DNA from: Escherichia coli
GTDB taxonomy: Bacteria; Pseudomonadota; Gammaproteobacteria; Enterobacterales; Enterobacteriaceae
Direction: 5' to 3' (one strand)
Length of the DNA: 64,000 nt
Assembly (NCBI RefSeq): GCF_013315695.1
Contig: NZ_CP054353.1
Every line of letters begins with the position of its first letter. Positions within the stretch are counted from its first letter, which is position 1. Made by a program: the position numbers and the translations under genes. Positions 1 to 64,000 of this stretch are shown here, piece after piece. The notes beneath the pieces are model-generated. The model made no database searches, was not told the origin of the DNA, and saw nothing but the letters and a program-made list of their open reading frames with translations.

Positions 1-10
1 CTGAACAAAT

Positions 11-47
11 CCCCGGAAGGTTTTTGCCTTCCGGGGATTTTTTATTT
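11..47. terminator. Intrinsic terminator-like hairpin (ccccggaagg/ccttccgggg stem, then T-tract) downstream of yccU
   Basis: Inverted repeat 11-36 followed by attttttatt, read directly from sequence. Confidence 0.55.
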
Positions 48-455
48 GGCCAGGCCCAGGCGAGGGATCTCAATAGCCGGGCAGCGATCCATCACTACAT
101 TTAATCCGGCATCCCGTGCCAGTACTGCCGCTTGCTCATTAATCACCCCCAGTTGCATCCAGAGGGTTTTCGCGCCGATGGCGATCGCTTCCTGCGCTAC
201 GCCCCACGCTGCTTCTGAATTCCGGAAAACATCGACCATATCGACTTTTTCCGGAACGTCTGCCAGCGTGCCATACCCCTGCTGGCCCAGCAGTGTTTTG
301 CCAGCAACTTTTGGCGAAACCGGAATGACGTGATACCCCTGGTCGAGTAGATATTTCATCACGCGATAGCTGGGACGATCGGGTTTGTCGCTTGCCCCCA
401 CCAGCGCAATGGTGTGAGTGGACGTTAAAATGCCTGCAATATCGGTTTCTTTCAT
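42..455 (-). CDS. yccU: CoA-binding domain protein YccU
   Basis: ORF 42..536 trimmed to internal ATG at 453-455 (137 aa) with GGAGG upstream; protein recognised as E. coli YccU. Confidence 0.85.
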
Positions 456-627
456 TATTTCCTCCAGACTGTTTAACAAAGTGTACGACAAAGCCGACAT
501 GCCAACCATGCAGCTAATACGAATGAATGAGAGCAAAAGCGGGAAATATGTCTATATGTTAGTAAGTATGATTAAAGAAAAATTTTGACACATTATTATT
601 CGGGCGGTCTTTTGACAGGAGCTACCT

Positions 628-1290
628 ATGAAAACCGGCATCGTGACCACCTTGATTGCATTATGTTTGCCGGTATCCGTTTTTGCCACCACGTTGCGGC
701 TTTCAACCGATGTCGATCTTCTGGTACTCGACGGTAAAAAGGTTTCCAGCTCTCTGCTGCGCGGTGCGGACAGCATTGAACTGGATAACGGACCGCATCA
801 GTTAGTGTTTCGCGTTGAGAAGACGATTCATCTTTCCAATAGTGAAGAACGGCTGTATATCTCCCCACCGCTGGTGGTCAGTTTTAATACCCAGCTCATC
901 AACCAGGTCAATTTTCGCCTGCCTCGTCTGGAGAATGAGCGGGAAGCTAACCATTTTGATGCCGCGCCGCGCCTTGAATTGTTGGATGGCGATGCGACGC
1001 CGATTCCAGTAAAGCTGGATATTCTCGCCATTACCTCAACGGCAAAAACGATTGATTATGAGGTCGAGGTTGAACGCTATAACAAATCCGCGAAACGCGC
1101 TTCACTACCGCAATTTGCCACGATGATGGCAGATGACAGTACGCTGCTTTCGGGTGTTTCCGAGCTGGATGCTATTCCACCGCAGTCTCAGGTGCTCACA
1201 GAACAACGGCTGAAGTATTGGTTTAAACTGGCTGACCCACAAACGCGAAATACTTTCCTGCAATGGGCGGAAAAACAACCATCTTCCTGA
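628..1290 (+). CDS. yccT: Periplasmic protein YccT (DUF2057), signal peptide present
   Basis: 220-aa ORF with N-terminal signal sequence [20 protein letters not shown]; matches YccT. Confidence 0.85.
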
Positions 1291-1385
1291 GATTTTTGTG
1301 CCTGTGCGCAGGCTTTTTCAGTCTTTCTCTTGCAGCGATAAGTACTTACAGTAATCTGTAGGAAAGTTAACTACGGATGTACATT

Positions 1386-1844
1386 ATGGAACTGACGACT
1401 CGCACTTTACCTTCGCGGAAACATATTGCGCTGGTGGCACACGATCACTGCAAACAAATGCTGATGAGCTGGGTGGAACGGCATCAACCGTTACTGGAGC
1501 AACACGTACTGTATGCAACAGGCACTACCGGTAACTTGATTTCCCGTGCAACCGGCATGAACGTCAACGCGATGTTGAGTGGCCCAATGGGGGGTGACCA
1601 GCAGGTTGGCGCATTGATCTCAGAAGGGAAAATTGATGTATTGATTTTCTTCTGGGACCCACTAAACGCCGTGCCGCACGACCCTGACGTGAAAGCCTTG
1701 CTGCGTCTGGCGACGGTATGGAACATTCCGGTCGCCACCAACGTGGCAACGGCAGACTTCATTATCCAGTCGCCGCATTTCAACGACGCGGTCGATATTC
1801 TGATCCCCGATTATCAGCGTTATCTCGCGGACCGTCTGAAGTAA
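1386..1844 (+). CDS. mgsA: Methylglyoxal synthase
   Basis: 152 aa from ATG 1386 (MELTTRTLP...); recognised MgsA sequence. Confidence 0.92.
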
Positions 1845-1850
1845 TATTGC

Positions 1851-1877
1851 ACAGGTGGCAAACGCCACCTGTTTCTT
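1851..1877 (+). terminator. Intrinsic terminator of mgsA; overlaps 3' end of convergent helD
   Basis: Hairpin acaggtggc-aaac-gccacctgt followed by ttctt. Confidence 0.6.
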
Positions 1878-3930
1878 ACGGTTTTCTCGCCACCGGCACA
1901 TCCAGATTTTTCAGTATTTCGACAAATGGAGAGGGATTCTCTTTGTTAAACAGTGCCCATACCCGATGGCGTGCCCGGGTCAGCGCCACGTACATTAACC
2001 GCCGTTCTTCAGCGTCCGGGAAATCCTCAACCGGTGGCAGTAGCGCCTCTTCCATAATCGACTCCCGCGCCGCAGCCGGAAAACCATCACTCCCCTCCTG
2101 CAAGCCAACGATGATGACGTAATCCGCCTGTTGCCCTTTGCTGGCATGAATGGTCATAAAGTCGATTTGCAACTTCGGCCAGCGTGTTGCCGCTTTTTCC
2201 AGGCTGGCAGCCCTCATGTGATGGTAACGCGCCAGGATCAGAATGCGCTCTTCCGGTTTGGCATAACCAGAGAGCTTATCCAGCAAAGCGTCAAGATGGC
2301 TCTCATCCAATAACGTGACGGCTTTTTTGTCTCCATTGGTTAAGCTGTTTAGCGGCTTTTTCAGCTGGCCTGGGTTCTGCTGAATAAACCGGTTTGCCAC
2401 CTCACCGATACGACTGTTAAAACGGTAAGTCGTGTCTAAATCGCAGCGATCACCTTCACCAAAGTTTTCATGGAAAGCGGTGGTGAGCGACATTTGCGCA
2501 CCGCTGAAGCGATAAATCGCCTGCCAGTCATCACCAACGGCGAACAACGTCGTCTGACTGTTTTGCTTGCGTAATGCCGCTAACAACGCTGCGCGCTGCG
2601 GCGAGATATCCTGAAATTCATCAACCAGAATATGCTTCCACGGGCTGATAAAGCGACCTTTCTCCAGAATCACAATCGCCTGGTGAATAAGGCCCGAAAA
2701 ATCGACAGCGTTTTCTGCCTTCAGCGCACCTTTCCAGGCTTTTAATAACGGAGCCATCAACTTGATACGTTTACTGAACAGATCGCGAATCTCTTCGGGT
2801 GCACTGGCAATCATTTCTGCCTGTGCACCACCGTGCATCCGCATCAGACTTACCCAACGATCGAGGCGTGAGGCAAGACGACGCTGTAATTTTTCATCAT
2901 CCCAGAAGTTACCTGCTGGCACTGACCACTGCATTTCTTCCGTCAGCCATTGCCGCCAGCCCTTCGCCTGCGCTTTCTTTTCGCTGCATTGCTTGCGCCA
3001 CTCAGCAATAAAGAGTTCATGACGGGCAGCGGTATCATTTTCCAGTTTGCTGACTATCGGAACTTTTTTGCTGCCCTGCTGAATAATATGCAGCGCCAGC
3101 GCATGAAACGTGCGTGCGGTAATGTCTTCGGTATGTAGCCGTTCGCGAATACGCTCGTCCATCTCTTCAGCGGCTTTGCGACCAAACGCCAGCAATAAAA
3201 TTTGCTCAGGGAACGCTTCACCACGCGCCAGCAACCAGCCTGCACGGGCCACCAGCACCGATGTTTTTCCGCTTCCTGCACCAGCCAGCACTAACAAAGA
3301 ATGCTCGCCATTAACGACTGCCCGGGCCTGCGCCGGATTCAGCGGTGAAGATTCGACCTGGCGGAAAAAATCCGCATACTCGGTAAGCATGGCTTCGGTA
3401 TACGCCTGATTATGCTGCAACCGAGCGCCTTCAATGTCCTTCAACCAGGCCTGACATTTACGCCACGCCTCACGGCAGTTATCGAATTCTTCCAGTCGGT
3501 TAACCGGCAACGGCAACGCCGACATAGCCTGGCGGATTTGTTGCTGAACGCCAGAGGTTTGCTCACGCGTCAGCCATTTATTTTCTCCGGTGCGCGTGGC
3601 AATTAAATCCAGTTGCTGGCGTAAAACACCAGACGCAATTTCGCTCATCTCGCCACTCCACCGCCGCCAGTGAGCATCAAGATGATGGTAAAAACGCTGC
3701 GTCTCGCCCCATTCGGTACCGTGCAGACGCACCACTTTTTCGCCCGGCAGTACAAATTCCAGCTCGCCCCATACCAGACCGCGCTTACAGTGAATCGCCA
3801 GTAATTGATTGAAAGGAATAAGGTATTCGTGGCGATCGCCGGAGACTTTAATCCCGGCATTGAGGATCACCGCCCGATCGTAAGGGTGCTGTGCCAGACG
3901 TTTTCCAAGCGTTGTCGCTTTCAGTTCCAT
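1876..3930 (-). CDS. helD: DNA helicase IV
   Basis: ORF 1876..4023 trimmed to ATG at 3928-3930 (684 aa, MELKATTLGKRLAQ...); UvrD-like helicase motifs (GSGKT). Confidence 0.92.
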   Translation of the reverse strand: MELKATTLGKRLAQHPYDRAVILNAGIKVSGDRHEYLIPFNQLLAIHCKRGLVWGELEFVLPGEKVVRLHGTEWGETQRFYHHLDAHWRRWSGEMSEIASGVLRQQLDLIATRTGENKWLTREQTSGVQQQIRQAMSALPLPVNRLEEFDNCREAWRKCQAWLKDIEGARLQHNQAYTEAMLTEYADFFRQVESSPLNPAQARAVVNGEHSLLVLAGAGSGKTSVLVARAGWLLARGEAFPEQILLLAFGRKAAEEMDERIRERLHTEDITARTFHALALHIIQQGSKKVPIVSKLENDTAARHELFIAEWRKQCSEKKAQAKGWRQWLTEEMQWSVPAGNFWDDEKLQRRLASRLDRWVSLMRMHGGAQAEMIASAPEEIRDLFSKRIKLMAPLLKAWKGALKAENAVDFSGLIHQAIVILEKGRFISPWKHILVDEFQDISPQRAALLAALRKQNSQTTLFAVGDDWQAIYRFSGAQMSLTTAFHENFGEGDRCDLDTTYRFNSRIGEVANRFIQQNPGQLKKPLNSLTNGDKKAVTLLDESHLDALLDKLSGYAKPEERILILARYHHMRAASLEKAATRWPKLQIDFMTIHASKGQQADYVIIVGLQEGSDGFPAAARESIMEEALLPPVEDFPDAEERRLMYVALTRARHRVWALFNKENPSPFVEILKNLDVPVARKP

Positions 3931-4052
3931 GACTCTGTAGATCCACACGAAATGATTTCTTATCAGTGTAACCGTCAGAGAAAACGTGCTCCAGCCCAAA
4001 AAAACGTTACAATTGCCGCCCATTACTGAAAACCACAGTAAAGCGAGGTTTT

Positions 4053-4499
4053 ATGCGTACCGTTTTGAACATTCTGAACTTTGTGCTTGGCGGATTTGCC
4101 ACCACTCTGGGCTGGCTGTTGGCGACTCTGGTCAGTATTGTGCTGATTTTTACCTTACCGCTGACACGATCCTGCTGGGAGATCACTAAACTGTCTCTGG
4201 TGCCTTATGGCAATGAAGCTATTCATGTCGATGAACTGAACCCGGCTGGCAAAAATGTGCTGCTGAATACTGGCGGTACGGTATTGAATATTTTCTGGCT
4301 GATTTTCTTTGGCTGGTGGTTATGCCTGATGCACATTGCAACGGGCATCGCACAATGTATTTCCATCATTGGCATTCCTGTCGGCATTGCGAACTTTAAA
4401 ATTGCCGCTATTGCACTATGGCCGGTCGGTCGTCGCGTGGTATCGGTAGAAACAGCGCAAGCTGCGCGTGAAGCCAATGCACGTCGTCGTTTTGAATAA
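4053..4499 (+). CDS. yccF: Inner membrane protein YccF
   Basis: 148-aa hydrophobic ORF matching YccF; immediately upstream of yccS. Confidence 0.85.
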   Translation: MRTVLNILNFVLGGFATTLGWLLATLVSIVLIFTLPLTRSCWEITKLSLVPYGNEAIHVDELNPAGKNVLLNTGGTVLNIFWLIFFGWWLCLMHIATGIAQCISIIGIPVGIANFKIAAIALWPVGRRVVSVETAQAAREANARRRFE

Positions 4500-4508
4500 T
4501 CCACTAAT

Positions 4509-6671
4509 ATGGCCTTTATGCTAAGTCCTTTGCTCAAACGCTATACCTGGAACAGCGCCTGGCTGTATTACGCGCGTATTTTTATTGCGCTTTGTGGAAC
4601 CACAGCGTTTCCGTGGTGGCTGGGTGATGTAAAACTGACGATTCCGCTGACGCTGGGGATGGTGGCAGCGGCGCTGACCGATCTCGATGACCGACTGGCG
4701 GGACGTTTGCGTAACCTCATCATTACGCTGTTCTGCTTTTTTATCGCCTCGGCCTCAGTAGAACTGCTGTTTCCCTGGCCCTGGCTATTTGCGATTGGCT
4801 TAACGCTCTCAACCAGCGGCTTCATTTTGCTCGGCGGTCTGGGTCAACGCTATGCAACAATTGCCTTCGGTGCGTTACTGATCGCCATTTACACTATGTT
4901 GGGGACGTCACTGTATGAGCACTGGTATCAGCAGCCGATGTATCTGCTGGCCGGTGCCGTCTGGTACAACGTCCTGACACTTATTGGTCATCTACTGTTC
5001 CCGGTCCGCCCGCTGCAGGACAACCTGGCGCGTTGCTATGAACAACTGGCGCGTTACCTTGAGCTCAAGTCGCGCATGTTTGATCCTGATATTGAAGATG
5101 AAAGCCAGGCACCGTTGTACGATTTGGCTCTCGCCAACGGTCAGCTGATGGCGACATTGAATCAGACGAAACTCTCGCTGCTGACCCGCTTACGTGGCGA
5201 TCGTGGTCAACGGGGAACGCGTCGCACGCTGCATTATTACTTCGTCGCGCAGGATATTCACGAGCGTGCCAGCTCTTCTCATATTCAGTATCAAACATTG
5301 CGTGAACATTTTCGCCACAGCGACGTGCTGTTCCGTTTTCAGCGGCTGATGTCGATGCAGGGCCAGGCGTGCCAGCAACTGTCACGTTGTATTTTGTTGC
5401 GTCAGCCTTATCAACATGATCCGCATTTCGAGCGCGCTTTTACGCATATTGATGCTGCGCTGGAGCGGATGCGCGATAACGGCGCACCTGCCGATTTACT
5501 CAAAACACTGGGATTTTTGCTGAACAATTTACGCGCCATTGATGCCCAACTGGCAACAATTGAATCAGAACAGGCCCAGGCACTGCCCCATAATAATGAC
5601 GAAAATGAGCTCGCTGATGACAGCCCGCACGGATTGAGTGATATCTGGCTGCGTCTTAGCCGTCACTTCACGCCGGAATCCGCCCTCTTCCGTCATGCGG
5701 TAAGAATGTCGCTGGTGTTGTGCTTCGGCTACGCCATCATTCAGATAACCGGAATGCATCACGGGTATTGGATCTTGCTGACAAGTTTGTTTGTCTGCCA
5801 GCCAAACTATAACGCCACGCGCCACCGCCTGAAGTTAAGGATTATTGGGACGCTGGTCGGTATCGCCATTGGCATTCCTGTGCTGTGGTTTGTACCGTCA
5901 CTGGAAGGGCAACTGGTGCTACTGGTTATTACCGGCGTGCTCTTTTTTGCCTTCCGTAACGTGCAATACGCCCATGCAACGATGTTCATCACACTTTTGG
6001 TGCTACTTTGTTTTAACTTGCTGGGTGAAGGTTTTGAAGTGGCGTTACCTCGCGTAATCGATACGCTGATTGGTTGTGCCATTGCGTGGGCGGCGGTGAG
6101 CTACATCTGGCCTGACTGGAAGTTTCGCAATCTGCCGCGCATGCTCGAACGTGCCACCGAGGCCAACTGTCGCTATCTCGATGCCATACTGGAGCAATAC
6201 CATCAGGGGCGTGATAACCGTCTGGCGTATCGTATTGCCCGCCGCGATGCACACAACCGTGATGCCGAACTGGCGTCGGTGGTATCAAATATGTCCAGCG
6301 AGCCGAACGTTACCCCGCAAATTCGCGAGGCCGCGTTTCGGTTGCTGTGCCTTAACCATACGTTTACCAGCTATATCTCAGCCCTCGGTGCTCACCGGGA
6401 GCAGTTAACTAATCCTGAAATTCTGGCGTTTCTTGATGACGCAGTTTGCTATGTTGATGGCGCGTTACATCATCAACCTGCTGATGAAGAACGCGTCAAT
6501 CAGGCATTAGCTGGCCTGAAACAGCGGATGCAGCAACTTGAACCACGGGCAGACAGCAAAGAACCTCTGGTCGTACAACAAGTTGGGTTATTGATTGCAT
6601 TACTGCCAGAGATTGGTCGTCTGCAACGCCAGATTACTCAAGTTCCGCAGGAAACTCCTGTTTCGGCGTAA
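4509..6671 (+). CDS. yccS: Inner membrane protein YccS (putative efflux/FUSC-like family)
   Basis: 720-aa polytopic membrane ORF matching YccS; true start could be the ATG at 4518. Confidence 0.85.
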   Translation: MAFMLSPLLKRYTWNSAWLYYARIFIALCGTTAFPWWLGDVKLTIPLTLGMVAAALTDLDDRLAGRLRNLIITLFCFFIASASVELLFPWPWLFAIGLTLSTSGFILLGGLGQRYATIAFGALLIAIYTMLGTSLYEHWYQQPMYLLAGAVWYNVLTLIGHLLFPVRPLQDNLARCYEQLARYLELKSRMFDPDIEDESQAPLYDLALANGQLMATLNQTKLSLLTRLRGDRGQRGTRRTLHYYFVAQDIHERASSSHIQYQTLREHFRHSDVLFRFQRLMSMQGQACQQLSRCILLRQPYQHDPHFERAFTHIDAALERMRDNGAPADLLKTLGFLLNNLRAIDAQLATIESEQAQALPHNNDENELADDSPHGLSDIWLRLSRHFTPESALFRHAVRMSLVLCFGYAIIQITGMHHGYWILLTSLFVCQPNYNATRHRLKLRIIGTLVGIAIGIPVLWFVPSLEGQLVLLVITGVLFFAFRNVQYAHATMFITLLVLLCFNLLGEGFEVALPRVIDTLIGCAIAWAAVSYIWPDWKFRNLPRMLERATEANCRYLDAILEQYHQGRDNRLAYRIARRDAHNRDAELASVVSNMSSEPNVTPQIREAAFRLLCLNHTFTSYISALGAHREQLTNPEILAFLDDAVCYVDGALHHQPADEERVNQALAGLKQRMQQLEPRADSKEPLVVQQVGLLIALLPEIGRLQRQITQVPQETPVSA

Positions 6672-7263
6672 GAGAGTCAGCCCATTCTGCAAGCTCCTGG
6701 CGGCGTGCCACCGGGAGCGCAGCTTCATGAATGCCGATAATGGCCCCTTCAAGCATAAACAGAATCTTTTCTGTCACCAGACTGTTTTGCTGCCGCAGTC
6801 GCAACCAACACATTTTTGCCCCAAGTATACGTAACGCCCGTACATCCTTAATCCCCACCTCCCCGAGAATCGCTTCCAGATGAAAAGACATATTGGGCAA
6901 ATCTTTCAGTCTTTCCCGGGTATTGCGCGTGCTTTTCTCTTTCAGCGCTGCATCGAGAGAATATTTCGACAGACGCACCAGCTTCAGTTGATTTCGCCAT
7001 AGACTTTCATCAACTCGATAGTAATTGAGGGTAACGGATCGGCCACACTTTTTATATGTCAGCCAGACAGGCGGATGTTTTACACAGTACTGTGCACTTT
7101 GCTCACAAGCCCGAAGATACAACTCACCATCAGAAACCATCGCAAACACCGTGTCGTCAACGGTCAGGCTGTAACTGCCAAACAATGATCGGTATTCAAT
7201 TGTGCCCAACGTTGCCAGGTATTCTTGTGATTTATAGATCCGCTTATAGGAGAGGCTTTTCAT
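6634..7263 (-). CDS. sxy: Competence/CRP-S regulon activator Sxy (TfoX)
   Basis: 209-aa ORF matching E. coli Sxy/TfoX; 3' end overlaps yccS convergently. Confidence 0.9.
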   Translation of the reverse strand: MKSLSYKRIYKSQEYLATLGTIEYRSLFGSYSLTVDDTVFAMVSDGELYLRACEQSAQYCVKHPPVWLTYKKCGRSVTLNYYRVDESLWRNQLKLVRLSKYSLDAALKEKSTRNTRERLKDLPNMSFHLEAILGEVGIKDVRALRILGAKMCWLRLRQQNSLVTEKILFMLEGAIIGIHEAALPVARRQELAEWADSLTPKQEFPAELE

Positions 7264-7439
7264 AAAATTCCTTTTAAAATCATAACATAAAAGAATGATT
7301 CACATTAACGGATCCGTTAACTACGAAAATAGGCAACTTATTCTTAAGGGGCAAGATTAATTTATGTTTTCCCGCCACCAACGACAAAATTTGCGAGGCT
7401 CTTTCCGAAAATAGAGTTGATCTTTGTCGTCACTGGATG

Positions 7440-7459
7440 TACTGTACATTCATACAGTA
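7440..7459. promoter_or_regulatory. LexA operator (SOS box) of sulA
   Basis: tactgtacattcatacagta = CTGT-N8-ACAG palindrome 23 bp upstream of the sulA ATG. Confidence 0.85.
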
Positions 7460-7481
7460 ACTCACAGGGGCTGGATTGATT

Positions 7482-7991
7482 ATGTACACTTCAGGCTATG
7501 CACATCGTTCTTCGTCGTTCTCATCCGCAGCAAGTAAAATTGCGCGTGTCTCTACGGAAAACACTACAGCCGGGCTTATCAGTGAAGTTGTCTATCGCGA
7601 AGATCAGCCCATGATGACGCAACTTCTACTGTTGCCATTGTTACAGCAACTCGGTCAGCAATCGCGCTGGCAACTCTGGTTAACACCGCAACAAAAACTG
7701 AGTCGCGAATGGGTTCAGGCATCTGGGCTACCCTTAACGAAAGTAATGCAGATTAACCAGCTCTCCCCCTGCCACACCGTGGAGTCAATGGTTCGCGCTT
7801 TACGCACGGGCAATTACAGCGTGGTGATCGGTTGGTTGGCAGATGATTTGACTGAAGAAGAGCATGCTGAACTTGTTGATGCGGCAAATGAAGGTAACGC
7901 TATGGGGTTTATTATGCGTCCGGTAAGTGCATCCTCTCACGCCACGAGACAACTTTCCGGGCTAAAAATTCACTCTAATTTGTATCATTAA
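7482..7991 (+). CDS. sulA: SOS cell-division inhibitor SulA
   Basis: 169 aa from ATG 7482 ([11 protein letters not shown]...); recognised SulA; LexA box upstream. Confidence 0.92.
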
Positions 7992-7999
7992 GTAAATTT

Positions 8000-8023
8000 A
8001 GGATTAATCCTGGAACTTTTTTT
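8000..8023 (+). terminator. Probable sulA terminator (short hairpin plus T7 tract)
   Basis: aggattaatcct followed by ggaacttttttt. Confidence 0.45.
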
Positions 8024-8214
8024 GTCGCCCAGCCAATGCTTTCAGTCGTGACTAATTTTCCTTGCGGAGGCTTGTGTGAAGCGGTTTCCGCGATTTTCTT
8101 CTGTAAATTGTCGCTGACAAAAAAGATTAAACGTACCTTATACAAGACTTTTTTTTCATATGCCTGACGGAGTTCACACTTGTAAGTTTTCAACTACGTT
8201 GTAGACTTTACATC

Positions 8215-8347
8215 GCCAGGGGTGCTCGGCATAAGCCGAAGATATCGGTAGAGTTAATATTGAGCAGATCCCCCGGTGAAGGATTTAACCGTGTTATCTC
8301 GTTGGAGATATTCATGGCGTATTTTGGATGATAACGAGGCGCAAAAA
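8215..8347 (+). promoter_or_regulatory. ompA 5' untranslated leader (about 133 nt, stabilising 5' stem-loop; Hfq/MicA target region)
   Basis: Sequence gccaggggtgctcggcataagccg... matches the known ompA mRNA 5' end; long leader before ATG 8348. Confidence 0.75.
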
Positions 8348-9400
8348 ATGAAAAAGACAGCTATCGCGATTGCAGTGGCACTGGCTGGTTTCGCTACCGT
8401 AGCGCAGGCCGCTCCGAAAGATAACACCTGGTACACTGGTGCTAAACTGGGCTGGTCCCAGTACCATGACACTGGTTTTATTCCTAACAATGGTCCGACC
8501 CACGAAAACCAACTGGGTGCAGGTGCTTTTGGTGGTTACCAGGTTAACCCGTATGTTGGCTTTGAAATGGGTTACGACTGGTTAGGTCGTATGCCGTACA
8601 AAGGCGACAACATCAACGGCGCATACAAAGCTCAGGGCGTTCAGCTGACCGCTAAACTGGGTTACCCAATCACTGACGATCTGGACATCTACACTCGTCT
8701 GGGTGGTATGGTATGGCGTGCAGACACCAAGGCTAACGTACCTGGTGGCGCATCTTTTAAAGACCACGACACCGGCGTTTCTCCGGTTTTCGCTGGCGGT
8801 GTTGAGTACGCGATCACTCCTGAAATCGCTACCCGTCTGGAATACCAGTGGACCAACAACATCGGTGACGCACACACCATCGGTACTCGTCCGGACAACG
8901 GCATGCTGAGCCTGGGTGTTTCCTACCGTTTCGGTCAGGGCGAAGCAGCTCCAGTAGTTGCTCCGGCTCCAGCTCCGGCACCGGAAGTACAGACCAAGCA
9001 CTTCACTCTGAAGTCTGACGTTCTGTTCACCTTCAACAAAGCAACCCTGAAACCGGAAGGTCAGGCTGCTCTGGATCAGCTGTACAGCCAGCTGAGCAAC
9101 CTGGATCCGAAAGACGGTTCCGTAGTTGTTCTGGGTTACACTGACCGCATCGGTTCTGACGCTTACAACCAGGGTCTGTCCGAGCGCCGTGCTCAGTCCG
9201 TTGTTGATTACCTGATCTCTAAAGGTATCCCGGCAGACAAAATCTCCGCACGTGGTATGGGCGAATCCAACCCGGTTACTGGCAACACCTGTGACAACGT
9301 GAAACAGCGTGCTGCACTGATCGACTGCCTGGCTCCGGATCGTCGCGTAGAGATCGAAGTTAAAGGCATCAAAGACGTTGTAACTCAGCCGCAGGCTTAA
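8348..9400 (+). CDS. ompA: Outer membrane protein A (non-K-12 loop allele)
   Basis: 350 aa from ATG 8348 ([21 protein letters not shown]...); barrel and OmpA-like C-terminal domain conserved; loop segments differ from K-12 sequence as I recall it. Confidence 0.95.
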
Positions 9401-9413
9401 GTTCTCGTCTGGT

Positions 9414-9446
9414 AAAAAACCCCGCAGCTGCGGGGTTTTTTTTCGC
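9414..9446. terminator. Bidirectional intrinsic terminator between convergent ompA and matP
   Basis: aaaaaaccccgcagctgcggggtttttttt: GC-rich hairpin flanked by A- and T-tracts. Confidence 0.85.
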
Positions 9447-9475
9447 CTTTAGTAAATTGAAGTGACTTTTGACAG

Positions 9476-9928
9476 TTATTCCTTACCCAGCAATGCCTGC
9501 AGATCCTGCTTCAGAGAAGACATTTTATTCGCGTATTTCTCTTTGTTTTCCGCATCTTCAATCAGCTGAACAATCGTTTCAGAAAGCGTTTTACCGCGAC
9601 GCTGCGCAAGACCAGCCAGACGTTGCCAGACAATAAATTCCAGATCGATCGATTTTTTGCGCGTATGCTGGTGTTCCGCATTAAAATGGCGCTTCCGTCT
9701 GGCCCGAATGGTCTGCTTCATGCGATTGACCAGTTCCGGATTCATATGCTTGTCAATCCAGCCATTTACCAGCACGGGTTCATTTTCCAGCGAGAGCAAC
9801 ACATCGACGGCTTCCTGGGCGGCACTGGCTTCTATGTAACGGGTGATTAACTCCCCTTCGCGATACTTCTTCACCAGATACTTCCATTTCCAACCGCTTT
9901 CAAGATTTTCAAGTTGTTGATATTTCAT
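9476..9928 (-). CDS. matP: Ter macrodomain organiser MatP
   Basis: 150-aa ORF matching MatP. Confidence 0.9.
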
Positions 9929-10113
9929 AGCGATCTCAATGTTACCGTGTAACTCTTTACAGAATATCAGCTTTTTAGGCCAGTGAAGAAAAGAATCTCC
10001 ATCCTGTGAGCTTTAACGCCCATGCCAGGAGTATTGTCGGTGCTTTCTACGTGTGCTGCAGTGCCGGTTACGGTATAATCGCGGCTTTGACAACAGACTA
10101 AAAAACATCAACT

Positions 10114-11874
10114 TTGACCATTACGAAACTTGCATGGCGTGACCTGGTTCCTGATACCGATAGCTATCAGGAAATATTTGCTCAGCCACATTTGATTGAC
10201 GAAAACGATCCTTTATTCAGTGATACTCAACCGCGACTGCAATTTGCGCTGGAGCAGTTGCTGCATACGCGAGCATCCTCCTCTTTTATGCTGGCGAAGG
10301 CCCCGGAAGAGTCTGAGTATCTGAATCTTATTGCCGATGCCGCGCGTGCGCTACAAAGCGATGCAGGCCAACTGGTGGGCGGTCACTATGAGGTTTCCGG
10401 GCACACCATCCGTTTACGTAACGCAGTGAGTGCAGATGATAATTTTGCGACTTTAACGCAAGTTGTCGCTGCCGACTGGGTAGAAGCGGAACAACTCTTT
10501 GGCTGCCTGCGCCAGTTTAATGGCGACATTACCCTGCAGCCTGGTCTGGTGCATCAGGCAAATGGCGGTATTCTCATCATCTCTTTGCGTACACTGCTGG
10601 CGCAACCTCTGCTGTGGATGCGGCTGAAAAATATCGTTAACCGCGAGCGTTTTGACTGGGTTGCGTTTGATGAGTCGCGCCCTCTCCCCGTCTCTGTGCC
10701 TTCGATGCCATTGAAGCTGAAAGTCATTCTGGTAGGCGAACGCGAATCATTGGCTGATTTCCAGGAGATGGAACCAGAGCTTTCAGAGCAGGCTATTTAT
10801 AGCGAATTTGAAGATACTCTGCAGATTGTCGATGCGGAGTCAGTAAGCCAGTGGTGTCGCTGGGTAACATTGACCGCAAGACATAATCACTTACCTGCAC
10901 CGGGAGCGGATGCCTGGCCAGTACTTATCCGCGAAGCAGCCCGCTACACCGGTGAACAAGAAACACTTCCGCTTAGCCCGCAGTGGATCCTCCGCCAGTG
11001 TAAAGAGGTCGCCTCCCTGTGCGATGGCGACACCTTCTCCGGCGAGCAGCTAAACTTAATGCTGCAGCAGCGTGAATGGCGTGAAGGTTTCCTCGCTGAA
11101 CGCATGCAGGATGAGATCCTTCAGGAGCAAATCCTGATTGAAACCGAAGGCGAACGCATCGGGCAAATTAACGCCCTTTCGGTCATTGAATTTCCGGGTC
11201 ATCCACGCGCTTTTGGCGAACCTTCTCGCATTAGCTGCGTTGTGCATATTGGCGATGGTGAATTCACCGACATCGAACGCAAAGCGGAGCTTGGCGGCAA
11301 TATCCATGCGAAAGGGATGATGATCATGCAAGCGTTCCTGATGTCGGAACTACAGCTTGAGCAACAGATCCCCTTCTCAGCATCGCTGACATTTGAGCAG
11401 TCATACAGTGAAGTGGATGGCGATAGTGCCTCGATGGCTGAACTCTGCGCCCTGATCAGCGCCCTCGCCGATGTGCCGGTGAATCAGAGTATCGCTATCA
11501 CAGGTTCAGTCGATCAGTTCGGTCGCGCCCAGCCAGTCGGTGGTTTAAATGAGAAAATCGAAGGCTTCTTTGCTATTTGCCAGCAACGTGAGTTAACGGG
11601 GAAACAAGGTGTCATTATCCCCACTGCTAACGTTCGCCATTTAAGTCTTCACAGTGAACTGGTGAAAGCGGTAGAAGAAGGCAAATTCACCATCTGGGCA
11701 GTAGACGATGTGACTGACGCACTGCCGTTATTATTAAATCTGGTGTGGGATGGCGAAGGCCAAACGACGCTGATGCAAACCATCCAGGAACGTATCGCAC
11801 AAGCATCGCAACAGGAAGGACGTCACCGTTTTCCATGGCCATTACGTTGGCTGAACTGGTTTATTCCGAACTGA
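10114..11874 (+). CDS. ycbZ: Lon-like protease YcbZ (LonH)
   Basis: 586-aa ORF with apparent TTG start; Lon protease-like C-terminal domain; matches YcbZ. Confidence 0.85.
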
Positions 11875-11885
11875 TCGGACTTGTT
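11869..11885. promoter_or_regulatory. FadR binding site in fabA promoter
   Basis: aactgatcggacttgtt closely matches the FadR consensus AACTGGTCNGACCTGTT; overlaps the last codons of ycbZ. Confidence 0.7.
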
Positions 11886-11887
11886 CA

Positions 11888-11905
11888 GCGTACACGTGTT
11901 AGCTA
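11888..11905. promoter_or_regulatory. FabR operator in fabA promoter
   Basis: agcgtacacgtgttagct palindromic element, matches the FabR site of fabA as I recall it. Confidence 0.65.
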
Positions 11906-11942
11906 TCCTGCGTGCTTCAATAAAATAAGGCTTACAGAGAAC

Positions 11943-12461
11943 ATGGTAGATAAACGCGAATCCTATACAAAAGAAGACCTTCTTGCCTCTGGTCGCGGTG
12001 AACTGTTTGGCGCTAAAGGCCCGCAATTGCCAGCACCGAACATGCTGATGATGGACCGTGTGGTCAAAATGACCGAAACGGGTGGTAACTTCGACAAAGG
12101 GTATGTTGAAGCAGAGCTGGATATCAATCCGGATCTGTGGTTCTTCGGATGCCACTTTATCGGCGATCCGGTTATGCCGGGATGCCTGGGCCTGGACGCA
12201 ATGTGGCAGCTGGTAGGGTTCTACCTCGGCTGGCTGGGCGGCGAAGGTAAAGGCCGCGCGCTGGGCGTTGGCGAAGTGAAATTCACTGGTCAGGTACTGC
12301 CGACAGCGAAAAAAGTGACCTACCGTATTCACTTTAAACGCATTGTTAATCGTCGTCTGATTATGGGGCTGGCAGATGGCGAAGTGCTGGTTGATGGTCG
12401 TCTGATCTATACCGCCAGCGACCTGAAAGTCGGTCTGTTCCAGGATACGTCTGTCTTCTGA
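11943..12461 (+). CDS. fabA: 3-hydroxydecanoyl-ACP dehydratase/isomerase
   Basis: 172 aa from ATG 11943 ([13 protein letters not shown]...); recognised FabA. Confidence 0.95.
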
Positions 12462-12490
12462 TAATAATCAGACAGAGTATAAAAAGGCGA

Positions 12491-12518
12491 AACCTCCGCA
12501 ATGCGGAGGTTTCTTTTT
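12491..12518. terminator. Bidirectional terminator between convergent fabA and rmf
   Basis: aacctccgcaatgcggaggtt hairpin flanked by aaaaa and tcttttt. Confidence 0.8.
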
Positions 12519-12530
12519 AAAGAGACAGAA

Positions 12531-12698
12531 TCAGGCCATTACTACCCTGTCCGCCATGGCTTCTCGCCAGCCTCCCAGCCATTGTGACCTTTGATTCAGC
12601 GTCTGATAGGGACACATTTCTTTTGAGCGTCCGGCGATGCCGGCCTGATAACCACGTTGATGTGCCCGTTCCAGGCGATCTCGTTTTTGTCTCTTCAT
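12531..12698 (-). CDS. rmf: Ribosome modulation factor
   Basis: Manual translation of minus strand gives MKRQKRDRLERAHQRGYQAGIAGRSKEMCPYQTLNQRSQWLGGWREAMADRVVMA (55 aa); the ORF track shows only an out-of-frame ORF here. Confidence 0.9.
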   Translation of the reverse strand: MKRQKRDRLERAHQRGYQAGIAGRSKEMCPYQTLNQRSQWLGGWREAMADRVVMA

Positions 12699-12894
12699 GC
12701 CTCGTTTCCCTCATACTGGTTTCTGGTGGAAAAGAAAACAGTGATTACTAAATGTGCAATCACAGTTAAGCAATACCGCGAATCATAACTGCCGTCAATG
12801 CGCAAAATTCACGCCACTGTCATATTTGTGAGCTACACGGGCATGTCGGTTGTACAAAAAATGTGAAGAGGAACAACTTTTTCCGCAAGTTAGA

Positions 12895-12932
12895 AACAAA
12901 AAAACCGCCTCAGGCAACATACCGGAGACGGT
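12895..12932 (-). terminator. Probable pqiC terminator
   Basis: Imperfect 12-bp stem (ccgcctcagg/ccggagacgg) with T-tract on minus strand immediately after pqiC stop. Confidence 0.55.
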
Positions 12933-12953
12933 TATATTTACAAATCTTTATGA

Positions 12954-13517
12954 TTACGGTAGACGCTTTATCTCTTGCGCAATAGAAGCGGCTTCCTGAC
13001 TCCAGATACTGGCCAGCACTTTAACCATTTCATCGTAACCATCCTGAGTTTGCATCCCTTCCAGACGGAACGGACGTTTGATCAGTTGTCCCTGGTGGTT
13101 CAACAGCCACTCACCACTGACAATGACCTTGCCATCATAGCGACCGTTAAACTCCGTGACGGTAACATTGAGCGTGTCCTGGGCGCTTCCCAGAGGCTGG
13201 GAGGCAACCACCCAGCCGGGCAGTTGCGTACTCAGGTTGGCAACCAGGGTGTTGCGCAACTGTTGATCCAACGGGCTGGCCCACAAGTTGTTGTTGGCAA
13301 TCACATACTTCACATCACTAGTTTGATAAACCACACCATTCCCCGCCAGATAGTCAGGAACAGCGACCTGCTCTACCCATAACAGGCGATTACCCTGGCT
13401 GGCGGTACTTTGTGTACCGCTCTGCACCACAGGTAACTGGTAATAGTTTTTATTAATTTCGCCGGAGCTGCATCCGGCCAGCCACAGTGCTGCAATCGTC
13501 ACTAGCCACTTTTTCAT
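12954..13517 (-). CDS. pqiC: Lipoprotein PqiC (YmbA), paraquat-inducible MCE pathway
   Basis: 187 aa with lipoprotein signal (LAGCSS lipobox); matches PqiC. Confidence 0.85.
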   Translation of the reverse strand: MKKWLVTIAALWLAGCSSGEINKNYYQLPVVQSGTQSTASQGNRLLWVEQVAVPDYLAGNGVVYQTSDVKYVIANNNLWASPLDQQLRNTLVANLSTQLPGWVVASQPLGSAQDTLNVTVTEFNGRYDGKVIVSGEWLLNHQGQLIKRPFRLEGMQTQDGYDEMVKVLASIWSQEAASIAQEIKRLP

Positions 13518-15154
13518 TGTTTCGCCCTCTTCGGCTCTGGATCTTTTTTGTCCTTCGCTTCAAATACCAGCGCGTTACTCTTCTCGTTGAGCGTTTTCAG
13601 CACCGGTTGCAGTTCTCGCAACACCTGATCAAGTCGCTGCATATCCGCCACCATCTTGTTGTAGGCTGCGGAGCCAGGCTGGAAGCCCTGCATACTGCGA
13701 TTCAATTCACGCAACGTTGACTGCATATCCGTCGGTAACTGCTGCATCGACTGGCTGGCGAGGATCTTGTTCATGCTATCCAGCGTCGTTTGCAGGTTTT
13801 TCATTGTGCGCTGACTTTCAGAAAGCGTACTGGTTGCCTGTTCAATCATCGGATTCAATGGCAGTTTGTTGATCTTATCCAACGCTTCCATCAGTCGTTG
13901 CTGGATTTGCGCCAGACCGCCGCTAACGGTCGGGATAATCTGATAACCATTAAATTCACGAATACCGGTTATTGCAGGCGTATTTGGATAGAAATCGAGA
14001 TCAACATACAGTGCGCCAGTGACCAGGTTTCCGGTTTTCAGCGATCCGCGTAAACCACGTTTCAACAATTCGCCAAGGTGCTCAACAACATCCGCATTTT
14101 CGCCAAGCTGCATTTTCAGCCGCTCTGGCTCGATACGAATCAGTACCGGAATACGGTAATCATCGTTAAATGTCTGACGCATATTCGGCGCAAAGAATGG
14201 CACTTTGCTTACGGTACCCAGGCGAATACCCCGGAATTCTACCGGAGCTCCCGGTTGCAGACCGCGTACCGAATCTTTAAAGAACATCAGATAATCAATG
14301 TGATCGGTGTACAACGAATCCTGAATGCTCTTCTGATCATCATACAAAACGAAAGCTGTTTTCGGTGCCACTGGCTGCCCTAAATCCAGACCTTCCGGCA
14401 CATCAAAGCTGACACCGCCACTAAGCAGCGTTGTCAATGAGCCCATCTCCACACGCATTCCCGCTGACGTCAAATCAACCGCAATGCCACTATCTTTCCA
14501 GAAGCGAACATTGCTGGTCACCAGTCGGTCATAAGGTGCATTGATGAACAGTTGATAGCTGATATTGCGTTTTTGCGTATCGAAGGTGCTGGTTTCAACC
14601 GAACCTACCCGATAGCCACGGAACAGCACGGGATCTCCTGGCGAGAGCTGCCCGGCTTTTTTGCTATCGAGAATCACACGGATACCTTTCGCATCAGGCG
14701 GGGCCAACGGTGGCGAGTCCAGCAAATCGTATTTATCCATTTTGCTGCCTTTTGCGCCTGGCTGCAGTTCGATATAAACCCCAGACAGCAGCGTTCCCAG
14801 GCCGCTAATCCCTTCTCGACCAATCTGCGGTTTCACCACCCAAAAGACGGTATCTTTATGCAGCAATTTTTCCATACCGGAATTCAGCCGCGCTTTGATT
14901 TCAACGTGCGTCAAATCATCAGCCAGTGTGGCGCTTTCAACCACGCCGACGTCAACGCTACGGCTTTTAATGGTGGTTTTACCACCTTCTATTCCTTCCG
15001 CATTCGCGGTGATCAGGGTCACTTCCGGCCCCTGATGGCTGTAATGATAAAAAAGAACCCAGGCCCCAATGAGCGCCGTGACGATAGGAAATATCCACAC
15101 GGGAGACCAGTTCTTCACTTTCTGGATTTTGGCTTCCCCATTATTAGATTCCAT
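13514..15154 (-). CDS. pqiB: MCE-domain protein PqiB
   Basis: ORF trimmed to internal ATG (546 aa, MESNNGEAKIQKV...); three MCE domains; 4-bp overlap with pqiC. Confidence 0.9.
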   Translation of the reverse strand: MESNNGEAKIQKVKNWSPVWIFPIVTALIGAWVLFYHYSHQGPEVTLITANAEGIEGGKTTIKSRSVDVGVVESATLADDLTHVEIKARLNSGMEKLLHKDTVFWVVKPQIGREGISGLGTLLSGVYIELQPGAKGSKMDKYDLLDSPPLAPPDAKGIRVILDSKKAGQLSPGDPVLFRGYRVGSVETSTFDTQKRNISYQLFINAPYDRLVTSNVRFWKDSGIAVDLTSAGMRVEMGSLTTLLSGGVSFDVPEGLDLGQPVAPKTAFVLYDDQKSIQDSLYTDHIDYLMFFKDSVRGLQPGAPVEFRGIRLGTVSKVPFFAPNMRQTFNDDYRIPVLIRIEPERLKMQLGENADVVEHLGELLKRGLRGSLKTGNLVTGALYVDLDFYPNTPAITGIREFNGYQIIPTVSGGLAQIQQRLMEALDKINKLPLNPMIEQATSTLSESQRTMKNLQTTLDSMNKILASQSMQQLPTDMQSTLRELNRSMQGFQPGSAAYNKMVADMQRLDQVLRELQPVLKTLNEKSNALVFEAKDKKDPEPKRAKQ

Positions 15155-15158
15155 ACTG

Positions 15159-16412
15159 TCAGGACTCCTCATGCTCTGATTCAGGTTGACGATCCCACGA
15201 CAAACGCGGGTCAAACGTCATAGCAGAAAACATTGTCATTATGACGACTAAAGCAAACATTAATGCACCCATTGCCGGATAAATACTCATTAAACCTCCC
15301 ATACGCACCAGCGCCGAGAGCACCGCGATAACGAAAACGTCAATCATCGACCAGCGGCCTACAAACTCAACAACTTCATAAATCAAATGCATTCTTTCAC
15401 TGTCGCGCTTGCCATGCCCTTTGGCATCCCAACACAACCACGCTATGGCGATCATCTTTAACGTTGGCACCATAATACTGGCCAGAAAGATAACCGCAGC
15501 GACGGGATAAGATCCTTCGCTCCATAACAGGATGACCCCAGCGAGAATCGTCGATGGCATCTTCGAGCCTAATAAATCCGTCACCATGATGGGCAAAATA
15601 TTAGCCGGAAGGTACAGCATGATGGACGTTACAAGCAGCGCGAGTGTCCACTGCAGGCTGTTTCTACGCCGAACGTACCCTTTAGTACCACAGCGCGGGC
15701 ATACGGGTTCATCAGCAGGAAGGATTGCCGTACAACAGGAGCAAGAACGCAGCCCCTGACGTATCCCCGTGACGCCAGGTTTTAGCGGCTGGCGCAGTTC
15801 TGGCATCGGGGCGATATCGTCCCATAACCAGCGACGATCAACGCACTGAAAGGCGCGCAGTTGCAGGACACAAAATAAACACCAGGGGAGAAAGCTACTG
15901 CCGACACCAATGCTGCCGTAGGCCATCAGTTTAACGAAACTGACCAGCACTCCCGCGAGGAAAATTTCCGCCATTCCCCAGGTTTTGAGTTGAAAAAGCA
16001 CCCGTGCCAGTTGCTCTTTTAAACGGACCGGTAATTCCGCGCGATTCACCAGTAACAGAATGGTTATCAGACAAAACGCGGGAACCAGTTGCACAAACAA
16101 CAGGAAAAAGGTGCCGAGGCTGGCGTAGTCCTCAGAAAAAAGCACGCCGGGAATTTCCAGTAATGTAATTTCACTGGTGACTCCCGCAACGTTCATATTC
16201 ACAAAAGGAAACAAGTTGGACAGCAACAGCATGAACAGTGCAGCCAACGCATAGGCGGTGGGACGCTGCCGAGGGGCATCCCACGCCACGGTTAACGTTG
16301 TGCCACACCGGGGACATGCCGCTTTCTGACCATGCTCAAGGCGCGGTAACGCCACCAGCATGTCACACTGCGAGCACAGGATGTGCTTCGCGGCATGATG
16401 ATGTTCGCACAT
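15159..16412 (-). CDS. pqiA: Paraquat-inducible membrane protein PqiA
   Basis: 417-aa membrane ORF matching PqiA. Confidence 0.9.
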   Translation of the reverse strand: MCEHHHAAKHILCSQCDMLVALPRLEHGQKAACPRCGTTLTVAWDAPRQRPTAYALAALFMLLLSNLFPFVNMNVAGVTSEITLLEIPGVLFSEDYASLGTFFLLFVQLVPAFCLITILLLVNRAELPVRLKEQLARVLFQLKTWGMAEIFLAGVLVSFVKLMAYGSIGVGSSFLPWCLFCVLQLRAFQCVDRRWLWDDIAPMPELRQPLKPGVTGIRQGLRSCSCCTAILPADEPVCPRCGTKGYVRRRNSLQWTLALLVTSIMLYLPANILPIMVTDLLGSKMPSTILAGVILLWSEGSYPVAAVIFLASIMVPTLKMIAIAWLCWDAKGHGKRDSERMHLIYEVVEFVGRWSMIDVFVIAVLSALVRMGGLMSIYPAMGALMFALVVIMTMFSAMTFDPRLSWDRQPESEHEES

Positions 16413-16541
16413 TGGTACTCCTTAATGATGCGCTATTTTACAGATGACGAACAAAGTGTTGGTTTTCATGCCTGATAAACCCAGTTCATCAGGCAATTTT
16501 ACCGTTGTCAGCTGTCTCTGTTTAAATCGACTATTTTGCGA

Positions 16542-18449
16542 TCAGCCACCATTTTTTAACGCTTCAAGATACTCCCAGCGTTCAAAGGCTTGCTCCAGCT
16601 CCTGCTCTGCAGCAGCCATATCAGCGAGCACTTTTTGTGTCTGCTCATGGGGCTGACTGAAGAAGGAAGCATCCGCCACCTGCGTCTGTAGGGCTTCCAG
16701 CTTCGCCTCCAGATCTTCAAGCAATTGCGGTAGCTGCTCCAGTTCGCGCTGCAATTTATAGCTTAGTTTGCTACTGCTGCGTTTTACAGTTTCTGCTTTT
16801 GCCGCGGCGGCTTCTTCGGTTTTTTTCACCGCAGGCTGTTTGAGCGCCACATACTGCTCTTGCTGACCACGGGCATCATGATAACCGCCGACATAACGAC
16901 CAATTTTACCGCCGCCTTCGAAGATCCAGCATTCTGTAACGGTGTTATCGACAAACTGACGATCGTGGCTTACCAGCAATACCGTGCCCTGGTAGCTGTC
17001 GATCAGTTCTTCCAGCAGTTCCAGCGTTTCGACATCAAGATCGTTGGTCGGTTCGTCAAGAATCAATAAGTTGCTTGGTTTGAGGAACAAACGCGCCAGC
17101 AGCAAGCGGTTCCGCTCACCGCCAGAAAGCGCACGTACCGGCGTCATCGCCCGTTTCGGATGGAACAGGAAGTCCTGCAAATAGCCCAATACGTGGCGTG
17201 GCTTGCCGTTAACCATCACCTCTTGCTTACCTTCGGCAAGGTTATCCATCACCGTTTTATCGGGATCCAGTTCCGCACGGTGCTGATCGAAATAAGCCAC
17301 TTCCAGTTTGGTGCCAACGTGAATACGCCCGCTGTCCGCCTGAAGCTGACCGAGCATCAGTTTCAGCAGCGTGGTTTTGCCGCACCCATTCGGGCCAATC
17401 AGGGCAATTTTGTCGCCACGTAGAACCTGGGCAGAAAAATCTTTCACCAGTTGCTTACCGTCAACCTGGTAGCAAACGTCTTCCATTTCGAAAACGATCT
17501 TTCCGGAGCGGCTGGCTTCTTCCACCTGCATCTTTGCCGTCCCCATGACCTCACGGCGCTGGCTACGTTCACGGCGCATTGCTTTCAGGGCGCGTACGCG
17601 GCCTTCATTACGGGTACGGCGCGCTTTGATCCCCTGGCGGATCCACACCTCTTCCTGCGCCAGTTTGCGATCGAACTCGGCATTTTGTAATTCTTCCACG
17701 CGCAGGGCTTCTTCTTTTTCCAGCAGGTACTGGTCGTAATTCCCTGGATAGGTCACCAGCTTGCCGCGATCGAGATCAACAATGCGCGTCGCCATATTGC
17801 GGATAAACGAACGGTCGTGGGAAATGAAAATAATTGTCCCATTGAAGGTTTTGAGGAACCCTTCCAGCCAGTCGATGGTTTCAATATCCAGGTGGTTAGT
17901 CGGTTCGTCGAGCAGCAATACGCGCGGATTGCTCACCAGCGCGCGTCCCAATGCCGCTTTACGCAACCAGCCGCCGGAAAGCGACGACAGCGCAACATTA
18001 GGATCTAATCCCAGTTGCGCCAGCACTTCGTTGATGCGGTTTTCCAGCTGCCACAGGTTGTGGTGATCCAGCTGTTCCTGAACCTTCGCCAGTTCGTTGA
18101 GATTTTTCTCGCTCGGGTCGTTCATCACCAGGCGCGAAATATCGTGATAGCGTTTCAGGTATTCCGCTTGTTCTTCAATGCCTTCGGCAACGAAATCATA
18201 AACGCTACCCTCAACGTTACGCGGCGGATCCTGTTGCAGACGAGCGACAATCAAATCTTGCTCGTAAATAATGCGACCGTCATCCAGCGCCTGTTCACGG
18301 TTGAGGATCTTCATTAACGTCGATTTGCCTGCGCCGTTACGACCTACCAGACAAACACGTTCGTTATCTTCGATATGCAGTTCTGCGTTATCGAGAAGCG
18401 GCGCGTCGCTGAACGACAGCCATGCGCCATGCATACTGATTAATGACAT
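16542..18449 (-). CDS. uup: ABC-F family ATPase Uup
   Basis: 635 aa with two ABC ATPase cassettes (Walker A GRNGAGKST / GPNGCGKTT); matches Uup. Confidence 0.9.
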   Translation of the reverse strand: MSLISMHGAWLSFSDAPLLDNAELHIEDNERVCLVGRNGAGKSTLMKILNREQALDDGRIIYEQDLIVARLQQDPPRNVEGSVYDFVAEGIEEQAEYLKRYHDISRLVMNDPSEKNLNELAKVQEQLDHHNLWQLENRINEVLAQLGLDPNVALSSLSGGWLRKAALGRALVSNPRVLLLDEPTNHLDIETIDWLEGFLKTFNGTIIFISHDRSFIRNMATRIVDLDRGKLVTYPGNYDQYLLEKEEALRVEELQNAEFDRKLAQEEVWIRQGIKARRTRNEGRVRALKAMRRERSQRREVMGTAKMQVEEASRSGKIVFEMEDVCYQVDGKQLVKDFSAQVLRGDKIALIGPNGCGKTTLLKLMLGQLQADSGRIHVGTKLEVAYFDQHRAELDPDKTVMDNLAEGKQEVMVNGKPRHVLGYLQDFLFHPKRAMTPVRALSGGERNRLLLARLFLKPSNLLILDEPTNDLDVETLELLEELIDSYQGTVLLVSHDRQFVDNTVTECWIFEGGGKIGRYVGGYHDARGQQEQYVALKQPAVKKTEEAAAAKAETVKRSSSKLSYKLQRELEQLPQLLEDLEAKLEALQTQVADASFFSQPHEQTQKVLADMAAAEQELEQAFERWEYLEALKNGG

Positions 18450-18460
18450 TACTATTCCTT

Positions 18461-20569
18461 TCAGGCTGCGGTAATCAGCCAGCAGTTGTGGATCTGGCGG
18501 TTACGGGCGAAATCCTGGGAGAGCGTTTTTTGCGTAATTTCTTGTGCTTTCAGTCCCAGTTTCGCCAGGCCGTCGAGATCCATACGGAAGCCGCGTTTGT
18601 TGTTCGAGAACATGATCGTTCCACCTGCACGCAGCAGACGTTTCAAATCTTTCATCAGCGCCAGATGATCGCGCTGAACATCAAACGCATCTTCCATTCG
18701 TTTTGAGTTAGAGAAGGTTGGCGGATCGATAAAGATCAGATCGAACTGTTCATTTGCCTCACGCAGCCACGCCAGGCAATCGGCCTGAATCAGGCGATGC
18801 GCACGCCCGGTTAGGCCATTCAGACGCAGGTTGCGTTCTGCCCACTCCAGATAAGTACGCGACATATCCACGGTGATGGTGCTGCGTGCACCGCCTAATC
18901 CCGCGTGCACGGTGGCGCTGCCGGTATAAGAGAACAGGTTGAGGAAATCTTTGCCTTTGCTCATCTGACCGAGCATACGACGGGCGATACGGTGATCGAG
19001 GAACAGACCGGTATCGAGGTAATCCGTCAGGTTCACCCACAAGTGAGCGTTATATTCGGTGACTTCGAGAAACTCGCCCTTCTCGCCCAGTTTCTGGTAC
19101 TGATTTTTGCCCTTCTGGCGTTCACGGGTTTTCAGCACCAGTTTGTTTGGCGCAATCCCCAGTACCGAAATGGTTGCAGCGATAATATCGAACAGACGCT
19201 GACGCGCTTTGTGCGCATCAATAGTTTTTGGCGGCGCATACTCCTGCACCACCACCCAGTCGGCATAACGATCAACGGCAACGTTATATTCCGGCAGATC
19301 GGCGTCATACAGGCGGTAACATTCAATCCCTTCCTGGCGAGCCCACTTCTCGAATTTTTTGAGGTTCTTACGCAGGCGGTTAGCGTAGTCTTCCGCTACC
19401 ATCGCCGGTTTGCTGTCTGGTGTGCTTTCGGCAACATGGTAGTTTTTCTGTACGCAGTCCAGCGGGCCGTTTTTCGCCTTGTACTGTTTGTCTGCACGCA
19501 GCTGCAGGCAGCTGAGCAGATCCGGCGAGGCACTAAACAAAGAGAGATTCCAGCCACCGAACTGGTTTTTCATGATTCGGCCCAGCAGACTATGCAGCGC
19601 AATCAGCGCCGGTTCGCTGTCCAGACGTTCACCGTATGGCGGGTTGCTCAACACTGTACCGTACGGCCCTTTCGGCAGCGGATTGGTCAGTTGCGCGACA
19701 TCTTTCACCTCAAAGGTGATCAGTTCACCAATCCCCGCAAGACGGGCGTTAGTGCGCGCACGTTGAATCACACGTGCGTCACTGTCCGAACCGTAGAAAT
19801 GGGAGCTATACTCCGCCAGGCCTTTACGGGCACGAGTTTGCGCTTCCGCTTTCACTTCCTGCCAGATAGCTTCATCATGCTGCGCCCAGCCGCTAAAGCC
19901 CCAACGCCCACGGTGCAAGCCCGGTGCGCGGTCGGTCGCCAGCATCGCCGCTTCAATCAGCAACGTACCAGAACCACACATTGGATCGAGCAGCGGTGTT
20001 CCTGGCTGCCAGCCGGATCGCATAACAATCGCGGCTGCCAGGGTTTCTTTGATCGGCGCAATACCAGCACGATCGCGATAGCCACGCAGATGTAAACCAT
20101 CACCACTGAGATCAAGGGCAATACTGGCGGTTTCTTTATGCAGCCAGACGTTAACGCGGATATCCGGCGCATCGCGATCAACATTTGGACGCGGCAGATT
20201 TTTCCGCGTGAAAGCATCGACGATCGCGTCTTTCACTTTCATCGCACCGTACTGACTGTTGCGTATGGTGTCATTCAAACCACTGAAGTGGACAGCGAAG
20301 GTCGCGCCAGGATTAAACATCTCTGTCCAGTTGATCGCCTGAACACCGAGATAGAGGTCTAAATCGCTGTAAACCTTACACTCGCCCAGCGGCAACATAA
20401 TACGCGAGGCCAGGCGGCTCCACATCAGGCTCTGGTAAACAAGCCGTGTGTCGCCCTTGAAATGGACCCCACCCTGAACCACCTGGCATTCAACGGCCCC
20501 CAGGTTTTCCAGTTCAGTTTTTAACAGCTCTTCCAGCCCACGGGCCGTACTGGCAAACAGAGAATTCAT
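18461..20569 (-). CDS. rlmL: 23S rRNA m2G2445/m7G2069 methyltransferase RlmKL
   Basis: 702-aa ORF matching RlmL (YcbY). Confidence 0.9.
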
Positions 20570-20666
20570 ATCGTCACTTTTACTCTAAGAAAATTGTTGC
20601 GCATTATAGCTAATAAGCGCGTCATGTCATAAAGTTGAGGGCTTATTTTCATTTGAGGACCGCACC

Positions 20667-21776
20667 GTGGCGACATTAACCCGGCTTTTTATTCATCCTG
20701 TTAAATCGATGCGCGGCATTGGTCTTACACATGCTCTGGCAGATGTCAGTGGTCTGGCCTTCGATCGCATCTTTATGATCACGGAACCTGACGGTACGTT
20801 TATTACTGCTCGCCAGTTTCCCCAGATGGTACGGTTTATTCCTTCACCTGTGCATGATGGCTTGCATCTCACCGCACCAGATGGCAGTAGTGCATATGTT
20901 CGTTTTGCTGATTTCGCCACACAAGACGCACCAACCGAAGTTTGGGGCACACATTTTACCGCGCGAATTGCGCCAGACGCGATCAACAAATGGCTAAGTG
21001 GATTTTTCTCCCGCGAAGTGCAATTACGCTGGGTGGGGCCACAAATGACCCGGCGCGTGAAACGCCACAACACTGTACCCCTGTCATTTGCTGATGGTTA
21101 TCCTTACCTTCTTGCTAACGAGGCCTCGTTACGTGATCTCCAACAACGTTGTCCGGCCAGTGTAAAAATGGAGCAATTCCGCCCCAATCTGGTGGTTTCC
21201 GGTGCATCGGCCTGGGAAGAAGATAGCTGGAAAGTGATTCGCATTGGTGATGTCGTGTTTGATGTGGTTAAGCCTTGTAGCCGCTGTATTTTCACCACCG
21301 TCAGCCCAGAAAAAGGGCAAAAACATCCGGCAGGCGAACCATTAAAAACGCTGCAATCTTTCCGTACTGCCCAGGATAACGGCGATGTCGATTTTGGTCA
21401 GAATTTAATTGCCCGTAATAGCGGCGTGATTCGCGTTGGCGATGAGGTGGAAATTCTGGCAACGGCTCCAGCTAAAATTTACGGCGCAGGTGCCGCCGAT
21501 GATACTGCCAACATCACGCAACAACCGGACGCAAACGTAGATATTGACTGGCAGGGACAGGCATTTCGTGGAAATAACCAACAGGTGCTGCTGGAGCAAT
21601 TAGAAAATCAGGGAATTCGTATCCCTTATTCTTGCCGCGCGGGCATTTGTGGAAGTTGCCGTGTTCAGCTTTTAGAAGGCGAAGTCACGCCGCTGAAAAA
21701 ATCAGCAATGGGTGATGATGGCACTATTCTTTGCTGTAGTTGTGTACCGAAGACTGCACTTAAGCTGACGCGTTAA
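20667..21776 (+). CDS. ycbX: MOSC-domain protein YcbX with C-terminal 2Fe-2S ferredoxin-like domain
   Basis: 369 aa; C-terminal cysteine cluster [11 protein letters not shown]...CCSC; matches YcbX. Confidence 0.85.
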
Positions 21777-33210: not shown

Positions 33211-34002
33211 ATGGCAACGCCAGTGAAGAAGTGGTTATTGCGCGTTGCCCCCTGGTTTTTACCGGTGGGCATCGTGGCGGTGTGGCAACTGGCCTCCTCG
33301 GTTGGCTGGCTATCGACGCGTATTTTGCCCTCACCGGAAGGAGTGGTGATGGCGTTCTGGACGCTCTCTGCCAGCGGCGAATTGTGGCAGCATCTGGCGA
33401 TCAGCTCCTGGCGGGCGTTGATTGGCTTTTCAATTGGCGGATCGCTGGGCTTGATTCTGGGACTGATTAGCGGGCTGTCGCACTGGGGAGAACGGCTGCT
33501 GGATACCTCCATTCAGATGTTGCGCAACGTGCCGCATCTGGCGCTGATCCCGCTGGTGATTTTGTGGTTTGGCATTGATGAATCCGCAAAAATCTTTCTG
33601 GTGGCGCTCGGTACGCTATTCCCCATTTATATCAACACCTGGCATGGCATCCGTAATATCGACCGTGGGCTGGTGGAGATGGCACGTAGCTATGGATTAT
33701 CCGGCATACCGCTGTTTATCCATGTGATCCTGCCTGGTGCCCTGCCCTCAATTATGGTCGGTGTGCGTTTTGCTTTGGGCCTGATGTGGCTGACGCTGAT
33801 CGTTGCCGAAACTATTTCTGCCAATTCCGGCATTGGTTATCTGGCGATGAATGCGCGGGAGTTTCTGCAAACGGACGTGGTGGTAGTCGCTATTATTCTT
33901 TACGCCCTGCTCGGCAAACTTGCTGACGTCAGCGCGCAGCTGTTAGAGCGTCTCTGGTTGCGCTGGAACCCGGCTTATCATTTGAAGGAGGCCACGGTAT
34001 GA
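33211..34002 (+). CDS. ssuC: Aliphatic sulfonate ABC transporter permease SsuC
   Basis: 263-aa membrane protein from ATG 33211. Confidence 0.9.
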
Positions 34003-34766
34003 ATACTGCTCGTCTGAACCAGGGCACACCATTGTTGCTCAATGCAGTAAGCAAACATTACGCGGAAAATACCGTCCTGAACCAACTGGATTTACATATT
34101 CCGGCAGGTCAGTTTGTGGCGGTGGTGGGCCGCAGCGGTGGTGGCAAAAGTACCCTGCTGCGCCTGCTGGCAGGTCTGGAAACGCCAACCGCAGGCGACG
34201 TGTTAGCGGGCACCACACCGCTGGCTGAGATTCAGGATGATACGCGAATGATGTTTCAGGACGCGCGTCTGCTGCCGTGGAAATCGGTGATTGATAACGT
34301 TGGGTTAGGCCTTAAAGGCCAGTGGCGCGATGCGGCGCGTCAGGCTCTGGCTGCGGTAGGACTGGAGAATCGCGCGGGGGAATGGCCTGCCGCACTTTCT
34401 GGCGGGCAGAAACAACGTGTGGCGCTGGCAAGGGCGCTGATTCATCGACCGGGTTTATTGTTACTTGATGAACCACTCGGTGCGCTGGACGCTTTAACGC
34501 GACTCGAGATGCAGGATTTGATTGTGTCGCTTTGGCAGAAGCACGGTTTTACCGTTTTGCTGGTGACGCATGATGTGAGCGAAGCGGTAGCAATGGCTGA
34601 CCGGGTGTTGTTAATTGAAGAGGGAAAAATTGGTCTGGATTTAACAGTGGATATCCCCCGTCCGCGTCGGTTAGGGTCGGTACGATTAGCAGAGCTGGAA
34701 GCGGAAGTATTGCAGCGGGTGATGAAGCGTGGTGAATCTGAAACTCGCCTGAGAAAACAGGGGTAA
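33999..34766 (+). CDS. ssuB: Aliphatic sulfonate ABC transporter ATP-binding protein SsuB
   Basis: 255 aa; Walker [13 protein letters not shown] signature [12 protein letters not shown] overlap with ssuC. Confidence 0.9.
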
Positions 34767-34808
34767 ATTCTCCAAATGGCGGCGCTATTGCCGCCATTCG
34801 GTTATTTA

Positions 34809-37421
34809 TTAAGCCAGTGCTTTGGTTATCTTCTCGTACAGATCGCCAGAGAGATTTTCCAGCCCTTTCAACTGCTCCAGCGCCGCGCGCATTTTCTCCT
34901 GACGTTTGGCATCGTAACGTTTCAGGCGAATCAGCGGCTCAATCAGGCGCGATGCCACCTGCGGGTTACGGCTGTTGAGGTCGGTAAGCATTTCCACAAG
35001 GAACTGATAACCGCTGCCATCTTCGGCATGGAACGCTGCCGGGTTGCTGCCCGCAAACGCGCCAATCAACGAACGAATGCGGTTCGGGTTGCTCATGGTA
35101 AATGAGCGATGCTGCAACAGACCGCGCACCGTCTCCAGCACATTCGCCGCCGGGCTGGTGGCTTGCAGGATAAACCATTTATCCATCACCAGACCGTCCA
35201 GATGCCACTTATCGTCGTATTCCTGCATCAGCGCATCACGGCATGGCAGTTGTGCGGCAACCGCCGCAGAAAGCGCCGCCAGCGCATCGGTCATATTGTT
35301 CGCTTCGTGGAACTGCTTGCTCACCAGCACGTCAGCCAGATGCGTTTCACCAAAAGCAAGGAAGCGCAGGCAGGCATTACGCAGAGTGCGTTTCGCAATA
35401 TCTTCATGCTCAACACGGTACTCGCTCTGGTAATTCGCGTTGTAAATAGCCAGCAGCTCATCCGCCAGTTCAGTCGCCAGAGTACGAGTGAGTGCTTCGC
35501 GTACTTCGGCAATAGCAATCGGGTCGATGATATCGAACAGTTCAGCCATTTCATTGACAGAAGGCAGCGTCAGGATTTCTGCCGCCAGCGCCGGATCAAT
35601 CTTCTCATCGAGCAGCACCGCGCGGAAAGCGTCAGCCACATGCACCGGCAGAGACAGCGGCTGCCCTTGCTGATGACGGGCGACGTTTAGCTTGATGTAG
35701 GTTGCCAGCAGGCTTTGCGCCGCATCCCAACGGGAGAAATCATTACGCGCATGACGCATCAGGAAGGTCAGTTGCTGATCGCTCCACTTATATTCCAGTT
35801 TCACTGGCGCAGAGAATTCGCACAGCAGCGCAGGCACCGGCTGGAAGTAGACATTATCAAAGACAAAGGTCTGTTCCGCCTGAGTGACGTTTAGCACGGA
35901 ATTCACCGGATGACCGCCTTTCTGCAACGGGATCACTTTGCCTTCGTTATCATACAATTCGATTGCAAACGGAATATGCAGCGGTTGTTTTTCTGCCTGA
36001 TCCGGCGTAGCTGGCGTGCGCTGGCTGATGGTCAGGGTGTACTGCTCGGTTTCCGGATTATAGTCGTCTTTGACGGTCACAACCGGCGTACCGGACTGGC
36101 TGTACCAACGGCGGAAATGAGAGAGATCGACATTCGACGCATCTTCCATCGCCTGAACAAAGTCGTCGCAGGTTGCCGCGCTGCCATCATGGCGCTCGAA
36201 ATAGAGCTGCATCCCTTTCTGGAAGTTTTCTTCGCCCAGCAGGGTGTGGATCATGCGAATCACTTCCGCGCCCTTCTCGTAAACGGTCAGGGTGTAGAAG
36301 TTGTTCATCTCAATGACCATATCCGGGCGGATCGGGTGCGCCATCGGGCTGGCGTCTTCCGCAAACTGCAATCCGCGCATGGTGCGCACGTTGTTGATAC
36401 GGTTTACCGCGCGAGAACCAAGGTCAGAGCTGAACTCCTGATCGCGGAAGACGGTTAAACCTTCTTTCAGGCTGAGCTGGAACCAGTCGCGGCAGGTCAC
36501 TCGGTTACCGGTCCAGTTATGGAAATATTCATGGCCGATAACGCGTTCAATATCGAGGTAATCTTTGTCGGTGGCGGTATCGGTGCGGGCCAGCACATAT
36601 TTGGAGTTAAAGATATTCAGCCCCTTATTCTCCATTGCGCCCATATTGAAGAAATCCACCGCGACGATCATATAGATGTCGAGGTCATACTCCAGGCCGA
36701 AGCGCTCTTCATCCCATTTCATGGAGTTTTTCAGCGAGGTCATCGCCCACGGCGCACGATCAAGGTTGCCGCGAACGACGTACAGCTCCAGCGCAACTTC
36801 GCGACCAGAACGCGTGGTGAAGGTGTCGCGCAGCACGTCGAAGTCGCCTGCCACCAGCGCAAACAAGTAGCACGGTTTAGGGAACGGGTCCTGCCACTGT
36901 ACCCAGTGACGTCCGTTTTCCAGTTCGCCTTGCGCAACGCGGTTACCGTTGGAAAGCAGGAAGGGATATTGGGTTTTATCGGCAATAATTTTGGTGGTAA
37001 AACGCGCCAGCACGTCCGGGCGGTCGAGATAATACGTAATATGGCGGAAACCTTCGGCTTCACACTGGGTGCAAAGCGCATCGCCTGACTGATAAAGCCC
37101 TTCCAGCGCGGTATTCGTCGCCGGGCTAATTTCATTAACGATCTTAAGCGTAAAACGCTCCGGCAAATTACTGATGACCAGTGCGCCCTCTTCTTCTTTC
37201 CAGGCGGTCCACGGCTCATCATTAATATGAACAGAAACCAGTTTAAGATCTTCGCCATCAAGACGAAGCGGAGCATCTGATGCACCATGACGGACAGCCT
37301 GGCTGACCGCGGTAACGACCGTCTTTTGCGCGTCCAGGTCAAAGGTCAAGTCAATATCAGTAATCTGGTAATCCGGCGCACGATAATCGTGACGGTATTT
37401 GGCTTGTGGCTGTTGAGTCAT
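34809..37421 (-). CDS. pepN: Aminopeptidase N
   Basis: 870 aa M1 metallopeptidase (HEYFHNWTGNRVT zinc motif). Confidence 0.95.
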   Translation of the reverse strand: MTQQPQAKYRHDYRAPDYQITDIDLTFDLDAQKTVVTAVSQAVRHGASDAPLRLDGEDLKLVSVHINDEPWTAWKEEEGALVISNLPERFTLKIVNEISPATNTALEGLYQSGDALCTQCEAEGFRHITYYLDRPDVLARFTTKIIADKTQYPFLLSNGNRVAQGELENGRHWVQWQDPFPKPCYLFALVAGDFDVLRDTFTTRSGREVALELYVVRGNLDRAPWAMTSLKNSMKWDEERFGLEYDLDIYMIVAVDFFNMGAMENKGLNIFNSKYVLARTDTATDKDYLDIERVIGHEYFHNWTGNRVTCRDWFQLSLKEGLTVFRDQEFSSDLGSRAVNRINNVRTMRGLQFAEDASPMAHPIRPDMVIEMNNFYTLTVYEKGAEVIRMIHTLLGEENFQKGMQLYFERHDGSAATCDDFVQAMEDASNVDLSHFRRWYSQSGTPVVTVKDDYNPETEQYTLTISQRTPATPDQAEKQPLHIPFAIELYDNEGKVIPLQKGGHPVNSVLNVTQAEQTFVFDNVYFQPVPALLCEFSAPVKLEYKWSDQQLTFLMRHARNDFSRWDAAQSLLATYIKLNVARHQQGQPLSLPVHVADAFRAVLLDEKIDPALAAEILTLPSVNEMAELFDIIDPIAIAEVREALTRTLATELADELLAIYNANYQSEYRVEHEDIAKRTLRNACLRFLAFGETHLADVLVSKQFHEANNMTDALAALSAAVAAQLPCRDALMQEYDDKWHLDGLVMDKWFILQATSPAANVLETVRGLLQHRSFTMSNPNRIRSLIGAFAGSNPAAFHAEDGSGYQFLVEMLTDLNSRNPQVASRLIEPLIRLKRYDAKRQEKMRAALEQLKGLENLSGDLYEKITKALA

Positions 37422-37639
37422 AAATAACCTTTAGCATCTTTTATAGAGTCTGGTGTTCAGTCTATTCCTGTTGCGTAAATCGCGCTATGCAGAATCTTCA
37501 TCTTTTCAGGTACAAACGCCTTTATTGCTACATTTTTATAACATACACCGCGTAATGCCATCGACCAGAAAGGTGGCATATGGTGTGATCGGGGTTCAAT
37601 AAATTGCGAAACAAGGTATACTCCAGCAGTTCCTGAAGA

Positions 37640-37657
37640 TGTTTATTGTACTAAACG
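37640..37657. promoter_or_regulatory. NadR operator (NAD box) upstream of pncB
   Basis: tgtttattgtactaaaca = perfect TGTTTA-N6-TAAACA inverted repeat 30 bp upstream of pncB ATG. Confidence 0.8.
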
Positions 37658-37686
37658 CTCCTGTACGAGGACGCTACTGCGCACCT

Positions 37687-38889
37687 ATGACACAATTCGC
37701 TTCTCCTGTTCTGCACTCGTTGCTGGATACAGATGCTTATAAGTTGCATATGCAGCAAGCCGTGTTTCATCACTATTACGATGTGCATGTCGCGGCGGAG
37801 TTTCGTTGCCGAGGTGACGATCTGCTGGGTATTTATGCCGATGCTATTCGTGAACAGGTTCAGGCGATGCAGCACCTGCGCCTGCAGGATGATGAATATC
37901 AGTGGCTCTCTGCCCTGCCTTTCTTTCAGGCCGACTATCTTAACTGGTTACGCGAGTTCCGCTTTAACCCGGAACAAGTCACCGTATCCAACGATAATGG
38001 CAAGCTGGATATTCGTTTAAGCGGCCCGTGGCGTGAAGTCATCCTCTGGGAAGTTCCTTTGCTGGCGGTTATCAGTGAAATGGTACATCGCTATCGCTCA
38101 CCGCAGACCGACGTTGCGCAAGCCCTCGACACGCTGGAAAGCAAATTAGTCGACTTCTCGGCATTAACCGCCGGTCTTGATATGTCGCGCTTCCATCTGA
38201 TGGATTTTGGCACCCGCCGCCGTTTTTCTCGCGAAGTACAAGAAACCATCGTTAAGCGTCTGCAACAGGAATCCTGGTTCGTGGGCACCAGCAACTATGA
38301 TCTGGCGCGCCGGCTTTCCCTCACGCCGATGGGAACACAGGCACACGAATGGTTCCAGGCGCATCAGCAAATCAGCCCGGATCTAGCCAACAGCCAGCGA
38401 GCTGCACTTGCTGCCTGGCTGGAAGAATATCCCGACCAACTTGGCATTGCATTAACCGACTGCATCACTATGGATGCTTTCCTGCGTGATTTCGGTGTCG
38501 AGTTCGCCAGTCGCTATCAGGGCCTGCGTCATGACTCTGGCGACCCGGTTGAATGGGGTGAAAAAGCCATTGCACATTATGAGAAGCTGGGAATTGATCC
38601 ACAGAGTAAAACGCTGGTTTTCTCTGACAATCTGGATTTACGCAAAGCGGTTGAGCTATACCGCCATTTCTCTTCCCGCGTGCAATTAAGTTTTGGTATT
38701 GGGACTCGCCTGACCTGCGATATCCCCCAGGTAAAACCCCTGAATATTGTCATTAAGTTGGTTGAGTGTAACGGTAAACCGGTGGCGAAACTTTCTGACA
38801 GCCCTGGCAAAACTATCTGCCACGATAAAGCGTTTGTTCGGGCACTGCGCAAAGCATTCGACCTTCCGCATATTAAAAAAGCCAGTTAA
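37687..38889 (+). CDS. pncB: Nicotinate phosphoribosyltransferase
   Basis: 400 aa from internal ATG 37687 ([14 protein letters not shown]...). Confidence 0.92.
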
Positions 38890-39056
38890 TATCATCAGGG
38901 AGCTAATCGGCTCCCTTTTTTACCTTTAATTCCGAAATCTTTCGCTGCATTTGCGAATTCTGCTTGTCTGATTGCAGATGCCAGGTAACATAGGTATCCC
39001 CCCATTTACGGGTGGACAAGTGTTTATTTTTTCCGACTATTAACAGAGAGAATATT

Positions 39057-40457
39057 ATGAGCGTTGTGCCTGTAGCCGACGTACTCCAGGGCCGCGTAGC
39101 CGTTGACAGCGAAGTCACCGTGCGCGGATGGGTACGTACCCGCCGAGATTCAAAAGCTGGCATCTCCTTCCTCGCCGTTTATGACGGTTCCTGCTTTGAT
39201 CCTGTACAGGCTGTCATCAATAATTCTCTGCCCAATTACAATGAAGACGTCCTGCGTCTGACCACCGGCTGCTCGGTCATTGTGACGGGTAAAGTCGTGG
39301 CGTCGCCGGGCCAGGGGCAACAATTTGAAATTCAGGCCAGCAAGGTTGAAGTTGCTGGTTGGGTTGAAGATCCAGACACTTACCCGATGGCGGCAAAACG
39401 CCACAGCATTGAGTATCTGCGTGAAGTCGCTCACCTGCGTCCGCGCACAAACCTGATTGGTGCCGTCGCGCGCGTTCGCCATACGCTGGCGCAGGCGCTG
39501 CATCGCTTCTTTAACGAGCAGGGATTCTTCTGGGTTTCAACGCCACTGATTACTGCGTCTGATACCGAAGGGGCTGGCGAAATGTTCCGCGTTTCTACGC
39601 TGGATCTGGAAAACCTGCCGCGTAACGATCAGGGCAAAGTGGATTTCGACAAAGACTTCTTTGGTAAAGAGTCTTTCCTGACCGTATCTGGCCAGTTGAA
39701 CGGCGAAACCTACGCTTGCGCATTATCCAAAATTTATACCTTCGGCCCGACTTTCCGTGCTGAAAACTCCAACACCAGCCGTCACCTGGCGGAATTCTGG
39801 ATGCTGGAGCCGGAAGTGGCGTTTGCTAACCTGAACGATATCGCGGGTCTGGCTGAAGCCATGCTGAAATATGTCTTCAAAGCGGTTCTCGAAGAACGCG
39901 CTGACGACATGAAATTCTTCGCTGAACGCGTAGATAAAGATGCCGTTTCACGTCTGGAACGCTTCATTGAAGCCGATTTTGCGCAGGTGGATTACACCGA
40001 CGCAGTGACCATTCTCGAAAACTGCGGCAGGAAGTTTGAAAACCCTGTTTACTGGGGCGTTGATCTCTCTTCTGAGCATGAGCGTTATCTGGCGGAAGAA
40101 CACTTTAAAGCACCGGTAGTGGTTAAAAACTATCCGAAAGATATTAAAGCGTTCTATATGCGCCTTAACGAAGACGGTAAAACCGTTGCGGCTATGGACG
40201 TTCTGGCTCCGGGCATCGGTGAGATCATTGGTGGCTCTCAGCGTGAAGAACGCCTGGACGTGCTGGACGAGCGTATGCTGGAAATGGGCCTGAATAAAGA
40301 AGATTACTGGTGGTATCGCGATCTGCGTCGCTACGGTACTGTTCCGCATTCAGGTTTCGGTCTTGGTTTTGAACGCCTGATTGCTTACGTAACTGGTGTG
40401 CAAAACGTGCGTGATGTGATTCCGTTCCCACGTACTCCGCGTAACGCCAGCTTCTAA
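39057..40457 (+). CDS. asnS: Asparagine--tRNA ligase
   Basis: 466 aa from ATG 39057 ([13 protein letters not shown]...); class II aaRS. Confidence 0.95.
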
Positions 40458-40470
40458 TTTAGCGTCTTCA

Positions 40471-40498
40471 AGAGCCAGCGCCCGCTGGCTCTTTTTTT
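40471..40498 (+). terminator. asnS intrinsic terminator
   Basis: agagccagcgcccgctggctct hairpin followed by T7. Confidence 0.8.
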
Positions 40499-40608
40499 AT
40501 CCTTTCTGTCAAGTTATCTGTTTGTTAAGTCAAGCAATCTATTTGCAACCCCGCCATAACGATCATCCTGTTACGGAATATTACACTGCAACATTTGCGC
40601 ACAAAAAA

Positions 40609-40640
40609 TAATCCGCATTCTTATTGCGGATTAGTTTTTT
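40609..40640 (+). terminator. Second, orphan terminator-like hairpin in asnS-ompF intergenic region
   Basis: taatccgca-ttcttat-tgcggatta (9-bp perfect stem) followed by gttttttc and preceded by aaaaaa. Confidence 0.55.
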
Positions 40641-40849
40641 CTTAGCTGATAGCACAATTTTCATACTATTTTTTGGCGTTCTGGATGTCTGAACGAGGAT
40701 TTAGTGCCAGGTCGATAAAGTTTCCATCAGAAACAAAATTTCCTTTTAGTTAATTTAAATATAAGGAAATCATATAAATAGATAAAAATTGCTGTAAATA
40801 TCATCACGCTTCTATGGAAATATGACGGTGTTCACAAAGTTCCTTAAAT

Positions 40850-40910
40850 TTTACTTTTAGTTACATATTTTTTCTTTTTGAAACCAAATCTTTATCTTTG
40901 TAGCACTTTC
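40850..40910 (+). promoter_or_regulatory. OmpR binding sites F1-F2-F3 of the ompF promoter
   Basis: ttacttttagttacatattt / tttctttttgaaaccaaatc / tttatctttgtagcactttc tandem 20-bp elements match known ompF OmpR boxes. Confidence 0.7.
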
Positions 40911-40949
40911 ACGGTAGCGAAACGTTAGTTTGAATGGAAAGATGCCTGC

Positions 40950-41058
40950 AGACACATAAAGACACCAAACTCTCATCAATAGTTCCGTAAATTTTTATTG
41001 ACAGAACTTATTGACGGCAGTGGCAGGTGTCATAAAAAAACCATGAGGGTAATAAATA
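40950..41058 (+). promoter_or_regulatory. ompF 5' UTR (about 110 nt; includes MicF sRNA pairing region around RBS)
   Basis: Position inferred from OmpR box spacing; RBS gagggt before ATG 41059. Confidence 0.55.
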
Positions 41059-42132
41059 ATGATGAAGCGCAATATTCTGGCAGTGATCGTCCCTGCTCTG
41101 TTAGTAGCAGGTACTGCAAACGCTGCAGAAATCTATAACAAAGATGGCAACAAAGTAGATCTGTACGGTAAAGCTGTCGGTCTGCATTATTTTTCTAAAG
41201 ACAATGGTGTAAACAGTTACGGCGGAAACGGCGACAAAACTTATGCCCGTCTTGGTTTTAAAGGGGAAACACAAATCAATTCCGATCTGACCGGCTACGG
41301 TCAGTGGGAATATAACTTCCAGGGTAACAACTCTGAAGGCGCTGATGCCCAGAAAGGTAACAAAACTCGTCTGGCATTCGCAGGTCTGAAATTCGCTGAT
41401 GCGGGTTCTATCGACTACGGTCGTAACTACGGTGTGGTTTACGACGCACTGGGTTACACCGATATGCTGCCTGAGTTCGGCGGTGACACGGCATACAGCG
41501 ATGACTTCTTCGTTGGTCGTGTAGGCGGCGTTGCTACCTATCGTAACTCCAACTTCTTCGGTCTGGTTGACGGCCTGAACTTTGCCGTTCAGTACTTGGG
41601 CAAAAACGAACGTGCTGGTATTCCTGAGCGTTCCAACGGCGACGGCGTCGGTGGCTCTATCAGCTACGAATTCGAAGGCTTTGGTATCGTAGGTGCTTAC
41701 GGTGCAGCAGACCGTACCGACGCCCAGGAAGCCGAATTCCGCGGTCAGGGTAAAAAAGCTGAACAGTGGGCAACTGGTCTGAAGTATGACGCGAACAACA
41801 TCTACCTGGCAGCGAACTACGGTGAAACCCGTAACGCTACGCCAATTGAAGGCGGCTTCGCCAACAAAACGCAAGACGTTCTGTTAGTTGCGCAATACCA
41901 GTTCGATTTCGGTCTGCGTCCGTCCATCGCTTACACCAAATCTAAAGCGAAAGACGTAGAAGGTATCGGTGATGTTGATCTGGTGAACTACTTTGAAGTG
42001 GGCGCAACCTACTACTTCAACAAAAACATGTCCACCTATGTTGACTACATCATCAACCAGATCGATTCTGACAACAAACTGGGCGTAGGTTCAGACGACA
42101 CCGTTGCTGTGGGTATCGTTTACCAGTTCTAA
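41059..42132 (+). CDS. ompF: Outer membrane porin OmpF (non-K-12 loop allele)
   Basis: 357-aa precursor with signal peptide [22 protein letters not shown] and C-terminal ...GIVYQF; barrel segments match OmpF, loops differ from K-12 as I recall it. Confidence 0.93.
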
Positions 42133-42161
42133 TAGCACACCTCTTTGTTAAATGCCGAAAA

Positions 42162-42188
42162 AACAGGACGTTGGTCCTGTTTTTTTTA
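42162..42188 (+). terminator. ompF intrinsic terminator
   Basis: aacaggacgttggtcctgtt hairpin followed by T8. Confidence 0.85.
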
Positions 42189-42316
42189 TGCCTTCCAGAG
42201 CAATCTCACGTCTTGCAAAAACAGCCTGCGTTTTCATCAGTAATAGTTGGAATTTTGTAAATCTCCCGTTACCCTGATAGCGGACTTCCCTTCTGTAACC
42301 ATAATGGAACCTCGTC

Positions 42317-43507
42317 ATGTTTGAGAACATTACCGCCGCTCCTGCCGACCCGATTCTGGGCCTGGCCGATCTGTTTCGTGCCGATGAACGTCCCGGCAAA
42401 ATTAACCTCGGGATTGGTGTCTATAAAGATGAGACGGGCAAAACCCCGGTACTGACCAGCGTGAAAAAGGCTGAACAGTATTTGCTCGAAAATGAAACCA
42501 CCAAAAATTACCTCGGCATTGACGGCATCCCTGAATTTGGTCGCTGCACTCAGGAACTGCTGTTTGGTAAAGGTAGCGCCCTGATCAATGACAAACGTGC
42601 TCGCACGGCACAGACTCCGGGTGGCACTGGCGCACTACGCGTGGCTGCCGATTTCCTGGCAAAAAATACCAGCGTTAAGCGTGTGTGGGTGAGCAACCCA
42701 AGCTGGCCGAACCATAAAAGCGTCTTTAACTCTGCAGGTCTGGAAGTTCGTGAATACGCTTATTATGATGCAGAAAATCACACCCTTGACTTCGATGCAC
42801 TGATTAACAGCCTGAACGAAGCTCAGGCTGGCGACGTAGTGCTGTTCCATGGCTGCTGCCATAACCCAACCGGTATCGACCCTACGCTGGAACAATGGCA
42901 GACACTGGCACAACTTTCCGTTGAGAAAGGCTGGTTACCGCTGTTTGACTTCGCTTACCAGGGGTTTGCCCGTGGTCTGGAAGAAGATGCTGAAGGACTG
43001 CGCGCTTTCGCGGCTATGCATAAAGAGCTGATTGTTGCAAGTTCCTACTCTAAAAACTTTGGCCTGTACAACGAGCGTGTTGGCGCTTGTACTCTGGTTG
43101 CTGCTGACAGTGAGACCGTTGATCGCGCATTCAGCCAAATGAAAGCGGCGATTCGCGCTAACTACTCTAACCCACCAGCACACGGCGCTTCTGTTGTTGC
43201 CACCATCCTGAGCAACGATGCGTTACGTGCGATTTGGGAACAAGAGCTGACTGATATGCGCCAGCGTATTCAGCGTATGCGTCAGTTGTTCGTCAATACG
43301 CTGCAGGAAAAAGGCGCAAACCGCGACTTCAGCTTTATCATCAAACAGAACGGCATGTTCTCCTTCAGTGGCCTGACAAAAGAACAAGTGCTGCGTCTGC
43401 GCGAAGAGTTTGGCGTGTATGCTGTTGCTTCTGGTCGTGTGAACGTAGCCGGGATGACACCAGATAACATGGCTCCGCTGTGCGAAGCGATTGTGGCAGT
43501 GCTGTAA
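42317..43507 (+). CDS. aspC: Aspartate aminotransferase
   Basis: 396 aa ([20 protein letters not shown]...), PLP-dependent aminotransferase. Confidence 0.95.
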
Positions 43508-43522
43508 GCGTTAAAAACAATG

Positions 43523-43549
43523 AAGCCCGCTTAAAAAGCGGGCTTTTTT
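43523..43549. terminator. Bidirectional terminator between convergent aspC and ycbL
   Basis: aagcccgctt-aaaa-agcgggctt hairpin flanked by A/T tracts. Confidence 0.8.
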
Positions 43550-43557
43550 ATGCGCCT

Positions 43558-44205
43558 TTACCAGACGGGCATTTCGTCTTGCAGGAAGGGATTATGCAGG
43601 CGCTCATAACCAAGTGTGGATAATGGTCCGTGACCCGGAATAAATGTCACGTCATCCCCCAGTGGCAGCAATTTATCTTTGATTGAAGAAATCAGTTGAT
43701 TATGATCGCCACGCGGGAAGTCACTGCGCCCTACTCCACCTTTGAAAATAACGTCGCCAGAAATCAGCAGCCTTGCCCGCTCATCAAAAAACACGACATG
43801 ACCCGGCGTATGCCCAGGGCAATGTAACACCTGTAAAGTCACATTCCCTATGCTGATGGTATCGCCTTCGTTCAGCCAACGATCTGGCGTCAGCGGCTGG
43901 CACTCTTCCAGACCAAACATACGACTTTGCGCAGGCAAGCCTTGCAGCCAGAACTCATCTTCTTTTTCCGGGCCAAAAACCGGCACGCCGTAATGTTGCG
44001 CCAGTTCCGCCGCTGCGCCAACGTGGTCCAGATGACCATGAGTCAGCAGGATCTGCATCAGTGTCAGGCCGCTGGCATCAACTTCCTGTTTGATTTTTTC
44101 CGCATCGCCGCCAGGATCGACCAGTGCGGCCAGACGGGTTTGTTCACACCAGATCAATGAACAGTTCTGGGAGAATGCGGTGACCGGAATAATACGATAG
44201 TTCAT
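43558..44205 (-). CDS. ycbL: Metallo-beta-lactamase fold hydrolase YcbL (glyoxalase II-like, GloC)
   Basis: 215 aa with THGHLDH metal-binding motif. Confidence 0.85.
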
Positions 44206-44231
44206 ACTGCCCCTGTTTCGTTAAGCGATTA

Positions 44232-44780
44232 CTACCAGTGCCGTGCTGGCCCGGTATCAATATGCACAAAGTTACTACGTGGGTAATATCCTACACCACC
44301 TGCGCGCATAGATAACGCGGCTTTGCGAATATTGCTTAACGCGATACCTTCAATATGGAAATCCATCGCCTGCCCTTTCGTGTGATAGCTTTTCTTCGCT
44401 ACTCCACGGCTGCGGGCGCGTAGTTCATTGTTGGTATCAATGGAACGATAACCGGAAATGAGTTGCACCGGTTTGCGGGTACCTAATAACCCTTGCAGGC
44501 GATACAACTGATCGAACAATCCTGGGTCGATGGACTTTATTTTGTTCGCGCGGTAATCGCGGAAAAAATGGTTAAGTTTTGCCAATTCTTCCTGAATATA
44601 GCCTCTGCCATCGAAAAACTCCGCTTTGATTGACTCTCCGGTATGAAGATTATTGAGTGTCAAAATGCGCGGGCGTGGGGTAGAGAGTGTTGCAAACGCA
44701 GGGGTCGGCAGGATGGCGGCACCGAGTGCAACGCCACCAAGCGCCAGCAGTTTGCGGCGATTAGCGTCGAATTTGTCCAT
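44232..44780 (-). CDS. mepK: Peptidoglycan L,D-endopeptidase MepK (YcbK), Tat signal
   Basis: 182 aa from internal ATG (MDKFDANRRKLLALGG... twin-arginine motif). Confidence 0.85.
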   Translation of the reverse strand: MDKFDANRRKLLALGGVALGAAILPTPAFATLSTPRPRILTLNNLHTGESIKAEFFDGRGYIQEELAKLNHFFRDYRANKIKSIDPGLFDQLYRLQGLLGTRKPVQLISGYRSIDTNNELRARSRGVAKKSYHTKGQAMDFHIEGIALSNIRKAALSMRAGGVGYYPRSNFVHIDTGPARHW

Positions 44781-44960
44781 GATAATCAAGTCTACAGGTC
44801 AATGTTATCGTTTATATGCACTTCTGGCGCACAAGAGGCACCTTAACCGTCAGTAAAGCTGACGTCAAGATGACTCAACCCCAGCAGTGACGGGGGCTGC
44901 AGAGAATCGCCCCCGATCATGCTAATTATTACGACAACTGATTTCCCCGAACTGCTTCAT

Positions 44961-46808
44961 TTACCTGATTAATTGTTCCGCTTTCGATACGATTTGCGAG
45001 CTGGATCGCGCAGGCAGATCATAATTGTAAATATCTGTACGATACTGGGTACGACCATCTGCACCAACAAAGGCCGTCAGGTAGTAGAGATTCACCGGAA
45101 TCGACTGCCGAATATTGACGTAACGCGTATCGCCCTGCTTCAGCGCATCAGAAATACGTTTGTCATTCCATCCTGCATCCTGCAACAGCATATTCGCCAG
45201 ATCGGAAGCTTTATTCACTCGTACACAGCCTGAGCTCAATGCGCGTGTATCACGTTTGAACAGATTGTGGTTCGGCGTGTCATGCAAATAAATGGCCTCT
45301 GAACTCGGCATATTGAATTTATAGCGCCCCAGCGAGTTCCGTGGGCCTGGAGCCTGCTGGAAGCGAAACGGTAAATTCGAGGCCGTGATTGTAGACCAGT
45401 CAACCTGCCATGGGTCAATCGCTTCTCTGTTGTTCCAGCCGCGCATCACCGTATAGCCATGGCTTTCGAGATACCCAGGATCATTGCGCACTTTCGGCAG
45501 AATATCTTTGCGTGCCAGAGTTGGTGGTACGTTCCACGGCGGGTTTACCACTACGTTGTTAAGTGCACTGCTCATCATCGGCGTTTTGCGATCGGGGCGA
45601 CCGACAATGACTCGCGAATCCAGCACCTGATTGCCGTTCTGATAGTAGACCAGCGAATAGGCTGGAATGTTAACCATGATCCCGGTAGAAAGCTCTGTTG
45701 GCAGCAAGCGCAATCGCTGGATGTTGAGTGCCAACACGCCAGCACGTTGGGCGGGCGTTACGTTTAACCAGTCACGCGTTGCCGGGCCAATAGCACCATC
45801 TGCCCCCAATCCTTGCCATGCCTGAAAACGTTTAACGGCTTCCACCAGTTCATTATCGTAGGCGGCACGAACGGCAGGCGCAGGTTTACTACGAGACGTC
45901 GTTTGCTTGTCCATCGGCTTAGTTTCTGCTGTTTCAACAGTAACAGCGGATGGGCTGACTACCGTGTCAGTTGGCGTGTCATCGCCAGGTAGCGTAATTT
46001 TCGGCCCCCCGTCCAACATGCCTGTGCGTTGCAATATTTCGCGCAACGCCGGTACGTCGTTACTCCACTGCCCTGGGCGCAACGTTGCTTTGCCGGTCAG
46101 TTGGGGCCACGGTTTGGTGTCACTGAGTAAGGCCAGTAACGATTCATGCATCGCTGCATATTGCGGATGCTGCGGTGCCAGACCTGCAACAAACGTCGGC
46201 AATTGACCTTTATCCAGCGCCAGCTGCCATTGGTTAATCACCGAAAGCGGCGGCGTTGAAAGCGCATAAGGTTTACTGCTATATAGCCAGCGAGTGCCTT
46301 TGACCGGAATATTTGCAATGAAATGGAGATAGCCCATCATCGCATCAGAGAGCACGACGTCGCGTGCCATCCCGTTAACACCAGGATCGGTCAGTAACTC
46401 TACCCATTTATTAAACTGCGGCTGGAAACCGGCAATCGCCACTTCTGCCAGCTGTTGCTGGAAGGCTTTAACAGCATCACGGTTTTCCCACATGGGTTGC
46501 ATATCGCGTGCGGCATACAACAGTTGAAGCTGGTTAAGATAAACCGGCTTATAGCCTGCAGGTAATTGAGATTCGATTTGCGTGCGGGCTTTTTCTGCCG
46601 CACCTTCAGGCAATGGCTGGATCCCCGCCATTATTGCCGTGGCCTGCGCCTGCGGCAGTGCCTCGCCCTGTTCGCTGACAGCCACCGGGCTGTCGCCAGG
46701 GATTACTTCAGGCTCATCGGCCTGCGCATTGAACAGTGGAGCGAATGTTACGGCCACGCACAAACTGATTGCCGACAGCCGACGACCACACATCATATTA
46801 AGCAACAT
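44961..46808 (-). CDS. ldtD: L,D-transpeptidase LdtD (YcbB)
   Basis: 615 aa with YkuD-type catalytic region (...LSSGCVRV). Confidence 0.9.
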
Positions 46809-47030
46809 CCCTTGCCCCCTGTTTTTATCATACTCTGAATAGCCAGGCTGTTATTTTACGACTTGCCTGTACAACGCCAATACTCACGAAAGTATGACGA
46901 GCAAGCCTGTTACTCATCAGGCTTATCTTCAGTATATAAACGCCGATACGTTTTTACATAACCTAATGTAAAGAAGTTTAAAGAAAAGCGCGCCAGAATG
47001 TGGCACTTTTTTAGTGCAGAAACGGAGTTT

Positions 47031-47062
47031 TCAGAAACAGGAAAGGCGGCATCGCTGCCGCC
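47031..47062 (-). terminator. Probable mukB terminator
   Basis: ggcggcatcgctgccgcc hairpin immediately after mukB stop with T-rich tract on minus strand. Confidence 0.55.
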
Positions 47063-47068
47063 TCAATC

Positions 47069-50000
47069 TTAGCTCGCCTGGGAAGGCGCTTCGTCAGTTC
47101 CTGGAAGTGTTTCAGGGAGTTGCGGTGCAAAGCCACGCAGGCCGACGACGTGAACGTGTTCGGTATTCTGGAAGACTTTACGTACCAGTTTATAGGTGGT
47201 GCCTTTTTCCGGACTGATATTTTCCGGCGCTGCGATGATGAGCTGCATTTGCAAACGCTCACACAATTCAAACAGCGTGGCGATGGAACGAGCATCCAGT
47301 CGCGCTGCTTCATCAAGGAACAGCAGACGGCAAGGAGAGATATCTTTACCGCGCAAGCGGCGAGATTCATCTTCCCAACTCTGTACCACCATCACCAGAA
47401 TCGACATACCGGTACCAATAGCCTCACCGGTCGACAATGCACCAGACTCCGCGCGCAACCAGCCATCGGAACCACGGTTAACCTCAACTTCCATTTCCAG
47501 ATAGTTGCGGTAATCCAGCAGTTCTTCGCCAATGGTCTGCGGCGTGCGTTGCCCCATATCAATCTGCGGATTAAGACGCTGATACAGTTTCGCCAGCGCT
47601 TCTGAGAAGGTCAGACGGTTGCTGTTAAACAGATCCTGATGTTGCTCATGCTGTTCAGAGAGCACATCCAGCAGCATGGCGTGCGTTTCACGCACGTTCA
47701 CGTTGAGACGCACGCTGTTCACCTGGCCAAACGATACGCTCTGCAAGCCCTGGTTGAGCATACGGATACGGTTCTGCTCGCGCTGAATGGTTTTGCGAAT
47801 AATGTTCGCCACGCTGCGGGAACTGATCGCCAGTTTCTGTTCGCGGGAGGTTAACTCTTCGGTCAGACGGCTAAGTTCGATCTCCATCTGTTCGATAGCT
47901 TCCACCGGATCATCGGTACGAATAATATCCTGACGAATACGTTCACGCAGATGCTGATAAACCGCCACGAAGAACTGAATTTTACGTTCCGGACGTTTTG
48001 GATCTTCCGACATACGCAGCACGTCGCGCAGATGTTCGTTATCCGCCACCGCCAGACGCAGCGCACCTAACGCCTTATCCGACATGGAACGCAAATCATC
48101 AGCGGAGAGATAAGCCAGCTCACGACGGTGTAAGCGGCGCTCAACGCCGTTATCTTTCACCATGCGCATGACTGCACACCAGCCCGCTTTCGCGGTCACT
48201 ACCTGCTCGCGCATCTCAAAGTAATCCCGCTCCAGCTTGCGCAGTTTGCGGGTCAGGTTGTCCATCTCTGCTTCGCAGAAGGTAAGCGCTTTTTCCAGTT
48301 GATTGCGGCGTGAACGGTTATTGCTCAGTTGCGCGTGCAACTCGTCACGGCGAATACGCGCCCGCTCTTCTGCCCCGCTATCAGCACGCACGCCGATATC
48401 CTGCAATTCACGTTGCAGATCGTTGAGTAGCTCTTTTTTGGTGTCGTAAGAACTTTTCAGCGAAGCCAGCACCTGGTTGTACTGACTCAACTGCGCTGCG
48501 TGTCCGCGCAACGCTTCACGCGCGCGGGTACGCTCCGCTTCCGCCTGTTCCAGACGTTCACGCAGTTTTTCGTTGAGATCGCTGTTACCGCTAAGCATTT
48601 CTGCCGAGTCAGAGTAGCTAAAGTGCGCACGACGCTGCACCACTTCCGTCAGGGCAAACGCCTGCTGACGGGCATCGCGCTGCATCTGCTGAGAGTACGC
48701 GTAATCTTCTTTTAATTGTTCGAACTGTTCCGGGTCACTCTGCAATACCGAAACGATCGGTTCCAGTTTCGCCAGTTGATTACCGAACTGCTGAACAAAA
48801 CGCGCGGCTTCCTGGGCTTCATCCAGACGTTCGCGGATTTCATCGACGCGATCCGCCAGGCTGTCATCAGCCAACAAGTTGAGACGCGGCAGAATGCGGT
48901 TCAGCGCCGTAACACCCTCTTTCGCCTGCTCAAACTGAATACGCTGCTGCTGGTTATCATTTTCATGATTACTCAACGCCCGCTCCAGTTCGACGCGACG
49001 GCTGTTCAGTTGACGGATTTCGGCTTCCGGATCAGACTCAAACGCCACCGCCAGGTGGCTGCCGATAAAGCGGCTGAACGCCTGATGCAGACGCTGGGTT
49101 TTCTGTACATCAAAGGAGAGCGTGGCGAAGCGTTCGGAAAGCACTTCACGCTCGGCATGGAGGCTTTCAATACGGCTTTCACGCGCAGCACGACCAAACA
49201 GCGGCACTTCCGGGAAACGTGAATAACGCCACTGACGATCGGCGATTTTCACCACCACCGCTTTTTCCAGCTCATCAACGCTGAACACGCTGTCATCGAA
49301 TGACTGCGGATCCCCTTCGATCAGATAGAGATCTTCCGGGCAATCGGTCAAGCCTTCCAGGTGTTCGGTTACCTGTGACAGATCTGGCACCACGATGGCG
49401 TGGCGTGACGGGCCATACAGCGCTGAGAAGTACGGCGCATCTTCCAGGCTAACGTCGTCATAAATTTCTGACAGCAGCACGCCGCCAAAACGCTCCGCCA
49501 GCGCATTCAGACGCTGGTCTTCAGAACCACCTGGCTGGCTTAAACGTTCGATCTCTTCATCGACGGCGTTTTTGCGCGCGCCTACTTCATCGCGTTCAAC
49601 AATGGCTTCGCGCTCACGCTCCAGCAACTGTTGCAGATATTCGGTGACATCCTGGCTGGAGGAGAACTCTTCGCCGCACTGTTCGCTCAACTGGTTGAGA
49701 CTGTTTTGCGCAGCCAGCCAAACCGGCGCACGCCGCATCAAACTCTGAATGCGAGACTGCAGCTGTTCCTGCTCCTGGCGCAGTGTCATCCGCTCTTCAC
49801 GGGCGTTAGACACGCTATCGGAAAGAGAGGCAATGCGTGCTTCCAGCTCCTGATGCAGAGCTTCCAGCTCGTCAATGTCAAAATTCTTGCCCTGACGTTT
49901 GCAGAAATCTGCCAGCAGACGCTCAGCTTCTTGCTGCTCACGCAGACGCTGTTCCAGTTCGCTTAAGCGCATCCGCAACGGCTGAACCTGCTCTGCCAGG

Positions 50001-51529
50001 TGACGCTGATCGACCCCTTCGCGCAATAGTTCGCGAGCGACATCCCACGCCTCGTTACGCGCCAGCGGGCCGTTGATTGCCACCACCAGCTGATAAGCCT
50101 GCTCAAACTGGCTGTGCGCGGTTTGCGCCATGCTCATTTTCTGCTCAAGAGAGAGCATTTTTTCGGTCGCTTCCAGCTCTTTCGCCTGGAAGGTTTCCAG
50201 CCATTCGGCGGCGCTGTCGGCGGTTAAGTCCGGCAGATGGCACAGTTCTTTGGCACGATTAAGCGCAGCAATCGCCTGGTTATACTGGATCGCGCGCGTT
50301 TGCTGGACGTCCAGCGCCTGCTGGTAGTCAGCAAGCTGGCTTTTCAGCTCGTCCACTTCCAGTTCGGCAGCTTCCGCACGAGCCTCGTTCTCTTCCTGGC
50401 GTTCGATGGCTTCTGCCACCACTTCGTTTTGCTCTTCCAGACGGATCTGCAGCTCATCGAGATCCGCTTCGTAGCGTTCGATCTTCTCCTGCTGACGCAG
50501 TGCGGTTTGCACCAGGTTCAGGTGATCGCTGGCCGCCTGATAATCTGCTTCCAGATCGCCTTCGGCACCGTTGTGCTCTGCCAGCTCACGCGCCATATCG
50601 ACGTGTTTGTAATGCTCAGCCGCCAGTTGCTGACGCGAAGTGTGTAGCTCGCGACGAAACTCCAGGGCTTTGTCGAGATGGACACGGCGCTCGTTGGCGT
50701 GACGCATGTAGTCCGCCGCCACGTAGTTGGTGGCTTCGCTAATCAGATGCTTAAACAGGTCGCGGTCCGACTGGGTGACACGAATCGCTTCCAGCGTCAT
50801 GCGGTTTTCGCGCAGCGCCGCTTCCATGTCCTGGAACGCTTTCCGCACGCCGCTGTTTTCCGGCAACAGGTAGTCGCGCAGAGAGCGCGTAATGGCGCTG
50901 GAGATCCCGCCGTACAGCGAAGCTTCGATCAGACGATAGAATTTACTACGGTCAGACGCTGAGCGCAGACGACGCGCGATGATGCCCAGATCGAACATCA
51001 GCGAGTGGTAATCGGTAATGGAGTTGAACTGTTTAAACTGCACGCCTTCCATCGCCTCGAGCTTGTCTTTCAGCTCGTTAAGCGGCAGCACGCGCGCCTG
51101 ACGTTCGCTCAGGGTTTCGGTCACCAGTTGTGTCGGCTGCACCGACATCGGTAAACCCTGAATGGCAAACGGTTTGATATCCACTTTACGATCGCGTCCG
51201 GCAACCTGTTGCAGACGCACACCGACCACCACGCGCTGGTGGCGCGAGTTAATGGTGTCGAGCATCGAATAACAGACACCCGCTTTCAGCTTACCGTGCA
51301 GACCTTTATCGCGCGAACCGCTGGTGGCCCCGGCTTCCGTGGTGTTACGGAAATGCAGCAGGGTCAGGTCGGGGATCAGCGCCGTAACGAACGCCGCCAT
51401 GGTGGTGGATTTACCCGCCCCGTTACCGCCAGAAAGCGTCGTGACCAGCTCGTCAAGGTCAAAAGTTCGGGCAAAAAAGCCGTTCCAGTTAATCAGCGTC
51501 AGTGAGCGAAATTTACCGCGTTCAATCAT
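47069..51529 (-). CDS. mukB: Chromosome partition protein MukB (SMC-like condensin)
   Basis: 1486 aa, Walker [10 protein letters not shown], long coiled coils. Confidence 0.95.
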
Positions 51530-52233
51530 TATTCTTCCTCTCCGCTATCTGGCTGATTCTCTTCGGTTTCATCGTTGAGTTGCAGATGATTTTCAATCGG
51601 CATTGCTTCGCCATCACGAATCAGGCGACGCTGTGCTTCACGGGGATCGTCGCCAGCACGCACATCGGCTCCGAAGCGGAACACCGATTCGGTAATGCGG
51701 AACTTGCTGCTGTCGTGGCCCATAAACCACACCATACCCAAACGACGCAGACGGTTGAGCGAAGAACGTACTTTCTCCTGCAACTTCTGGCGGTCAACGT
51801 CTGAACCGGTTGAACGGTTGTTCACCAGTTTCAGCAGTTTCGCTTCATCGGCCAGGGTGAGCAGTTCGTCGTACAGTTCCTGCTGGGTGAAAATCCCCTC
51901 GTTCGCCAGCCGTTCCGGGCTGAGATAGAGATAACAGAGGATTTTCCCGACCATCATATCCAGTTCCGACAAGACGGAACGCGGGATAAGAGTGGTGGAA
52001 CGTGGGCGTAAATAGAAGAACCCTTCCGGTGCGCGAATAAGCTCAACGTTATAACGCGCGTAAAACTCTTCCAGATATTCCTGAAAATCCATCAGGAATG
52101 CATGATTATCCAGTTCGTCGAGGCCAATATGGCGGCCTGAACGTAAGGCGCTATCCAGCGCCGGAAATAACGGATTCGCCAGCGCCTGCGCCAGCTTAAC
52201 CGGCATCACTTGTTCAATATTTGTCGATGACAT
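51529..52233 (-). CDS. mukE: Chromosome partition protein MukE
   Basis: 234 aa from internal ATG ([14 protein letters not shown]...); acidic C-terminus; overlaps mukF 3' end and mukB start. Confidence 0.88.
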
Positions 52234-53536
52234 GCGCCTGTACCTTGGCTCCGTAATCATTAATCGGCTGCCATTTCGCTGGCAGTCCGGTGAAATCTGC
52301 TTGCGCTACGCCAAGACGTACCGCCTGATCAATAACAATGCGCGCAACGTCAAAGTGACGTGCACGCGGATACTGTGACAGATATTCGCGTACCACCAGA
52401 CCAAGATCCAGCGGCACTTGTCTGGTTTTGTACACGGCAAGTTGTTCTTCAATGATCGCCGCCAGCTGTTCGCGGATCTCGTTAAACTCTTCGTACTCCA
52501 GATCCTCAGGAAGTTCCCCAGTCACTTCTTCATCGCGCAGTGCCATCTCTTCGTCACGCATATCCAGCAGACGATCGGCATTGGCATAAGTTAGCGCCCA
52601 CGGCTCATCAAAATAGGTTTGTACCGACTGACGTAACCGCTGAGCAAAGACGCGGTTTTTATCCATATCGATTGCGGTACGGATAAATTTGTGTACGTGG
52701 CGGTCGTAGCCAATCCACAAGTCGATGGATTGCTGGCCCCAACTGATAATACGGTCAAGTTTGCTCTGCAGATCGAACACCAGACGATCGACAAAATGCA
52801 GATCGTCATGGGTCATCGTCGCATCCTGAATGCGCAACAGATTAGCCTGCAATTTGTCGCCTGCCGCTTCCAGCGTATCCTGCAATTCACGCAGCGTTCC
52901 GGAAGTTTCCGAAAGCAACAATTCACAGCTGGAGATCGCCGCCCGCCAGTCTTTGTTCAGCAACTGGGCGATATCGTCCTTCACCTGCTGCTGCTGTTCG
53001 TCCATCAGACGTTGCGTCAGGTCGATACTGTCGAAAATTTCTGCTACCGAATATTTCAGTGGCGCATAAACATTACGGTGCCAGTGAAATTCATCACCGC
53101 CCTCTTCGGCGGCATCTGCCGCGCGTTTGAGCTCACCCGCCACAATCGACAACTGCATAGAAAGGCGCAGCGTAGAAAACTCGCGCTGACGGATGTAATA
53201 GTCAGTAATGCCGATGCCGAGCGGCGTCAGACGGTAAATTGCGTTCCCTTCCGCCTGCTCGCTGGTAAAGCGGTTCAGCAGACGTTGACGCACCATGTCG
53301 TTGATCGCGTTGTTGGCACGCACGCCGATGGTTTCGCTGGTTTGCTCAAACGCATCACTCACATGGCGGAATGCATCCACCAGCTCGCCTTCACTCATCT
53401 CACCATCCAGACGCTCTCCGTTCAGCGTGGCAACCGCCAGCAGAAAAGAGAGTCGGTCTACCGGCAGCGAGATGGAGAAGTCATTTTTTCTGGCCCAGGC
53501 AACCAGTTCGGGGACTGTCTGGGAAAATTCACTCAT
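52214..53536 (-). CDS. mukF: Chromosome partition protein MukF (kleisin)
   Basis: 440-aa ORF matching MukF. Confidence 0.92.
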
Positions 53537-54318
53537 ACTTTATCCTTGCTCTGCGGTTTGCGCGCGGTGACATGAATATAACGCCCCAGGGTAATATACG
53601 GTTCCTGACGGCAATAACGCGTTTCTAATTCAAGTAATGCTTCATAGCAGTCGCGCTGCTGGTGCTTCTCGCGCAGATAATCATGAAACACACGAACGCC
53701 TGTCTTACCCATAATTTGCCAACCAGCTTCTTCCAGCCACAGATAAACCTGCGCCGGGTCGCGTGGATAATCTGGCGAAAGCGTCCGTTTTTTCTTTTTC
53801 GGCATTCCCGCCTGCACGTAATCAAAATTCCCGGCGACCATGTTATGCATCAGCAAGCCGTGCGCATTGTAGAACATTAACGACAACACGCCGCCTGGAC
53901 GCAACACTGACCACAGGGTCTGTAATACGCTGCGGGGATCGGCCACCCACTCGAGCACCGCATGGAACAATATCAGATCAACGGGCGTTTCCAAATGCGA
54001 AGCAACATCCTGAGCGGCGCAATGTATAAATTGCATGTTGTCGCTCACACCTTTTGCTTCTGCCGCCTGTTTTGCGCGGTCGATCATCTGCGCAGAAAGA
54101 TCGCATAAAATGACCTGATGCCCGCGCTCAGCCATTTTGATTGCGGTCTGCCCTTCTCCACCGCCAGCATCCAGCACACGCAGTTTTTGCGGGCCCATTT
54201 CCGCCAGCACGCGATCGAGATCCTGCCACAGAATAGCCTGTCGAAGCTGCCCTTTGGTGGTGCCGTAAATGTTACGGGAAAACTTTTCCGCAATATCATC
54301 AAAATTGCGATCCTGCAT
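53533..54318 (-). CDS. cmoM: SAM-dependent methyltransferase CmoM (SmtA)
   Basis: 261 aa from internal ATG ([13 protein letters not shown]...); Rossmann methyltransferase motif [13 protein letters not shown] overlap with mukF. Confidence 0.88.
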
Positions 54319-54453
54319 TGCTTTCTCCACCGGTTGGCTAAGACGTTTTCTGATAAAGACGCTATTTTGTCACAGCCACGGCGAGAATGAACCCGTCTGG
54401 TGTAATATCGCTGGCGATCCCTTGCTATATGGTTAAAAAAGGAACCAGAAAGG

Positions 54454-55233
54454 ATGCTTTTTACACTGAAAAAAGTGATTGGCAATATGTTGCTGCCACT
54501 TCCGCTGATGTTGTTGATTATTGGCGCTGGCCTGGCGCTGCTGTGGTTTAGCCGTTTTCAAAAAACCGGGAAGATTTTTATTAGCATTGGGTGGCTGGCG
54601 CTCTTGTTATTGAGTTTGCAACCGGTAGCCGACCGCCTGCTGCGTCCCATCGAAAGCACCTATCCGACATGGAATAATTCGCAAAAAGTGGACTATATCG
54701 TGGTGCTCGGAGGCGGTTATACCTGGAACCCACAGTGGGCACCGAGTTCGAATTTAATCAATAACAGTCTGCCACGCCTGAATGAAGGTATTCGCTTATG
54801 GCGCGAAAATCCGGGATCAAAACTGATCTTCACGGGAGGCGTAGCAAAAACCAATACGGTGAGTACAGCGGAAGTAGGTGCCAGAGTTGCGCAATCGCTG
54901 GGCGTACCGCGCGAGCAAATTATCACCCTGGATTTGCCAAAAGATACCGAAGAAGAAGCTGCGGCAGTGAAACAGGCGATTGGTGACGCACCTTTCCTGC
55001 TGGTGACATCTGCGTCTCATTTGCCGCGGGCGATGATCTTTTTTCAGCAGGAAGGGTTAAATCCGCTACCAGCCCCGGCGAATCAGTTGGCCATCGACTC
55101 GCCGCTTAACCCGTGGGAACGGGCAATCCCTTCTCCGGTCTGGTTGATGCATAGCGATCGTGTTGGCTATGAAACGCTTGGCCGCATCTGGCAGTGGCTA
55201 AAAGGTTCGTCAGGCGAGCCACGGCAAGAGTGA
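54454..55233 (+). CDS. elyC: Envelope biogenesis factor ElyC (YcbC), DUF218
   Basis: 259-aa ORF with N-terminal TM segment; matches ElyC. Confidence 0.85.
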   Translation: MLFTLKKVIGNMLLPLPLMLLIIGAGLALLWFSRFQKTGKIFISIGWLALLLLSLQPVADRLLRPIESTYPTWNNSQKVDYIVVLGGGYTWNPQWAPSSNLINNSLPRLNEGIRLWRENPGSKLIFTGGVAKTNTVSTAEVGARVAQSLGVPREQIITLDLPKDTEEEAAAVKQAIGDAPFLLVTSASHLPRAMIFFQQEGLNPLPAPANQLAIDSPLNPWERAIPSPVWLMHSDRVGYETLGRIWQWLKGSSGEPRQE

Positions 55234-56103
55234 TTTTGATGCCAGATCGAAGTTACGCCGACTAAATCGTCCGGTGTTGACCAGTTGCGCAACTTCATCC
55301 CATAACACATACAACCAACGCCGCCAGATGAACGACTCCGCCACTGGCGCGCGTTGCAGGTAACTCCAGAGCAAATCTTCCGCCAGAGAATTATCCATTA
55401 GTCGGAACAGTTCGTATTCTCGCGGTGCCCAAAGCATTAGTCCCGGTCCGACCATCGCCAGTAACTGATCGCTGCGCGAATCTTTCAGCATGCTGCGTAA
55501 ACAGAAGTTACCGTGAATCAGTACACAATTGTCGTTAAAGCCTTCAAATAATGCCGGGAGACATTCGCGAGTGCGAAACAGGATCCGCTTATCCTGCATC
55601 GTCAGACCGGTGTTATTGAACTGATTGAGCGTGGTCCATAGCACTTCAACATGTTGCCGGTACCATGAGGGCCAGAAATTTTCCTGAGTATTGTCGACCG
55701 CGCCGACGCAACCACGACTGTCCTGACGGTGCCAGGCCAGTAAGGCTTCAACGATTTGATCTTTGAGTTGTTCCCAGCGTTCTGGTGTTCGGGCTGGTGC
55801 CTCCACCGAAACACCACGCATTCGCTCCAGTAGCAGGACATCGGGGCCGGGGTGTTCTTCATGCGTCATCACACCATAAATAGTCGGCATACGGACAGTC
55901 CCACTTCTTGCCAGCATGGTGGTTTTCCATGCCAGTTGTCGGGCTTTTCCGGGCGCACTAAAGCTTCTTGCCATTAACGGCATTGGGTTTCCCTGGCTGT
56001 CATACAAAGCCCACAACGCCGTATCCGCTTTTTCATTGACGCACTCAATACGACTGAGTTTTTCGCCCAGTAAATGGCTTAATTCGGCACGCAGCTGTTC
56101 CAT
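55210..56103 (-). CDS. ycbJ: Putative kinase-fold protein YcbJ
   Basis: 297-aa ORF matching YcbJ. Confidence 0.82.
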   Translation of the reverse strand: MEQLRAELSHLLGEKLSRIECVNEKADTALWALYDSQGNPMPLMARSFSAPGKARQLAWKTTMLARSGTVRMPTIYGVMTHEEHPGPDVLLLERMRGVSVEAPARTPERWEQLKDQIVEALLAWHRQDSRGCVGAVDNTQENFWPSWYRQHVEVLWTTLNQFNNTGLTMQDKRILFRTRECLPALFEGFNDNCVLIHGNFCLRSMLKDSRSDQLLAMVGPGLMLWAPREYELFRLMDNSLAEDLLWSYLQRAPVAESFIWRRWLYVLWDEVAQLVNTGRFSRRNFDLASKSLLPWLA

Positions 56104-56256
56104 TCAGATTACCCTCATAAAAGCTACTGCTTTCATAATGAGCGCCAATATAAAAGATGTCACCTGAATGAGATCAATTGTTGAAAAGAAAAATTGAGGA
56201 AAATCGTAACGGTACGACACTCCTCCCAAAATTGGCTGGAGTGTCGTGAAGTGAAA

Positions 56257-57182
<926 letters not shown>

Positions 57183-57233
57183 AGTTCCTCCAGATGGATC
57201 GGGTTATGAATGCATAAATCTTATCATAATCAT

Positions 57234-58466
57234 TTATGCGACGGGGTCTATTTCCCAGCCGGTGCGGCAATCAGTAAAGAGGCCTTGCGGGCAGCGTCCT
57301 AATGTCACCCGCGTTGCCTGCTGCCAGTTAGCGAAATCAGTAATCGCCTGACGTAACCCTTTTTGCAGCGTTGTCGTTGGTTTAATACCTTCCTGTAACC
57401 ACAGAGAGATAACTTCAAGGATGCCTGTCTGGCGATGCATTTTGGCATCCATTCGCCCAACTAATTGCCCACGATGTAATAACGGCAGAACAAAATAGCC
57501 ATACTGGCGTTTCGGCGCTGGGGTATAGCACTCCAGCCGGTAGCTAAAATCAAAAAGCTGCTCTGCGCGTTTGCGATCCCAGACAACAGGATCAAAAGGC
57601 GAAAGTACCGCGCTGTGCGTTGCAGTGAGCTTTCCGGCGAGCGCACGCTCGAGTAGCGGCAGCAAATCAGCATGCAGCCAAAGATTGCCCAATTTTTCAA
57701 CATGCACAGCAATGATTTGCTGCTGTTCAGCCCTCGCTTCGCGCCAAGCCGCCAGTGCCGGACGTTTCAGCCGATAGTAATCTGCCAGCCACTGTTCGCG
57801 GAATATGCCCAGGCTACGCGCACTGTTATCCAGCATGATGATTTCTGCTTCTGTTTGCGAAACGAGATCGCGCTCATCATCCCAGTCAGGCATGACACGG
57901 TGGGTTAAATCATAAACGCGCTGGAAGTTGCGCCGTTCAATCACCATCACCTTTCCGGCAGTAAATAAACCTTCCAGATGCCGTTTATGCGGCTTCCATT
58001 CCCACCAGCCGCTTGCACCTTTACGAGAATGCTCGAAATCGGCTGAACGTACCGGCCCCTTATCATGAATATGCTGAATTAACTGTGCAATTTCCGCCGC
58101 ATGTTCCTGCATCCAGGCGTCTTTGTATTTCCAGCCCATTTTTTCAGGTGCCAGCATGCGGTGGCGAATAAGACGAAAGTCGCTACGCGGCATAAAGCAG
58201 GCTTCATGCGCCCAGTATTCCATTAATTCGCCACGCGCCAGAGACTCATCCAGCCACTGGGCAGGATAATTTCCCAGACGACTGAAAAGCACCAGATATG
58301 GGCTACGGGCAACAATATTAATGGTATCGATTTGCAGCAAGGACATGCGGGAGATCGTTGCCGGAATATCCTCCAACGACGCTCGACGGCGGGGTTTGTT
58401 TAACAGGCCTTGCGCGGCGAGGTGAAGATTACGCGCATCAGCAAGAGAGAGGTGCGGCAGCGACAT
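57234..58466 (-). CDS. ycaQ: Winged-helix DNA glycosylase family protein YcaQ
   Basis: 410-aa ORF matching YcaQ. Confidence 0.85.
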   Translation of the reverse strand: MSLPHLSLADARNLHLAAQGLLNKPRRRASLEDIPATISRMSLLQIDTINIVARSPYLVLFSRLGNYPAQWLDESLARGELMEYWAHEACFMPRSDFRLIRHRMLAPEKMGWKYKDAWMQEHAAEIAQLIQHIHDKGPVRSADFEHSRKGASGWWEWKPHKRHLEGLFTAGKVMVIERRNFQRVYDLTHRVMPDWDDERDLVSQTEAEIIMLDNSARSLGIFREQWLADYYRLKRPALAAWREARAEQQQIIAVHVEKLGNLWLHADLLPLLERALAGKLTATHSAVLSPFDPVVWDRKRAEQLFDFSYRLECYTPAPKRQYGYFVLPLLHRGQLVGRMDAKMHRQTGILEVISLWLQEGIKPTTTLQKGLRQAITDFANWQQATRVTLGRCPQGLFTDCRTGWEIDPVA

Positions 58467-58502
58467 TCATGACTCCATCAATCGAACGCTGCCGCGGCGT
58501 AA

Positions 58503-59489
58503 CTAGTTGCCAGAAGCCAGCGAGGTTAGTTGCGCAAGCAGTTTCGCTGGTTCATCACCTGAAAGCTGTGCGTCTACAGGCAAATACCACCAATTTTCTT
58601 CTGCAAAGGCCCGGCATTTCACCGCATCTTTTTCAGTCATTACCAGCGTTTGCCCAGCGCTGACCAACGCGCTGACATCCGCATGATTCAAAGACTGATG
58701 ATCGGCCAGCGGTACACATTTTTCCGGTTGTACGCCACACATCTTCAGCGTGGCAAAAAAGCGCGGCGGATGACCAATCCCTGCCATCGCCACCACATGT
58801 TCAAGCTGAGCAACGTCACAACGCGTACCGGTACGTAAATTCACCGCCTGACCCGGCAGCAGATGCATGGGGATTTCACCGCTGCGGGGGACACCACCGT
58901 TGACGATTACCGCATCAACGGACTTTAAGCGCCCCGCTCGCTCACGCATTGGCCCCGCCGGCAACCACCAGCCATTGCCAAAGCGACGCACACCATCAAT
59001 AACGACAATTTCCACATCACGCGCCAGACGGTAATGCTGTAAACCGTCGTCGGTTACGATGATCTGCACATCAGGGTGTTGCGCCAGAATGGCTTTTATC
59101 GCATCAGAACGCACGGGAGAAACCGCAACAGGCGCATCAGTGCGTTGATAAATCAACACAGGTTCATCACCCGCCTGTGCTGTGGTGGTATCTGCCGACA
59201 ATAACAGCGGATAAGATTCAGCCTTACCACCATATCCCCGCGATACGACCCCCACGCGAATACCGCGCTGTTGCAACTGTTCCACCAGCCAGACAACGAC
59301 CGGGGTTTTTCCGTTGCCGCCTGCGGTGAGATTACCAACCACGACAACCGGTACGGGGGCACGCCAGGCGCGCTTCAGTTTTAGTTTATAGCAAAGACGG
59401 ATCGCGCCACTCACCAGGCCATACAACCAGGAGAGTGGCAGCAATAGCCGCCACAAAGGGGATTCACCAGACCAGATTTTTTCGATCAT
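58503..59489 (-). CDS. lpxK: Tetraacyldisaccharide 4'-kinase
   Basis: 328 aa, P-loop [12 protein letters not shown]. Confidence 0.92.

Positions 59490-64000: not shown

Follow-up and report, generated by a model that had tools for sequence, protein, structure and literature searches.

The question raised by this locus is whether the overlapping reading frames of cmoM, mukF, mukE and mukB mean that translation is coupled throughout the operon, as the sequence-only reading had claimed. The window, by which we mean the whole 64,000-nucleotide stretch of DNA analysed, is E. coli chromosome with approximately 99% identity to strain SMS-3-5. Open reading frames, RefSeq mapping and Pfam place four co-directional genes on its minus strand in the order cmoM(smtA)-mukF-mukE-mukB, with the coordinates annotated by RefSeq in the near-identical SMS-3-5 genome:

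47069..51529, minus strand: mukB, SMC-like ATPase, 1486 aa (RefSeq mapping, Pfam).
51529..52233, minus strand: mukE, 234 aa (RefSeq mapping, PDB, Pfam).
52214..53536, minus strand: mukF, kleisin subunit, 440 aa (RefSeq mapping; Pfam KicB, MukF_M and MukF_C).
[quoted passage not shown]
47043..47064, minus strand: terminator-like hairpin directly 3' of the mukB stop, at the end of the operon (consensus scan; stem of 9 bp, 6 of them GC, followed by a T-rich tail).

The smtA-mukFEB operon and its co-transcription are already in the literature (PMC4255302, PMC9239193), and the region was found in 5,425 of 5,426 complete E. coli genomes, with up to 100% identity over 3.1 kb. A terminator-like hairpin was placed by the consensus scan after mukB only, the remaining matches being weak, intragenic and at chance level; no internal promoter or terminator above chance was detected at the cmoM-mukFEB junctions, and an Rfam scan of the whole window returned the PyrD leader only, with no match near the operon. 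The upper limit of the feature had previously been set at 54330, which is merely an upstream in-frame GTG of the maximal reading frame; it lacks a Shine-Dalgarno sequence (SD) and was rejected as the cmoM start, whereas the annotated ATG at 54318 has a GGAGA SD 5 nt upstream. A 294-aa antisense reading frame opposite mukF (52691..53575), having no Pfam match, was treated as a shadow ORF.

The three overlaps were reported correctly, and all match RefSeq:

53533..53536, minus strand: ATGA, a 4-nt overlap of the cmoM stop TGA and the mukF ATG (read 53536..53533).
52214..52233, minus strand: 20-nt mukF/mukE overlap, from the mukE ATG (52233-52231) to the mukF TGA (52216-52214).
51527..51531, minus strand: TAATG, in which the mukE TAA (51531..51529) and the mukB ATG (51529..51527) have base 51529 in common.

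These are the known operon in its normal, annotated form, and their discovery value is small, since any E. coli annotation already contains the genes and overlaps, and bacterial genes are most often spaced by short stop-start overlaps. Of the 36 adjacent gene pairs in the window that share a direction, 11 overlap, six through ATGA, and overlaps make up 11 of the 21 such pairs lying less than 40 nt apart; PMC10666635 gives -4 as the most frequent spacing in E. coli and places 24% of unidirectional pairs between -8 and +6. The pattern in the window is no more than chance, such overlaps being common between adjacent bacterial genes. The other ATGA junctions listed alongside the muk genes are all real, at ssuA/ssuD (32054-32057), ssuC/ssuB (33999-34002), ycaR/kdsB (57000-57003) and msbA/lpxK (59486-59489), although the last two pairs had been written in window order and not in the order of transcription. 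Both of these have weak ribosome-binding sites, which among the ATGA pairs listed would make them more suitable than the muk genes for testing whether coupling is obligatory. A further ATGA junction, absent from that list, lies at pqiB/pqiC (13514-13517).

The new element here is the comparison of the junctions across species, for which spacings in Enterobacteriaceae were taken from a scan of genome contigs and those in distant lineages were obtained one by one via representative MukE proteins. All 79 Enterobacteriaceae species compared carry the 20-nt mukF/mukE overlap, as do three further Enterobacterales: Rahnella (overlaps 4/20/4), the metagenomic Enterobacterales-like locus L092 (20/1) and Ca. 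Symbiodolus (8/20/7), the last retaining a nearly unchanged junction sequence at 61% MukE identity. It is missing from most lineages outside the order, where, in a small sample of eight mukF/mukE junctions with starts set by a gene caller, the two genes are mostly 1-85 nt apart. At mukE/mukB the spacing in Enterobacteriaceae is -1 in 75 of 80 species, -4 in three and -8 in one, and always one of these values (80/80); where the mukE stop has mutated, the junction changes from TAATG to ATGA and stays closed. This overlap is also present in seven of eight divergent MukE loci with a mukB junction, drawn from Enterobacterales and from lineages outside the order, with one lineage outside Enterobacterales having mukE and mukB 138 nt apart. 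The cmoM/mukF spacing is -8 in 33 species, -4 in 11 and +3 in 32, always within -8 to +3. Conservation across species, which had been suggested as a check on the overlaps, is borne out for mukF/mukE, which is invariant in the family, and for mukE/mukB, which is widely kept, but not for the exact geometry of cmoM/mukF. Very long acidic tails are present in some of the MukE homologues.

This comparison bears on the main competing explanation, namely that the overlaps are a by-product of genome compaction combined with ribosome-binding sites inside the upstream genes, each muk gene being translated independently from its own SD. The shifting geometry at cmoM/mukF is in keeping with such an explanation. 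The restriction of mukE/mukB to the canonical coupling classes in every Enterobacteriaceae species, the persistence of that overlap in the divergent loci and the replacement of a lost stop by ATGA, not by a gap, speak against it.

Variation within the operon was measured as third-position entropy in 15-codon windows (n=1,032) over an alignment of 76 sequences, the window and 75 Enterobacteriaceae species. Entropy in the operon falls to its three minima at the three junctions; the lowest-entropy window of all 1,032 covers the mukF 3' end and the mukE initiation region, and the second lowest is a block at the start of mukF:

53486..53533, minus strand: nucleotide-invariant block, mukF codons 2-17 (0.20 bits; operon median, 1.01).

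In the block of mukF codons upstream of the mukE ATG, which includes four-fold synonymous sites, the third bases of TAC, GGA, GCC, AAG, GTA, CAG and CAT are invariant in 76/76 sequences. The T of ATG 52233 is itself a synonymous mukF site, yet it too is invariant in 76/76, while the corresponding T of the non-start ATG at 52260 is C in 13 of 76. The junction 66-mers occur unchanged in 5,398 and 5,404 of the 5,425 E. coli genomes compared, whereas no more than 468 of these match the full 3.1-kb region at 99% identity or better. Judged from these alignments, the junctions are under clear selection and are the least variable DNA of the operon, and ATG 52233 itself is under selection. However, this synonymous-site conservation could be explained by ribosome-binding and dual-coding constraints without coupling. 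The junctions, and especially the approximately 45 nt around the mukE start, accept almost no change, and designs for tagging, deletion or recoding should therefore spare them.

Each downstream ribosome-binding site sits inside the end of the preceding gene:

53543..53547, minus strand: AAGGA, mukF SD within the cmoM 3' end (sequence context; CAAGGAU/anti-SD duplex, -5.2 kcal/mol).
52234..52258, minus strand: mukE translation-initiation region within mukF, with GGAG at 52252-52249 and AAGGU at 52246-52242 (no variation, even where mukF sites are four-fold synonymous).
51536..51543, minus strand: GGAGAGGA, mukB SD, encoded by the acidic C-terminal mukE codons (..SGEEE*) (sequence context, alignment).

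In the alignment the mukF SD is kept while the surrounding CmoM C-terminus differs in length, and at mukB the form G[A/G]GGAGGAAGA is conserved. Duplex energies of -5.2 (mukF), -5.8 and -3.9 (mukE) and -6.6 kcal/mol (mukB) compare with a window median of -5.8 kcal/mol, and because the three SDs are of about median strength, independent initiation is possible at all three genes, as the compaction explanation would have it. Folded as single sequences, the three junctions do not exceed shuffled controls in stability (z = -0.55, +0.91 and -0.41), and no conserved helix over the mukB SD was found in 56 sequences (the window and 55 species), the RNAalifold consensus reaching only -5.3 kcal/mol and lying away from the SD. 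With no conserved RNA structure found at the junctions there would be nothing for an upstream ribosome to unfold, which again favours independent translation. Coupling of the RNA-unfolding type, in which a ribosome-binding site held in conserved structure is opened by upstream translation, was rejected on these fold z-scores and on the weak consensus at mukE/mukB.

Termination-reinitiation depends on spacing. Candidates for it are co-directional pairs spaced at approximately -4 to +3 nt (PMC12548453), a range in which cmoM/mukF (-4) and mukE/mukB (-1) fall; mukF/mukE at its annotated start (-20) does not, and would have a suitable spacing, +7, only if Met10 were the start. Spacings of -4 and -1 occur most often and generally go with coupling, which was seen in the majority of E. 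coli pairs tested at such distances; this weighs against compaction alone, as does the enrichment of short overlaps among heteromeric complex subunits reported in PMC10666635. Of five tested E. coli ATGA pairs, one, bioBF, is uncoupled despite its -4 overlap, a point in favour of compaction, and another is only ~60% coupled. Coupling efficiency drops steeply once an overlap exceeds 4 nt and is nil at -25 (reviewed in PMC12548453), so that mukF/mukE is the junction least likely to couple by reinitiation. By analogy with these pairs, coupling is plausible at cmoM/mukF and mukE/mukB and doubtful at mukF/mukE. A literature search found no experiment or paper demonstrating coupling in the cmoM-mukFEB operon, and a search for MukB, MukE and MukF ribosome-profiling numbers gave nothing usable. 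Strains with a functional chromosomal mukE-mYPet fusion are described in PMC8523169; on that description the native TAATG is probably inessential for adequate MukB, a point in favour of independent translation.

The explanation we prefer, to which as a whole we give a probability of about 0.8, is that of a known operon with normal packing, each downstream ribosome-binding site lying in the end of the gene before it. Ribosomes finishing cmoM at ATGA and mukE at TAATG would probably restart on mukF and mukB, assisted by the resident SDs, and restart at mukE/mukB would link MukB output to that of MukE. The mukE gene is most likely initiated independently, at the conserved AAGGU and GGAG upstream of ATG 52233, and ribosomes translating mukF would at most keep that site unfolded. 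Independent initiation of mukE agrees with the 4:4:2 stoichiometry of MukBEF (MukB4:E4:F2; PMC8602292), in which MukE is about twice as abundant as MukF, since pure reinitiation could not give that ratio. Compaction with no coupling at any junction we consider unlikely. Of the proposal that the overlaps indicate coupling across the operon, the gene identities, the overlaps and, as a reasonable inference, coupling at cmoM/mukF and mukE/mukB survive; the operon-wide statement is too strong, given that the literature search found no demonstration, that bioBF is uncoupled, that one overlap is 20 nt long and that the genes have their own SDs.

The 20-nt overlap itself depends on which of three in-frame ATGs (52260, 52233 or 52206) begins mukE, the first and last of which are as follows:

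52258..52260, minus strand: upstream in-frame mukE ATG, 243 aa, without SD; ACG in 16 of 79 species.
52204..52206, minus strand: alternative in-frame mukE ATG, Met10, 225 aa, without SD, beginning 7 nt past the mukF stop and so leaving no overlap; invariant across all 79 species.

The upstream ATG was rejected for its poor conservation and lack of an SD. The second candidate, Met10, is a minor possible alternative to the annotated 234-aa start. Were it the true start, as an older annotation of 225 residues had it, mukF and mukE would not overlap and mukE would be reached by reinitiation past the mukF stop. The invariance of Met10 throughout the Enterobacteriaceae species would fit this, as would its +7 spacing, which is within the efficient coupling range (PMC12548453), the crystallisation of 225-aa MukE constructs (7V8P, 3RPU) and a Pfam MukE model that starts at residue 10. 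Syn61 also retains forbidden codons in mukE because of revised gene coordinates, according to PMC13287592; in the window the long form has TCA TCG as its second and third codons, the two serine codons undecodable by Syn61-delta-3, which suggests that these are the codons concerned, and the viability of that strain suggests in turn that a start downstream of them can supply MukE. However, ATG 52206 has an SD duplex of only -0.2 kcal/mol, whereas ATG 52233 does not vary, although it contains a synonymous mukF position, and follows an invariant, SD-bearing block. L092 and Ca. Symbiodolus keep the 20-nt overlap and an MSS/MSL N-terminus and have no Met10, distant MukE homologues all have 8-13 residues ahead of the conserved core, and 234 aa is the length used by current RefSeq and by structures 3EUH and 9GMB. 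We therefore hold Met10 as the true start to be very improbable.

A dual start, with SD-driven initiation at ATG 52233 (234 aa) and a post-mukF restart 7 nt on at the SD-less Met10 (225 aa), is a speculative proposal with little chance of being correct. If true, it would yield one MukE per MukF by the coupled route and extra MukE by the independent route, helping to set the 2:1 MukE:MukF ratio, and would account for viable recoded strains with undecodable TCA/TCG at long-form codons 2-3. That mukE has been annotated with two different starts has already had a practical consequence, undecodable codons remaining in a recoded genome.

The closest known system is the E. coli K-12 smtA(cmoM)-mukF-mukE-mukB operon (Yamanaka et al., 1995/1996, cited by PMC4255302 and PMC9239193), which the window matches in gene content and order, in protein lengths (261/440/234/1486 aa) and in overlaps (4/20/1 nt); there is no substantive difference, the window strain being a non-K-12 strain with its ~99% identity to SMS-3-5. 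Other gammaproteobacterial MukBEF operons and MksBEF-type condensin clusters (loci L083-L093) have the F-E-B order in one operon, as in E. coli, but unlike E. coli the mukF/mukE spacing outside Enterobacterales is usually +1 to +85 nt, and L083, the sole outside-order locus with enough upstream DNA, shows no cmoM upstream. The geometry of canonical ATGA/TAATG termination-reinitiation (Huber et al., 2019, PMC6728339; 2023, PMC10666635; review, PMC12548453) is shared exactly by cmoM/mukF (-4) and mukE/mukB (-1), and MukE and MukB are subunits of one complex, a class enriched in short overlaps (PMC10666635). The operon departs from such pairs in that the 20-nt mukF/mukE overlap is outside the efficient range and cmoM has no functional relation to the Muk complex.

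The operon under consideration, cmoM (smtA)-mukF-mukE-mukB, is textbook material (PMC4255302; PMC9239193). The whole window is approximately 99% identical to E. coli SMS-3-5, and gene coordinates were obtained by mapping the RefSeq gene table of that strain onto it. The three overlaps proposed in the sequence-only reading are real, the coordinates of each ORF being equal to those of RefSeq:

53533-54318, minus strand: cmoM, 261 aa, methyltransferase by Pfam
52214-53536, minus strand: mukF, 440 aa, Pfam KicB/MukF_M/MukF_C
51529-52233, minus strand: mukE, 234 aa, Pfam MukE
47069-51529, minus strand: mukB, 1486 aa, Pfam MukB N-terminal, hinge and Walker B domains
53536-53533, minus strand: cmoM/mukF junction, cmoM TGA and mukF ATG forming ATGA
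52214-52233, minus strand: mukF/mukE junction, mukE ATG (52233) 20 nt ahead of the final mukF TGA base (52214)
51529, minus strand: mukE/mukB junction, one shared base, mukE TAA and mukB ATG forming TAATG

Position 54330, which had been given as the upstream limit, merely marks where the maximal ORF has its first in-frame GTG. The cmoM gene is annotated from the ATG at 54318, which has a GGAGA Shine-Dalgarno (SD) 5 nt upstream; none was found ahead of the GTG, and the start-aligned codon is ATG or GTG in every related species. A 294-aa ORF antisense to mukF (52691-53575, plus strand) was not matched by any Pfam model and is most probably a shadow ORF. Of 5,426 complete E. coli genomes, 5,425 contain the 3.1-kb region surrounding the junctions, at up to 100% identity and annotated with the same four genes; the remaining one lacks it, and four plasmid-labelled records of the collection also carry a copy.

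The overlap feature is already known and ordinary. Among co-directional neighbours in the window 11/36 pairs overlap, as do 11/21 of those less than 40 nt apart, so that three successive overlaps within one operon are unremarkable and the pattern is no more than chance. Six of the 11 are ATGA and the remainder 1, 8, 10, 20, and 35 nt; across E. coli a spacing of -4 (negative values denoting overlap) is the commonest, followed by -1 and -8, and 707/2,987 unidirectional pairs are spaced between -8 and +6 (PMC10666635). The four further ATGA junctions named previously (ssuA/ssuD, ssuC/ssuB, kdsB/ycaR, and lpxK/msbA) all exist in the window. Further co-directional overlaps, not named there, are:

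13514-13517: pqiB/pqiC, the sixth ATGA junction
31098-31105: ssuE/ssuA, 8 nt
26451-26460: elfC/elfG, 10 nt
24313-24347: ycbV/ycbF, 35 nt

Convergent 3'-end overlaps also occur at yccS|sxy (38 nt, 6634-6671), ycbX|zapC (4 nt, 21773-21776), and elyC|ycbJ (24 nt, 55210-55233). Elsewhere in the window, an IS1 copy (29629-30403; InsA 30066-30341 and InsB 29644-30147, both minus strand) occupies the place of the 5' end of SMS-3-5 elfD, elfA, and the region upstream of elfA. As elfD is reduced to a 188-aa ORF and elfA is absent, this strain probably has no active elf (ycbQ) fimbrial operon. An Rfam scan of the whole window at the gathering threshold returned the PyrD leader (RF02373, 23494-23567, minus strand, 97.9 bits) and no other family.

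What is added here is a cross-species survey of the junctions, together with evidence bearing on where mukE starts. In a single scan of species-representative genomes, with the four genes placed by tblastn, 80 Enterobacteriaceae species were recovered. The 20-nt mukF/mukE overlap was found in all 79 loci spanning that junction and an overlap was kept at mukE/mukB (-1 in 75, -4 in 3, -8 in 1), whereas the geometry of cmoM/mukF varies (-8 in 33, -4 in 11, +3 in 32). At loci with a mutated mukE stop, the junction has turned into ATGA instead of opening. Other Enterobacterales hold to this arrangement: in operon order, the overlaps are 4/20/4 nt in Rahnella and 8/20/7 nt in the insect symbiont Ca. 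Symbiodolus (MukE 61% identity), which has an almost unchanged junction sequence. Outside Enterobacterales, eight loci were reached via divergent MukE representatives; with starts as set by the gene caller, mukF to mukE spacings were +34, +85, +56, +7, +52, -8, -32, and +1, and those from mukE to mukB -1, -1, +138, -17, -4, -11, and -8. These spacings indicate an ancient, broadly distributed overlap at mukE/mukB, a 20-nt mukF/mukE overlap characteristic of the order Enterobacterales, and a cmoM/mukF junction that is tight but not fixed.

An alignment of the window with 75 species, from cmoM through 600 nt of mukB, has a typical entropy of approximately 0.4 bits per site. Entropy falls lowest in three stretches: across the mukF/mukE junction (52260-52201; 0.04-0.12 bits per site), over mukF codons 2-17 (53486-53533; ~0.06), and at the mukE/mukB junction (0.16-0.19). 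At third codon positions the last 15 mukF codons rank first of 1,032 windows (0.14 against a median of 1.01 bits), and the four-fold synonymous sites of mukF GGA, GCC, and GTA upstream of the mukE ATG, in a stretch that codes for MukF alone, are invariant in 76/76 sequences. Within E. coli, 66-nt segments at cmoM/mukF and mukF/mukE are identical in 5,404 and 5,398 of 5,425 genomes respectively, and the mukE/mukB segment in 3,102; at least 99% identity across the whole 3.1 kb is found in just 468. Across these Enterobacteriaceae, mukF codons 2-17 hardly vary at the nucleotide level (entropy 0.20 at third positions, where the median is 1.01), and cmoM and mukB are far less conserved at their 5' ends. 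A small hairpin, CCCAG...CUGGG, is predicted in this stretch of mukF, although the region is not significantly structured. General selection on initiation regions may account for this conservation.

In mukF, ATG 52233 supplies its T to the third, synonymous position of a His codon, and this T is constant in the 76 sequences. As an internal control, the T of the in-frame ATG 52260 also falls at a third position, in a mukF Asn codon, and is C in 13/76; this second ATG was rejected as a chance occurrence. Selection has thus preserved ATG 52233 as an initiation codon, and it is concluded to be a genuine mukE start. An alternative start that would abolish the overlap had been envisaged; selection on ATG 52233 and its upstream block speaks for the overlapping form, but additional use of Met10 (ATG 52206, 7 nt past the mukF stop; 225 aa) retains a slim chance. 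Met10 is invariant across Enterobacteriaceae, was the mukE start in older annotation, and is where the Pfam MukE model begins (residue 10); E. coli MukE has been deposited in the PDB at both 225 and 234 aa. In the window the long form has TCA TCG at codons 2-3, which Syn61-delta-3 cannot read, and the viability of that strain hints, if its codons match those of the window, that a downstream start could supply MukE. Syn61 retains forbidden codons in mukE owing to revised coordinates (2026 recoding paper, PMC13287592). As a sole start, however, Met10 lacks an SD and would leave the selection on ATG 52233 and its upstream block unaccounted for; moreover, two Enterobacterales lineages without Met10 retain the overlap (Ca. 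Symbiodolus and a metagenomic locus, the latter with 20 nt at mukF/mukE and 1 nt at mukE/mukB), and all distant MukE proteins carry a short leader ahead of the conserved core.

With ATG 52233 as the start, the earlier proposal of translational coupling across the operon is reasonable for cmoM/mukF (-4) and mukE/mukB (-1) but weak for mukF/mukE. Reinitiation is efficient between -4 and +3, falls fast as the overlap grows, and is nil at -25 (PMC12548453); of five E. coli ATGA pairs put to the test, three are strictly coupled and one is coupled to ~60%, whereas bioBF is uncoupled. A literature search found no experiment on coupling in this operon. On this basis ribosomes probably reinitiate at the cmoM/mukF and mukE/mukB junctions, while mukE would mostly be initiated independently, at its own conserved site. 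Such a start would suit the MukB4E4F2 complex (PMC8602292): demand for MukE would be about twice that for MukF, which restarting ribosomes alone could not meet, and MukB and MukE would be needed equally, an equality that tight coupling would favour.

Each downstream start has an SD within the upstream gene: AAGGA for mukF (duplex energy -5.2 kcal/mol), AAGGU with GGAG farther upstream for mukE (-3.9/-5.8), and GGAGAGGA, from codons of the MukE acidic C-terminus, for mukB (-6.6), all near the window median of -5.8 kcal/mol. The three junction regions folded no better than shuffled sequence (z = -0.55, +0.91, -0.41), and the weak structure derived from the alignment at mukE/mukB does not occlude the SD; coupling of the "unfolding" type is therefore without support. 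The SDs of lpxK (junction 59486-59489; -1.5 kcal/mol) and kdsB (57000-57003; -3.1 kcal/mol) are weak against the same median, and by this measure both look more coupling-dependent than the muk genes.

Some distant MukE homologues (P0127, P0130, P0133, and P0136; core identity 50-58%) reach 450-574 aa, the extra length lying in very long C-terminal tails that are acidic and of low complexity, whereas in E. coli MukE the acidic tail is short and doubles as the mukB ribosome-binding site.
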